Positions 1 through 64,000 of a DNA stretch of 64,000 nt are shown in pieces (position 1 is the stretch's first letter; each line of letters starts with the position of its first letter). The notes below the pieces were generated by a model that worked only from the letters and a program-made list of their open reading frames with translations, was not told where the DNA came from and made no database searches. Both the position numbers and the translations under genes were made by a program. This stretch comes from an uncultured virus (IMG/VR IMGVR_UViG_3300037088_000888) (Duplodnaviria > Heunggongvirae > Uroviricota > Caudoviricetes), in IMG/VR virus record IMGVR_UViG_3300037088_000888; one strand, given 5' to 3'.

Positions 1-512
1 TCTTTTCGATATGCAGTAATTGTCTTTTGATTTGTTTTTGTTTCTCCTGATGGAGTTTCAATATTAAAATTATCTTCTTCCAGAGTATTTAAAAATTGAT
101 TTTCATCACCACCATAATAATTAATTGTATCTTGCATTTCAACTTCTTCTAATCCACGTTTTTGCTGATATTCATAAATATCCTCTATTTTATTTAAAAC
201 TCTGCAAGCATCTTTTTCGTTTAAACCAAGTTTTACTGCTTTAATCGATACACCATCAAGTAAGGCTTTTACCATTCTGTGATGACCGTCACAAACTTTA
301 TTTTCACCAGCTATCCAAATAGGATTATTATCATTGAGTTCACATTTTTCAACTTCATCAGAAAATGTAACTCCTTGTGATGCCTCCAAATCATTTGGGT
401 CTGCTTCGATTAGTTCATAATCCACACCTTCTTCATCGAGTTGTTTTAACACAATTTCAAATGGTGCACTCATTTGTGGAAGAAATCTTGGCTTATAACG
501 CATATCAATCAT
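1..512 (-). CDS. ParB/Srx-like domain protein (partial, runs off window start)
   Basis: Not in the ORF track; manual translation from ATG at 512: MIDMRYKPRFLPQ...NPIWIAGENKVCDGHHRMVKALL, containing the ParB-type DGHHR motif; frame stays open to position 1. Confidence 0.65.
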   Translation of the reverse strand, partial: MIDMRYKPRFLPQMSAPFEIVLKQLDEEGVDYELIEADPNDLEASQGVTFSDEVEKCELNDNNPIWIAGENKVCDGHHRMVKALLDGVSIKAVKLGLNEKDACRVLNKIEDIYEYQQKRGLEEVEMQDTINYYGGDENQFLNTLEEDNFNIETPSGETKTNQKTITAYRK

Positions 513-542
513 TAGAATAATTTTACTATAAATACAGTAATC

Positions 543-1454
543 TTATTTTTTTATTTCTTTATCGATAAAATCCCAATTATTCAATGGAATCCAACCGTAT
601 TTTGTGTTAATTTCTAATTCATCTACTGGTATTTCTCTGGTTGTTACCCATTCATATCCTTCATTTTTTTTATATTTAAGTGATGGTGTAAAGTCTGCAG
701 TCTTTTTTGTTCTAAGTACAATACCTCTGGCTGACCCGCCTTTCATATCTGCATAATATTTTGCAACATTTGGTTTGCTGGTAAATGAAATAAAAGGTTC
801 ATTATTATTTGCTGCATTAATCTTCATACTACCTGTACGCTGTATGTAGTAACCAGCACCATCATATGTACCATGATATACATAGTTATTATCAGGAACA
901 AAATTTTGAACTTCTTCTTTAATAATTGATATAAGTTTACTTTCTGCTTCAACTAAAGTTAAACTACCTTGATTAGCAAGATAAATATTAAATTTTATAT
1001 CTTCAGGTAATGAATTTCTTATTCCTTCGTATGATATAATATCACTATCTTTGTCATCGTAAACATTAATTTCTCTCAGGTCTGGAAATTTCTTTGTATA
1101 ATCAAGAATTTTTTGACCTTTAGTTCTTTGATCACATTGCATATCGAGTTTATCAATATGAATATTATTAACATCCAATACTTCCTGAACTAAAGGACGT
1201 AATTTTTCCTGTCTTGAAGTCAATATAATTGTATATGTAGCTGGTGTTGAAACATCTTTATTTAAAAGATTCAATATTTTAGGAAATGGTTTAATATTAA
1301 AAACATTTAAATCAAGACTTTCTGGTCTACCCCACCAGCCTTGATATGGATGTGGCTTTCCCATTTTCTCTGACCATTGAATTTTTCCACTTTCTTTTTG
1401 GGGAGAATCTATAAGAGTACTATCAAAATCAAATGCACATAGTCTTGTTATCAT
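543..1454 (-). CDS. HAD-family phosphatase (RNA-repair 'Swiss army knife' type) fused to a C-terminal ADP-ribosyltransferase-like domain
   Basis: AFDFDSTL (DxDxT), LTSR and VYDDK HAD motifs; C-terminal YVYHGT...FISFTS...YE pattern typical of ART-like folds. Confidence 0.65.
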   Translation of the reverse strand: MITRLCAFDFDSTLIDSPQKESGKIQWSEKMGKPHPYQGWWGRPESLDLNVFNIKPFPKILNLLNKDVSTPATYTIILTSRQEKLRPLVQEVLDVNNIHIDKLDMQCDQRTKGQKILDYTKKFPDLREINVYDDKDSDIISYEGIRNSLPEDIKFNIYLANQGSLTLVEAESKLISIIKEEVQNFVPDNNYVYHGTYDGAGYYIQRTGSMKINAANNNEPFISFTSKPNVAKYYADMKGGSARGIVLRTKKTADFTPSLKYKKNEGYEWVTTREIPVDELEINTKYGWIPLNNWDFIDKEIKK

Positions 1455-1455
1455 T

Positions 1456-1842
1456 TTATTTAAATTCTACTTGAGTTATTTTTCCTCTTAATAATAATGG
1501 TCTGCGTAATTTCTCCCAATTAGTTAGATAATTTGACATCACTGGTTTGCCACCATTTGCCTTATTTACTGCCAATGTTATATGTGCTTTGGTATTATGA
1601 CTATTAATTCCTGATGATACGCCAACTGCAATTACTTTATCATCCATAGCAATATCATTAACAGTTAAACGTACAGCTAAGCCAAGATACTTTTCATATT
1701 CAGGGTCAATTTCACCCAAATTAACAGTCATATGATGCGCAATAATTTCAAATCCTTCTGGAATTATTGATTTAAACCTGTTGATTAATCTTTCTCTTGA
1801 TTGTTCGTCAAGTACAACTGCACTATATGATATATTACTCAT
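1456..1842 (-). CDS. 2H phosphoesterase (tRNA-ligase cyclic phosphodiesterase-like)
   Basis: Two HxT motifs: AHHMTV and AHITLA. Confidence 0.75.
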   Translation of the reverse strand: MSNISYSAVVLDEQSRERLINRFKSIIPEGFEIIAHHMTVNLGEIDPEYEKYLGLAVRLTVNDIAMDDKVIAVGVSSGINSHNTKAHITLAVNKANGGKPVMSNYLTNWEKLRRPLLLRGKITQVEFK

Positions 1843-3398
1843 AATTTTTTTAATAAACTGTAGAAATTTTCTACCAGTTCGCTTTTATTTTTATTTAAAA
1901 CATCTTGGTACTCTTTTTCAACACCAATAAATCTTGCTACGTCCATTGGAGTAACTGTTCTTGATGTATTGTCAAGCGTTTCATTTTGTGGTGTAGCTGC
2001 ATTTGTGTTATTTTGTGGTACAGCATTGTTTGCATTATTTTTAATTTTCCTGCTAATATAATCCACCAACATACTGACAACACCAGATACTGTATCAAAT
2101 ACACGAATCATAGCATCTTTATCAGCACCCCACATTGCTGCATAATTTAAGGAAGTTGTTTTCAAGTCAAAATTAAATGAGCCTAATACCATCCATGCTG
2201 TCAATTCAGCTTGTTGTTCAACAGCATCTCTGCCTTCAGCTTTACCTACAAAATATTGTGAATATTTTGAATTCTTATTTTTCATATAACTTTGATGTAA
2301 TAATTCATGTGCAATTTCATGTGCCAATGTTTTTGTTAAACCAACATCATTGCCTTCGTTTTTTAAAATTTGAATCATACCATTATGACTAACACCTCTT
2401 GCACCATCCAATTCATCAACCAATTCTATTTTAACTCCGTTTTCTTGAGCAAAATCAAGCAATGATTTATATATTGGTCTGATTTCTTCACTTATCATGT
2501 TTTCTTCAAACCATTTAATCTCTTTACGTTTTTCATAATCACCCAAGAAATTTTCTTTGCCTTCCATTTGTTGAGTATTCGAAACATCATATACAAACGT
2601 ATAGTCAAAATCATGACCACTAAACGCTCCACGAAGTTGAACGCCAAGACGTTCACGTTCACCCGGACCCAATTCATTATAGGTATTTTTACCAACTGAC
2701 TTTAAAAATTCTCCAGTAATTTTTTCTTTTTCAATTTTAGAATATGGTCTCATTGCTCTCTTACTCGGAGAACGTATAATCATTCTATTTTTCTTATCAA
2801 CAACACTTCTATTAAATCTATTCCAGTTGATTTCGCTTTTTACTAAACTTGCATTAGGATTTTGAATCATAATCAATATGCTATTCATGAAACTATATGA
2901 ATGTCCTTGAGAATTTTTAAAAGATAAAATAATTTGCATTGTTTTTTTAAATTCTTCATCGCTATCAATATTGACCAAAGTTTCTTTAAACTTTCCTAAT
3001 TTATCAATAAGTGCTCTTTTTTCGTCAGGCGTAAGTTCAGCGTCATTTTCTGGATTTGTAGTGGTTGGTGTTGCACTAATTTCTGACAAAAGAGCATCCA
3101 GTGATGATATTAATGCTGCAGCACTTTCTTCTTCTGGAGCACCTTCTAATGCATGTACTTCTTTTAATGCTGGTTCAATGAAATGACTGTAAACGTTTTG
3201 CCATTGATCTTTTGTTTTGCCTATATACCAAAACCAAAATTTATAATCATTATTCCATTTAGCACCATGATTTTTAAATATATCTTTATATTTGAAAGTT
3301 TCTTTGTTTTCTGGTTTATTTGGGTCAACATATGCAATATAATTACCCTTCTGATCTGTTCTTTTGCTTATAACAAATGCTTCATTTAACGTTTTCAT
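1839..3398 (-). CDS. ArdC-like ssDNA-binding domain plus zincin metallopeptidase (anti-restriction/polyvalent type)
   Basis: YSFMNSILIMIQNPNAS resembles the ArdC N-terminal domain; LAHEIAHELLH (HExxH) followed by EQQAE. Confidence 0.7.
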   Translation of the reverse strand: MKTLNEAFVISKRTDQKGNYIAYVDPNKPENKETFKYKDIFKNHGAKWNNDYKFWFWYIGKTKDQWQNVYSHFIEPALKEVHALEGAPEEESAAALISSLDALLSEISATPTTTNPENDAELTPDEKRALIDKLGKFKETLVNIDSDEEFKKTMQIILSFKNSQGHSYSFMNSILIMIQNPNASLVKSEINWNRFNRSVVDKKNRMIIRSPSKRAMRPYSKIEKEKITGEFLKSVGKNTYNELGPGERERLGVQLRGAFSGHDFDYTFVYDVSNTQQMEGKENFLGDYEKRKEIKWFEENMISEEIRPIYKSLLDFAQENGVKIELVDELDGARGVSHNGMIQILKNEGNDVGLTKTLAHEIAHELLHQSYMKNKNSKYSQYFVGKAEGRDAVEQQAELTAWMVLGSFNFDLKTTSLNYAAMWGADKDAMIRVFDTVSGVVSMLVDYISRKIKNNANNAVPQNNTNAATPQNETLDNTSRTVTPMDVARFIGVEKEYQDVLNKNKSELVENFYSLLKKL

Positions 3399-3571
3399 TT
3401 ATTGCTATCTTTTCTAATAGTATTATTTTCTTCAGTATTATCGCTCATAATAATATCATGATTTTCTTTCAGTTCTTGTTCAAAAAGAACTTCTTTATAT
3501 TCTTTTTCAACACCTAAAAATTTGGCTACATCCATTGGTGTAACTGTTCTTGTTTTGTCTTTGCTTTTCAT
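3395..3571 (-). CDS. 58-aa small protein that duplicates the C-terminal motif of the downstream ArdC-like protein
   Basis: Manual translation MKSKDKTRTVTPMDVAKFLGVEKEYKEVLFEQ...; ATGA stop/start overlap with the 3398 start; GTATTTAT motif immediately upstream. Confidence 0.65.
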   Translation of the reverse strand: MKSKDKTRTVTPMDVAKFLGVEKEYKEVLFEQELKENHDIIMSDNTEENNTIRKDSNK

Positions 3572-3620
3572 AATAAATACTTTATAGGATTTAGTAACTC
3601 ACACTTATATAATAATAAAA

Positions 3621-4277
3621 TTAATAAGTAAATTTTGTTAAGACATTATAATTTTTTCCCAATGCTGTTAATGCAATTTCAACTTCTTTAAAACATTCAT
3701 TAATACCACCACCGCATATTACTAATTTTCCACCAAATCTTCTTAAATAATCCATTAAATCTGGAATATTTATCATATCTGCTGCTGATTCAAGTAAATC
3801 TCTAACAGCACTTGAATCATATCCATATTCTTGCATAAAACCATTCCACATTTCTTCATCAATGTCCCTACTGTCATTAATGTTGTTTTGAATCATGTAT
3901 TTTACCAAATTTACAGTTTCTTCTTCTTCAATACCTTCATCCATGCAATATCTGAAAAACGCATATCCTTTATCATAAAATCTGGCTGAATCCAAAACTT
4001 CTTCTTGTAATCCATTTTCATATAACCAATCTCTATATCCTGCTTCATTTACCATTCCCAAAGTATCCTGACCATTGTACAAGAAAGTTAATGAATTTAT
4101 AACATTAATATTTTTATTTAAAAACATTATGAATGAATCCAAATTAAACGTAATATAACTTTCATATTCTGGCTGTATATCAACTGATATTAAATTTGCA
4201 CCCTGAACCAGATTGACACCAGAATCTTCAAGTAATTTATTTCGCTGTTGCTCTTTAAGTAATTTTTCTTTACGCAT
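3621..4277 (-). CDS. Isochorismatase/cysteine-hydrolase-like protein
   Basis: LISVDIQPEY (Asp), FYDKGY (Lys) and VICGGGINEC (Cys) fit the D-K-C triad. Confidence 0.55.
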   Translation of the reverse strand: MRKEKLLKEQQRNKLLEDSGVNLVQGANLISVDIQPEYESYITFNLDSFIMFLNKNINVINSLTFLYNGQDTLGMVNEAGYRDWLYENGLQEEVLDSARFYDKGYAFFRYCMDEGIEEEETVNLVKYMIQNNINDSRDIDEEMWNGFMQEYGYDSSAVRDLLESAADMINIPDLMDYLRRFGGKLVICGGGINECFKEVEIALTALGKNYNVLTKFTY

Positions 4278-7200
4278 AAAATGTTTTATTTCTTAATTGT
4301 AATTCATAATCGCTTCCCATAATATCTTCAACATTTTGACCATCAATATTTAATTCTTCAATTTTTAATGATGTATTTTTAAACAATCTTATTTCTTTTT
4401 CATCTTCACCAAGACTTAAATCCATGTTTGCATATATTGTATTTTTCCAATCAATATATTTTTCATTTATTGAAGATTTTATTAATGCATTACTGTTTTT
4501 TGCTGTATCACCCCAATGTGCTTCTGCAGCACGTTCATCCCATGACCAATAAATACCCAAATGTTTTCCCGCTTGTAAAAGATGATTAACCCAAATATCA
4601 TCAACTTTTATTCTTCTCCAAATATCAATAGTACCATCAGGTTTTATTTTATTTGTTATATTATCAACAACATCCTCATATCTGACACTTAATTCATATC
4701 TGAACCATTTTTTAAAATTTTCAGTTTTTTCAATTTCTTCTTTGTCAACATGAACCATATTTTCTTCATACTGATAATATTCAATATATCTTTCATAATT
4801 ATCACTCATTTCTACTTCTTTAATATATTCTGGAGTAATAATATCGGTATAATCTATTGTCTGAATTGACATTTCATTTAAAACCGTTTCATCTAATACA
4901 TTTCTATCAGTTAAAGCCACAAGTAATTCTTTTTTAAGTTTCTCGTCATGAATGAAATCTTCATAATTATTTTGAAGAAATTCTAACACAGATGCTTCTG
5001 AAGGGTCTGCATATCCACCCTGATTCCATATGTCATATTTTTCAACAAAAAACTTAATATCAACATTTTCTCCATTTATATTCCAAGTATTTTTTTCTTC
5101 TGGTCTTATTTCAGGATAAGCAAATTCATTAAGACTTACTGGTTCACCTTTTATATTCGCATAATATTCATTATAAAAATCATATTGTGGATTTTTTCTT
5201 TTTGCCTGACGTAATATGTTTAATAAATATACTCTATTTTCATATTTTCTTTCAATATAATCTTCAGCAGTATCGCCTAACCCAAATGCATTAGTGTTGT
5301 CTACTCTATGCAATAATTGATATTCATCCATATCATTATATATTCCATTATCAGAAGCAAATAAACCTAATGCCTTTGCCATCATGCCATGATTAAATCT
5401 GCCATCTTCCTGTGCAATATATAAATCTCCTTTATCATTTACAATTACCCTGACATTATCAGCAAAATTAGTTAATGACTTTGGATTTAAATATATTGGT
5501 ACTTCTTTAGCTGAATCATTTGAGGAGTAAGGTGTAACATAACCAATAGGTTCTTCAACACTTTTTTGTATATCTCCCATTGCCTGTACATCATTCTGAG
5601 TATTTGGGTCGGGTATGTTGAATGTTTTCTCCGCATATCTATCAGCAACACCTTCAAGCATTAGTTTTTCGCCAGCATCACCTCTTTGACCTTTAGTAGA
5701 ATATATTAATTTATTACCTTTTAATATTATTTCTTTTTCAAATGGTTTAGTATATTTTTTGCCCTCACCTTTTTTTACACATGCAATTGTTATATGCGGA
5801 TGATAATCAGGGAAATCTTCAGTATTTGGCAAATCTTTCATTATCTCATGTGCTTTTTTAAGTATATCGGATTCGACATCAAATTTTACTACGTCAAATT
5901 TAAAAGTTTCAAAAATATTAATACCTTTAATACGTATTTCAATTGGTTTTAATGGTATATTTAATTTATATAAATCAAACACTTCTTCAGCAGTAACTTC
6001 ATCATGGAAACCATATAATATTGTAACATGTGGGTCAGATTCAATACCATAACCTTCTTCATCATATAAATCTTCTTTATTGATTATTGATGTAATTTTA
6101 TTCCAAATTGGAATATCGAGAAATAATAACAATGCTCCATATTCAATTCTTTCGCTAACTTCTTCTTTAATCATTGGTTTATTTTGACCCGCCAAATTTA
6201 GCAATTCTTCTTTATTATTCCTAATTTTATTTGAATAAATCTTTAATAATAATGATTTTTGCATATCACCAATTACTTTACCTTGTAAACCAAGTTCCAT
6301 TAAATCATTACCATTTACTGCCAATTCATTAACAGTTTTGGGATACTTGCCTTCAAATAATTCTTGTGCAGCAGTTTTAATTACATTTGGCAATATCTGA
6401 CTTTGTAATGATATTGGAGATATCACGTACATATTATGTGCAATTGATCTTGCTTCAATTAAATTGGTTGCTTCACCGCTATCATATGCTATTTGAAGTG
6501 CTTTTATTTCTCTGTATGTATTTTCATCACCTTTAAGATTATTTTTGTAAAACTCTGCAGGGTCATTAACAAGATTTTTACTTAACAAATAAATAAATTC
6601 ACTCATTGTTTTTACTTTATCAAAGGGTTCTTTTGTATTTCTGAAATCATAATATAGTCCTCTACCAAATATTTCTTTAAGCAAACCAGTTTCATCAAGT
6701 AGTGTTGCAGCCAATAGTTTGTTTCCCTTTTTGACAATTTTATCAAATTCTGTCAAAATTCTCTCTGGTGCTATTTCTTTTACTCTCCCAGCATTTTTTT
6801 GAATCATTTTCATTGTGTCTGGGTCAATAGTAAATCCAAAACGTGAAGCAAATGAACAGAATCTTATAGCTCTTAATGGGTCATCTGAAAACGCCTCTGG
6901 ATTTGCTGCAGATATTTGTTTATTTTTTATATCTTCTAATCCTCCCAATGGGTCAATAAATTTATTTGTATTAATATTAATAGCCATAGCATTCATCTTA
7001 GCGTCCCTTCTAATTAATTCGTCTTCAATTGGAAGATTTTCATCACTTTGTACATCAAATCCACGATATCCACCCTCACTGTTTTTAGTTTCTCGTCTCG
7101 GTAAAGCAATATCATAATCAATACCCTCATTATCAATGAATTTAATGACTCCAAATGATTTACCCACAACATCTACCTTACCAAATTTTTGTAAATGTGC

Positions 7201-7380
7201 AACTAATTTGTCTATTGGTACTTTTCCAACCACCAAATCAATATCTTTATTGGGTTTATTAAGTATAAGATCACGCACAACTCCACCAACTACATAAACA
7301 TCTGATTTTAAATCATTTATTAGTGATTTAATAAAAGGTTTTTGCTTTAATATTAATATAAAATCATTCAGTTTTCCCAT
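4270..7380 (-). CDS. cca: Multidomain protein: CCA-adding/tRNA nucleotidyltransferase + 2H phosphoesterase (Acb1-like) + unknown domains + C-terminal ART-like domain
   Basis: VGGVVRD, DIDL, RRD..NA and DDPLRAIR class II NTase motifs; PHVTILYG and PHITIA 2H motifs; C-terminal IWR...GIYWSWD...EDEKE (R-S-ExE). Confidence 0.8.
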   Translation of the reverse strand: MGKLNDFILILKQKPFIKSLINDLKSDVYVVGGVVRDLILNKPNKDIDLVVGKVPIDKLVAHLQKFGKVDVVGKSFGVIKFIDNEGIDYDIALPRRETKNSEGGYRGFDVQSDENLPIEDELIRRDAKMNAMAININTNKFIDPLGGLEDIKNKQISAANPEAFSDDPLRAIRFCSFASRFGFTIDPDTMKMIQKNAGRVKEIAPERILTEFDKIVKKGNKLLAATLLDETGLLKEIFGRGLYYDFRNTKEPFDKVKTMSEFIYLLSKNLVNDPAEFYKNNLKGDENTYREIKALQIAYDSGEATNLIEARSIAHNMYVISPISLQSQILPNVIKTAAQELFEGKYPKTVNELAVNGNDLMELGLQGKVIGDMQKSLLLKIYSNKIRNNKEELLNLAGQNKPMIKEEVSERIEYGALLLFLDIPIWNKITSIINKEDLYDEEGYGIESDPHVTILYGFHDEVTAEEVFDLYKLNIPLKPIEIRIKGINIFETFKFDVVKFDVESDILKKAHEIMKDLPNTEDFPDYHPHITIACVKKGEGKKYTKPFEKEIILKGNKLIYSTKGQRGDAGEKLMLEGVADRYAEKTFNIPDPNTQNDVQAMGDIQKSVEEPIGYVTPYSSNDSAKEVPIYLNPKSLTNFADNVRVIVNDKGDLYIAQEDGRFNHGMMAKALGLFASDNGIYNDMDEYQLLHRVDNTNAFGLGDTAEDYIERKYENRVYLLNILRQAKRKNPQYDFYNEYYANIKGEPVSLNEFAYPEIRPEEKNTWNINGENVDIKFFVEKYDIWNQGGYADPSEASVLEFLQNNYEDFIHDEKLKKELLVALTDRNVLDETVLNEMSIQTIDYTDIITPEYIKEVEMSDNYERYIEYYQYEENMVHVDKEEIEKTENFKKWFRYELSVRYEDVVDNITNKIKPDGTIDIWRRIKVDDIWVNHLLQAGKHLGIYWSWDERAAEAHWGDTAKNSNALIKSSINEKYIDWKNTIYANMDLSLGEDEKEIRLFKNTSLKIEELNIDGQNVEDIMGSDYELQLRNKTFYA

Positions 7381-8218
7381 ATATTAAATTATTTATTTGA
7401 TTTTTACAAATGTTCAAATTTCGATATATATCATTTTCCCACAAATATAATATTTTATAATTACGATTACTTAAATAAGTAAACTTTCTTTTATCTCTAT
7501 GTATGTTATTTTGTTGTGCTAATGTTAATTTTTTATTTAAATATTTAATTGGATTTGCATGCCAATAATCTCCTTGCACTTCAATAATTAATTTATCATT
7601 AATCATAAAATCACAATTATAATATCCGACAATTTCTTTTTTTCTATAATAAACATTAATTTCTTTAAGATAATTTTCAATAATAATTTCAGGTTTAGTA
7701 TCAATTATTTTGTTTTTATAAATATTATTAATTCTAATTAAATTTAATTCATTTTTTCTTTTATCCGATAAATTATTCCAATATACTTTTTTTGCATCAG
7801 ATATTTTTTTTCTTTGTTCAATTACCATTGTTATTCCTCTATTTGGTGATATTTTACCAAACATACCATTATTAATACCAGAAGTATTTAATACACCATT
7901 TTTATGTTTTTCAATCTTATCTTTTGATAATTTAGTTTTTATTTCTTTTGATTTTTCACTACCATAATAATCATCATAATTTTTTCCATGTATTTTAGAT
8001 ATTTTACCCCACATTGAATTTTTTTCTCCCAGATGAGCAATACTTCTATTTCTAAATTCAGTTTCTTTATTTTTTCTTAATTTAAGTCGTTTTGCTTTAA
8101 CTTTAATTGACATAATTGTTCTATTTGAAAATAAACTAATTAATTCCTCATTTGTTTTTATTGCAAAATTATTTTTTAATAATATTATTTCATTATTAGT
8201 CCAAGTATTTTTATTCAT
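7364..8218 (-). mobile_element. Free-standing homing endonuclease-like gene (NUMOD3-like repeats + Vsr/DUF559-like nuclease)
   Basis: GEKNSMWGK and NNGMFGK motifs; TKPE...CDF...IEVQGDYWH nuclease core. Confidence 0.7.
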
Positions 8219-10854
8219 ATTTTCATCATTGATTTTGCTTCATTGATATTAATTAAAATTATTTGTGCTTCATTTAACATTTCATTTACTGGTTTATGTT
8301 TCTGTTTACTCTTTTCTGGTTTGAAATTAGCTACAAATATATCATAAATTTTCTCAGCAAGAGCACGATTTGCTCCATCAGGTATTTTTTTTCTAAACAT
8401 CATTTCAACTTTGTTCGCAATATTATGAGCATCATTATATTCATAACCATAATGTCTTATGATAAAACTTTCTGTTCTCTCATGTAATAATATTGCTTCA
8501 AAGTCTGCTGGTTTAACCATAAACACATCATCAATCCAATAATCATTTTCTCCAATATGTTTTGCATATTTTTGTTCGATTTTCGGTAAATCGGCATCAA
8601 CCCAATGGTTACCACCATCTACCCATTCAATAAAACCACTATCACGAACTTCATCACCATTAACAGCATAAACATTGTATGTATGTTCTCCGTCCTGATA
8701 ACTTCTTATATATTTTTTATCCAATTGATGTGTTGTAAGGTCTTGCTGAATATCTTTTTCGAATTCAGGAAATTTTTCTTCATTCAAATCCCAAAAGTCC
8801 AGTGAAGCATTTTCAGCCAAGTCATTAAAATCATCCGGTGACTTGTCGGGCATTAATGGTGGTTTTTTATTATATTTATTACGAATGTGTTGCTCTATAT
8901 CGCTTGGTGAATAATTCAATAATTTTCCAATCTCACGTGCTTCTTCTGAAGTTTTATCTAAAAGATATCCATTATTTTTCTTTGCAAATTCATAAAGTAA
9001 ATATGCATTAACCTTATCGGTATATATAATTGCAAACATTGTGTTATTTGAAGTCATTCTTGTAGGAATAACACCAATTTTCTTTTTTTCAAGTTTTTGA
9101 GCAATGGATTTGTTTATTTCAGTAAAAGCAACCCCTCTCTTTCCATTTAGAATTGATTTAATTGCAGCAATATCGCTGCGCATTTCTTTTGCATTAACTT
9201 CTTCATTAACCTCTTCTTTAAGCGGTTTAATATCTACAGCATTAATATCACCCCAATTGCACTGCGCACTTGTATTTCCTAAACCACCTAATCTACATTT
9301 CTTTTTTATTTCAACAGTACTGCTGCCAGCCATTGAAGATAATTGTCTTTCATCCAACATGTATTGATCTTTTGTGGCATCTCCCACCACATTATGATAT
9401 TCTAAATCTTCTTTCAATTGATTATTTAAAACTAAATATCCACCATCACCATCGGTAGCAATAATTTCGCCAGATAATTCATATTCTTCAATATCTGAAA
9501 AATCGTCTGTTTCTGAATATCTTTTAGCATCTTCAAAATTTTTTGTATACCAAGCAATATCATGAGCAGAATAATTATTTAATTCTTTTAATTTTTCATC
9601 AGTAATGTGCGCAAAATCACCTACATTTCCCAATTCATCTCTTTCAAATCTTACAACATCCCCGGCAGTTGTATCACGTAAATTACTAAAACCAGATTCT
9701 ACTCTATACGCTTTACCTGTCCATTTTTCTTCATTAATTTTATCTCTATTTGCATCAAGATCATTTCTAATTGAAGGTGAAGTATCGATATTATTATGTA
9801 CAGGAAAATTATCTTGTCCCATTGCATTATCAGTAGAATATAAAGCACTACCGTCTTCTTTTAAATATACAATTTCACCTAAAGGTTCTCTGTCATAAAA
9901 TTTTTGTTCAATAAGATATTCTTGAAGTTTCAATAAATTTTCATAAAATTTCTTTTTATTTTTAACATGATTCAAAGTTTCGTCAATATTATTTACACAA
10001 TTATGAAATTCATCGACTATATATGGTGCGCTCGGCAACACTCTTGTCGGATACTTATCTCTGTCAAGTATAAATGATATAAAACCTTCATTTATCACAC
10101 CGCTACCATCGCCTACGCTGTAAGGTATTTGCGCCCACATGCCTCTACGTGTATCAATTGCATCTTGTGGTGGCATATCTCCAAGTATATCATCATTACC
10201 ATCATAATTATCATACAATTCAAAAAGGCGATAATTTTTCTTTCTATTTGGACTGTAATGAGTATTATACACTTCACCTGTTAATCCATAATCAGTTAAA
10301 ACAATTGTTGGCTGACCGTCACGAAGAACTTCACCGTATGTGCTTGGTCTGCCTAAGTCGCCAGCAGATACAGAATAATTTGCCATTATGTCTTCTAATT
10401 CAATAGCAAATTCATTATCATTTAATAACTCTTTAATATCTGCATCCTGACCAAATATACCCTTGCCACCTTTAATGTTGTCTTCATGATTTCTAAGAAA
10501 ATAAAATAAATCATTTAGACTTGGAATGCCAGTTAATTGTTTAATTCTGTTTTCGTTAACCTTTTTTGCTTTTTCGGAAATAATCCAACTACCATTATTA
10601 TCACTTTCTAAAACTTTTGTAACTATACTATGAGTGTCATGATATGAACCAATATTTATTTCAGCTTCATTTTGAGCAACGCCTTTGGCATTCTTTGCCA
10701 ATTTAAAAACTTTAGTGCCGTCAATATCATAAACTATTCTACCTGACCCACTACCTATTCTTTGAAAATATCGATTAGCGAATTCAATTTTCTTTGCAAA
10801 TGATTGTATTTCTTCAAATTCATCCAATAATTTTAAGAAGTTATCGTAAGTCAT
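8215..10854 (-). CDS. Multidomain protein: N-terminal kinase-like domain, central ART-like domain, C-terminal putative metal-binding/peptidase-like domain
   Basis: IGSGSGRIVY...VFKLAK...QNEAE...DL...LTDYG kinase-like; KAYRVES...AWYT...AKRY; C-terminal LLHERTE and DAHNIA. Confidence 0.55.
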   Translation of the reverse strand: MTYDNFLKLLDEFEEIQSFAKKIEFANRYFQRIGSGSGRIVYDIDGTKVFKLAKNAKGVAQNEAEINIGSYHDTHSIVTKVLESDNNGSWIISEKAKKVNENRIKQLTGIPSLNDLFYFLRNHEDNIKGGKGIFGQDADIKELLNDNEFAIELEDIMANYSVSAGDLGRPSTYGEVLRDGQPTIVLTDYGLTGEVYNTHYSPNRKKNYRLFELYDNYDGNDDILGDMPPQDAIDTRRGMWAQIPYSVGDGSGVINEGFISFILDRDKYPTRVLPSAPYIVDEFHNCVNNIDETLNHVKNKKKFYENLLKLQEYLIEQKFYDREPLGEIVYLKEDGSALYSTDNAMGQDNFPVHNNIDTSPSIRNDLDANRDKINEEKWTGKAYRVESGFSNLRDTTAGDVVRFERDELGNVGDFAHITDEKLKELNNYSAHDIAWYTKNFEDAKRYSETDDFSDIEEYELSGEIIATDGDGGYLVLNNQLKEDLEYHNVVGDATKDQYMLDERQLSSMAGSSTVEIKKKCRLGGLGNTSAQCNWGDINAVDIKPLKEEVNEEVNAKEMRSDIAAIKSILNGKRGVAFTEINKSIAQKLEKKKIGVIPTRMTSNNTMFAIIYTDKVNAYLLYEFAKKNNGYLLDKTSEEAREIGKLLNYSPSDIEQHIRNKYNKKPPLMPDKSPDDFNDLAENASLDFWDLNEEKFPEFEKDIQQDLTTHQLDKKYIRSYQDGEHTYNVYAVNGDEVRDSGFIEWVDGGNHWVDADLPKIEQKYAKHIGENDYWIDDVFMVKPADFEAILLHERTESFIIRHYGYEYNDAHNIANKVEMMFRKKIPDGANRALAEKIYDIFVANFKPEKSKQKHKPVNEMLNEAQIILININEAKSMMKI

Positions 10855-10877
10855 GCTGTAACTATTTGTAGTATATT

Positions 10878-10886
10878 TATAAATAC
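10878..10886 (-). promoter_or_regulatory. Representative copy of the recurring intergenic GTATTTATA motif (putative phage late promoter)
   Basis: Copies or 1-nt variants at 527, 3573, 11633, 12819, 16048, 26162, 26677, 36957, 36977, 38014, 38038, 38138, 39226, 44569, 44829, 54227, 55845, 61027, all upstream of minus-strand starts. Confidence 0.6.
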
Positions 10887-10910
10887 AAACTTAGCTGTAA
10901 AAAAATTGCG

Positions 10911-10942
10911 AAAAAAAGCGCAATTACAATTGCGCTTTTTTT
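10911..10942 (-). terminator. Intrinsic terminator hairpin (potentially bidirectional)
   Basis: AAAAAAAGCGCAATT-AC-AATTGCGCTTTTTTT perfect inverted repeat overlapping the stop of 10924..11610. Confidence 0.65.
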
Positions 10943-11610
10943 GCTTTATTTCTGTCTGAAATCTCTTTAATGACATCAATTATAAGTCCCCTAATCATTT
11001 CTTTGTTCTCAGTAAGCACTTCTTTTATTCGTTCAGCAGCATACATTTCAATAATTGTACCCTTAATTGCTTCTTCGACAACGGGACCGAAATTATCAAT
11101 ATCAATCAAGTAGTTATTAACAATCTTTTTTACGTTTTCAACCAAATAACCTTCATTTAAATTCATTGGTGATACTGCACCACCAGTTGGATTAAGATTC
11201 TTTTTCTGACCACCAGCAATATACGGTGCAATTGAGTCAGCTAATGTTTGTTTGTTTTTATTTTGAAGATCAGTGAATAATTGCTCGTCTCTTTCAGGTG
11301 ACATTTCAACTGGCTTATTGTTTTGAACAGGAAGACGTGCTGGTACTCTGTCAACAACAGCAGTTTCATTAATATTGTGTCGTACCGTTTCTTTATTTTT
11401 AATTGCGACTTGATTTTCAACTAATTTAATTAAATCAGTTGCAGGTGTTTCAACGCCAGTATCGTGTGACCTAATCAATTCATATAAAAAAGCATCCCTT
11501 GGTGCAATATTAGCACCTGTACTTTCACCTAATGGTGATGATGATATGTTTCTTTCTCTTTTGCGATTATCTATCTCGGTTCTAAGTTTATTTAAATCTG
11601 GTTTTGCCAT
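10924..11610 (-). CDS. Hypothetical phage protein
   Basis: 228-aa ORF in the gene run with the upstream GTATTTATA motif. Confidence 0.6.
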   Translation of the reverse strand: MAKPDLNKLRTEIDNRKRERNISSSPLGESTGANIAPRDAFLYELIRSHDTGVETPATDLIKLVENQVAIKNKETVRHNINETAVVDRVPARLPVQNNKPVEMSPERDEQLFTDLQNKNKQTLADSIAPYIAGGQKKNLNPTGGAVSPMNLNEGYLVENVKKIVNNYLIDIDNFGPVVEEAIKGTIIEMYAAERIKEVLTENKEMIRGLIIDVIKEISDRNKAKKAQL

Positions 11611-11645
11611 TTTATAAAATTTTATATTTTTTTATAAATACTCTA

Positions 11646-12548
11646 TTATTTGAAAAAAGTCTTCTTAACAATAGGATTATTTTCATTTTCTTTAAATATT
11701 GACGGATTTTGTGGAGTTTGCTTTTCGGCAAGACCTTTTACCATTTTATCTTTTTGGTTTTTTGCAAACTGATCTTGTGCTGTTTTATTCACAGGTGTTT
11801 TCATAACAAGCCTATTATATAAATTACTTAAATCATCCACATATGCATTTTGTGGAAAATTAAGTTTAGTTCTTACATCCTGTAAATTAAAATTGTTTTT
11901 ATTATCAATTGCAACAAAAAAATCCGTGATGGGTTTTTTCATAACTCTTTTGGCAATATCATTTAATCCAAGAACATCTGCTTTTGTAATTTGTCGGTTA
12001 TTTTTATCTGCGTTTTTATATTTGTCCCATCTCGGCAATTTTTGTCTTGTTGTTGGTATACCGCCAACAGGTATTTTACCGCCAGATGTAACAGATGCAA
12101 TTATACCACCTGTCATATCTTTATCATTTTCTTTATATCCTGTTGGTATTTCAACATTTCCTTGAGCATCAATAAATCTTTTACCTGTTGGTATTGCAGA
12201 AGTTATATTGTTAACAAGAAACAATCGCCAACCCGGTTTTGTCAATCCATCCGTATCTACTTCATGTTCATGATGTAATCTATTTCTTGGAGAATCTGAT
12301 CTAAGGCTATCACTTCTACCTTTGTCCTGCCATGCTCTAAGTGCTAAATTACCGCTTGTGTTTACGCCTAATACAAAAGGTCTTATTGTTCGATAGCCAG
12401 TTTCAATCGTATTTTCCCCTTTATAATAAATATAAAGAAATTTATGTTGATTAATGGCATCGACAATAACCTTATCACTAACGCCTTCTGTTAATAATTG
12501 ACGGAAATGCTTGACGTTATTAAATAGTATTTCTAACTCATTAATCAT
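11646..12548 (-). CDS. WYL-like domain protein
   Basis: IYYKGE...GYRTIRPFVLG...LRAWQ...GWRLF pattern resembles WYL (SH3-like) domains. Confidence 0.55.
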   Translation of the reverse strand: MINELEILFNNVKHFRQLLTEGVSDKVIVDAINQHKFLYIYYKGENTIETGYRTIRPFVLGVNTSGNLALRAWQDKGRSDSLRSDSPRNRLHHEHEVDTDGLTKPGWRLFLVNNITSAIPTGKRFIDAQGNVEIPTGYKENDKDMTGGIIASVTSGGKIPVGGIPTTRQKLPRWDKYKNADKNNRQITKADVLGLNDIAKRVMKKPITDFFVAIDNKNNFNLQDVRTKLNFPQNAYVDDLSNLYNRLVMKTPVNKTAQDQFAKNQKDKMVKGLAEKQTPQNPSIFKENENNPIVKKTFFK

Positions 12549-12787
12549 TATGCTGTAGTTGCAGTATATTGAGTACCCTGCTGATATATATTTTTTGTAA
12601 GTTCACAAGTTCTGTCCTTAATATCATCACAACTACCAATACTACCGTTCAATTCACCTTTGCCTTGTACGTCACCATCAGATAATGCATCTGGGTTGCC
12701 AGTATTATATTGATCATTACATGTGTAACGATTTTTTGCAATGCTACAAGTTTCAAATTGTAAACTAACTCCTTCTAATTTGCTCAT
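12548..12787 (-). CDS. Small hypothetical protein, possibly virion-associated
   Basis: 79-aa ORF with internal repeat (AKNRY..NDQY / TKNIY..GTQY); upstream motif; TAATG overlap with next gene. Confidence 0.55.
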   Translation of the reverse strand: MSKLEGVSLQFETCSIAKNRYTCNDQYNTGNPDALSDGDVQGKGELNGSIGSCDDIKDRTCELTKNIYQQGTQYTATTA

Positions 12788-12830
12788 TTTTTTATTTTTT
12801 ATTTATTCAATTATTTACTATAAATACAAT

Positions 12831-13601
12831 TTAATCATATTTTGTGAAAACTAAATTTATATATTCAATCAGGTTTGGCACAATATCCAAGAAATTCATT
12901 TCATCAACATCATACCAACCATAATTTGTATTTTCTTCATTTAGTTTTATATCGGTTGGGTCACCATCATATCGACAAACAAATATATGTTCAATACTAT
13001 CTGGATTTCTTTGAATACTAAATGATTTAATAAATTTTTTTATTTCCAATCCTGTTTCTTCTGTTATTTCTCTTTCAATTGCTTGTTTAGGTGTTTCATT
13101 TTTCTCAATCCCACCACCAACCAATCCCCATTTTGAAGGCATCCAAAGTACTTTATTCCCTCTTTTAAGTAACAATATTTTATTATCATTGTCAACAATA
13201 ACAGCAACTGCATTCTTTTTCAATTCTTTTTTATCTTCATTTAATTGTGGTGTCTGTGCTGGCTTTGTTCCTAACATCGGGTCAACATTATACATTTGTT
13301 TTACTTTTTTCGATTGTTCAACACCTACCCTGTCGCTTGCTAAAGTTCTTTCAATAAATTGTTTCATTGCATTTCCGCCAGCAAGAACATATTGCATTTT
13401 ATCTCCAGTCTGCGAATTAAAATAATCAAAAAAATTCTTCAATCTTTTCATTGCTTGATAAGTTAATGCGCCATTTCTAATTATGAATTTAGCTCGTTTT
13501 GTACCACTATTGTTCGGATTGGATATAAGTGCTGCTTGAATACTATTTAACACATCTGGGGGCACAGAATACGTCTTATCATATAATTCTTGGTTTGCCA
13601 T
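12831..13601 (-). CDS. NUDIX hydrolase with an additional N-terminal domain
   Basis: Nudix box GGGIEKNETPKQAIEREITEETGL. Confidence 0.85.
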   Translation of the reverse strand: MANQELYDKTYSVPPDVLNSIQAALISNPNNSGTKRAKFIIRNGALTYQAMKRLKNFFDYFNSQTGDKMQYVLAGGNAMKQFIERTLASDRVGVEQSKKVKQMYNVDPMLGTKPAQTPQLNEDKKELKKNAVAVIVDNDNKILLLKRGNKVLWMPSKWGLVGGGIEKNETPKQAIEREITEETGLEIKKFIKSFSIQRNPDSIEHIFVCRYDGDPTDIKLNEENTNYGWYDVDEMNFLDIVPNLIEYINLVFTKYD

Positions 13602-13623
13602 TACTTCTTTTATTTTCTTTAAT

Positions 13624-15327
13624 CTAAAATTTCATTTCAAATTTCATGTTACCACAATCATGTATAGATAAATACTCTCTTTCTGCCATAATTTGATGTT
13701 CAGTTTTATTTAAATCATAACCTTCTTTAACTAATTTATCTTTTCTAAAGTTAAAGCGATGATATCTGATTAATTCATTTTGTTTAAAATACCAATAATT
13801 AGGTCTGCTGTTACCAATAAACTTAAATCCTAATTTTTCATACAGGTTACCATTTGAATATCTACGATCTGCGAAAGTTAAAATAAATTTTGGTTGATAG
13901 TTCTTTATAAAATAACTCAATAATTTACTTGCTCCACCAATAACGCTTGTATTGAGCTTATTACAAAATCTTAACATTTCATATTCTTCATCTGTTGGTT
14001 GTTTATTGCCCATACTAATTCTTTTTTTACCGAAAGTCATTATTGAAACTAGTTCGTTATTATAAAATAAACCCAGTTTAATTTTACTTCCAACAAATCC
14101 TTGTATATGATTAGTTTTTAAAAAATCAGAACTTAATATGTTATCAATTTCTTTAATGATGCATTTTCTTCCAAATATTTTATTTTCAATTAGATTTAAC
14201 TTAGACTTAATAATACTTTTTACAATTTCTTTTTTATAAATCCATTCATCTTCAAAAATATGTAATAGTTGAATTCCCTGTTTTTCACATTCTTCAGTTT
14301 TATTTAAATGATAATTTTTATCTTTTGCAATATCGTTATGCCAATATAAACCATCAAGTTCAATACCTAATTTATATTCAGGTATATAGATGTCGATTTC
14401 TTGTGGATTAATTATTTTTTTAGAATTTTTTATGTTATTAATTATTAATTCGTCAATAAAATTTTTTAATTCTTTTTCTTTTATTGAAATATTATCATTT
14501 ATGGGATAACATTTAGTACAAAAATTTATTTGTTTATATGTGATAAATCGACTATATAAATTTTGTTTTGTAATTTCAAATGAATCGTGTTTTTCACAAT
14601 ATTTTTTAACTGTAATTATATTGTCATTGACGCTTATATCATTTACATTACATTTTAATAATTCCGATATTTTTTTTAAATATTTTTCATTGTTTGACAC
14701 TTTAGAAAGTTTTCTAAATTCAGATGATTGAAAATTATATTCAAAACCACAATTTTTTAAACTTGTTTGTTTCTTTTTTTCTTTAATTTCTTCACATTGT
14801 GAATTATGTTCAACACCAAATTTCTTTAAATTTGTAATCTTTATTTTCTTTTTAGTATCTTCGCACAATAAATTTGTTGTCGTGCCAAATCTTTCAAGAT
14901 TTGTTTGTTTCCTTTTTTCTTTTACCTCTGCTAATTGTGATTGATGTTCAACTCCGTGTTTTTCAAAAAACAATGCTTTTCGTTTTTTTTGCACTTCTGG
15001 AGATTGTAAAGGATTTTCAACGCCATATTTTGCTAAAAACGATTGTTTTATTTTTAATTTTAATTCAGTATCTTCATATCTGCATTTACTCGAACAATAT
15101 ATGGCATATCCCTTGTTAAATTTATAAAATTTAACACTATTTCCACATTTACATGTGGGCAATAAAATTAAATTATTAACATAATTATATAGTTTTTGCC
15201 CCCAATGAATATCTCCAAAATTTTGATTGAATTTTATAATGTTATTATATTCATTAGGAAATTTATTTCTTATTTGAGATATTCCTTTATAGCCACCATT
15301 AAGAAATTTTGAAAAATCACTTTTCAT
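13624..15327 (-). mobile_element. Homing endonuclease-like gene (KYGVENP.Q repeats, PD-(D/E)xK-type nuclease, C-terminal FADRRYS domain)
   Basis: Repeated (K/R)(Y/F/H)GVE(N/H)xxQ units; EIDIY...GIELDGLYWH; LHIFEDEW. Confidence 0.7.
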
Positions 15328-15380
15328 TTTTATACAAAGATATAAATTTTATGTAGATTTGCAATAAACTTTTTAAATTT

Positions 15381-16031
15381 TTATTTTCTTTCTAACAAGT
15401 TTGCGAGCTTATCTTTATCCTGTTGATCTAATTTACTTATAAGACCAGCAATCTTTTCAAGTTTTTTGTCTTTTATATCATTATCTTCAGCTTTTTGAGA
15501 TATTTCATCTTCATCCCTTTTGTCTACAAGTTTATCTTCGGCTACATTATCTTCGGCAATTTTTTCTTCATTTATAGAATCAACTTCATCAATTGGTTCT
15601 TTAAATGCTTTTTCAAAATGTGGTTCAACGGCTTTGATGATTTTTCTTGCCCATGCAATATCTTCTTTTTCACACTGTTCTGAATGTTCTTCGCCTGCTG
15701 AATGTTTTCTATAATCAGACTTTAGGAGATTAGGATTTTTATAATAATATTGTAAAGTATCTATGTGCTTATCGTGCATGAGTTGTGCTAAATCTTTTAA
15801 TAATTCTTTTTGACTCTGATCTTCTTTACCTTCGAAGAAAGGAAGTAAAGTGAACCCAAATCTTCCTAACATGTCGTATCTGAATGGTTGTTGACCAATT
15901 TTTGAGTTATAGTCTGTAGTATTGTTTGCTCCTGATTCTAAATCAGCACCGGTTGAAGGTACGTCATTCTTTCCAATCAGTTCACCATTTGAATCGATAA
16001 TTTCAAATAATTGTATTTTTTTTATTTTCAT
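15381..16031 (-). CDS. Hypothetical phage protein (acidic C-terminus)
   Basis: 216-aa ORF with upstream GTATTTATA. Confidence 0.6.
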   Translation of the reverse strand: MKIKKIQLFEIIDSNGELIGKNDVPSTGADLESGANNTTDYNSKIGQQPFRYDMLGRFGFTLLPFFEGKEDQSQKELLKDLAQLMHDKHIDTLQYYYKNPNLLKSDYRKHSAGEEHSEQCEKEDIAWARKIIKAVEPHFEKAFKEPIDEVDSINEEKIAEDNVAEDKLVDKRDEDEISQKAEDNDIKDKKLEKIAGLISKLDQQDKDKLANLLERK

Positions 16032-16094
16032 GAGTACATATTTTTCTTATAAATACTATTAAAAGTTTATAATGTACCATCATCGCTGTCAATA

Positions 16095-19000
16095 TCAAAA
16101 AGTTTCGCTATCAATATCAAAACCTAAATATTCATTAGCTTCTTCTTCCTCTATACCTTCCATTTGCCTAATATACAAATCAAGATCATCAAGAGCTACA
16201 TCATCGGTTTTTAAAAATTTCTCCATTGTAATATTTTCAGCAATCTTAAAGCGTTTTTTAAATCGTTTAAAATATTTTGTTCTTTTATTTTTTAAAATTT
16301 CTAAATTTTTCTTTTCTTCGTTTTTTTCTACTTGTTCCAACTCAGTTTCTTTAAGTTTTTTTGCTTTTTCCTCTTCTTTCTTATCAAATTCTAATTCGAG
16401 TTCGCCTTTAGGAATAACAACATTTTCTTTGATTATTTCAATAAAAACACCATTAAATGCGCCAACATTATATTCACCACCATTTTTAATTAAAATTAGA
16501 TCGCCCTTTTCATGTTCATCATTTATTGATTTAATTTTTGATTTATTACTTGCAGTCATTAATCCGTTTAAATATTTTAAAGCATTATCATATATTTCAT
16601 AATAAATTTTATTATCATCAAACATTTTAAATCCATTCCATATTTTTCTTGGGTCATATCCTGTTTTATTCCAAAAATTAACTTCCAATTCTTCCAAATA
16701 CATTGATTCATCAAAGTCATTAAGATCAAAATTTTTTAATTCCAAATTTAATAATGTAGAATCTGCTTGTTCAAATTTTATTTCTTTAACAGTTTTAGTT
16801 TTAGTTTTAACCTTTTTAGTTTTAACTAATTCATCAACAACTGGTTCATCAACATTTACTTTAGTTTTAGCAGTTACTATTTTAGAGAGAAAATTTTTAG
16901 CGGTTTCTGGTTCAAATCCAACTAAAAGTACTTTAACTCTTTTATTAAAAGCATCTAAATATCTTTCCACATTATATTGACCTGTCATATTTGGATTTTC
17001 TTGTAAATCTTCAGTACTGATTAATGTTGCACAAAACCTTTCTTCGCCTGTTTCTTTATTAACAACAATTTTTCTTGAATTACCTTCCGATTTTTTAGTA
17101 CCTGTATTCACATAATAAACAACGCTATCCAATTCAGGTTCTGATGGCATATAATTAGTAACCAATTTCATTTTTTCATCAATTGATAAATTTTCTTTAG
17201 ATTTGCCATGTCCTAATGTTGTTTTATATTTTTCAAATAATTCTTCAGCAATCTTATTTCTTTTTTCAATCAATAATTCCATATGTGCTTGCATTCCTTT
17301 TTCTCTACCATTTTTATCTTTTCCTCTTTTTTTATAAGTATCTATACTATTTTTTATTTTACTCTTACTTGCAATTTTCTTCAGTGGAATTCGTTGATGA
17401 TAAAGATTTTTTGCATATTCATTATAGTAGGTAAGAAACTCATTACCTTTACCATGAAGAATTAAATTTAATCCTGTATCAATGAAATCTTCAATGTATT
17501 CTGGTATTATTTTAGATTTAATTGTATTACCAGTTAATTTGATTTTTTCTTTCATTTCATCAGTTTTCTTATCTTTAACCAGTGATAATGTTGCATAATT
17601 GATTCTTGAAAGATTAAAACATGCAAGTGCCTCTCCATCATTATCGACCGACATATAATTTCCCTTACCAACTGATTCATTTTTATCAGTCATTTCCTCC
17701 TTATTGTATTTCTCAATTAAAGCATTAATACCAGTTTTACCACCATATTGCCACATTTCTTCAATTAATCCCTCAATTGTTCCCTCAATTGTTCCCTCAT
17801 CGGTTATTCTAATGTTTGTTTTTTCAGGATATTGAAAATTTATACCATCAGTTACTGCAAGTAATGCAATACAATTAAATTTGCTAAACCAATAAATTGC
17901 ATGTCTTAAATGTAATCTGGCTGTACATGTGATACGTGCTGCACAAATATTATCTGACCAGTTAAATGAAACGTTCGAACCAAATGCGCCATATTGTGAG
18001 TTATTTAAAATTTTAATAGGTAATTGTTTAATTTTGAACATTGCAATATCTGCAGGAGTAAATTCTTTATTAATGAATTTATGATGCATTTCAGGGTCGA
18101 TTTGTTTAAATAATTCAATTTCTTCAGAATTTAATTCAGTACTGTTTGCTAATTTTTTATAAATATTACGAGTTGTTGTAAGATACAACAACATCATTTT
18201 CATAGCACCAGTAATATCAAATATTGGAAATACATCTTCAGTTAATTGTATTGCAGGATAAAGACCTGCATAATCAATTTTTACAATTCTTTTTGAAAAT
18301 CCTGATTTATAACATCTTGCCAATCCACCTGAATACCTTTCATATTTATCTGGATATGGAATTGCTAAGTTATTCTCATAACTCCATGCTGTCATAAGTA
18401 AGTTCCAAATTCCTGCTGTACCCATTGTACAAATTCTATGATATGTTGTAGGAACAATTTTAGCCAACATAAATGATGATTGATTGTATAATTCATCAAC
18501 CTGTTCGGTTTCCCATAAGTCATCAAGAAGATATTGTTTTACAAGATTTTTCCCCTCAATAAATGTTGTTAATTTTTTTGGAAGTGCTTCTTTTCTGAAC
18601 CATTTAACAAAGTCTGGAGCTTCTTTAAGAATATTAGTTTTTTTTATATTATGTTCTTCTTTAGATAATATTACTTTTTCTATTTGTAAATTATAAAGTT
18701 TTTTTGTAATTTCCTGATACATTTCAGGTATTTGCAAATAATTATTATTTTCATCAATAACAAATATTTTATTATCTGAATAAAATTTACCAATAGAATT
18801 GTCTTCTCCTTTAATATATGTTCTGTTTGGTTTTGCTATTTTTTCAAATTTTGCAATATATTTTAAACCATTTGCTTTTATTTCACTATTAACTGCTGCA
18901 GTTCTTTTTACAGCATGTATTATATCAATAATTGAAATTCCCCACATTTCAGTAGCGGTATATTTATCAGGGGTATTCCCATATTTAACAGGTGTATTTG

Positions 19001-19862
19001 GTTTTCTTTTTAATTGAATACCTTCTTTGAATCCTGTTGGAATTTTAGACATATCCATTTTTAGTATTTTAGCTCTACCTAAAATGAATTCAAAGTCAAA
19101 CATTTCAGAGTTAAATCCCGATACAATTGCAGGTTTTAATTGAATAATTAAATTAAAAAATTTCTGTATTAACTTTATTTCTGATTCATCATCATTCAAT
19201 TTTTCAACTTCAAGTATAGTTTCAAAACCTCTATTATCTCTAACACCAATAGCAAACATTCTTGCAATTTGATATCTTAAACCGAAAGTTTCAATATCAA
19301 ATGTAAGTCTATGAACATTTTTATATTCTTCAAATCCCTTATATAATCTTGCTTGTCTTGAAATAAAGAATTGTTCAGTTGTTTTTACAGAATAAAAAAG
19401 ACTACGTTGTGGATAAACTAAATCACCTTTTTTATTTCTAACAAAATTACCATTTTTATCTTTTTCTTTTTCGAAAGGATTAGTACCACCTTCTGTAAAA
19501 TAATTTAAAATATCATTATATGATCTGGAACTTGTCACCTTATAACAATACCCATCCACTAATCTCTTTTCATTACCAGTTTTTAATTTGGTAATTGTAA
19601 TTCCATGTTTTATTTTTTGACTATTAATATATTCTTTATCTTTACCTTTATATAATTCACGATCAAATTTTGATAAGTCTTTCATATACATGAAATTTTC
19701 ATATTTTATATGTTCAATTCTTGGCTCTTGATTTGGTTCATGTATAATACATTCAGCAAAATTATTATCAACATTTGTTTCAACATTTACAAGATACTTT
19801 AAATCACTATTATAACCTTCTAAAAAACTTTTAATTTCACCTAAAACTTTTACTTTATCCAT
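16095..19862 (-). CDS. polB: Family B DNA polymerase
   Basis: Exonuclease motifs FDIET, GFNSEMFD, YLLDD; polymerase motifs DYAGLYP, KILNNSQYG and variant VTDG. Confidence 0.9.
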   Translation of the reverse strand: MDKVKVLGEIKSFLEGYNSDLKYLVNVETNVDNNFAECIIHEPNQEPRIEHIKYENFMYMKDLSKFDRELYKGKDKEYINSQKIKHGITITKLKTGNEKRLVDGYCYKVTSSRSYNDILNYFTEGGTNPFEKEKDKNGNFVRNKKGDLVYPQRSLFYSVKTTEQFFISRQARLYKGFEEYKNVHRLTFDIETFGLRYQIARMFAIGVRDNRGFETILEVEKLNDDESEIKLIQKFFNLIIQLKPAIVSGFNSEMFDFEFILGRAKILKMDMSKIPTGFKEGIQLKRKPNTPVKYGNTPDKYTATEMWGISIIDIIHAVKRTAAVNSEIKANGLKYIAKFEKIAKPNRTYIKGEDNSIGKFYSDNKIFVIDENNNYLQIPEMYQEITKKLYNLQIEKVILSKEEHNIKKTNILKEAPDFVKWFRKEALPKKLTTFIEGKNLVKQYLLDDLWETEQVDELYNQSSFMLAKIVPTTYHRICTMGTAGIWNLLMTAWSYENNLAIPYPDKYERYSGGLARCYKSGFSKRIVKIDYAGLYPAIQLTEDVFPIFDITGAMKMMLLYLTTTRNIYKKLANSTELNSEEIELFKQIDPEMHHKFINKEFTPADIAMFKIKQLPIKILNNSQYGAFGSNVSFNWSDNICAARITCTARLHLRHAIYWFSKFNCIALLAVTDGINFQYPEKTNIRITDEGTIEGTIEGLIEEMWQYGGKTGINALIEKYNKEEMTDKNESVGKGNYMSVDNDGEALACFNLSRINYATLSLVKDKKTDEMKEKIKLTGNTIKSKIIPEYIEDFIDTGLNLILHGKGNEFLTYYNEYAKNLYHQRIPLKKIASKSKIKNSIDTYKKRGKDKNGREKGMQAHMELLIEKRNKIAEELFEKYKTTLGHGKSKENLSIDEKMKLVTNYMPSEPELDSVVYYVNTGTKKSEGNSRKIVVNKETGEERFCATLISTEDLQENPNMTGQYNVERYLDAFNKRVKVLLVGFEPETAKNFLSKIVTAKTKVNVDEPVVDELVKTKKVKTKTKTVKEIKFEQADSTLLNLELKNFDLNDFDESMYLEELEVNFWNKTGYDPRKIWNGFKMFDDNKIYYEIYDNALKYLNGLMTASNKSKIKSINDEHEKGDLILIKNGGEYNVGAFNGVFIEIIKENVVIPKGELELEFDKKEEEKAKKLKETELEQVEKNEEKKNLEILKNKRTKYFKRFKKRFKIAENITMEKFLKTDDVALDDLDLYIRQMEGIEEEEANEYLGFDIDSETF

Positions 19863-20224
19863 TAATTCTGAATTATTGTATACGTTAACTCTTTCGTTTT
19901 TTTGTTGTATTCATATTTTCTATTTCCAATAATAAACATACAACTTTTCATTATGTTTGTGGCATCAACTGGAAAATAACCGCATAACCATAAGGCACTT
20001 ATTGCATTTTTTCCAATGAGTTTATAATAACCTTCATTTTTTATTATTTCAAAATCCAAATATACCACTTCATTAGGATTATTCAAAATGTTTTGTAAAA
20101 AATATTTAAATGCACTATTAATATCTCTTTTTGTTTGTTTATTCGAAATATCAATGTCCAATAACATTGAATTAAGCAAATAGTCACGAAACGGATTACC
20201 ACCCCAACTATATAGGTTTGCCAT
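19862..20224 (-). CDS. Hypothetical protein
   Basis: 120-aa ORF whose stop overlaps the polB start. Confidence 0.55.
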   Translation of the reverse strand: MANLYSWGGNPFRDYLLNSMLLDIDISNKQTKRDINSAFKYFLQNILNNPNEVVYLDFEIIKNEGYYKLIGKNAISALWLCGYFPVDATNIMKSCMFIIGNRKYEYNKKTKELTYTIIQN

Positions 20225-21419
20225 TATAATTATTTTTTATAAAATTATTAATCTTATTACAAACCAGATTTATTTGATTATCAACATCTTTCAAAAATTC
20301 TTTTTGATTAATTCTTATAATCTGACAATTAAAATTTTCTTTGAGGAAAGATTCACGTTTTACATCACTTTCTTTTTGTTTATTATTTTCATGTTGTTTT
20401 TCGTCCCATTCGATACATATATTATATTCTGAAATATAACCATCTACATAATATCTAACAAATTTTTTTTCACCACCGTTTAGCGCATGCTGAATAGGGA
20501 GGTTGAGTTTTTCTGAAAGCATATCTAAATAAATAATTGAATTGATATTATATTTAGGTATTTGGTTAACCCACACTTCCCCATATTTTTCAATCATGCT
20601 TTCTTGAATTTTTTCTTTAATATTTTCATTTTGACTAATATATTCAACACCGTATCTTAACATTACAGTATTTTTTCTTTTATCTTTAAATTCTTTAAAT
20701 TGGGAGGGATTTTCACAACCGTATCTCAGCATAGTCGTTTCTTTTGTTTTTTTTCTAACTTTTTCATTTTGTTGCGGACTTTCAGTACCATATTTATTTA
20801 AATTAGTTTTAACTGTTTTCTTTTTAATTTCCGCATTTTGTGAAGCATACTCTGTACCAAATATTATTAAATTTTTTTGTCGAACCCTTTCTTTAATTTC
20901 TTTGCTTTGACTCGCATTTTCAACACCATATCTTTCAATATTGGTTTTTTTAATTTTTTCTTTAATTTTTTCATTTTGGATTACATTTTCAACGCCATAC
21001 CTCTCAATATTAATTTCTTTAACTCTTTTTTTAATAATTTCATTTTGTAATGGACAGTCAACACCATATTTTCTTATGTTGGTTTCCTTAGTTCTTTTTT
21101 TAATCTCATTATTTTGAGTGGGATGTTCAACACCATATTTTTTTAAATTATTTTCCTGATATTTATATATTGAACACTTGCGTGAACAACCATAAAAATT
21201 CCAACCACTAATATTTTTAACATAACTTTGATATTTAACATATCTTTCAGTACCACAAATATCACACTTCACATGGATTTTAATATTACTGCCCCTTTTT
21301 AAATCTGAAATTTTAACAAATATAAAATCATTATTTTTTGTAAATAAATATCCCTTTTCAGATAAATGCTTTATATTATTACCATTCCAACGTATTTTAA
21401 CAAATTCATCTAATATCAT
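20208..21419 (-). mobile_element. Homing endonuclease-like gene (zinc ribbon, YGVEN repeats, C-terminal PD-(D/E)xK-type nuclease)
   Basis: CDIC motif; many KYGV(E/D)xxxQ repeats; QHALNGGE...YVDGY...IEWDE. Confidence 0.7.
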
Positions 21420-23221
21420 TTATGTAATTTATTTTTATATTTTTCTTTTATTTTTTCAATTACTTCACCTAATACAGATTCTTCAACATTTGATTTATAG
21501 TCTTCATTATCAAGTACTTTAACTATTTCTTTTCGCTTTTTTTCAATGGCGGAAAATACATGACCATCTATTGTATTATCATCATATATTAAGGGATAAA
21601 TACTTACCGGATTTCGTTGCGAGATTCGATGTATACGACTCGCAAGTTGTTCATAGTCGCCAACAGAATAGGGTAATGTCATAATAAACATTTTTGACGC
21701 TGCTGTAAGGGTTAATCCGAAATTAGCAGTTTGTATGCTGCCAATAAAAACTTTCATTTCACTATTAGGGTCTTGAAATTGTTTTACGATTTCAGCACGT
21801 TCTTCAGGAGTTTGGTCGCCAGTGTGAAGACCACCAACATTACCAAGTTTTTCTTTTAATTTATATAAACTATCTTTAAAAAAATCTACTATCACAACTT
21901 TTTCTCCTGTTTCTAATATTGTATCAACCAATTCCAACACATGTTTAATTTTTAATGATGATAAAAACTGACGAAGACGAATCATAGTAGTAAGCGGATT
22001 ATGCGTGGGATGTTCTATAAATTCGTTAACTACACCCAATTCTATTTTTTCATATGTTTCATATTCTTTATCGTCCATATCCAATATTAGTCTTTGATAT
22101 GTTATTTCTGGAAGATTTAATACTTCAAATTTCCTTTTTCGATGCGCAAACGGTTCTATTTTATGATAAAGTTCTTCAAGTTTGGCTTCACCACTATCTT
22201 TTATATAACCCCAACCACTATTATAATCGTAGACTAATCCACAAAAATATTCCAGAAAATATTTCTTAGTTGCAAAATCTGTTGGAGATATCTGATTCAT
22301 AACACTATAAAGTTCCTGTGAAGAATTGGGACATGGAATTCCAGAAAGAAAAATTTTACTGATTTTTTCGTTTTTAAATATATTTTTTTTAAATACCGAT
22401 TTAAAATTTTTATAAGTGTTGCTTTTTGTATTTTTAATTTTTACGGATTCATCACAAATAACGCAGTCAATTTTATCAAATTTTAGTTTGTTCCATTTTG
22501 CTTGAAATTTTTCTTTACTGCCCGAATTAAAAAAATCATAATTAATGACAACATATTTTGCATTCTCAACAGAACAAGTATTTTTTTTCCAATTTATAAT
22601 ATGCGCATTACTTCTGGTGAATTTTTGAATCTCATAAAAGAAGTTGAACATTAATGATTTAGGAGTAACGACAATAACCTTTTCAAAATTATTCATTTCA
22701 ACATAAAGGATACTCGAAAGTGTTTTACCAAGTCCCATATCGTGAGAAATTAACGTATTACGAGTGGCATTCATAAATAATGCTGCAGTAATTTGATGTG
22801 GATAAAGTTTTATGTCTTTGTTTAATAAAGCATGGCATTGCTCGCTATATTTCTCATAAGTTTCCTCTAACTCCAGTTTATATTGTACCCACTGCTCTTT
22901 TTTAATATTAAGATCGGCAATGAACTTACGTTTTTCTTCTTCAGCAATTTCAATTTTTTTAATTTGTTGAATAAATACTTTTCTACTGTCTTCATTGCCA
23001 AAATCAAAATGAATTTTATTCGAACCTCTATATTTCTTAATAAGAGACAATAATGAAGGCGTTGTAACTTCCCATACCATCATAACTGAATTCCATTTAC
23101 GAGTCTCTTGAGGTAATTCTTTTATGCGCTGAATTAATTGGTCGTTTATTGAAAACCTTAAATAATATGCCAGTCTTCTGGGAATTCTTTCTACATATAC
23201 TATAAAAACAGGCAATTCCAT
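21416..23221 (-). CDS. SNF2-family helicase/ATPase
   Basis: LYPHQ, DMGLGKT, VICDES, GLTLTAA and RIHRISQ motifs. Confidence 0.85.
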   Translation of the reverse strand: MELPVFIVYVERIPRRLAYYLRFSINDQLIQRIKELPQETRKWNSVMMVWEVTTPSLLSLIKKYRGSNKIHFDFGNEDSRKVFIQQIKKIEIAEEEKRKFIADLNIKKEQWVQYKLELEETYEKYSEQCHALLNKDIKLYPHQITAALFMNATRNTLISHDMGLGKTLSSILYVEMNNFEKVIVVTPKSLMFNFFYEIQKFTRSNAHIINWKKNTCSVENAKYVVINYDFFNSGSKEKFQAKWNKLKFDKIDCVICDESVKIKNTKSNTYKNFKSVFKKNIFKNEKISKIFLSGIPCPNSSQELYSVMNQISPTDFATKKYFLEYFCGLVYDYNSGWGYIKDSGEAKLEELYHKIEPFAHRKRKFEVLNLPEITYQRLILDMDDKEYETYEKIELGVVNEFIEHPTHNPLTTMIRLRQFLSSLKIKHVLELVDTILETGEKVVIVDFFKDSLYKLKEKLGNVGGLHTGDQTPEERAEIVKQFQDPNSEMKVFIGSIQTANFGLTLTAASKMFIMTLPYSVGDYEQLASRIHRISQRNPVSIYPLIYDDNTIDGHVFSAIEKKRKEIVKVLDNEDYKSNVEESVLGEVIEKIKEKYKNKLHK

Positions 23222-23244
23222 TAAATATCTTAATTAAATTATTG

Positions 23245-23252
23245 CAAAGATA
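23245..23252 (-). promoter_or_regulatory. Representative Bacteroidota sigma-A -7 element TAnnTTTG
   Basis: Also at 15335, 32781, 39234, 44836, 49639, 54207 (minus) and 45076 (plus, before the only plus-strand gene). Confidence 0.65.
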
Positions 23253-23277
23253 GTTAAATTTTTTTGATTGTCAAGGT

Positions 23278-23697
23278 TTAAATTACATCTGTTTTAGTAA
23301 TTGAGTCTGATATAATAACATTAATCTGTCCTTCAACTGGTAATTTAATTTTACCACAACCGATTTGCTCACCTAAAAAGTCTATAACCAGCTCCATTTT
23401 ATATCTTCCTGCTTTTTTTGTATCTCTTAATTTGAACTTATAAACTAAAGTATATTTTTCGTCATATGGCTTGCCAAGTCTGTCATAATTAATAACAAGA
23501 CTGGCTGGCACATTTGCAATGCGATATAAACCTGTTTCTGCATCTATCATAGATGCTGTGATTGCACAATTTTCAAGCATATCATCTGTAATGTTATATT
23601 TTTCTCTCACCTGTTGAATTAAGGGATATTTTAATTCAGGTAACGTACTGTCTTTTTTTATAAAGAAATTGTTAATATCAAATGTTGAGTAATTCAT
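23278..23697 (-). CDS. Hypothetical protein, possibly structural (baseplate-upper-like beta fold)
   Basis: FFIKKDSTLP...DTKKAGRYKMEL...LP pattern; weak family resemblance only. Confidence 0.4.
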   Translation of the reverse strand: MNYSTFDINNFFIKKDSTLPELKYPLIQQVREKYNITDDMLENCAITASMIDAETGLYRIANVPASLVINYDRLGKPYDEKYTLVYKFKLRDTKKAGRYKMELVIDFLGEQIGCGKIKLPVEGQINVIISDSITKTDVI

Positions 23698-23721
23698 AAT
23701 TATATGGTTTATTTTTCTTTA

Positions 23722-23889
23722 CTATTTACTTTTTTTTAATGTTATTGATTTTTTTTCTTTTGCTTTTACTTCTTTAATTGCTTCACGAATATGTTTTTGA
23801 CTAAAATAAAGCATACAACCGATAAGAATTATCATACCAATATATAGTGGAAGATATTTAATCTCAAAATTATCAAATAAATTTTTCAT
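23722..23889 (-). CDS. 55-aa single-pass membrane protein
   Basis: Manual translation MKNLFDNFEIKYLPLYIGMIILIGCMLYFSQKH...; one hydrophobic stretch and a basic tail. Confidence 0.5.
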   Translation of the reverse strand: MKNLFDNFEIKYLPLYIGMIILIGCMLYFSQKHIREAIKEVKAKEKKSITLKKSK

Positions 23890-23965
23890 AATTATGTAGT
23901 TTGTTAATAAATACTAATAAAAATTCCTTTTCATCAATTCTTATAATATAATAGTCAAATTTTTC

Positions 23966-26128
23966 TTATTCAATTATTTTTGACCCAGTTAAAATACAAT
24001 TAATAACATCTGAGTTTGTGGCTCCGATAATATGTACAGCAACGGGAGACCCTGAATGAGAATTGGTAATATGTAAATCCGCTGCCCCTGCCTGATTAAC
24101 CCTTCCGTCTATATTAACATTATCAGTATGATCAAATCTTATTAAATCCCCTGCAATATTACCAGAAATTGTTAGTCCTGATATTGTAGGATAAATAATT
24201 ACTGATGCATAACTGCTTAGACCTTCATATCCTGATTCGTAAAGAATTACTGATTCTGTTTCAATAGTATTTTCGATGACCTTATATAGAATATTCCCAA
24301 TAGCATTTCCTTCATTTATGAAATCAATAGCGTCATATAATGTAGTGAAATCACCGGTGTCTGTACCAATTGTATTTATAGCATCATACTGTGATCCCTC
24401 AACAATATTTGAATACCCAGACTCAAGAGTTCCACTAAAAGCAGAAATTTTAACATATCTATATCCTAATGAAAAATCGGGAGGAAATAGATTTGTCAAA
24501 GAAAATCCCGTAGCATCTCCAGATAATGGAGAAATATCTATAAATTCAAACCATTCTTCACCATCAGGTGAAATATATACTCTTATTCCTTCACAATTAG
24601 GTGAATTATTAGTAAAAGTAAAATTATCTACCGTTGCTTCTGTAGTTGAAGGAATACCAGTCAACCCTGATGGAGCAATTGGTATTACATACGTTGTTCC
24701 AGACACACTATTAGTATAATTAGAATATGTACTACTGCCTTTATATGCCCTAACACGATAATAATAGAGAGTAGAAGGATTTAATGATGTACCCGTATAT
24801 GTATTAGAATTTGCTGGAATTGAATCTATAACTGAATAGTGAGAATCATCATTAACACTTCTTTCTATTTTATATCCTTGTTCATTAGTTACATTATCCG
24901 TCCATGAAAGATCTATTTCTGTTGGCGAAATTACAGATATAATTAATGATGCTGGATCACCACTCATTGCAGGAGGACCTCCCCAGTTTATAGGTATATC
25001 ATAATAATTAGATAAGCTAGTATCGTAAGAAAAACAAAAAGTTCCTGTTGCACCTGAGTGCGTATTCCATAAATCTGGAGCTAGACCAGTTAAAGCATAA
25101 CACTGTGAAAAACATTCATAAAATGTTGTTACGCTTTGGCAATGATCAAATAATCCTGCAGGGATTGAAGTTAAAGACCTGCAGGATAGAAAAGCATCGT
25201 AAAAATTATATACATTAAGATTATATTTAAATAAATCAACTGGAATAGTACTTATATTAATACAACCCTCAAATACGTAGGAAAAATCATCTACGAGAGG
25301 GCAATGATCAAATAATCCAGTCGGTATCGAGGTTAGGTTCATACATTCTCGAAAAACATATGACATATCTGTTACTATGGGGCAATGATCAAATAAACCC
25401 GCAGGTATTGATGATATTGCAGTTGCCTCAAACAGATGTCTGAATGTGAAAACATCGGGGCAATGATCAAATAATCCTGCAGGGATTGAAGTTAAAGAAT
25501 TGCATCCTTCAAAGGTATAGTGAAAGTTAGCAGCCATAACACAATGATCAAATAATCCTGCAGGAATTGATATTAAATTACCACACGAGTAAAACGTCCT
25601 TTCAAAATCCCACGCCCACACACAATGATCAAATAATCCCAACGGAAGTGACGTTAAAGAATTACATCCCTGAAATGAACCCCACGTATCGCCTCCGCCA
25701 AAAGTTTGTACTAAAGAAAAACTACCTAATATATCAGGGGGTATTGATGTCATAAATTGACATCCCCAAAAACTAACAACTTTAATTCCAATCATACCCC
25801 AAGATAATACCTTGGTAATAAGTAATCTGATAGAAGTATAATTAGTATAAAATGTTTCACACGTCCCAAATATTTTAACTAAATAGGTCCCTATTGTAGA
25901 ATAAATATGAGTACAGTTAGTGTCATTATATGAAACTACTTTTTTTAATCCTGAATTATCGCCATAATCAACAGTATAGTTATGAACATAATTATAACCA
26001 GCACCATCATCATGTAAATGTGGTAATGTTATAGATTGATTAGCAGTTGTTGTTGTCAATTGCAAAATAAATGATGGAGAATGACTCGAAATAAAAAGAC
26101 CTGATATTTTTATAGATTTTATTTTCAT
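23966..26128 (-). CDS. Leucine-rich-repeat (BspA-like) surface-type protein with PKD-like N-terminus and FN3 domain(s)
   Basis: ~25-aa repeats LTSIPAGLFDHC; VDYGD; LSWTDN...GYKIERS...LNPSTLYYYRVRAY FN3 signature. Confidence 0.75.
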   Translation of the reverse strand: MKIKSIKISGLFISSHSPSFILQLTTTTANQSITLPHLHDDGAGYNYVHNYTVDYGDNSGLKKVVSYNDTNCTHIYSTIGTYLVKIFGTCETFYTNYTSIRLLITKVLSWGMIGIKVVSFWGCQFMTSIPPDILGSFSLVQTFGGGDTWGSFQGCNSLTSLPLGLFDHCVWAWDFERTFYSCGNLISIPAGLFDHCVMAANFHYTFEGCNSLTSIPAGLFDHCPDVFTFRHLFEATAISSIPAGLFDHCPIVTDMSYVFRECMNLTSIPTGLFDHCPLVDDFSYVFEGCINISTIPVDLFKYNLNVYNFYDAFLSCRSLTSIPAGLFDHCQSVTTFYECFSQCYALTGLAPDLWNTHSGATGTFCFSYDTSLSNYYDIPINWGGPPAMSGDPASLIISVISPTEIDLSWTDNVTNEQGYKIERSVNDDSHYSVIDSIPANSNTYTGTSLNPSTLYYYRVRAYKGSSTYSNYTNSVSGTTYVIPIAPSGLTGIPSTTEATVDNFTFTNNSPNCEGIRVYISPDGEEWFEFIDISPLSGDATGFSLTNLFPPDFSLGYRYVKISAFSGTLESGYSNIVEGSQYDAINTIGTDTGDFTTLYDAIDFINEGNAIGNILYKVIENTIETESVILYESGYEGLSSYASVIIYPTISGLTISGNIAGDLIRFDHTDNVNIDGRVNQAGAADLHITNSHSGSPVAVHIIGATNSDVINCILTGSKIIE

Positions 26129-26219
26129 ATTAATTTTTAATATTTATTAAATGATGCTAACATAAATACTTACATGTTTATTAGAAACAAATATTAATAT
26201 TATTATCGATATGTTATAA

Positions 26220-26245
26220 AAAAGACGAAAATAAATTCGTCTTTT
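26220..26245 (-). terminator. Intrinsic terminator hairpin
   Basis: AAAAGACGAA-N6-TTCGTCTTTT inverted repeat downstream of 26366..26662. Confidence 0.55.
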
Positions 26246-26365
26246 AAATTATTACATATTTAAATTTAATTAATAGACATAATTATAAAATTTTCATCAT
26301 AATCATATATAATTGATTAATCAATTAAGAATATTAAATTTTTATATAATGTTTACCAAGAAAAA

Positions 26366-26662
26366 TTATTTTTCCTGTTTAGACTCTAACTTGTTTTCAT
26401 TATTATTTTCATCTGGTTTATTCTTTTCCTCTTGTACTTCTGTCTTTTTCTGAAAGAATAAAAATGTCATTGCTGTTCCTGCTACCGAACCATAAAGAAC
26501 ACCTATTGCAGTAGCTATCTTCATAAGATCAATCTCAGGTTTAAAAACTCCTATAACAATGAATATTAACGCCATCAGAAGCCCGCAAACTATCATTATA
26601 TCAGCGATCAATCTACTGTTAGATTGATTGCCTTGCCCGTCTTGTAAAAAACTATTATCCAT
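26366..26662 (-). CDS. Two-TM membrane protein, holin-like
   Basis: SNSRL followed by two hydrophobic helices and a charged C-terminal tail. Confidence 0.5.
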   Translation of the reverse strand: MDNSFLQDGQGNQSNSRLIADIMIVCGLLMALIFIVIGVFKPEIDLMKIATAIGVLYGSVAGTAMTFLFFQKKTEVQEEKNKPDENNNENKLESKQEK

Positions 26663-26716
26663 AATATTATATTTTATATAAATACTTATATTTTATGAAA
26701 ATTTTACTTTCAAAAA

Positions 26717-26986
26717 TTAATTATCATCAAAAGCAACGATATATGTACCCGGTTTTAAATTAAAAGAAATTTCTACAATTGAAAGATATTTTCCTATATT
26801 TTTCATTAAAACAATTTTGCCAGAGATATCATACATTCTTATTACTGGAGGTAATGCACCTTCTTCAACAGAAGCTGTAAAGTGATCATGCATGGGATTA
26901 GGATAAATTTTTATACCATTAGAAGTATTTCTTTGCATTGAAATACTAATAAAAACAAAAAATAATATTATTAATATTTTTTTCAC
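26717..26986 (-). CDS. Signal peptide + stand-alone T9SS type A C-terminal sorting domain
   Basis: GTG start, MKKILIILFFVFISIS; IKIYPNP...MYDISGKIV...LKPGTYIV matches the Por secretion CTD consensus. Confidence 0.75.
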   Translation of the reverse strand: MKKILIILFFVFISISMQRNTSNGIKIYPNPMHDHFTASVEEGALPPVIRMYDISGKIVLMKNIGKYLSIVEISFNLKPGTYIVAFDDN

Positions 26987-27021
26987 TGAATTATAATATT
27001 ATTAGTGAACTATAATTATTA

Positions 27022-29754
27022 TTACTGAACTATAACTATTATTTTTGTGCCAGAATACACTGGTTTACCGCCTGAAAATATTACATGAATTGAGGTGACA
27101 GTAGCAGTGGTAAATTGTAATTCATTCCCATAAGCCGTGCCAATACTATTTGTTGCATAAGCTCTTACATGATAAGTAGTATTTGTTGTTAATCCAGTTA
27201 TTGAACTTGTGAATGAACCTGTGCCCGTGCCATCGGATGTATTATTATTTGCTATTGTCGGATTTGCAGAGGTGTTCCAACATACTCCTCTTGAGGTCAC
27301 GCTTGCGCCTCCATCAGAGGTCAGATTACCTCCGCTAGACGCTGTAGTTTGAGTAATATTAAAAATTGCAGTAGTTGTTATTGTTGGTATAGCAGAATTA
27401 GTCAGTGTTGTAAATTGCACATCTGCCCCGTAAGCAGTACCTGCGCTGTTTGTAGCATAAGCCTTCAAATAATATGTGGTATTAGGAGCTAAAACAATGC
27501 CTGTAGTTGCCACAAATGGATTAGTAACTTCATACGGATAAGTATATACATTGGAAATTCCACCATAAGGTGCATCGGGCAAATCATCAATTGTTGATCC
27601 AATAACATTACTCCATATAATTCCAGCATAAGTTACTGTTGCCCCGCCATCATTAATTATTGTGCCTCCACTCTGAGCATTTGTATTTGTTATATTTGTA
27701 ATAACTGTAGTTGTAACTGTTGGAAAAGTAGGACTTCCTGCTGGAGTAACCGTCCCTGCCCCAACAAGAACCAATGAAGAATAAGATGGCAGTGTTATTG
27801 TTCCAGAATATGCTGTATTTGCAATATCAACCATTTCAGCAGATAAAGTATAATTGACACCTGATTTTGTTGCATTATAAATGAAGTGAATATTATTCAT
27901 ACTTGATGTTGAAACGGATGAGAATGTAGAACCTGTCTCTCCTGATCTTGAAAGCCAATAGGCATAAGTCCTGTAATTATGTCCTGCTGTTGGTTCGGAA
28001 GTATAAAAATCCTGATCCACCCCATCATCAACAGGTCTCCCGTATATATTACCGGAAGCCGTTGTAAGTCCAAATGAAGGAATATCATCAGTGTTACTAT
28101 AAGCAGCTATTAACATCTGTCCGGCACGTTGAGCAATAATCTTATTATTACTTAAACTAAGATTTCTTATTGGATTATCGGACTGATCTTCCAGATATTG
28201 AACATCCATATAGTTACTATATAGTAGATTATTTGATACTGACATGTCATGTGAATTATGCAGCTTAATACCAGACCCATGTACTGTATTCACGCATGTA
28301 TTCCCTGTGAGTGTTATCCCTGTATTTGGATAATCACAATAAATAGCTTCAGCCGTTGTCCAGAATGACGTTGCCCATGTTCCGGATATGCCTTCCATGC
28401 TGCCTTGCGTATTTATGCAGATATTATTTGATATGACTCGTCCCGTACTATTCCCATTCACATAAATACAACCAGAATCAAAAGCCCTACTGACACAATC
28501 ATCAAATAAATTTTTATCAACTACATTATAAGCACCTCCCTGTATATATGCACCAACACTGCCAATATGTCTGAAAATATTATATTGAATCAAAGCGTGT
28601 GTACCAGTGGTAATATTAGATGCCATCCCACGTGAATACCATCCACCTGTCATACTATAAATCAAACCTATATTTTCAATGATACTATTTGTTAAAGTAA
28701 GATAATTATAAGCCTGACCAAGAATTGCAGTACCATTAATATCATGAATCCAACAATTATCATAAGTTGCATAATCACCCGGAAATGTTCCACCAGCTCC
28801 TATAAATCCTATCTCACAGTTAGTAACAGAAACATAACTTGATCCTCCCAGTTGTACGGCTGATTTATTATAATATGTATGATCTCCATTATATCCTAAG
28901 AAACTTATATTATCAATAGTAATATAAGATTGTGCGCAAACTACTGCATTATCCAATGTCGCTACATTAACAATTTTTGTCGTGGGATCAACCGCACCAA
29001 AATACATATAAAAAGTAGTGCCGTCATGAAACCATTCTCCTAATTGCGGAGCAACACCATTAACTGTGCCAAGTGTCAAAAGTGAATTATCTATGAAATA
29101 TCCCCACCCAGCATAACTATTTCCTCCACACCAACTATCATCTCCACCCTGTTGAGTATAATTAATTTGGTGTGTTGGCTGACTGGTAATTGTACCATGA
29201 TTCCATCTATAACCTTCTGTTTTCAGAAATATATTTGCACCTGTCCAGTTAGGAGAAGCGGGTAAACTATTATCTGTAATATAACCCATGCCTACAGTAG
29301 TATTAGTCAACCAGTTTCCTTCTTTCGGGTATCTGCCTTTCCCTGTATTAACACCATTCACAGTAACCATGTTAGTCGGTACAGATGTGCAAGTAACTGC
29401 TTTGGAATATATACCACCTCCATTATTCGACCAACCTGATATAGTCGTGAATCCTGTTATTATCGGTTTTGCACCTGAGCCATAAGCACCAAAGGTAATA
29501 CGACTTCCTGATGTTCCAGATTGTGAAATTGTCAGAGTGCCATACCACGAGTCACCACGATTGAATAGTATATTATCTCCTGCTGCAAGTGTTACAGTAC
29601 CCGTCCACCCTGTCAGCCCCGGGCAATGCCCCCATGCAGTGCCTGTTGATGTGCCATTGGCATTATCATTACCCCCTGCTTTGACATAATATGTTGTTGC
29701 CTGAAGTGTCAGGGTGACTATCAAAAATGTTAATAAAATAAGTAGTCTTTTCAT
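27022..29754 (-). CDS. Signal-peptide protein with right-handed beta-helix (pectin-lyase-like) and two FN3-like domains
   Basis: MKRLLILL...LQA; TYYV..GND...G; FNRGD; Asn-rich helix rungs; PTVTTT.I.NIT...TTYY.KAYATNS.GTAYG twice. Confidence 0.75.
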   Translation of the reverse strand: MKRLLILLTFLIVTLTLQATTYYVKAGGNDNANGTSTGTAWGHCPGLTGWTGTVTLAAGDNILFNRGDSWYGTLTISQSGTSGSRITFGAYGSGAKPIITGFTTISGWSNNGGGIYSKAVTCTSVPTNMVTVNGVNTGKGRYPKEGNWLTNTTVGMGYITDNSLPASPNWTGANIFLKTEGYRWNHGTITSQPTHQINYTQQGGDDSWCGGNSYAGWGYFIDNSLLTLGTVNGVAPQLGEWFHDGTTFYMYFGAVDPTTKIVNVATLDNAVVCAQSYITIDNISFLGYNGDHTYYNKSAVQLGGSSYVSVTNCEIGFIGAGGTFPGDYATYDNCWIHDINGTAILGQAYNYLTLTNSIIENIGLIYSMTGGWYSRGMASNITTGTHALIQYNIFRHIGSVGAYIQGGAYNVVDKNLFDDCVSRAFDSGCIYVNGNSTGRVISNNICINTQGSMEGISGTWATSFWTTAEAIYCDYPNTGITLTGNTCVNTVHGSGIKLHNSHDMSVSNNLLYSNYMDVQYLEDQSDNPIRNLSLSNNKIIAQRAGQMLIAAYSNTDDIPSFGLTTASGNIYGRPVDDGVDQDFYTSEPTAGHNYRTYAYWLSRSGETGSTFSSVSTSSMNNIHFIYNATKSGVNYTLSAEMVDIANTAYSGTITLPSYSSLVLVGAGTVTPAGSPTFPTVTTTVITNITNTNAQSGGTIINDGGATVTYAGIIWSNVIGSTIDDLPDAPYGGISNVYTYPYEVTNPFVATTGIVLAPNTTYYLKAYATNSAGTAYGADVQFTTLTNSAIPTITTTAIFNITQTTASSGGNLTSDGGASVTSRGVCWNTSANPTIANNNTSDGTGTGSFTSSITGLTTNTTYHVRAYATNSIGTAYGNELQFTTATVTSIHVIFSGGKPVYSGTKIIVIVQ

Positions 29755-29762
29755 ACTAATTT

Positions 29763-31604
29763 TTATTGATGTTCATAACATCCCATGTCCGGCAACCCGA
29801 CTATTGGATTGCCTAAAATATCTACTTGTGGGATAGTTGCAATAACTGTTCCTGTATTCTTACAAGGTGAACCTGTCTGTAGGGTAAAATCTGATCCAGT
29901 CGTAGTAAATAATGGGTCGACATAGCCACTATGAGCATCCTGACTGCTTGCTGATTTCCATGCTGCAAAAGTAGTATAAGGTGCTCCTCCGTTGTATTGA
30001 GCATAAGCATATACAGCAGTACCTCCTGTAGATTTATATACTTGATTATAATCACTTGTCCAGAATCCAGTACTACTGATTTCCCAGTTGAAATAATAGC
30101 TATCTGAAGCTGTCGAAAAATAGAATATATTATTCTTCATTGTTATATTCGTGCCATGTACTGCAAAAAGTTGTGTAAGTATAACTGCAACCCCATTATT
30201 ATAAACAGTGTTATTATAAAAATATACATGGCCTCCAATTGTATTCGCAAACATAATCGGTGCGTAGGCTCCTCCTGAGTTACCACAGTTAACAACTAGA
30301 TTATAATAAATATTGAAAACATCACCCGTCCCAGAAGTACCAATTCCAATAGCTTGACTGGCTGTTGTGGTATTACAATCATGAACGTAATTGTATCTAC
30401 AAGTCACCGTTGTACTACCTTTTGTATGGGGATCAAGAAATATACCCTCTGCATCATGACCACTTTCATTGTTTTGAATAACATCACCATTAGAATTAAA
30501 TGTCTGATAAGCAGTTCCATCTGAATATTGTCCCGCTATAGCATAATCGTGTATAGAATAAGCAGAATAACAATTCTTAATTGTATTATAATCACTACCT
30601 ACCCCTCCTGTTCCTTCACCACCAATTTGATTACCCCATGAGATAAACGTATTACCATTATACGTACCTGTACATCTCTGTATTGTAGAATAACTATATC
30701 CGTCATAAAGACCAATTCCGGCAAGTCTGTTACGATAAACATTGCAACTATCAATGAGCGAATATCCATCCACTTCTACACCTGAGCCTTCAAGTAATAT
30801 CCCCTTACTTCCCGCCATTCTTACATCCAGATAAGAAATAGTAAGATATTTTTTTGTTGAATAAATACCATAATCCCTTGCCGATACTTCAGATGTCACC
30901 GTAGAAGGATCGGTAGCTGAACAAACATAGACACTATCAGGAGTACCTACCTTGATGAAATATTTACCTGAACTCAATGCCGCCACCGAAGTAGTCTGCG
31001 TGAAAAGTATCCCATTAATAACTACCATACACCTTGCAGGAGTAACATTAGGACAGACTATTCCCCAGATATTTGAATATTGATGATATTTATGACCCCA
31101 TCCTGTCTTAATATCGGCGGCGTTAATCTTGGGCTTTGCCCCTGTTCCGTAAGCTGTAAAGGTAATCGGATTCGTTGCTGAACCATTTTGTGTTATAGTA
31201 AGTTGTTCTCTCCACTGATCCCCACGATTAAAATAAACTTTTGATCCGGGAACTAATGATGCCATTGCACTATTTATTTTTGCTATTGTCTGCCAAGGTG
31301 TTGCAGGTGTTAACCCATCTGCCCCATCCGAACCTGCATTAGCTATGTAATATGTAGGATAAGAGGGTGATGAAGCTGCTTGTAATGATATAATAGATGT
31401 CCTAAGTGCTGCTATGCTATCTTGCAAAGTATTTAACTGTGTCTGCACATAACCAGAAGGTGTCCTAATATCCTTTGCAACATAAACACTATCTCCAAAA
31501 TACTGCTTTACCTTATATGGTTGCCATCCCGGAAATGTCCAAGCCTGACTGAATAGCGAAGAAGTGAAAACTAAAAAACAAAATAACATTAATATTTTTT
31601 TCAT
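29763..31604 (-). CDS. Signal-peptide protein with right-handed beta-helix and choice-of-anchor-Q-like C-terminus
   Basis: MKKILMLFCFLVF...SQ; YYIANAGSD...PWQTI; FNRGD; FYNNTVY; DFTLQTGSPC...PDMGCYE. Confidence 0.75.
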   Translation of the reverse strand: MKKILMLFCFLVFTSSLFSQAWTFPGWQPYKVKQYFGDSVYVAKDIRTPSGYVQTQLNTLQDSIAALRTSIISLQAASSPSYPTYYIANAGSDGADGLTPATPWQTIAKINSAMASLVPGSKVYFNRGDQWREQLTITQNGSATNPITFTAYGTGAKPKINAADIKTGWGHKYHQYSNIWGIVCPNVTPARCMVVINGILFTQTTSVAALSSGKYFIKVGTPDSVYVCSATDPSTVTSEVSARDYGIYSTKKYLTISYLDVRMAGSKGILLEGSGVEVDGYSLIDSCNVYRNRLAGIGLYDGYSYSTIQRCTGTYNGNTFISWGNQIGGEGTGGVGSDYNTIKNCYSAYSIHDYAIAGQYSDGTAYQTFNSNGDVIQNNESGHDAEGIFLDPHTKGSTTVTCRYNYVHDCNTTTASQAIGIGTSGTGDVFNIYYNLVVNCGNSGGAYAPIMFANTIGGHVYFYNNTVYNNGVAVILTQLFAVHGTNITMKNNIFYFSTASDSYYFNWEISSTGFWTSDYNQVYKSTGGTAVYAYAQYNGGAPYTTFAAWKSASSQDAHSGYVDPLFTTTGSDFTLQTGSPCKNTGTVIATIPQVDILGNPIVGLPDMGCYEHQ

Positions 31605-31615
31605 GACTATATATT

Positions 31616-32674
31616 TTAAAATGGATAACTTGTTCCTGTATTTTCTTTAACATATACTGAATCAACCCCTGAAGCGGACAAAGCCCTTCTCCATATCCCC
31701 AATTCGTCCAAAGTTCCTACTAACCCATAATTGTCACTAGCATCATCATTGGCAATAATAGCCTGAGCAGTTGAGACTTTCAGTGTGCCGGAAAATGTAC
31801 CGGGTGAAGTTGAAACATCAACATCATTGATATAAAGTTTAAGTGCCTGACCATTACCGGGACAAACAGCGACTATGTGGTACCATTGACTGAGCCCTGT
31901 TATTGCTGCACTATTAACCTGATAAGTCACGTCTGATGTGTTATCAAATATCGCATAGATTTTATTATCATCTTTATTCCATAGAACTCTTGATGTTTCG
32001 CTTGTCCCTGCAATTTCATGAGTGAATAGCCATTCATTTCTTGTAACAGTGGATGGTAATGAAGTTGGATAAAACCAAAAAGAAATAGTCTCTTTATCTG
32101 TTATTGCAGAAAATGCTGCATAGGGTACTGTGGCATAGCCTGTATTATTATATGTGACTGCTTTGCCAATTTTTCCTGTCTGATTGACTGTACCTGCTCC
32201 AAGGGTAGCATTATGTGCTCCTGCCGTAGCATCTGCCAGATTTGTTCCTGATGTTTCATCAAACTTCCAATAGCCAACCAATTCATTTAAAAGAGTAGAG
32301 GGTGATGCTGAAGCTGCCGTACTATCAATAATAGCTACACGATGCCAATAACCACCAGAGAGATAATGTAGTTTATTATCAACAGAATTTATGTAAGCAT
32401 TACCTGTTGCAGGATCAGACGAAAGTACAGGTATTAAATTCGAAGAAGAATTATTATCATAAGCTCTATCATTAAAAGGAATATAATACATAAGAGTGTC
32501 TGAACCTTTATATGAAATAGCTGTATGTGTTCCAGATAATGCAATAGAATCGGTTTTTAAAATAGTATGACTTGTTTTCTTACCAATCTCTATTCCATTT
32601 GGTGCAATAAGTTGTCCATAACTTATTGTTGTAAACATTATTAAAACCAAAAACGCAATTAATTTTTTTTTCAT
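31616..32674 (-). CDS. Signal-peptide protein with LamG/concanavalin-A-like domain
   Basis: MKKKLIAFLVLIMF...YGQ; LVGYWKFDE, TISFW, WYHIV, LYIND, LDELGIWRRALS. Confidence 0.8.
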   Translation of the reverse strand: MKKKLIAFLVLIMFTTISYGQLIAPNGIEIGKKTSHTILKTDSIALSGTHTAISYKGSDTLMYYIPFNDRAYDNNSSSNLIPVLSSDPATGNAYINSVDNKLHYLSGGYWHRVAIIDSTAASASPSTLLNELVGYWKFDETSGTNLADATAGAHNATLGAGTVNQTGKIGKAVTYNNTGYATVPYAAFSAITDKETISFWFYPTSLPSTVTRNEWLFTHEIAGTSETSRVLWNKDDNKIYAIFDNTSDVTYQVNSAAITGLSQWYHIVAVCPGNGQALKLYINDVDVSTSPGTFSGTLKVSTAQAIIANDDASDNYGLVGTLDELGIWRRALSASGVDSVYVKENTGTSYPF

Positions 32675-32838
32675 TTTATTATAAGTTTATTTAAAATTTT
32701 TATTCTAGTGTTTTATATTCATACAAAAAATTTTTATAAAAGGTTACAAAAAATCTCAATTATTTTTAATTAATTTCATGCAAATATATAAAAAGAAATT
32801 GAATAAACAAATAAATTTTTATTTTTTTATTTATAATA

Positions 32839-35800
32839 TTATCCTAACACATATAATTTTGTTGTCCATACCGTTGCTATTCTTTTTTGAATAATGAAGT
32901 CTGTTCCTCCACTTATTGCAAATCTCCAACTGCCATCAGTGTCTTTATTGCCTAAATATAAATAATTACAAGTACCATTTACAATTTCAGTAGTACCACT
33001 TATTACTAATCTTTTAGTATCAAATTCACCATAAATTAATGGATTAACAGTACCTGAATTTGCAATATAAAGTCTACATCCATCGGTTTCGTTATAACCA
33101 GCACAATTACCTATATATATACTTGTACTACCAGTAACTTGTGAATACCCTGCTTGATAACCTATTGCAACATTATATGAACCATGAGTATTGCAATAAA
33201 GTGCATAATGACCATTAACAACATTAGCATTACCACAAGTATTATTCAGAAGTGCAGCAGTACCGTTTGCAATATTAGCATTACCACAAGTATTATTATA
33301 AAGTGCTTGAACACCATTTGCAATATTAGCATTACCACAAGTATTATTATAAAGTGCTTGAACACCATTTGCTATATTATCACAACCACAAATATTATTA
33401 TAAAGTGCTTGAACACCATTTGCTATATTATCATTACCACCAGTATTAAAATAAAGTGCTTGAACACCATTTGCTATATTATCACAACCAATTATATTAC
33501 AATAAAGTGTTTGAGAACCAATTGCAATATTATTAGTACCACCAGTATTAAAATAAAGTGCCTGATATCCCACAGCAACATTATCACAACCACAAATATT
33601 ACCGCATAATGCTTGATGACCTATTGCAATAAGGCAATAACCACAAGTATTATTAAAAAGTGCATTAGAACCTATTCCAATATTATTACAAGACTCTCCA
33701 TTACATCGAAGTGTATTAAAACCTATTGCAATATTATTAGAACCAATTATATTATACAAAAGTGCTTGAAAACCATTTGCAACATTGCCAACACCACTAA
33801 TATTAAATTCAAGTGCACTATTACCAATTGCAACATTACAACCACCACAACAATTAGCTTCAAGTGCACCAGTACCTATTGCAACATTATATGAACCACA
33901 ACTATTACAAGAAAGTGCATCAGGACCAATTGCAATATTACAACTACCACAAATATTACCTTGAAGTGCATTAGTACCAATTGCAATATTACTATAACCA
34001 CAAATATTACTTTGAAGTGCTTTATAACCATTTGCAACATTGCCAAGACCACTAATATTACTTTGAAGTGCTTGAAAACCAATTGCAACATTGCCAAAAC
34101 CACAAGTATTACTGTAAAGTGCTTGAAAACCAATACCAGTATTATCACAACCAGCAATATTAATATTCTTACCTGCACAAACACCAATAAATGTATTACA
34201 TAAAGATGTGTTGCCACTTGCAACTGTTCCACAACCAACAACAGTTGAACCATTAGTTAAATTTGACCAACCAATACCACAAATATTAATTACATTTGCA
34301 GTACTGCTCATTGAAATACCACTTCCACCACTTAATGACTTAAATTTTAAGTTATTATTAGCAACTGTTGAATAAACAACACATCCACTACCTAAACTTG
34401 TAGCACCAGTAATTGCTAATGCTTTTGTAGCATAACAAGCAGCAAGTGAACCACCTAAACATAATGCATTTCCTGCAGTTGTTGCACATATTGCTGTACT
34501 ACCAGTATTAAGATAATAAGCAGGTAATTTATTACCCAATTTTGCACTATCAACTGCACAAGCAGTAGCACCTAAAAAACATGATGGTGTGCAAGCTACT
34601 AATGTTGATGCATTACCAGCGCAAGTTGCACATAATGCAGTACTGCCAGTATTAAGATAATATGCTGGTAATCTATTATTTAATTTTGCTGAATCATTTG
34701 CACAAGTAATTGTAGTACCTGTATTAAGGTAATATGCAGGTAATTTACCACCTAAACATAATGAATTTTTAGCTGTACCACCAGATAAAAGATAACCTGC
34801 AGCTAATACTCCATTTAAACAACAAGAATCATTACTTTTTAGTGAAACTGCAGTGCCAGTTAAACCTGCACCACTACCAACAAAACAAGTAGTTGCACAA
34901 ACAATAGGTGCGCAAATACAAGTTGTAAAATTAGGACTTGCTATTGGTGCATAATAACTTGCTAATTGTCCGTTTAAACAAGTACTATTTTTTGCAGTAC
35001 CACCACTAAGTAAAAACGATGCTGGAACACAACCACAAAGGTTTTTAGCACCTATTGCACAAGTTGCACATATTGCAGTACTACCAGTATTGAGATAATA
35101 TGCAGGTAAATGACCACCTAAACATTTCGAATCACAAGCACATGCGGTTACTCCCAAGAAACATGAAGGAGTACAACCAGCCACGGTACTTGCATTGCCA
35201 GCACAGGTTGAACATACAGCAGTACCACCACTAAGTAAAAATGATGTAGGTACACAGCCACAAAGATTTTTTGCTCCAACAGCACAAGTCGCACAACCAA
35301 CAGTTAAACTGGCTGCAGTGCCTGTTAAACCAGCACCTGAACCAGCAAAACAAGTAGTTGCGCAATGTATTCCACCACATACAGCAGTTAAACCACAAAC
35401 AGTTCCACCAGAAATTAATGGGCTTCTCACACATGAAGATGCGCACATAATTGTACCTGTAACACAAGTACCTGCAAGAATACACGTATTGCTACAAACA
35501 ATAAAACCACATACACAACTAGAACCTAATATAATAGGACTGCAAACACATGATGTACCAATTGTAATTGAAGAACATAAGCAAGTGCTTGCACATATAT
35601 TGCCAGTTACACCCAATTTTGTGCCATCAAATGTCATATTAACATTTGAATAAATTTTTGATGCGGACAAATAAGTGCCAACACCATTAACAGTTGAACC
35701 ACTCCATAGAATTCCACCAGCAACAGGAGTACACCAAATACCACAACCAGTAGCATTTGACGTGAAAACACATCCTGCTCCAGCACCTGTTGTTAATTGA

Positions 35801-36939
35801 ATAACTGGTGATTCAACACAACTTGAACCACTTATTATTGTTCCTTTAACTACACCTGTTGAACACATTACGGGAGTACATATACATGTTGTAAAATTAG
35901 GTGAAGCAAGTGATGCATAAGTATTAGCTAAATTACCGCCTAAACATAATGAATTTTTAGCTGTACCACCACTAAGAAGAAAACTTGCAGGTACACAACC
36001 ACATAATGCTTTTGAATTAATTGCTGTTGTTGCACATATTGCTGTACTACCTGTATTAAGATAATATGCAGGTAAATGACTACCTAATTTCGATGAATTT
36101 ACTGCTGTACCACCAGACAATAAAAATGAATTTGGTGTACAACCGACTAATGTTGAAGCGTTACCTGCACAAGTAGCACATAAAGCTGTTGAACCAGTAT
36201 TAAGATAATATGCAGGTAATTTATTATTCAATTTAGCACTATCACAAGCACAAATAATAGTAGTGCCAGTATTAAGATAATAAGCTGGTAATTTATTACC
36301 TAATTTAGCACTGTCTACTGCACAAGAATTTGCACCTAAAAAACAACTTGGTATACAACCACATAATGCTTTAGAATTAACACTTGTTGCTCCAGTTGCA
36401 AGATATTTATTTGCAAGACAAACACCATTTTCAATAAATTTAACGCTTGTTGTATTACCACTAACAATTAAATCATCATCAATTATACTTATTCCATTAA
36501 TAGTATTTGTAATATATGAACCATCGCTCCATTGTATTGAACTACCTGTTATTAATAGTATATTGCCATTTGTTAAATTTAAATTACCATTAGTTAAATT
36601 TAAATTATGTGTTGCTAAATTAATTGTAGTATCTCCAGTTAATGTACCACCTAATTTAACAACATTACCAACCTTTGTTAAACCATTAATTGCTATAGTA
36701 AGTCCGGTATTTGCAATACCACTATCTTTAACAACTAAAGCAGTATCAGTAACACCTGTTTTATACCAATATTCTATTTTATTTACATTAACTGTTAAAC
36801 CAACATATCTTTGTGACAATACTATTGCCGTATTAACAGCAGTAACACCAGTATATGGTTGATTTAAAGAATTTAAATATTTAGAATCAATCGGATTACC
36901 AACATTAATTTTTAAGTTATCGTTTAAAACTATTGCCAT
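32839..36939 (-). CDS. Cys-rich tail fibre/adhesin with trimeric stalk repeats and YadA-head-like 14-aa repeats
   Basis: Seven LPAYYLNTG units; long N(I/V)A(I/N)G.QAL.NN.CG run; C-terminal DGSWRF. Confidence 0.7.
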   Translation of the reverse strand: MAIVLNDNLKINVGNPIDSKYLNSLNQPYTGVTAVNTAIVLSQRYVGLTVNVNKIEYWYKTGVTDTALVVKDSGIANTGLTIAINGLTKVGNVVKLGGTLTGDTTINLATHNLNLTNGNLNLTNGNILLITGSSIQWSDGSYITNTINGISIIDDDLIVSGNTTSVKFIENGVCLANKYLATGATSVNSKALCGCIPSCFLGANSCAVDSAKLGNKLPAYYLNTGTTIICACDSAKLNNKLPAYYLNTGSTALCATCAGNASTLVGCTPNSFLLSGGTAVNSSKLGSHLPAYYLNTGSTAICATTAINSKALCGCVPASFLLSGGTAKNSLCLGGNLANTYASLASPNFTTCICTPVMCSTGVVKGTIISGSSCVESPVIQLTTGAGAGCVFTSNATGCGIWCTPVAGGILWSGSTVNGVGTYLSASKIYSNVNMTFDGTKLGVTGNICASTCLCSSITIGTSCVCSPIILGSSCVCGFIVCSNTCILAGTCVTGTIMCASSCVRSPLISGGTVCGLTAVCGGIHCATTCFAGSGAGLTGTAASLTVGCATCAVGAKNLCGCVPTSFLLSGGTAVCSTCAGNASTVAGCTPSCFLGVTACACDSKCLGGHLPAYYLNTGSTAICATCAIGAKNLCGCVPASFLLSGGTAKNSTCLNGQLASYYAPIASPNFTTCICAPIVCATTCFVGSGAGLTGTAVSLKSNDSCCLNGVLAAGYLLSGGTAKNSLCLGGKLPAYYLNTGTTITCANDSAKLNNRLPAYYLNTGSTALCATCAGNASTLVACTPSCFLGATACAVDSAKLGNKLPAYYLNTGSTAICATTAGNALCLGGSLAACYATKALAITGATSLGSGCVVYSTVANNNLKFKSLSGGSGISMSSTANVINICGIGWSNLTNGSTVVGCGTVASGNTSLCNTFIGVCAGKNINIAGCDNTGIGFQALYSNTCGFGNVAIGFQALQSNISGLGNVANGYKALQSNICGYSNIAIGTNALQGNICGSCNIAIGPDALSCNSCGSYNVAIGTGALEANCCGGCNVAIGNSALEFNISGVGNVANGFQALLYNIIGSNNIAIGFNTLRCNGESCNNIGIGSNALFNNTCGYCLIAIGHQALCGNICGCDNVAVGYQALYFNTGGTNNIAIGSQTLYCNIIGCDNIANGVQALYFNTGGNDNIANGVQALYNNICGCDNIANGVQALYNNTCGNANIANGVQALYNNTCGNANIANGTAALLNNTCGNANVVNGHYALYCNTHGSYNVAIGYQAGYSQVTGSTSIYIGNCAGYNETDGCRLYIANSGTVNPLIYGEFDTKRLVISGTTEIVNGTCNYLYLGNKDTDGSWRFAISGGTDFIIQKRIATVWTTKLYVLG
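33240..33560. repeat. 42-bp coding tandem repeat (NIANGVQALYNNTCG) inside the fibre gene; boundaries approximate
   Basis: Recurring aaagtgcttgaacaccatttgc at 42-nt spacing. Confidence 0.8.
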
Positions 36940-36950
36940 TTTCTATATTT

Positions 36951-36990
36951 TGTTTTTATAAATATCTTTTTGTTTTTATAAATATCTTTT
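36951..36990. repeat. Exact 20-bp tandem duplication containing the TATAAATA motif
   Basis: tgtttttataaatatctttt twice, between the fibre gene and its upstream partner. Confidence 0.85.
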
Positions 36991-36998
36991 AATTTTTA

Positions 36999-37988
36999 TT
37001 ATGTTAATGACATTGATGATGTTGCACATGTTTGTTTATTACTAATATAAACACAATAATTACAACCACTCCAACAAGCAGTAGTAACACTAATTGAATT
37101 AGGAGCAGGGAAAAGATTACATGCAGGACTTACTCCGCCACCAATTGCACCATTATTAATACCATTTACACACCAACAAGTCTTAGCAGCAACGGTTGCA
37201 GGAATTGCAAACCATAAATAATCATTAACACCACTATTAAAATTAATACTTATTGCTTCACTGCTTGCAAGTATTTTAGTTCCACCAATTACCATAGCGC
37301 AAGTTGCTGTTGGACGACCAGCACCAGCAGCACCCGGGCATGTGCACACACCCCAATAATAAGGTAACAATCCTGTTATTGTATAACTACTTGAACCTAT
37401 TTGAGCACCACATGTATTTGTAGCACAGCCACACCAAACTTGAGTATTACCACAAGAAGCAAATGTTTTTGCATTAATAGTTGCAGATTGAGGTGATGAT
37501 ATTGGACAAGCAGTTGCAATATTACTGCCTATACTAACGTCTCTGATAGATAAAGTATTTGCACAAACATTACCTGCATTAGCAAAACCAAAACTAAATG
37601 ATTTTGAACCACTTATTGTAGTACCAACTTCAAGAGGAGTACTAACATTATTACAAAAACTACTGAAAGAAGGTAATAAATACATTACTAAAATTTCTTT
37701 AAGTATTTCATTTGAAGTTTTACCTGTTAATACAGTTCCAGATGTCAACCCGCCAACAGTGACTGTAGATGGTGATACTAAATTATATATAGTACTTCCT
37801 GTAGTTACAACACTATCATCAACGTATTTTTTATCAATAATTTGAGTATCTTCACTAAATGTTGGATGTGTTACATATTTTAAATCACCGACAGTTGCTA
37901 TTTTTGTATGTCCTGATAATGTTAGTGTTTGACCAGTTGTTTGATATGCTTTACTATCACTTAAAATTATCTTTGTATTAGAACCCAT
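36999..37988 (-). CDS. Fibre-associated structural protein (paralog of 42274..43395)
   Basis: Shares LSG.T.I, GG...GT.LTG, DDYL.FAIP and NNGAIGG.VS...NLFP with 42274..43395. Confidence 0.65.
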   Translation of the reverse strand: MGSNTKIILSDSKAYQTTGQTLTLSGHTKIATVGDLKYVTHPTFSEDTQIIDKKYVDDSVVTTGSTIYNLVSPSTVTVGGLTSGTVLTGKTSNEILKEILVMYLLPSFSSFCNNVSTPLEVGTTISGSKSFSFGFANAGNVCANTLSIRDVSIGSNIATACPISSPQSATINAKTFASCGNTQVWCGCATNTCGAQIGSSSYTITGLLPYYWGVCTCPGAAGAGRPTATCAMVIGGTKILASSEAISINFNSGVNDYLWFAIPATVAAKTCWCVNGINNGAIGGGVSPACNLFPAPNSISVTTACWSGCNYCVYISNKQTCATSSMSLT

Positions 37989-38181
37989 ATTTTTTATATT
38001 TAAATCATCTATCTATAAATAGTTTTAATTAGTTATTTATAAATAGTTTTTATTAATTAATAATTACCATTACAGCTTTAAAATATTAATATAAATATAA
38101 TTGAACCATTATTTTCACATTAATTAATCTTAATGTCTATAAATACTTTTAAAACAATAATTGACAAATGACAACCAAAAC

Positions 38182-38210
38182 AAAAAACCCACTGATAACA
38201 ATGGGTTTTT
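38182..38210 (-). terminator. Intrinsic terminator hairpin
   Basis: AAAAACCCA...TGGGTTTTT downstream of the glycosyltransferase. Confidence 0.55.
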
Positions 38211-38249
38211 AAAAAAATAAACAACATTAAAAATGATGACTAATTCTCT

Positions 38250-39188
38250 TTACATGAAATTCATCTTTGAAACATCTGGAACTGGTTGTTTGTTTACTGC
38301 TTCAATAATTTTATTTATATCGAACAAATTAACAGTATCATACGGGAAGGCTTGCACCATGCCAGAAATATCATCAACTAAGTATGTAAATTTATCAAGA
38401 TTGTTTATAATATTCGCATTCGGCAATATATTTATATTTTCAGGATAACCAAATACTTTGGGTGAATTACCAATCCAAACAACAGTGCTTGGTAAATCCA
38501 ATGCTGCTGCAACATGTTGAGCAAAAGAATCTATGAACAGTCTTTTTGTTGAAAGTGGAAATACGGCATATAATTCTCTATATGGTAAAGTAAGAGGTTC
38601 AACACCTTGTAAAATTGGTTGCTCTGGTGACTTAATATGAAGTATACGGTAGGACTTATTAAAATAATTTACTAATTTTTGCGCTGTCTCTATAGGCATA
38701 TCCCTATACCAAGATTTTTTCGAATATTGTTGATTGCTTCCTCCGTGTGTCTGGAGAAGCATAATAGGACGATTATCTGGTTTTATTTTATCTCTCGCTA
38801 TTTCAAGTTCACGTGGGTTTAAATAGATTTTAGGTTTATAACCATCATAAGGTACATTAAACATTTTACACCAAGTCTCAGTCAGATGTTCTTTTCTAAG
38901 AATATGATTTGTTTCATTATAAGGATCATGTTTCATTATAATAGTATCTTCTTTAAGATAATCCTCTTTGAAGTATTGTGGTATTTGATTTTGTAAAAAG
39001 AACCTAAAAACATCAGGATTATAAAAAAAACTTCCATCCCAACTGGCAATTACAATTATTTTATAATCAGGATACTGCTTCTTAATTGCACGAATTACTG
39101 CAGTTGAAACGATGGTTTTTCCATGTCCGCCAAAAATTTCAGCGATTACATACCTATCATTATCTGTTTTTTTACTGTTTACTATCAT
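38250..39188 (-). CDS. Glycosyltransferase, GT-B fold, GT9/heptosyltransferase-like
   Basis: GGHGK...TAVIRAIKKQYPD..I.V; FIDSFAQHVAAALDLPSTVVW resembles the GT9 DSG..H.AAA motif. Confidence 0.7.
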   Translation of the reverse strand: MIVNSKKTDNDRYVIAEIFGGHGKTIVSTAVIRAIKKQYPDYKIIVIASWDGSFFYNPDVFRFFLQNQIPQYFKEDYLKEDTIIMKHDPYNETNHILRKEHLTETWCKMFNVPYDGYKPKIYLNPRELEIARDKIKPDNRPIMLLQTHGGSNQQYSKKSWYRDMPIETAQKLVNYFNKSYRILHIKSPEQPILQGVEPLTLPYRELYAVFPLSTKRLFIDSFAQHVAAALDLPSTVVWIGNSPKVFGYPENINILPNANIINNLDKFTYLVDDISGMVQAFPYDTVNLFDINKIIEAVNKQPVPDVSKMNFM

Positions 39189-39332
39189 TGAGTTTTAATT
39201 TAATTTATAATTTTTTATATTTTTTTATAAATACAAAGATAATCATGAAAAACTCAATTTACAAGAAAAAAATAAGAATATAATAATTTTCATTTTAATT
39301 ATTATCACCAATAAATTATAAATTATAAATTA

Positions 39333-42248
39333 TTAGTTAATAAAAGCCAAATTAAACCATTTACATGTAGCACCAAACATAAGTTCAAGAGCACCATAAT
39401 TTGTATTAATTAATGCACATTGTGAGCCATCAATTGTTCTACCTGAACCAGCATTAATAATTATATTGTTAGTCAATGCATTGCCATAGGCATCTTTAAT
39501 TTTAAATACTTGTCCGGTAAGTGGTGTTGTAGGTAATGTAATTGTTATTGAAGTGCCTGATGCTAATATCACATATGTGCTACCTGTTGTTAATAATGTA
39601 TTGCCAGTAATTATGGTTTTGGAATATATATTATTTTTATCACCCCCGCCAGTACCACCACTTATATATGGCATTGTTTTAATTAACTTATCACTACTAT
39701 TCCAAACCAATATTGCATCAGAGGTTGTACCAGCAGCAGGAGCTACAAGGAGTGATGTAGCACCACTTGTTTTAAATGCACCGTAAATTATTGCACAGTT
39801 AGTTGAAAAATCACCAAAAATTAATGGATGAGTTGTGGATGAATTTGCAATATATAATTTACTTGAACCTGTTTCATAATATCCTGCAGTATATCCTATT
39901 GCAATATTAGTACTTCCAGTTATATTACTACAAAGTGTTTGATAACCAATTGCAATATTATTACAACCAAATTTATTATATAAAAGTGTACCACATCCAA
40001 TTGCAATATTAGAAGAACCACTAATATTATTATAAAGTGCAAAACCACCATTAGCAATGTTATTACAACCACAAGTATTATAAAGAAGTGCACTACAACC
40101 AATTGCAATATTATTACAACCAAATTTATTACATAAAAGTGTACCATAACCATTAGCAATGTTATTGCAACCACAAGTGTTATAAGAAAGTGCACTACAA
40201 CCAATTGCAATATTATTACAACCATAAATATTACGTAAAAGTGCATAATTACCAATTGCAATATTAGTACTTCCTGTTGTATTAGAACAAAGTGCATTAT
40301 AACCAATTGCAATATTACGATTACCACAAGTATTATTTAAAAGTGCACCATAACCAATAGCTAAATTACCATAACCAGTTGTGTTATTATAAAGTGCTTG
40401 ATAACCAACAGCTAAATTACCACAAGCAAAATTTTTACTAGGTACACTTATAAATGTCTGACCACTCAATTTATAATCATTATAACTATCAAAACCGTGA
40501 CTTGTTGCACCACATGATACTACACTACCATTAATAAAATTTATTTTACATGAATTTAAATTAATAGTAACGTCATCACTTAATGTACCACCAAGACAAA
40601 CTTTTCTATTACTAATTTTTGTTAACCCGTTTGTAGCACCAGTAATTGCAGAATTAATTATTGATTGAGTTAGTGTATCTGTTGATATCGTACTACCCCC
40701 AATATTTATACCAGTACCTGCAATAAAATTTGAACTACTAAATAAACCAAATATTATTGAAGTAACTCCGCTAATAATTGGATTTGGTGTTACTAATACC
40801 CAAAGAGTATTTTTTTGTGTATTACCGCTAATAACAGGTACTAATACACCTTGAACAACTTCACCAGAAGGAACAAAATTAAAATCTATTGAACGACTCC
40901 AAGTACCACCACTATTAACAACATATATTCCATTCGTTTGACCACTTATTTGATTTTTAACTAATACTCTCATATTATTTATTGTAGAAACACCATCAAT
41001 TGTTAAAATGCCACTTAATGTAATATTACTTGTTGTTGCAACTTCAACAGCTAATTTAGGAACAAGTCCTGCTGCAACAGCATCTACGTATGCTTTATCT
41101 ACTAATGAACGACTACTAAATGTAACATTATAATTACTGTCATATTCAATACCAACAGGCACTATTCTCGAATCTTTTATTATTGTAGGTATAGTTATAG
41201 TGCCACCTAATTGAACATTTTTACCGTTAATATTTAAACCATTTGTTGCACCTGTAATTGTACCACCACCGCTTGAATAAATTGCGACTGTATTTCCATT
41301 TAAACCAACTGTTGTATTACCACTACCAACAATACTTCTAAATTGAAGAGATGTACCACTTAAACCTCCATAAATACCAACGCCACTACCAATATTAATA
41401 CCTTGATTTATTTGTGCTGCTTGTGTTGTGCCAGATAAATAAATAAATGCTTCATCAGAACTTATATTCAATATATTTGGAGTTTTACTTTGAATTGTTC
41501 TAAAATTCAATACATTATTGGTTTTAGTGGCAAAAACCGGTCCTCCAATACTTATTGTAGTACCAGTTGTTAAACTGCCAAGAACTGAATTAATAACTGC
41601 TTTTCCTCCATTATTAGCTGGAGCACTCCATGCAGTTTGTGTATAAACTTGAGACGAACCAGTATAATATATCACACCATTTACAGTTTGTCCAATTTTT
41701 AATGAAATATCACCTTGAACAAAAATCCAACCAAGTAAATTTCCACTACCACCAGTATATTGATTCCAAATCCATGATTCAACTGGTAATACTGTTTTTA
41801 CATAACCTCTTTTTGGTATGTTATCATTTGGTGTACCAATATGAATTTTTTGATCAAAACCTCTATAATAATAATTATATAATGAAGAATAACTACCAGT
41901 ATAATCTAAATAATTTCCAATTATGCCACTTGATGTTGTAATATTAAGTGTTTGAATACTTGTATGTCCACTAAAAAATCCAATATTTGTCGCACCAGTA
42001 ATAAAATTACCTATTGGTATTATACTATTATATATTTTCTGAATTAAATTAATGTCAGCAACGCCAGTTTTATACCAATATTCAGTGCCTAAAATATTAA
42101 CTGTTAAACCAGTATACCTTAAAGGAATTGGAATTGCTGAATTGGTTGCACCAGTTGAAGTATATATAGTATTTCCAGTTGTTAAATATCTCGAATCAAT
42201 TGGTTTACCTGCATTTATTTTAAGATTATCATTTAATATTATTGCCAT
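39333..42248 (-). CDS. Tail fibre/adhesin, paralog of 32839..36939
   Basis: Near-identical N-terminus MAIILNDNLKINAGKPIDS; RVLVKNQ...NGIY tail-fibre domain; NIAIG 14-aa repeats. Confidence 0.7.
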   Translation of the reverse strand: MAIILNDNLKINAGKPIDSRYLTTGNTIYTSTGATNSAIPIPLRYTGLTVNILGTEYWYKTGVADINLIQKIYNSIIPIGNFITGATNIGFFSGHTSIQTLNITTSSGIIGNYLDYTGSYSSLYNYYYRGFDQKIHIGTPNDNIPKRGYVKTVLPVESWIWNQYTGGSGNLLGWIFVQGDISLKIGQTVNGVIYYTGSSQVYTQTAWSAPANNGGKAVINSVLGSLTTGTTISIGGPVFATKTNNVLNFRTIQSKTPNILNISSDEAFIYLSGTTQAAQINQGINIGSGVGIYGGLSGTSLQFRSIVGSGNTTVGLNGNTVAIYSSGGGTITGATNGLNINGKNVQLGGTITIPTIIKDSRIVPVGIEYDSNYNVTFSSRSLVDKAYVDAVAAGLVPKLAVEVATTSNITLSGILTIDGVSTINNMRVLVKNQISGQTNGIYVVNSGGTWSRSIDFNFVPSGEVVQGVLVPVISGNTQKNTLWVLVTPNPIISGVTSIIFGLFSSSNFIAGTGINIGGSTISTDTLTQSIINSAITGATNGLTKISNRKVCLGGTLSDDVTINLNSCKINFINGSVVSCGATSHGFDSYNDYKLSGQTFISVPSKNFACGNLAVGYQALYNNTTGYGNLAIGYGALLNNTCGNRNIAIGYNALCSNTTGSTNIAIGNYALLRNIYGCNNIAIGCSALSYNTCGCNNIANGYGTLLCNKFGCNNIAIGCSALLYNTCGCNNIANGGFALYNNISGSSNIAIGCGTLLYNKFGCNNIAIGYQTLCSNITGSTNIAIGYTAGYYETGSSKLYIANSSTTHPLIFGDFSTNCAIIYGAFKTSGATSLLVAPAAGTTSDAILVWNSSDKLIKTMPYISGGTGGGDKNNIYSKTIITGNTLLTTGSTYVILASGTSITITLPTTPLTGQVFKIKDAYGNALTNNIIINAGSGRTIDGSQCALINTNYGALELMFGATCKWFNLAFIN

Positions 42249-42273
42249 TTTTTTATATTTTTAATTTTTATTA

Positions 42274-43395
42274 TTAATATATTGTCATTAATGTATTTAC
42301 TGCCGATTGATAATTACTTATATAAACATTATATGTTTGACCTGCCCAACATGCTGTTGTTACTGGATTCACAGAAGCAAGTGCTGGGAATAAATTACCA
42401 CCAGCACTTACTGCACCACCAATTGCACCATTATTAAGTGCATTTATATACCAACATGTTTTAGCTGCTGAAGCACTTGGTATTGCAAAAAACAAATAAT
42501 CATCTGAGGTACTATTAAAATTAATATATATAATACTACTACTGTCACAAACACATTTTGTTCCGCTAATTACCAATGCACACGTTGGTGTTGGTCTATT
42601 AACACCTGCAGGACAACCACCACTTGCAACTTTGCCATAAAAATATGGATATAAACCACAAACAATAACACCTATTGGAGTTGTAGTTCCAGAAGTTAAT
42701 GGACTTAAATAGTTTGAACCGCAATTATTTTTAGGTTGAACACCTGCACAATATGAAACAGAACCATATGCTGTTCTTATACCTGCAACAACCGTATATG
42801 CTGGTAATGAGCGTGTACAAGTACATGTATTTCCAAAACAACTACAAGTACCACCATTAAAATCAATATAATTATGCGATATTGCACCATTACTTCTGCA
42901 TGATGACGCTGAAGAATATTGTGGATTAATAGAACCTACACTAAGACATGTACAACCAACTACACTTACAATAGAACCTATTTCATATGGGTTTGATAAT
43001 GAAACATTAAATGTGCTTGAAGGTGCTTTTAAAGTAGGATTTACTGTTGGAACTAATAATTGTTCAATAATTGAAGATATTGTTCTTCCTGTAAGCGTAG
43101 TTCCAGTAATAATTCCACCTAATGTTATAGATGCTGGCGATCTATATGGCGGATTATATACTACAATACCCGATGATGTAGATGGCATTAATTTAATTTC
43201 AGTGCCATCAAAAGTTAATACATTACCAACAAGATCACTACCTTTTGCATTAATAATAATAGTGCTGCCACTACCATTTGCAAGTGTTAAACCTGTTGTT
43301 GTTTCTATTCGGGTTTGACCAGACAAATTTAATATTGAATCGGGTAATTGTTTAAATTGGACCGAACTGAGATCGGGACGACTGAAGAAGGTCAT
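42274..43395 (-). CDS. Fibre-associated structural protein (paralog of 36999..37988)
   Basis: Shared motifs and the same position upstream of a fibre gene. Confidence 0.65.
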   Translation of the reverse strand: MTFFSRPDLSSVQFKQLPDSILNLSGQTRIETTTGLTLANGSGSTIIINAKGSDLVGNVLTFDGTEIKLMPSTSSGIVVYNPPYRSPASITLGGIITGTTLTGRTISSIIEQLLVPTVNPTLKAPSSTFNVSLSNPYEIGSIVSVVGCTCLSVGSINPQYSSASSCRSNGAISHNYIDFNGGTCSCFGNTCTCTRSLPAYTVVAGIRTAYGSVSYCAGVQPKNNCGSNYLSPLTSGTTTPIGVIVCGLYPYFYGKVASGGCPAGVNRPTPTCALVISGTKCVCDSSSIIYINFNSTSDDYLFFAIPSASAAKTCWYINALNNGAIGGAVSAGGNLFPALASVNPVTTACWAGQTYNVYISNYQSAVNTLMTIY

Positions 43396-43407
43396 ATGCT
43401 TTGATTA

Positions 43408-44499
43408 TTAAGTAGTTACAATATTATTTTTTAATATTTTTGAAAGACATTTTCTTTCAGTATAAGGAATACGCAATAAATTAATGTTATTGTTTATTGC
43501 ATAATCTGTTTTTAATTTATCATTGGTTTGTCTTAATTCAAAACCTCTTTTACCGCCCAAATAAGCAACTTCTCTAAAATGGGGTTCACCGTCATATTCA
43601 ATAAGCATATTATATTTAGGTAAATAAAAATCATATCTTAAAGGCAGCACATTTTTACAATCAATAAATGATTTTTGAACTTCGAAACTAATAACATTTT
43701 GACTTAGCCAATTGGCAATAAATAATTCACCTTTTGATTTGGTTTTACATTTAGAACAACCTCTACCATTTAAATGCGAATAGGGTTTTTGTTCAAAAAT
43801 TCCATGTTCACGACAAATTATTTTTATTTTTATGTTATTATGAATATAATCAACTAAGTTATAATCATATATATTACCGTGAATTTTTTGTGCTTTTTCA
43901 ATAAATTGTGCTGTGGTATGAGTATTTTTTTCAATACCACACATATAGCAACCTTGTCCACATAAATGAGAATTTGGTTTCATTTCAAAAATACCATGTT
44001 TTTTACAAATTATTTTAACCTTTGTTATTGAATTAATATAATCAACTAATGAATAATCATATTTATTATCATGTATAACATTTGCCTTCTGAATAAATTC
44101 ATTATGATTTGATTTAACACCACCATTGCATTTAGGACAACCATCACCGCATAAATGTCTTGTGGGTCTTTGCTCGAAAACACCATGTTCTTTACAAATA
44201 ATATTTATTTTAGATTTACTACCTTTATATTTAACTAAAGAATAATCATATTTATCTTCATGTTTTTGTTTTGCAGCATTAATAAATCTCTCACTATTAC
44301 CTTTTCCCCTACCCATACAAATAGGACAATTCTGACCAGCAAGATGGTTTGAAGCATTTTGTTGAAATAATCCATGTTCTTTGCATATAATATCTACCAT
44401 TGTCCTATTATTAATATAATCAACTTTAGAATAATCATACCTATCACCATGCACAAATCCTGCTTTCATTATAAATTCATATGTTGTTAATCCCTTCAT
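43408..44499 (-). mobile_element. Homing endonuclease-like gene (4 zinc-ribbon repeats + Vsr/DUF559-like nuclease)
   Basis: 4x IIC..HG.F....HL.G..C..C; SKGE; YDFYL...IEYDGEPH; LLRIPY. Confidence 0.75.
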
Positions 44500-44610
44500 A
44501 ATCTCTGTATCTACATAACCGTACCCTTAATTGCATCAACCGAACTTTTCGGTTCGGTTTCATTTATAATAAATACAAAAGTTTTTGATTAAAAACATAA
44601 TAAAATAAGA

Positions 44611-44640
44611 AAACCTCACAAGTTTTCACCTGTGAGGTTT
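44611..44640 (-). terminator. Intrinsic terminator downstream of the tRNA
   Basis: AAACCTCACA-N10-TGTGAGGTTT stem followed by a T-rich tract on the minus strand. Confidence 0.7.
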
Positions 44641-44708
44641 AAATCAGATAGAATCCTGATTTCGCTAAGAATCGATTTACGAAAAATATTATAAACCGAA
44701 GTTTTTTG

Positions 44709-44781
<73 letters not shown>

Positions 44782-45109
44782 ATATATTATTAATTTATTA
44801 AATTTCTTATTATATTTTATTTAAAATAATAAATACAAAGATAATTTAAATAATTAAGAAAAACAAATAATAATTTTTATTATAAAATATTCCATTATTA
44901 TGAATAAAATCATATGTCATACCCTTTCTTCTTCTTTATTATATTATTATATATATGATAATTTTGTGGTCATTTTATGACATGTGTCGTATCATATGTA
45001 AGAATATGACTAAAAAAAAATATGTCGTCTGTCGTTTTATTTTTAAAAACATTAGGAAGTAGTTTTAAAAGAAATTATCTTTGAGATATTAAAAACTAAA
45101 AAAAAACAC

Positions 45110-47500
45110 ATGAAAGTAGAATATTTTAAAAAGGTTAATAATCGTCCTGATCATCGTCCTGCAGATTTAAATAAAATTTTAACATGGGCAACAAGTGATT
45201 CAAAATTAAAACAAAACACCAATACATATAAAAAATTTTTAAAAGACAATCCTAAAGCAACCAGAAAAGAAATCAGCCAACAAAAATTAGAATTATTTTC
45301 AGCTATAACATTTGGTGGCACATTTGGAGGTACTGGTAAGAGTGAAGACTTATTAGAAATGAGTGGACTTATTGTTCTTGATTTTGATCATGTAGAACGT
45401 CTAGAGGAAGTTCGTCAAGAACTTGAAAATGATATTCAAACATATTTGTTATTTATAAGTCCGAGTGGTGACGGCTTGAAAGTAGTTGTTAAACATAATC
45501 TAAAAGACCCTTTAAAATGGCAATATTTATATCAGGAACTTGAGGAATATTTTGCAAATAAATATTATTTAGTTACTGATAAAAGTGGTAAGGACATCAG
45601 TAGAATGTGCTATATTCCATATATTGATAATCTTTATCAAAAAGAAGATAGTTGGGAATGGAATTATACTGGAAAATTCGAAAATATATTTGAAAAATTA
45701 AATGAATTTGAAAAAGGTGAAATTGCTGGGTATAAAAAAACTGAAATTTCTGATGAATTATATCAGGAATGTTTTTATATGTCAGTTTTTCTTGTACAAA
45801 ATAAAATAAATTTAACTGAAAGTTATGATGATTGGTTGTCTTATGGTTTTAGTCTCTGCACGTTTGGTGAGGAAGGTCGTCAAATTTATCATAATATATG
45901 TTCAGTATCAGATAAATATAATTACAGTGAATGTGATGATAAATATAATATTATTTTAAGAGATTTTAACGGTGATAAATCAGGAATTAACAAATATCTT
46001 ATACGAGCAAAAGAAGCAATTGCTAAACTTGTTAATCAAAAAATAAAAAATGATGTAATATTACCACCTATTGAATTATATAGTAAACTACCAAGTATGT
46101 TAAAAATACCATTAATGAAATTCACTGATGTACCAAAATTTATGGCATTACTTTCAGGAATTTCAAATGTTAGTGGAATATTACCAAATCTTAAATTTAA
46201 ACATTTTGGGTCATATGAATATGAGGCAAATTTATTCATGTGGGTTATAGCTAAACAATCAACAGGAAAAAACACCATTAATGAAATGCAAAAAATTTGT
46301 GCAAAAATTGAAGAAAAAATTGACAGACAAAATGCAGCAGAGTATCGTGATTTTAAAACTAAAGAAGCACAAGCACTTGCAGAGAATAAACCTTTTATGG
46401 AACATGCGCCAGTATATCGAAGTTTATTTATTGGTGCTGATGTAACCAAAGCAGGATTTGTAAAAGAACTCAAAAAGAACAATGGTAGAGCAATTATTTC
46501 TACAACTGAAGCTGCAACACTTATTGGTGCAAATAATACGAGATATGGTGCTTTTCTTGATCTTATATTAGCATGTTGGGGACATGAGAGATATCAAAAA
46601 AATCTTGCCGATAGTAAATTTGTAATTAATGAAACATATCTGTCAATGACATTAGCTTCAACACCTGAAACAGCATATAATTTCTTTGCAAATGCTAACG
46701 TTGACAATGGTTTACTATCAAGATTTTTAGCTTTCGAAATTAATAGTCTAAATGAATTAAGGCAAAAAGATGAAAATGTTCTTATCGAGTTCATCAATGA
46801 AATGATAGAAACAAATAAAACTAATTTTTTTCAACTTTGGAAAGGTTTAAATGATTTAAAAGAATCACTTTATTTGGATTTAGGTGAAGAAATGGACACT
46901 AAATTATTTGAAGAATATTCAGAATTTGAAAAAAATGTTAAATATATTTATAAATTTAACACTGATGTTATTAAACGTATGTGGATAATGCATAAACGAT
47001 TAATATTGATATTTTCAGCACTTTATCATTATGAAAAATATTATACTTTTGATTTGGGGTTTCTTAACGATAAGATGCCTACTGATTGGGTTAGTAACGA
47101 TAAATTGCCAGTTGACCCACGAGCAAAAGAACTTTCAGATATTATTATGAATAGTTATCGTGAAGCATTCGTCAGATTGATGTTTGGTATTGAACAACAA
47201 AAATATAAAAATATGAGTATTTCAGTTCGAAACGATACTATAATAAAAATGCAATTATTAGGCTATACCAACGAATATTTAGCACTTTTATTTGATATAC
47301 CAAGACAAATGGTTGACAAGCAAAAAATGGATGGAAGAAAAAAAGTCACCAGTGATCAAAAGAAAGCATGTCTTGAAGCCTGTAAACAATATCCAAAAGA
47401 GAAAGAATTATGGGGAAGAATAGGTGATGTAGAGTTAAGAACAGTACAAAGATGGTGTAAAGAAGAGGGTATTAAGGATGAAGAAGAAAAAACCTTATAA
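45110..47500 (+). CDS. BT4734/VirE-N-like primase domain + PriCT-2-like + DUF3987-like helicase, with possible C-terminal HTH
   Basis: SGLIVLDFDHV, FISPSGDGLKV, DISRMC; YDDWLSYGFSL; IAKQSTGKN Walker A-like; ELRTVQRW. Confidence 0.7.
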   Translation: MKVEYFKKVNNRPDHRPADLNKILTWATSDSKLKQNTNTYKKFLKDNPKATRKEISQQKLELFSAITFGGTFGGTGKSEDLLEMSGLIVLDFDHVERLEEVRQELENDIQTYLLFISPSGDGLKVVVKHNLKDPLKWQYLYQELEEYFANKYYLVTDKSGKDISRMCYIPYIDNLYQKEDSWEWNYTGKFENIFEKLNEFEKGEIAGYKKTEISDELYQECFYMSVFLVQNKINLTESYDDWLSYGFSLCTFGEEGRQIYHNICSVSDKYNYSECDDKYNIILRDFNGDKSGINKYLIRAKEAIAKLVNQKIKNDVILPPIELYSKLPSMLKIPLMKFTDVPKFMALLSGISNVSGILPNLKFKHFGSYEYEANLFMWVIAKQSTGKNTINEMQKICAKIEEKIDRQNAAEYRDFKTKEAQALAENKPFMEHAPVYRSLFIGADVTKAGFVKELKKNNGRAIISTTEAATLIGANNTRYGAFLDLILACWGHERYQKNLADSKFVINETYLSMTLASTPETAYNFFANANVDNGLLSRFLAFEINSLNELRQKDENVLIEFINEMIETNKTNFFQLWKGLNDLKESLYLDLGEEMDTKLFEEYSEFEKNVKYIYKFNTDVIKRMWIMHKRLILIFSALYHYEKYYTFDLGFLNDKMPTDWVSNDKLPVDPRAKELSDIIMNSYREAFVRLMFGIEQQKYKNMSISVRNDTIIKMQLLGYTNEYLALLFDIPRQMVDKQKMDGRKKVTSDQKKACLEACKQYPKEKELWGRIGDVELRTVQRWCKEEGIKDEEEKTL

Positions 47501-47515
47501 GAAGTATAAGATTAT

Positions 47516-47953
47516 TTATATTTGAATTCCACGTTTTGTACAATAATTTTCAATTTCTTCAATAGCTTCAATTAATGTTATTTTTTTCTCTGGTGGTCTC
47601 CATTTTAATCTTTTACTCTCATAAATTTCACGAACAAATTTATTTTTTGCAATTATAATTTCAGTAACTGGTTCATTAAATTCAAAAACTAACACCCACG
47701 AAAAATTTCCTGCTTTTTCATGCGATTGAACTAAATGTTCAAAACATAATCTTTGTCCATAATCTAAATCTTTACCAATTAATTTTCCTTCTAAATAAAC
47801 AAATACATTACCATTATAATCAATTAATCCATCAATATCGGTTGGAGTAATATTTCTTATTCTCACCATTCCTTGATATGAAATTAATTTTGATTGTATA
47901 TAACGTTCAGGATATTTTATTGTTCCTCTTCTATCGTCATTTTCTTCAGACAT
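47516..47953 (-). CDS. PD-(D/E)xK nuclease-like protein
   Basis: PTDIDGLI...VYLEGK...YGQR pattern. Confidence 0.55.
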   Translation of the reverse strand: MSEENDDRRGTIKYPERYIQSKLISYQGMVRIRNITPTDIDGLIDYNGNVFVYLEGKLIGKDLDYGQRLCFEHLVQSHEKAGNFSWVLVFEFNEPVTEIIIAKNKFVREIYESKRLKWRPPEKKITLIEAIEEIENYCTKRGIQI

Positions 47954-48981
47954 ATTCCTAATGTGTTAAAATTATTATAAAAATTATTTAAATTATTACC
48001 GAAATATAAAATAATTTGACCTTGTAATGGAGCACCAGATGCATTACCATTCATATCAATAAATTTTATTCTACTTTTTATTAAACAAACAGCATTACAA
48101 ACACTCATTATATTTTGTAACCAATTTGTTTCTGTTGCATTATTAACCAATACACATGCTTGGTTTATATTAGACAGTTCATCAACTATTTTTTTTGAAA
48201 ATTCAGTAATTAAAGGTTGTGAATATGGTGGATTTAACCACACATTTCCACTCCAAGGTTTATCCAATCCATTAGTTTCTTTAGTGAATATTTCCTCTGC
48301 TTTTACTGTCTCATTTGCGATTTCTGAAGTTGCTGGGTCTAAATCAATTGAACCCATAGTCTGTCTTGCTAATTCAATTATATTAGATGGTGTGTACCAT
48401 TCATTTTCTCCCGAATTTTGACCTACATGGACAGTTATTTTTTTATAAGCCTCATTCACTGATATATCACCAGACGATAATTGTTCTTTTATTTCATCAG
48501 TAGCTTTTGCTTCAATTTTTTTAACTTTATAAATAGTATCATGAGATACTCCAGCTTTTTTTGCAACTTCTTCACGAGTATCAATATTAAGGTCTGCAGA
48601 TATCTGCAAACCTTTTTTTCCACGTCCCTTTGACAATTTTTGGTTTTCTTTTGCTATTGGTGCTATAAGTTTTTCATATTTTAAATAATATTTTGAACGT
48701 TGATAAGTGTTTATATTTCTTCTACCAAAAGCATTAATTATTATCCATTTTTCAGCTTCAATAATACTTTCAAAATTTAATTGATATGTATTAAATTTAA
48801 TATTATATTTTTGACATATTTCATATCTGTTATGACCATCTATGAGTGTTTCATTCCACAATATTATTGAATCTCTACATCCTTCTTTAAGAAGACTTTC
48901 TTCAAGATATTTATATTCTTCTTCTGATAATGGGTCAAGCAGATTGTGTAATTCTGGATTTATAATTATATTTTCATTCAT
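47917..48981 (-). CDS. ParB-like N-terminal domain fused to DNA N6-adenine methyltransferase
   Basis: LIDGHNRY, GRRN and HTH-like AKKAGVSHDT; EWYTP, LDPA and WLNPPYS phage Dam-type motifs. Confidence 0.85.
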   Translation of the reverse strand: MNENIIINPELHNLLDPLSEEEYKYLEESLLKEGCRDSIILWNETLIDGHNRYEICQKYNIKFNTYQLNFESIIEAEKWIIINAFGRRNINTYQRSKYYLKYEKLIAPIAKENQKLSKGRGKKGLQISADLNIDTREEVAKKAGVSHDTIYKVKKIEAKATDEIKEQLSSGDISVNEAYKKITVHVGQNSGENEWYTPSNIIELARQTMGSIDLDPATSEIANETVKAEEIFTKETNGLDKPWSGNVWLNPPYSQPLITEFSKKIVDELSNINQACVLVNNATETNWLQNIMSVCNAVCLIKSRIKFIDMNGNASGAPLQGQIILYFGNNLNNFYNNFNTLGICLKKMTIEEEQ

Positions 48982-48994
48982 AATTTTTTATTTT

Positions 48995-49606
48995 TTAATT
49001 TCGTCTAATTCTTCTTAACATTTCCTCTCTTTTAGAAGGAGAAAGTTCTCTGATTTGAGTAATTGATAATCCTCTAATATTAATTAAATCATAATCATCC
49101 CACATATTTTTAATATCATTTCTTTTTATTTGATTAAAAATGTCATTTGCAATTACAATTACATTATGAGTTAGCTCATATGACCATCTTGCAACAGGAT
49201 TAAAACCATCAACATAAAACATTCTTTCAACAATTGGTTTATCGTTAATATAAAATCCGATCTTACATTCAACACCACGAATTGTTTTTTCTTCTATCTG
49301 TTGAACAATTGGTTGTGGATTATAACGCATATTCTCTCTATATTCTTTCGAATACATATTAATCATCCTTTGATTATATTGATACAAATCTCCATATGCT
49401 TCGCCACCTTCAATAAGAGTATCATAATTTCTCTTAGAAAGTGCTTTTTGTAATTTAGTAATTGATCTCGGTAAAATATCTCTAATATCTATTGAATATC
49501 TTGTGAAAGGATTAAATTGATCAGCATTAAATACCTTTTCACACAATAAAATATTTTCCTGATACAGTGAAAATCTAAATAAATTACTGCGTTCTTTTTC
49601 ATTCAT
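48995..49606 (-). CDS. Hypothetical phage protein
   Basis: 203-aa ORF with an upstream TAnnTTTG element. Confidence 0.6.
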   Translation of the reverse strand: MNEKERSNLFRFSLYQENILLCEKVFNADQFNPFTRYSIDIRDILPRSITKLQKALSKRNYDTLIEGGEAYGDLYQYNQRMINMYSKEYRENMRYNPQPIVQQIEEKTIRGVECKIGFYINDKPIVERMFYVDGFNPVARWSYELTHNVIVIANDIFNQIKRNDIKNMWDDYDLINIRGLSITQIRELSPSKREEMLRRIRRN

Positions 49607-49683
49607 TTTATTAAATTTTAAATTGTTAATAAACTATACAAATATATTTAAAATCTTTCTAAATAGAAAGGATTTTTTAAAAA

Positions 49684-50727
49684 CTATTTTTTCTTATTGG
49701 TGCTTTTTTGATATAAGTCTCTTTCACACATAATTACAGTATAAAATGGTTCTACATATTGAACAAACGTACTACCATAAACTGTTAAAAATTCATCTTC
49801 TTTCATCATTTTAATGAGATTTTTACTACCTCTATCCTCAAGTGACAATGGTGAATCGATATTATCCAGTTCTGTTCTCACTTCATCATTGATCATTGGT
49901 TCTCTTAGATTAACTAATTGAAAATTAGTTTTCAGTCTGTTGATGTTATGTAAAAGATTATCAAGTGCCTTTAAAGGTTTCTTTTTATTTAAAACTCTTT
50001 CATGATTAATTTCATCTGCTCTTTTACAAATTTCTCTAACTGTCAGGTGTTTAAATTTTATTTCAGGAAAATATTTTAAAAGAGTATCTTCTCCCATTCC
50101 TTCAATGCCATCAATATTATCAGAGATATCACCACATATTATTTTAAGCATTAACGCATTTGAATAATGGTGATTAAAATACATCATATAATTTGCCTTA
50201 TTTACTGGTTGATCGATATTTGGAAATAATATTGTAATATTTAAATCTAGTAATTGTGCAAAATCCCTATCACTTGAATAGATAAATAATTCTTCAAGAT
50301 TATTATATTTTAAACAATAAGCAGCAATAAGATCGTCAGCCTCTGTTTCCAATATTTCAACCTGTCTTATGAAGATTTCTTCAAGATAAGCCTTAATTCT
50401 TGTTCTTTGGAAAAGAATTGAGTCTTTTTTTTCTTTTTCAATTTTTATTTCACGATCAGTTAATTCAATTTTATTGTGCCAAGATTTTGAAATTCTATTG
50501 GCTTTATATTGATTATCAATATTATATCGAGCCTTTCCCCCAAATTCACCGTCCCACATAATAACGACCTTTGTTATCATGTGTTCTTTAATTAACTTAC
50601 GAAGTGTTGTTAAAAATTGGTATAATCCACCAATATGTATTCCCTTACTATTATAAACATCTTTTGCTCCGTGAAATGAACGCTGAAGCAAATATGAGCC
50701 ATCTACAAGTAATGTTCTTATTTTCAT
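49684..50727 (-). CDS. 5'-3' exonuclease / flap endonuclease (PolI N-terminal / T4 RNase H type)
   Basis: LLVDG, YKANR, EADD, SSDRDFAQL and GDISDNIDGI.GMG motifs. Confidence 0.9.
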   Translation of the reverse strand: MKIRTLLVDGSYLLQRSFHGAKDVYNSKGIHIGGLYQFLTTLRKLIKEHMITKVVIMWDGEFGGKARYNIDNQYKANRISKSWHNKIELTDREIKIEKEKKDSILFQRTRIKAYLEEIFIRQVEILETEADDLIAAYCLKYNNLEELFIYSSDRDFAQLLDLNITILFPNIDQPVNKANYMMYFNHHYSNALMLKIICGDISDNIDGIEGMGEDTLLKYFPEIKFKHLTVREICKRADEINHERVLNKKKPLKALDNLLHNINRLKTNFQLVNLREPMINDEVRTELDNIDSPLSLEDRGSKNLIKMMKEDEFLTVYGSTFVQYVEPFYTVIMCERDLYQKSTNKKK

Positions 50728-51668
50728 TTTCTGATTATTTTTCTTGTTGAACCTAATCCGCCTCCTTTAAGTTTATTTAATAATAACCATCCGCCTTTTT
50801 TATATTTTTCAATATAAAAATCTTCTAAATTTTGTGCAACTTTAACAGGCAAATAATCTGTTAATTTTATTAAGGTTGGAGTTAAATTAGTCTCAGACAT
50901 ATGTTTAGCCACAGAAGTGAGTTTAATTTCATTTAAACTTAAATGTTTTGCATTTCTTTTTTTCATATTAAATGTTAAACCAACATATGCGTAATTATCT
51001 AAAAATTCATATACATATATTAATCTATTATACTTATCACCTAAAATTATCATATGATTGCAATGTCTTTTGTTCCAACCATTTTTTTGGGCAATATTAT
51101 ATGCTTTTTGTGAATGTATTATATAATCTGTTTTATATTGATATTTTAATGCTTCTGCTTTACACATTTCTTCAGTCCAATAACTAATAGGTTTTTTTAA
51201 TAAAGACATATGTTTCGAAATTTCATCAATCCATTTATTATTACATGAAATTGTATATGCCTGACGACAATTTTCTTTAAACTCCTTTTTAGTTTTATAT
51301 TTTAACGCTTCTGCCTGACATTTTTCTTTCGTCCAATAATCACTTAAAAGTGCTTCTCTATGCATATGTACACATATGTCATTTAACCATCCATTGGTAT
51401 GCGCCACTGAATAAGCCGATTTTGAATTTTTTTGAAATTCTCTTCTGGCATTATATTTTAATGCTTCTTCATGACACTTTTTTTTTGTCCAATAACCATT
51501 AGGTAATTGTTTATATATCATGTGTTGACATATCTCATCATGCCAACCCTTTCTTACTGATATTGAATAACACGCACTTGATTTATTTTTAAAATCAGTT
51601 CTACTATCATATTTTAACGCTTCTTCAATACAGCGTTCTTTTGTCCAATATTTATTTGCTTTTCTCAT
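50724..51668 (-). mobile_element. GIY-YIG-like homing endonuclease with four N-terminal repeats
   Basis: 4x WT...C..EALKY; LIYVYEF...YVGLT...R...H. Confidence 0.7.
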
Positions 51669-51715
51669 ATTTAAAAATTGGCGGGTGACTTATTGTCACT
51701 TACCAAAGATTTTCA

Positions 51716-52846
51716 TTATTCAATTTCTGGTAATTCTGGACTTCTTTCAATTATTTCATCTTCAAATGAATCTGTTTCTCCATCACCTGAAACTTTTTTG
51801 AATTTATTAGTAATATCTTCTGCATTAGTGTCTTCGCCAAATATATTACGAAAATATAATATATTTTTTTTCTTATATTCATCAAGGTCATCAGGAAATA
51901 CGAATCCGTGCGGGGTTGATATAATCTTACCTTCCATTGATATACCACCAAGTGGACCATTAATGTGATTCTTCGCAACATTTACTTTTGTTTCAATACC
52001 ATAAGCAACATCACGTTTTTTGCTGGTTGCAATAACTCTTTGAGTACCATGAGTTAAAATGCCACCAAAATGATATATTAATCTTGCACCAAAGAAAAAC
52101 GTTTCGCCATGTTTGTGTTTAATCACTTTATTCATCGAATCATACCATATTTTCTGAACAGCTATAAGTGTATTTGTATATGGTTTATTAACTTTTCTAC
52201 TGTTTGGAATAATATTATTTAATAAATTCATAAATGACTTTTCGCTGGACCCTGCGTTCCACATATTATTGTCCGTACCATTTTTCTCTTCTGCATTAAT
52301 AGTTTTAATACAATTTAATGTACCAATAGAATCAATTGCAAATAATAAATCAAATGGAAGATCGCCAGCATCTTGCTGATCAAGGAAAAAATAAATACAT
52401 TTTGCCATATCTTCAATTGCTGCTTCATTTCTTTTTGGGTCTTGTTTTCTGCCAAAATTTTCAAGAAGATATTCATTGTCAACAATAATATAATTACCAC
52501 TCCAATCAAATCCCATAGTTTCTAATCTACTAATACCTAAATTGTTTTCAGTATCAATAATAATTGGAAAAATGCCCATTTTTTGTGCACTTACAATTGC
52601 TTCACACAATGCTGTTGATTTACCAGTATTTGTATAACCACGTGGTACTGAAACATATCCTTTAGGAAATCCGGGTAATCCTGTAGCTTTTTCCATTGAA
52701 GGATTCAGTTTTATCCATTCTAACGGTTTGTCTGGAATATCTTCTGCACCAATTTTTTTCTTATAATTATCTAACGAGAAATTCTTTTTAGGTATTGGTT
52801 TGCGTACCTTGTCATTTGAAGGTACTTCTTCTGCTACTTTTGTCAT
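51716..52846 (-). CDS. uvsX: RecA/UvsX-like recombinase
   Basis: Walker A GYTNTGKST, IIDTE, IDSIG and KNH motifs. Confidence 0.8.
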   Translation of the reverse strand: MTKVAEEVPSNDKVRKPIPKKNFSLDNYKKKIGAEDIPDKPLEWIKLNPSMEKATGLPGFPKGYVSVPRGYTNTGKSTALCEAIVSAQKMGIFPIIIDTENNLGISRLETMGFDWSGNYIIVDNEYLLENFGRKQDPKRNEAAIEDMAKCIYFFLDQQDAGDLPFDLLFAIDSIGTLNCIKTINAEEKNGTDNNMWNAGSSEKSFMNLLNNIIPNSRKVNKPYTNTLIAVQKIWYDSMNKVIKHKHGETFFFGARLIYHFGGILTHGTQRVIATSKKRDVAYGIETKVNVAKNHINGPLGGISMEGKIISTPHGFVFPDDLDEYKKKNILYFRNIFGEDTNAEDITNKFKKVSGDGETDSFEDEIIERSPELPEIE

Positions 52847-52871
52847 AATATTTTATTTTTTTAAATAAGAT

Positions 52872-52905
52872 AATAAAGGGGAAATTTTCATTTTTCCCCT
52901 TTATT
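52872..52905 (-). terminator. Intrinsic terminator hairpin
   Basis: AATAAAGGGGAAA...TTTCCCCTTTATT inverted repeat between the SSB and recombinase genes. Confidence 0.65.
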
Positions 52906-52945
52906 ATAAAAAATTATTTTTGAAACTAACTGACTATCAATTACA

Positions 52946-54157
52946 TCAGAATGGCAAATCGTCATACTCATTACCTGATTTCCCCTGATCTTCTTCATCA
53001 ATTACCTGTAAATCCGCATTTTCATTTGAAAGTGTGATTGATGTTTCTACATTAGAAATGGGTGTATTAACAGGAGTTATACTGATAGGAACATATGAAT
53101 ATTCTTCATCAACCACATCAGAAGCATATTCGATTTTTTCATCATTATCAGCATCAAGATTTTGTGTACGAGTATTTGCACGTTCTTCTAATTCTGGATT
53201 GTTTGGAAATACCCAATGCTTCTTGTTTGAATCACTATCATCCCAATAAGGGTCAATTCCAACACTTACCATTTGGAGATATTCAAATGGCGTAATATTT
53301 GGTGCTTTTCTTGGTTGAAATACTTCTCTCCAAGTAATATCTTCAGTAACCCATTTTTCTATAACCAATGGGTCAGTATGAAGTGGAGATTTCCCACGAG
53401 AACTAATTCTTAAAACTGTTCTGTATTCTTGAGCACCTACTTTAGTATAACCCATAGTAATATATAATGTAGCTCCATTATTTACATCAGTAAAACTAAC
53501 CTGATGTAGTGAATTAAATTCATTTAAAGCCGGAAGAAGTTTTTCAAGAGTACCATCACCTTTAAAACTGTGTTTAAATCTCCAGAATTTAATATCATCT
53601 TTAGTATTACCCATATCAATTCCACGAACAATATAGAATTTTTTTGCTGCCCAATTATTTGCTTCTATAAAAATTGCTTTATTTTTTTCGTTAATTTTTT
53701 TCTGTTCATCAGTCATATTTTCTTTTTTGATGAATTTTATTGAAGGATCTTGTGTTTCAAGTAATTTTGCTGATTTTTCACATAACGGACATGGAGCTGG
53801 AATCATTACTGGAAGATTTTTTTCATCCAATACAACCTGACCATTTTTATCTGTCTTTTTTACCCTTGGGTCATTGTGAGTGGGACAATAAATTTTTGAA
53901 AATTTTTTCTTTCCACCAGCAATATTAGTTTGAATAACATGAAAAAACGCAACTTCAATAGTTTTCCTGCCTGATTTTGGGGGTAAAATTCTAAAGGATT
54001 CACTATCCTTACGTGGAGTAAAATACTTTGCTAAGATTTCTTCACTTGTTCTACGTTTAGCTTTTGTGTTTTTGGTTTTTATATCAACCAATTCTTTGTT
54101 AGATTTTGACAACTCACTACCTTGAGTGTTTGCCACATTTTCATTTTGATTTTCCAT
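52946..54157 (-). CDS. gp32-like single-stranded DNA-binding protein
   Basis: FRILPP, H/C..CPLC zinc site, KFWRF, acidic DDLPF tail; adjacent to the recombinase. Confidence 0.75.
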   Translation of the reverse strand: MENQNENVANTQGSELSKSNKELVDIKTKNTKAKRRTSEEILAKYFTPRKDSESFRILPPKSGRKTIEVAFFHVIQTNIAGGKKKFSKIYCPTHNDPRVKKTDKNGQVVLDEKNLPVMIPAPCPLCEKSAKLLETQDPSIKFIKKENMTDEQKKINEKNKAIFIEANNWAAKKFYIVRGIDMGNTKDDIKFWRFKHSFKGDGTLEKLLPALNEFNSLHQVSFTDVNNGATLYITMGYTKVGAQEYRTVLRISSRGKSPLHTDPLVIEKWVTEDITWREVFQPRKAPNITPFEYLQMVSVGIDPYWDDSDSNKKHWVFPNNPELEERANTRTQNLDADNDEKIEYASDVVDEEYSYVPISITPVNTPISNVETSITLSNENADLQVIDEEDQGKSGNEYDDLPF

Positions 54158-54265
54158 TTTTAATAAATTTACATTTAAAGTTATTTTTCAATTATAAAAT
54201 TGTTTACAAATATAATTCACATTTATTATAAATACAAGGATTTTTAAAAATAAACTGAAATTTTC

Positions 54266-55828
54266 TTAACAAACAGTACTTAATTTTCCATCAGAAACAA
54301 CAGTAAATGAAAGTGTTTGTTTATTTTCATAGTAGTCACCATTTTTCATTCTAAGTTGCAAGAAATAGTCTTGGGGTATCAACCATGATGTGTCAAGATT
54401 GAACTCATATCCTGTATTTGTTCTGTTCACTGAAGTAAATGGTATTAAATCAAGTTCATATTTTTTTCCTACTGTTGTAAATAACCTGTATTCAATATCC
54501 AAAGGTAAGAAATTATTTTGATTTGCATAGAGTTCTTTGATAGTTAATTTAATTTTTTTTGTTACACCTGCTCTAATGTTCTCTTTTTCACCAATTCCCC
54601 AGAAATAAAAGAAGTAATTTTCAAAATTAATTTGGTTTGATTGATCAAAGGTATAGAATTTATGCTGAGATATTAAATAAAATTCACCTTCATGTATAAA
54701 ATTTTTACCATTAACAGTCACTGACCATTTATCTTTGAATAAAACAGCGTCTGGATATGTTTGAGAATCAACATTCAATGTAATTTTATAAATACCTTTA
54801 CTTACATTAACTATTGAACTACCTGTAAATCCTGAAACTAAATTATCATCCTGATCAAAAATTTCAACTTTATTTACAGTTGCTGTATATGAAACATTGC
54901 CATTACCGACATTTAAATATAAAAATAAATCGTTATTTTTGTCCAAATAAAAATAATTTCTATCATCAACTATTGTATCATCAATTGTTGTTTCAATATA
55001 TGGTTCATAATAAGTATTAGTATGTTTTGCAAAAAATGCAACAGCTTGTCTAAGTTCAGGTTCAAGTGCTTCAAAATTATCCGCAAATTTAATACCAATA
55101 CCAAAAGAACTGCCTGTAAATCCTGTTGTACCAGTATAACCAGTACCGAATAGTCTTTGATTTATATAATCAGTAACATCAATATCAATATCTTCATCAC
55201 CCTTTTCAAAATGTTTACTACCTATTATTTGAGTTACACCACTAATATACGCACCAGCTTCTGTCCAATTAGTATTTCCACTTGCTTGAAGCCAGTTAGA
55301 TATTCCTACATTTGATGCGAAATCTAATGATTCTGAAGTATTATATATTATTGTAACACCAGTTATTGTACTGCCAGTAGTACCAGTAGTGCCAGATAAA
55401 ATAACTCCATTTCTTACATAATATGAATTTGGTGGTTGATTGGGCAAGCTAAATTGAAATAAATTTTTACCATAATCAAATTCATATCCGCTACCTTCAT
55501 CCCAATTCTGATTGACATTAAATAATTGAAGGTCAAAACTACTTGCTCTATTAATATTTGGTAGATATGATTTTTTACCAAGACGGTCTGGTGAATATCT
55601 AATCGTATTGGTCATATGCAATGTGTGCGCACTAATTCTGGCTGGATTAATCGTGCCATCAGTAATTTTAGCACGTAAACCACTTAAATCAATATCAAAA
55701 ATAAATCTACTCAATTCCTTTTCTGATGTACCGTATGATACTTCAGTTACAGGATTCTGTGAATTGTTGGTAAGATTGCTACTTATCAGCGTATTATTTT
55801 TTAATATATATGAACGGTAGGTACTCAT
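54266..55828 (-). CDS. Probable virion structural protein
   Basis: SRFIFD, WDEGSGY, DVTD beta-rich pattern; upstream ATAAATAC motif; no catalytic motifs seen. Confidence 0.5.
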   Translation of the reverse strand: MSTYRSYILKNNTLISSNLTNNSQNPVTEVSYGTSEKELSRFIFDIDLSGLRAKITDGTINPARISAHTLHMTNTIRYSPDRLGKKSYLPNINRASSFDLQLFNVNQNWDEGSGYEFDYGKNLFQFSLPNQPPNSYYVRNGVILSGTTGTTGSTITGVTIIYNTSESLDFASNVGISNWLQASGNTNWTEAGAYISGVTQIIGSKHFEKGDEDIDIDVTDYINQRLFGTGYTGTTGFTGSSFGIGIKFADNFEALEPELRQAVAFFAKHTNTYYEPYIETTIDDTIVDDRNYFYLDKNNDLFLYLNVGNGNVSYTATVNKVEIFDQDDNLVSGFTGSSIVNVSKGIYKITLNVDSQTYPDAVLFKDKWSVTVNGKNFIHEGEFYLISQHKFYTFDQSNQINFENYFFYFWGIGEKENIRAGVTKKIKLTIKELYANQNNFLPLDIEYRLFTTVGKKYELDLIPFTSVNRTNTGYEFNLDTSWLIPQDYFLQLRMKNGDYYENKQTLSFTVVSDGKLSTVC

Positions 55829-55860
55829 TTTAATTTATTTTATAATAAATACTCTAAAAC

Positions 55861-55888
55861 AAAAAAGACTACATTTGGTAGTCTTTTT
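55861..55888 (-). terminator. Intrinsic terminator hairpin
   Basis: AAAAAGACTAC-N6-GTAGTCTTTTT. Confidence 0.65.
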
Positions 55889-55909
55889 ATTATTGAAAAG
55901 TTGTAATTA

Positions 55910-56719
55910 TTATAGTATCTTCTTCAGATTATTATTCATTAAAATCTGCACAGCTTCTTTTTTTGTCATACCAGTTGGAACTTTACTATTGCTTAAGGTT
56001 CTTTTTGCTGTTTTAATTTGTTCTTCAGTAATTATTTTTTTTGCGGTTTCACCTTCATTTAATTTTTTATAAAATTTTAAATCACTTGTTGCAACTTCTA
56101 TTTCTCCACTTTGAGTTTTTAATGTTACACCACCTTTTACTTTATTATGAACAACAAATTCATTACCATCATCATCAGCATATCTGTCACCAATATTGCC
56201 AGTGTATTCTTCAAAACCTGCTTCTGCTTCTCCAAGTTCATCTTCTTTTTTTTCTGGCTCTACTTCAGGAGTTTTTTCTGTTTCTTCATCACCTTCTATT
56301 TCATCACCAACGTTATGAGGTTTAAAACCAAGCAACATGTTTGTCATTTCTTTATCATTTTCTTCACCTTCTGGTTTATCTACATCTGCAGCAGCATTTG
56401 CCTGTACCGAATCATTAGGAGTATCTTCGCTTGTAGTAATATTCAAAAATTGTTTACTTAATTCTAACGCCTTATTTTCGTCAACTAAACCACTTTTAAT
56501 TAAAATTGAATAATACTCATTATTTTCAGTCAGATGATCAATCGCAATAGATGCTGATTGATTTAAATCGGTTGTATGTTCCATTTCAACAGCAATACCA
56601 ACTAAAAGCTGTTCCTTATTAACATCGTTAATTGATGTATTTTTTCCAATACCGTCATTTGTATATTGAAAGCTACTTATAAATTCATTAAATTTCATAT
56701 AAAATTCCTTTCTTTTCAT
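55910..56719 (-). CDS. DUF5661-like protein with acidic linker
   Basis: QLLVGIAVEMEHT...IAIDHLTE...YYS.L. Confidence 0.6.
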   Translation of the reverse strand: MKRKEFYMKFNEFISSFQYTNDGIGKNTSINDVNKEQLLVGIAVEMEHTTDLNQSASIAIDHLTENNEYYSILIKSGLVDENKALELSKQFLNITTSEDTPNDSVQANAAADVDKPEGEENDKEMTNMLLGFKPHNVGDEIEGDEETEKTPEVEPEKKEDELGEAEAGFEEYTGNIGDRYADDDGNEFVVHNKVKGGVTLKTQSGEIEVATSDLKFYKKLNEGETAKKIITEEQIKTAKRTLSNSKVPTGMTKKEAVQILMNNNLKKIL

Positions 56720-57554
56720 TATATCTAAAAAATTTACATCTTAGATGATTAATTATTTCGTTTTGTCTAATAATATCTTTATTTTTTAATTCACCGTTTC
56801 TATTATAATGAAGCGGTTCGTCATATTCAACAACAATATTTTTATTAATATCATATCCATCAACAAAATATCCCAATTCTGAAACATAAAATTCACCACC
56901 ATTTAATGCATGTTGTAAATTCCACTCATTAATTTTAGATAAATCATCTAAATATTTACAAGCATTAATATTATGCATTGGACAAATCCCACCATTTTTA
57001 TTTTTAATAAATTCAATTTTTGAGATTCTCATTTTTCTTTTAATTTCTGAAGATGTTTTTCTCCCAATCATTTTAATTCTCATTTTTTCAATTGCTTCTG
57101 GTGTATGTGCATTTTTTCTAAGATTTACGGCATTATTTCTCAACGTTTCTTTATATTCATCAGAATGGGTTTTACCATACATTCCGTTATTTTCTCCAGA
57201 ATTTGCTAACGATATTTTATTTCTCGTTTCTTCTGATGTTACACGTCCAATATTGCTCTCGCTTATTTTATTTCTCGTTTCTTCAGACACTTCTTTTCCT
57301 ATCATCCATTTTCCAAATTCTTTTTCTTTGGCTATTTTTGAAATCTTTTGCTTAGTTTCTTCTGTATGCTTTCTACCTAAATTAATTTCCTTTAATTTTT
57401 CTTTAGTTTCATAGCTACATTTTTTACCAATATTTCCCTTAGATATTTTAATATTATGCTCAATACTATTTTTTTTACCCTTCCGACCATGTCCCTTTAG
57501 GTAGTTTTGTTCACATAGATTACCACAACCGCATTTACATAAATTTGTTTTCAT
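56688..57554 (-). mobile_element. Homing endonuclease-like gene (NUMOD3 repeats + PD-(D/E)xK-type nuclease)
   Basis: CKCGCG; (H/V/T)(S/T)EET(R/K).KIS repeats; QHALNGGE...FVDGYD...VEYDE. Confidence 0.75.
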
Positions 57555-59047
57555 TTCAAGAAAAAATTCATATTAAAATTATTAATAACATCATCATTTT
57601 CTAGCTCATTATCAGTTCCTCTTGTCTTTTTATCCCAATCACTACCAATTCCCATTCCCATTTTATCAAAATCTGGTTCAGGAGTCATACCATCACCTGC
57701 TTCAACATCATTTTCAGTACCCATTTCTGTTTCTGGGTTAACATCGTTGGTAGTATCTGGATTAACATCATCTTCACCACCTTGTAATCCCTGACGCTCT
57801 TTATTCATAAATTCAGTGTCTGTAACATTATCATCGCCAGTTAATGGTTCTTCAGCTTTTTCATCCATGCCAGCATTAAATTTTGTATCATATGGTATTG
57901 TACGATTAAATTCTTTGTGCATATCGGACTGTGCTGTTTTTTTTGCTCTTTTATCTATTGGAATATTTGAATCAGATGTTTCTTCATAATTATTTTCTTC
58001 ATCCTGTTCACTTAATTTAACAGTAGTTTGCGGTTTTCTCTTTTTCTTTGGATAATGTTCTTTTGGTTTGAATTTCTTACCCATTGGGTCTGGATAATCA
58101 CCAGCTATTTTTGCTTCTTCTTCATATAAACTTTCCTCAACACCAATTTTCAATGCTTTTTTCAGCAATTCTCTTACTTTTGCAGCATTATTAAATTTAC
58201 CTCCATTAATTGTAAATGTACGTGGTTGTCCTTGGTATTCTGCAGTAATTTTATATTTCTGGTTATCAATGTCTTCAATGTTTTGAATTGTAATACCAAT
58301 ATCTTTAAGTGTATTAGCAAGTACATGTTGATATGACACAGCTAATTTTGTTTTAAAACTACTACCTGCATCACGTGCTGCCTGTGAAAAATGTAACAGA
58401 CTGTTTGCATCTTCACTAACAAATTTATCTAATTCAGGAGATTTTACTCTTATTGCAGGATTAACTGGTTTTTCATCAGCATATGCTTTACCTGTTTGCA
58501 ATTTATCAAAACTGTCTTTACCAAATGGACTCGAATCAATTTTCCTAATTGCATCTTCATATAACTCATCTATTGCTGGTTCTTCTTCTTCAACATCAAT
58601 ATATTCTTTAACAGCATCAAATAAATCATTGGCATGTTGTGCATTAAATTGTTTTAATGCATTTTCATCCATTTCAACACTATCTTCACCAGTTTGGTCA
58701 TCAAATGAAAAATTTGTCATTATGGTTTTATCAATATTATAAACACCTTCCTGATCGTCAGCACTTGATAATGTTTTAAATGTAAATGTTATGTTATTGC
58801 CTTGTTTGTCTTTACAAACCAGTTCAATAAAACTTTGTTCGCCCTCTCCTTGTGAATTACTATGCACAATATTAAGAGTACCATTTTTTAGTCCTTCAAA
58901 TGCCATTTCAAGAACAGCTTGTGGATTATAACTCTGTCCGAAACCTTCATTTAATTTAACTTTATTGACTCCCTGAAATATTTCAGCAAATCTTTCTTTA
59001 CTACCTGTTGGTTTAAATACTTTCATTTTTTTTATATTATTATTCAA
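57551..59047 (-). CDS. Hypothetical acidic protein, possible internal virion protein
   Basis: 498-aa ORF; start probably at MKVF; N-terminal leader shared with neighbours. Confidence 0.55.
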   Translation of the reverse strand: MNNNIKKMKVFKPTGSKERFAEIFQGVNKVKLNEGFGQSYNPQAVLEMAFEGLKNGTLNIVHSNSQGEGEQSFIELVCKDKQGNNITFTFKTLSSADDQEGVYNIDKTIMTNFSFDDQTGEDSVEMDENALKQFNAQHANDLFDAVKEYIDVEEEEPAIDELYEDAIRKIDSSPFGKDSFDKLQTGKAYADEKPVNPAIRVKSPELDKFVSEDANSLLHFSQAARDAGSSFKTKLAVSYQHVLANTLKDIGITIQNIEDIDNQKYKITAEYQGQPRTFTINGGKFNNAAKVRELLKKALKIGVEESLYEEEAKIAGDYPDPMGKKFKPKEHYPKKKRKPQTTVKLSEQDEENNYEETSDSNIPIDKRAKKTAQSDMHKEFNRTIPYDTKFNAGMDEKAEEPLTGDDNVTDTEFMNKERQGLQGGEDDVNPDTTNDVNPETEMGTENDVEAGDGMTPEPDFDKMGMGIGSDWDKKTRGTDNELENDDVINNFNMNFFLK

Positions 59048-59489
59048 AAATTATTGGATGTTTTTGACCAAACTCTCTCATTATAACACCAGCAAACGCA
59101 TTTGCCTCATTCTCTATTTCGCTGCCCGTATCGTTTGAATTAGGTTTTAAAATTCCTTTTATTCTTTGTTCATTATGTTTTAATTCATGTACCACTGTTC
59201 TGCAAACATCAGCAAAATTTCTATTTGCCCCAACTGCTCTTAATTCATTAGTTTCTGGTGTATATTTACCAAATGAATGCATACCTGCAGCTTCATTCTC
59301 ATCATATGATATAACTATATTTGGCATCTGATCTTCGGATAAACCAAGTTTTTCCATTACAAAAGCAATAAGTTCTTTAATAACCTCATTTTTTTTCTCT
59401 GTTGGAAGAATTTCTTCATTGAGTTTATTAACCCTTTTCATCATTTCAAAAAGACGTTCTGGAGTGCCGTATGAATTAAAAACTTTCAT
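59040..59489 (-). CDS. Zincin-like metallopeptidase domain protein
   Basis: RTVVHELKH (HExxH) followed by ENEANA. Confidence 0.65.
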   Translation of the reverse strand: MKVFNSYGTPERLFEMMKRVNKLNEEILPTEKKNEVIKELIAFVMEKLGLSEDQMPNIVISYDENEAAGMHSFGKYTPETNELRAVGANRNFADVCRTVVHELKHNEQRIKGILKPNSNDTGSEIENEANAFAGVIMREFGQKHPIIFE

Positions 59490-59491
59490 TA

Positions 59492-59977
59492 TTAACTTTC
59501 TGGTTCTCTACCTCTTAAATATGGTGCTTCGGAATCATTATTTCTTTGTTGAACTGGTGCTTCTTCACTCCAGATTTCAGCAGCTTTTCTTTTAAATGTA
59601 TTAAAATCAAAATATTTTTTATTTTCAATTATTGGGAATTGACTATTAAGACCTGTAAACATACCATTTATATTAATTAATCCAAAATCTTGAAGATGTT
59701 GTAATTCTTCTGGACTTAACATACCATCGGAATCAGTTAAATCATTAATAGTAGCAGCCAAATGTTTTTCAGTACTCTTATTACCTGCCTTAATAATATT
59801 TGTATTTAATATCAATTGTTCATGCAATACTACCCAATCAATAGCATTAAAATTACCAATACCTTTTGGAGCTTGTGGTGCTTTACCATAATATTCATCA
59901 TCATACCATTCTTTGAGGTTGATTTTGTTCACTTTTTCAAAAACTTCAAATAGTTTTCTTTTATCATTTTTAATCAT
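59492..59977 (-). CDS. Hypothetical protein
   Basis: 161-aa ORF with the shared N-terminal leader. Confidence 0.55.
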   Translation of the reverse strand: MIKNDKRKLFEVFEKVNKINLKEWYDDEYYGKAPQAPKGIGNFNAIDWVVLHEQLILNTNIIKAGNKSTEKHLAATINDLTDSDGMLSPEELQHLQDFGLININGMFTGLNSQFPIIENKKYFDFNTFKRKAAEIWSEEAPVQQRNNDSEAPYLRGREPES

Positions 59978-59978
59978 A

Positions 59979-60800
59979 TTAATTTATTTCATTAAAACTA
60001 TTTTGTACGTCAATTTTAGATTTTTGTGGTAAATCATCGAAATCAGCAACAAATGTACCATCTGGTAATTCATTAATGCCTTTTTCATGCTCTTTTTCTC
60101 TCTGTTCAGTAAACCAATTGCCATTCCAGAAATCATTTAAATTAAAATAATAAGGATAACTTACGTTTTTCTTGCTCATAAGTTTCTCAGTATTTGTAGG
60201 TTCACGAACTTCTTCAACTTCAGCACTAAGTGTTTTTGACTGTGCATTTAAAGCCTGAACAGTTGCATTAAGACTTTCTAATTGGTCATGAATGCTTTTC
60301 ATGGCTTCAATATTATGTTTAATAATATCGTTTTGCATTCTATTTACTTCTTGTGACGGGTCAGGAGCACCCATAGGGTCTGAAGCCTGAGGACCGCCAA
60401 TCATATCACCCATTGGGTTTACTGGTTCGCCACCTTCTGGGGGTGGTGGTAATTGACTATCTCCACCAGTTTTATCAAATGCTGGTACAGGAGCATCTAC
60501 TGGAGCACCTGCCTGTGGAGCATCAGTATTTTGTGGTTGATCATTCGAAGGCGCAGGAGGTTCTTGTCCTTCTGGTTTAGGAGCATCTTCTTGATCACCA
60601 GCTTCATTGGTTAATCCCTGACTTGTAGGAACTGGTTGACCGTCCTTCGTAGCATATATACTATCTGGAACAGCATCAAATTCCTCATTATCATTTACCA
60701 GTGGACGATATTTAGGAGTTTCGTTGATTTTATAACCAACACGATATTTAATCTTTCTTAGATGTTCCGCTAAAAGGTTATCTTTTTTTTCATTTTTCAT
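59979..60800 (-). CDS. Pro/acidic-rich protein with coiled coil, possible head scaffold/internal protein
   Basis: Pro-rich centre, heptad-like segment, SYPY motif. Confidence 0.5.
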   Translation of the reverse strand: MKNEKKDNLLAEHLRKIKYRVGYKINETPKYRPLVNDNEEFDAVPDSIYATKDGQPVPTSQGLTNEAGDQEDAPKPEGQEPPAPSNDQPQNTDAPQAGAPVDAPVPAFDKTGGDSQLPPPPEGGEPVNPMGDMIGGPQASDPMGAPDPSQEVNRMQNDIIKHNIEAMKSIHDQLESLNATVQALNAQSKTLSAEVEEVREPTNTEKLMSKKNVSYPYYFNLNDFWNGNWFTEQREKEHEKGINELPDGTFVADFDDLPQKSKIDVQNSFNEIN

Positions 60801-60812
60801 TGTCGAATATTA

Positions 60813-61007
60813 TTAATATATTTCACGAAGTAGCTGTTTTCCCTCTTTAGTTACAAATACTTTATCAATGCGTTCGACAATGAGACCGTCTCTTTCATCA
60901 AGAACAATCTTTTTTACGTTGTCATTTTTTGATTTTTCAGCTAATTCTTCTTCAGTCTTAGGAGTTTCGACAAAATCGTCAAGTGCTTTTTTAAGTTTAT
61001 CTTTCAT
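60813..61007 (-). CDS. Small hypothetical protein
   Basis: 64-aa ORF directly downstream of GTATTTATA. Confidence 0.55.
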   Translation of the reverse strand: MKDKLKKALDDFVETPKTEEELAEKSKNDNVKKIVLDERDGLIVERIDKVFVTKEGKQLLREIY

Positions 61008-61045
61008 AGTATTATAATTTATTTTATATAAATACTACGTTATAT

Positions 61046-61684
61046 TCAAATTGACAATATAACTATTAGATATCTTTTAAGGTGAGAAAAATCTGGAAGT
61101 ATTTTATAATATGATAGATATATGCTACCATCTAAATCATTCTGATATTTTTTTGTTCTTTCTTGTATTCTTGCAAGAATTTCTAAGGTATTAAATTTAA
61201 AATTTTTATACATCAGCAAATCGATGCCAGTGATCTTATTACCCGCCAATAAATAAATCATTTCATTTTTAAAATTATATAAAAAATCAATTTCTTTTGG
61301 GAGAACATCCATTAATCCTTCAATATCAGTTATTTGAAAAAATAATGGGTCTAAGTTTATAAAATTATATTTTGGTTGAAAATAAAATTGTGGTACTAAG
61401 CTAACAAATTTTTTAATGCCTTTTACATGTGATGGTTCACTTTCTTCAAAACTACATTCCCAATATAACTCATTTGCAATTATCTTTTTATGAAGAATAT
61501 TAGCATTTTGAATAATCTCATTAAAGGGATTGCAGGATTTCATGAACGACCATCCCACATATAATGTAGGTAGTGTTTTATCTACTTTATTATATTCGGT
61601 AGATGAATTGAAATAATTAACATAATCAACTTTTGTGTGATTTATCAATTCTTTTTCATAAATAATGTTAGCAAGTTTTATCAT
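61046..61684 (-). CDS. Hypothetical protein
   Basis: 212-aa ORF overlapping the end of hldD. Confidence 0.55.
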   Translation of the reverse strand: MIKLANIIYEKELINHTKVDYVNYFNSSTEYNKVDKTLPTLYVGWSFMKSCNPFNEIIQNANILHKKIIANELYWECSFEESEPSHVKGIKKFVSLVPQFYFQPKYNFINLDPLFFQITDIEGLMDVLPKEIDFLYNFKNEMIYLLAGNKITGIDLLMYKNFKFNTLEILARIQERTKKYQNDLDGSIYLSYYKILPDFSHLKRYLIVILSI

Positions 61685-62576
61685 TTAATTTATTTATATA
61701 TTTCGAAATACCATCTTCTAACTCACTAAAAGGTTTTTTATAACCAGTCATCCTCAACTTATTAATCTTAGCTTCAGTAAAATATTGATATTTATCTCTG
61801 ATTAAAATCGGAGTGTCAATATAATCAATTAAAAGCGGAATATCAAGACTTTTAAAAACTGCGCTGCCAAGATCATTAAATGTACGTGCTTTTCCAGTAC
61901 CTACATTATAAATACCTGAAAGTGGTTTTTTATCGTATAAAAATAAACAAACATCAACTATATCATCAATATAAATGAAATCTCTTTTTTGTTCACCGTT
62001 TTCATAATCTGGACGATGTGATTTGAATAATTTAACTTTTTTTGATTCGTCAATCTGATTGAACATGTGAAAAGCAACTGATGCCATTTTACCTTTCTGT
62101 GCTTCTCCATACCCGTATACATTGAAAAACTTCAGACCATACCAGTTTGGTGGTTGTTGCTCTTGAATTTCTGCCCATATATCAAATTGTTGTTTTGACC
62201 AGCCATATGGATTTAATGGTTTAAGATTAATAATATCCTTCTCATCATCAAATCCTTCTTTACCATCACCATATGTTGCTGCAGAACTTGCATAAATCAA
62301 TGGTATACCCCAATCTGAACATAAATTCCAGATAAAAATTGAAGATTCAACATTATATTCATCGAATAAACTCTTATTCATTTCAGTAGTATCGGTAATT
62401 GCTCCAAGGTGAAATATACAATCAATTTGATCAGCATAGGTTAAAAGCCAAGAATAAATAAAACCAAGATTTTCGGTTTTTGTATCAAGACTTACAACAC
62501 CAATATTGCCCTGTCTTTCCAACTCTTTAACAAGATTTTTGCCAATAAATCCTTCACCACCTGTTACTACTATCAT
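61668..62576 (-). CDS. hldD: ADP-L-glycero-D-manno-heptose 6-epimerase
   Basis: VTGGEGFIG, HLGAITDTTE, YASSAATYG, PLNPYGWSK, FFNVYG, KGKMAS, YQYFTEA. Confidence 0.88.
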   Translation of the reverse strand: MIVVTGGEGFIGKNLVKELERQGNIGVVSLDTKTENLGFIYSWLLTYADQIDCIFHLGAITDTTEMNKSLFDEYNVESSIFIWNLCSDWGIPLIYASSAATYGDGKEGFDDEKDIINLKPLNPYGWSKQQFDIWAEIQEQQPPNWYGLKFFNVYGYGEAQKGKMASVAFHMFNQIDESKKVKLFKSHRPDYENGEQKRDFIYIDDIVDVCLFLYDKKPLSGIYNVGTGKARTFNDLGSAVFKSLDIPLLIDYIDTPILIRDKYQYFTEAKINKLRMTGYKKPFSELEDGISKYINKLNDKTC

Positions 62577-63007
62577 GAATTTTTAATTTTTTCAATAATA
62601 TTTGTTGTTGACCTCTCGTCTACTTTATAATAGATTACACCATATTTCGAATTCTCATGTCCAATTACTTCTTTATCTTGATATTGATTACCAACAATCA
62701 TATAATCAATACTCAATTCTTTAACTAATTGTCGCAGTTCATCATCTGTATTAAATATAAATACTTCATCAACCATTCTCAAATTACGCATTATTGTTAA
62801 ACGTGTGTCAATGTCATTTATTGGTCGTTTATCTCCTTTTAAATTTTTAACTCTTTCATCACTATCAAGTCCAACAAATAAAGTGTTGTGAACAATAAGT
62901 GGTGTATAAAATATTTCAAAATCTGGATTAAACATCTTTGCATAATTCAATAACTCAATATGCCCTGTATGTAAGATGTCAAAACAACCATTAGTCCAAA
63001 TATTCAT
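62573..63007 (-). CDS. Heptose-1-phosphate nucleotidyltransferase (HldE domain II / HldC-like)
   Basis: TNGCFDILHTGH, VGLDSD..V..LKG..RPIN, STT.II. Confidence 0.85.
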   Translation of the reverse strand: MNIWTNGCFDILHTGHIELLNYAKMFNPDFEIFYTPLIVHNTLFVGLDSDERVKNLKGDKRPINDIDTRLTIMRNLRMVDEVFIFNTDDELRQLVKELSIDYMIVGNQYQDKEVIGHENSKYGVIYYKVDERSTTNIIEKIKNS

Positions 63008-63294
63008 AATTCATTAATTTTAAACGCTTTATCATCGATAATTCTATCATATGCAGGTTTGCTACTCATATCTAGTTTATGATGCAAACATCCCCAATCT
63101 CTCAGTTGTTTACGAGTTAAAATTGACCAATTTTTACGTGTAACTCTGCCACGAGCAGTCCAATAAACAATCGTATTGCCTTCATTATAAAGTCGATTTA
63201 TTTTATCAATATTTTCTTGAATCGGTTTGGAATTCTTATAATCACTATCAATAGTTGTACAAATTGTGTTATCAATATCTACGTAAATTAACAT
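63004..63294 (-). CDS. Small HAD-family phosphatase
   Basis: VDIDNTI, WTARG, KP..D..IDDK. Confidence 0.75.
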   Translation of the reverse strand: MLIYVDIDNTICTTIDSDYKNSKPIQENIDKINRLYNEGNTIVYWTARGRVTRKNWSILTRKQLRDWGCLHHKLDMSSKPAYDRIIDDKAFKINEL

Positions 63295-63665
63295 TGACTA
63301 TCTCCTTTCTCTATTCTATAACTATCATTATCATTATGTGGTGTGCTTACTTCAAATATTTCACTTTCTTCAAGTGCTTCCAGTTGATGTGGAGTATTGC
63401 GTTCAATATGAATAATATCTCCTTCTACAAGACTAATATGCTGTCTTGCAGCAGTTCTTGTATCAATTGTGGTTAAGTTAAAAATACCTTTATTAACATA
63501 AAATGATTCCGTCTTTAAAGAATGAAAATGTAGGCTGAACATACCACCTTTTCTAAAACGCAATAATTTTCCACAATAATCTTCTCCATTGTGAATAATA
63601 ACTTCTTCGCCCCATGCTTTCGGTACGTGTATTTTTTTATTTGTTACATGTGTAATTTCTATCAT
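63288..63665 (-). CDS. Cupin (sugar isomerase-like)
   Basis: PKAWGEE, SLHFH..K.E, PHQL, EVST; start more likely at MIEIT (63665). Confidence 0.75.
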   Translation of the reverse strand: MIEITHVTNKKIHVPKAWGEEVIIHNGEDYCGKLLRFRKGGMFSLHFHSLKTESFYVNKGIFNLTTIDTRTAARQHISLVEGDIIHIERNTPHQLEALEESEIFEVSTPHNDNDSYRIEKGDSQC

Positions 63666-63666
63666 A

Positions 63667-64000
63667 TTATTTAATTTTATATCTATCAACCACTGCCACA
63701 CCTTTTTGCGTTACTGCCCAAGCAGCACATTTGTTTGCAAATATAATTGCATCACAAATATCGTTATTTTCTATGAATTTCGCAACAAGTCCTGCAAAAA
63801 AAGTATCACCTGCACCTGTAAGATCACGTACAGGATGTTCATTAACATTTGGATACATCTCAGTTCTACATGCGCCATTATCATTATAATAACGCATCGC
63901 ACCAGCTTCACCTAATGTCACAATAACGTCATTTGGAAAATGAAGTGTTAAATAACCTTCATTTTGATCAAACTCTTTTTTATTTATTTTAATGAATTTT
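63667..64000 (-). CDS. PfkB-family sugar kinase (HldE domain I / HldA-like), 3' part only
   Basis: Frame open to the window end: KFIKINKKE...IVTLGEAGA...DLTGAGDTF. Confidence 0.8.
   Translation of the reverse strand, partial: KFIKINKKEFDQNEGYLTLHFPNDVIVTLGEAGAMRYYNDNGACRTEMYPNVNEHPVRDLTGAGDTFFAGLVAKFIENNDICDAIIFANKCAAWAVTQKGVAVVDRYKIK

Follow-up and report, generated by a model that had tools for sequence, protein, structure and literature searches.

Type A CTDs, the domains that route cargo through the T9SS, are described as seven-stranded (PMC11285876 and PMC12618676, in their accessible parts). As far as the available text of the former goes, removal or replacement of the seventh strand (β7) blocks the export of known cargo, and a glycine equivalent to that of motif B is needed for export of RgpB. 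The accessible portion of PMC10994853 reports that the conserved Lys1110 of RemZ contacts PorV and is the only CTD residue known to do so, the CTD motifs mostly specifying the fold and not translocon contacts. In a crystal, β7 of RgpB swaps between CTD monomers (PMC4804311, available part). Reduced versions are reported from Prevotella intermedia: its short CTDs are three-stranded, with β3, β6 and β7 retained in cis (PMC11969387, available part). Phage T9SS cargo with whole CTDs is already published as well, comprising exported carbohydrate-active or adhesin-like proteins of a Cryophage (PMC7468147) and of crAss-like BACON loci (PMC6949934), in so far as the accessible sections describe them.

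Here we describe an 89-aa gene product (the mini-CTD; 26717..26986, minus strand) in the window, by which we mean the whole 64,000-nucleotide stretch of uncultured-virus DNA that was analysed. It shares with the type A CTDs of RgpB, RemZ, RemA, NucA and mirolase the β1-β6 sandwich, YPNP, the glycine of the Lβ3β4 loop, G-x-Y and a Sec-type leader, but it has no cargo in cis, and β7 with its conserved lysine is missing throughout the 50 members of its family. Whereas the published phage cargo, so far as described, carries the CTD on the cargo gene (whole and fused in the records analysed here), the mini-CTD is separate and incomplete. The Prevotella short CTDs resemble it in being reduced, and their PT/GI consensus resembles a T-S-I motif in the cargo discussed below, but the mini-CTD keeps β1-β6 and loses β7 (PMC11969387, available part). 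The strand-swapped RgpB dimer (PMC4804311, available part) likewise has an Ig-like fold with a seventh strand from another chain; there the partners are identical whole CTDs in a crystal, whereas here the candidate donor is the C-terminal tail of a different gene product. Bacteroidota also have stand-alone proteins made of a leader and a whole CTD (P0106, P0219), which are similarly cargo-less and about 100 aa long but which, unlike the mini-CTDs, keep β7 and score below 70 bits against the family profile. Chaperone-usher pilins also use donor-strand complementation, the donated strand there being an N-terminal extension. In the literature searched we found no split or β7-less phage CTD, and the conserved mini-CTD arrangement is undescribed there, although such genes may appear in the supplementary data of PMC7468147 and PMC6949934.

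The mini-CTD and its truncated family

The mini-CTD ORF opens with GTG and closes with TAA. The first-pass annotation had described it as a leader joined to a type A CTD, and this description holds: the protein scores 31 bits against TIGR04183 (cut-off 23; model positions 1-58 of 72 covered) and 32.2 bits against PF18962 (cut-off 27; positions 1-64 of 75), and is the only above-cut-off CTD match in the whole virus record. Its AF2 model (mean pLDDT 90) consists of an N-terminal helix and six strands in place of the seven-stranded β-sandwich of type A CTDs, and it stands alone, whereas the CTD of type A T9SS cargo is fused in cis behind a passenger. A Sec signal peptide is predicted at about residues 1-16 (26939..26986, minus strand; model helix at residues 2-16, cleavage site putative), signal peptides being judged throughout by a charge/hydrophobicity rule only. 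Among solved structures, T9SS CTDs take the first three places (Z 7.2-7.5, rmsd 1.9-2.3, 63 residues aligned), with DUF3244 Ig domains nearly as close (Z 6.9-7.0). Model residues 24-89 align with residues 1040-1102 of the RemZ CTD and end 8 residues before the conserved Lys1110; the terminal strand, which had looked truncated on first inspection, is indeed missing together with its lysine, as it is in the 50 relatives. Motif B in the Lβ3β4 loop (YDISGKI; 26813..26833, minus strand) is kept. Foldseek returned zero matches to the mini-CTD at E ≤ 0.001, its Atlas matches were generic PF18962 clusters, and no family for it was found in PHROGs.

A phmmer search of the mini-CTD against 1.84 billion representatives gave 152 matches, the best full-length ones being 82-93 aa long. 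The family profile retrieved 41 proteins at 73 bits or more, some of them already in the query alignment, with the next at 65 bits, and an NCBI source is given for none of the 41. Our family alignment comprises 50 truncated members; P0023, P0029 and P0049 (at least 70 bits, longer tails) and eight cluster-mates or near-duplicates of members were left out. The aligned members end 7 (31 members), 8 (12), 9 (5) or 12 (2) residues after G-x-Y, whereas 279 of 318 other CTD proteins have 14-26 residues there and never fewer (the other 39 lack the motif); β7 with the conserved Lys (motif E, at the C-terminus) is absent from 50/50. The members fall into 25 groups at 60% identity, and the median pair is 43% identical; P-N-P, G80 and Y82 are invariant (50/50), the motif B glycine (G56) is found in 48/50, and 42/50 have a Sec-like leader by the charge/hydrophobicity rule. 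In 17 of the 50, a Pro directly follows the likely signal-peptidase site (F-A-P-Q; columns near residue 19). Pro just after the cleavage site can block signal peptidase, and these members may be left membrane-tethered.

A fused form was encountered only once among 7998 longer candidates scored, namely P0023, in which FN3 is joined to a family CTD that has β7. Single-sequence searches with the mini-CTD matched only the protein itself and no viral locus, and tblastn of INPHARED with P0021 gave zero matches. Among 65 genome_contigs loci scored, one was at family level (L016, E 2e-41; next best 1e-9), and in a sample of 301 genomes from the taxonomic family to which the Bacteroidales bin of L016 belongs (17 candidates scored per listed genome) the single family-level match was the phage contig itself. 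Matches from pattern scans were mostly dismissed as chance or ordinary CTDs (9/10 in metagenomes; also 1/2 and 2/3), and 8 of 9 matches to the tail pattern were rejected, all of them off-frame or antisense. A quick tree (120 CTDs, 68 columns) was poorly resolved; it places the family beside one clade of ordinary CTDs and not beside phage cis-CTDs, and neither supports nor contradicts monophyly. Taken together, the conserved truncation, the diverged members and the near-absence of fused or bacterial forms argue that the family is maintained and not a relic, with members so far only from phages.

The short ORF might instead be a pseudogene, a frameshift remnant or an assembly artefact of a longer cargo-CTD gene, and past the TAA the DNA does encode F-L-K-V-K-F-S in frame and K-I-F-I-K in another frame. 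However, the stop recurs in a contig of run X4 (26255-27164, 0 differences) and in one X6 contig, its position is shared by 50 diverged relatives, most with a leader of their own, and the lone fusion in P0023 is all that was seen of a fused form. We find this explanation hardly credible and regard it as largely refuted. One shallow X5 contig has a 2-nt deletion near the gene start, which may be an error. Metatranscriptome contigs cover part of the mini-CTD gene and scattered parts of the cargo, but are no evidence of expression because DNA carry-over is possible in that run. Restoration of β7 by readthrough or frameshifting into the DNA past the stop was also considered and was rejected: the relatives share the stop position, and at two related loci (L002 and L013, described below) the next gene begins within a few bases.

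The adjacent cargo, its loci and its tail

Upstream of the mini-CTD on the minus strand lie genes for three predicted exported proteins: the 910-aa cargo (27022..29754; leader, right-handed β-helix with PF13229 at 36.8 bits, two FN3-like repeats and a tail), a 613-aa protein (29763..31604; weak choice-of-anchor-Q-like end, NF041518 at 18.4 bits and thus below the cut-off of 25) and a 352-aa LamG protein (31616..32674; PF13385, 68 bits). The earlier observation that these three have signal peptides and no CTD is borne out, in that all have leaders by the simple heuristic and none has an above-cut-off match to TIGR04183 or PF18962. The 613- and 352-aa proteins have no tail. The 613-aa gene, which is homologous to a 1199-aa gene at L013, is the first of a recurring two-gene cassette, and homologues of the FN3 regions of the 910-aa cargo carry fused whole CTDs in other large phages. 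Groups of two to three genes with Sec-like leaders are found in tail regions of G002, G003, G030, G037 and G048 (L161-L179) as well as in the window (27022-32674), spanning phages of different virion types; virion fibres that are exported would be odd. Some of these leaders are followed by IGT-x-A-N-x-G-x-G-D-x-LR, which we take to be a tail-fibre baseplate-attachment motif.

On the 3' side of the mini-CTD is a 98-aa two-helix membrane protein (26366-26662, minus strand), holin-like by position only, of which a 68% relative exists in an unrelated 39-kb phage (L001) without a mini-CTD. The window also encodes a 1366-aa cysteine-rich repetitive protein with PHROG tail-spike/virion structural matches (32839-36939, minus strand), numerous homing-endonuclease-like ORFs, and, with G000:C1:1942-21686, an extended stretch of nucleotide-sugar, glycosyltransferase-like and methyltransferase-like genes (from 61668-63701 in the window; read by eye).

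The virus record comprises 112,403 bases at an estimated completeness of 37%, and most of the window's DNA recurs in peat metagenome runs. From its baseplate wedge, DNA polymerase and tail-spike-like genes we read the window as a jumbo, myovirus-like phage, and the CTD in the mini-CTD gene suggests a Bacteroidota host. Mini-CTD loci with DNA number three: the window, G002 (L002) and G003 (L013), between whose mini-CTDs 26-34 residues are identical. G002 and G003 have crAss-type terminase and portal families in common and a crAss-like gene order and are, in our reading, probably crAss-like phages. At 3/3 loci the mini-CTD gene directly follows that of a large leader-bearing β-helix cargo, and the cassette sits among tail/fibre or structural genes. 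Cargo stop and mini-CTD start overlap as ATGA in G002 and G003. In the window, the junction consists of three imperfect 19-20 nt tandem copies (26983..27041, minus strand), the third ending in a GTGA overlap that we read as a likely relic of the same translational coupling. A recent triplication of the 19-20-nt unit appears to have shifted the cargo stop here upstream of a former stop/start overlap. Similar β-helix cargo pairs with whole cis CTDs were seen in G009, G016, G017 and G023, and complete type A CTD cargo at L185:4823-11427 and L186:4904-11862 (G009 and G016) and also in G010, G011, G017 and G023. Such complete phage T9SS cargo includes β-helix proteins of 630-1690 aa and others of 292-316 aa, and lies outside any evident tail module.

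The 910-aa cargo ends in SGTKIIVIVQ. Its 24-residue tail (27025..27096, minus strand) runs from T-S-I through a hairpin to a last strand, KIIVIVQ, and provides a candidate β7 donor together with a candidate PorU-type cleavage site. The three cargos linked to a mini-CTD have the C-termini TSIHVIFSGGKPVYSGTKIIVIVQ, TSISPVTHNGVPVISGGKILIITR and TSITPLKYGNKFLKSGEIFLKR. T-S-I lies at positions -22 to -24 (19-21 residues following) in 3/3 linked cargos and 0/15 unlinked tails, although the motif was picked post hoc, only three cargos are linked and six of the 15 unlinked tails are near-identical. T-S-I fits the PT/GI cleavage consensus given in the accessible part of PMC11969387. The L002 cargo has a similar tail although its end is without FN3, and that tail contains no Lys. 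Modelled alone, the cargo tail has a pLDDT of 40-51 behind a well-modelled FN3-like domain. With 22-24 aa and no G-x-Y the tails differ from short three-stranded CTDs (43-55 aa; motifs B, D and E), and Atlas returned nothing usable for the cargo tail. When tails were scored for β7-likeness, with 196 true β7 strands as reference and 312 ORF ends as background, that of the window fell in the top 2% and that of L013 in the top 5% of the ORF ends, both lying below the 5th percentile of true β7; the L002 tail equalled background and was not significant. Two unlinked tails outscore the linked ones, and most unlinked tails equal background.

Similar hairpin tails without a mini-CTD in the available DNA occur at 15 of 57 viral FN3-cargo loci (L085, L090, L093, L100-L103, L112, L114, L117-L119, L123, L127 and L133), as judged by eye and with several records ending near the gene. 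They form a recurrent C-terminal double hairpin on leader, β-helix and FN3 proteins with no CTD gene nearby, some resembling motif B/E, and this is possibly a minimal sorting or docking tag. Two of the 49 records searched whole for the mini-CTD family were positive (G002 and G003), and three complete tail-bearing genomes matched neither the family nor TIGR04183. The mini-CTD is thus accompanied by a T-S-I tail in 3/3 cases, while looser tails occur without a mini-CTD in three complete genomes; tails of this kind therefore either need no mini-CTD or do something else.

Predicted strand donation and competing explanations

The suggestion that the upstream protein supplies the missing strand in trans was followed up by co-folding mini-CTD residues 19-89 with the last 36 residues of the cargo. 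The score was 0.66 (runs 0.70, 0.66 and 0.35) versus 0.18 for the best control, the controls not being hydrophobic-strand peptides; the mark applied is reached by 116/157 solved pairs and 2/215 mismatched pairs. Contacts agree between runs to at least 55%. The last 11 tail residues (26-36) dock antiparallel on β6, with I31, V33 and V35 facing V84, Y82 and G80 (84:31, 82:33, 80:35), and contact the YPNP region, which is the place of β7. By counting, this register would leave tail K30 some two residues away from where the canonical Lys lies. The outcome favours the suggestion in its score, but the tail itself has a pLDDT of only 42-61, and the pass may reflect memorised solved CTDs, which the two halves resemble. 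Binding of the cargo's last strand in the β7 slot is a prediction of the model.

Our preferred reading, to which we give a probability of about 0.5, is a T9SS signal split between two genes, put together in trans and used by no cargo other than the adjacent one. Its starting point is what is directly observed, namely the anatomy of the proteins, the conserved truncation and the gene order. Translation of a β-helix/FN3 cargo that lacks a CTD would be coupled to that of the six-stranded mini-CTD, and both proteins would be exported through Sec. In the periplasm the cargo's last strand would slot in beside β6 by donor-strand complementation; to the seven-stranded CTD rebuilt in this way the mini-protein would contribute motifs B and D, and the cargo the C-terminal strand. 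Export of both by the host T9SS would follow, perhaps with PorU cleaving at T-S-I and anchoring the cargo to the surface of the host cell, where it could mask receptors or act on polysaccharide. To the broader proposition, that Bacteroidota phages split the type A signal into a six-stranded acceptor that is exported on its own and a donor tag of roughly 22 residues, and that the host T9SS recognises the non-covalent two-chain complex, exports it and attaches it by its sortase, we give a little under even odds. The similar cargo pairs with whole CTDs in cis in other large phages support a split signal, as do the P0023 fusion of FN3 to a family CTD with β7 and the β7 swap of RgpB; against it stand the hairpin tails of genomes that have no mini-CTD, the weak β7-likeness of the linked tails, the register of the lysine and the Lys-free tail of L002. 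Since CTD motifs mainly specify the fold, their conservation in mini-CTDs is no proof of T9SS use. The first-pass annotation had imagined an adaptor exporting its neighbours in trans. For the immediately upstream protein this gains support (truncation, 3/3 adjacency and coupling, co-fold), but the 613- and 352-aa proteins lack the tail, and the idea seems to extend no further than that one neighbour.

The co-fold would fit equally well if complementation were real and the T9SS uninvolved, the Ig-like domain capping, chaperoning or linking the C-terminal end of a phage fibre or adhesin that folds in the periplasm. Small assembly proteins are encoded after tail-fibre genes, and in the window, G002 and G003 alike the cassette's neighbours are tail/fibre or structural genes, in agreement with such a role; leader-bearing genes without any CTD in the tail regions of G030, G037 and G048 point the same way, as do the absence of the sole CTD residue known to contact PorV and the missing tail Lys in L002. 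Yet the same module is present in phages of different virion type, its cis-CTD version lies outside any evident tail module in G009 and G016, and both the motif B glycine and the cleavage-like T-S-I are conserved, which together make a fibre role rather unlikely in our estimation.

A decoy that simply jams the T9SS, as had also been proposed, is weakened by the absent PorV-contact residue and by RgpB, whose defective CTDs left Kgp export intact (PMC11285876, accessible part). In a strand-swapping form, the β7-less domain would capture host CTD β7 in the periplasm, leaving host adhesins or phage receptors undisplayed (superinfection exclusion), with some members perhaps staying membrane-tethered, for which the 17/50 with Pro just after the likely cleavage site could be cited. 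There is a case for such a decoy: in Flavobacterium, T9SS mutations make cells resistant to phage, and the system and its cargo probably serve as receptors (PMC9804748, in the part available); CTD β7, moreover, can swap (PMC4804311, in the part available); that tails occur without a mini-CTD would also agree with a tail that may not need one. Tight coupling to the gene of a T-S-I-tailed cargo at 3/3 loci is unexpected of a free decoy, however, and with the intact Kgp export just mentioned we think a decoy improbable. About as improbable, if not slightly more so, is that in all these phages the tail of 22-24 residues works by itself as a minimal T9SS signal, which the mini-CTD boosts or stabilises in some without being required. 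Tails commonly occur with no mini-CTD, and two of these score as good β7 matches; Prevotella has three-stranded short CTDs, and the last 22 residues of Hbp35 are reported as required for GFP export (PMC11969387, accessible part). But the phage tails have neither G-x-Y nor motif B and are half the length of those short CTDs (43-55 aa), and most unlinked tails score as background.

Significance for T9SS and phage biology

If true, the split signal would amount to a tag/catcher system for secretion that exists in nature. In known T9SS cargo the CTD is in cis and cannot do without its last strand; a signal split in nature would show the translocon pulling a passenger that is held only by a donated strand, and would be a direct test of the role of β7 and its lysine, left open by the translocon structures in the accessible text of PMC10994853. 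It would likewise provide a short tag through which surface display in Bacteroidota could be made conditional, and predicts that T9SS cargo can include exported proteins without a CTD, which predictors relying on the CTD would overlook. For the phages themselves, it would be a route to remodel the surface of their host.
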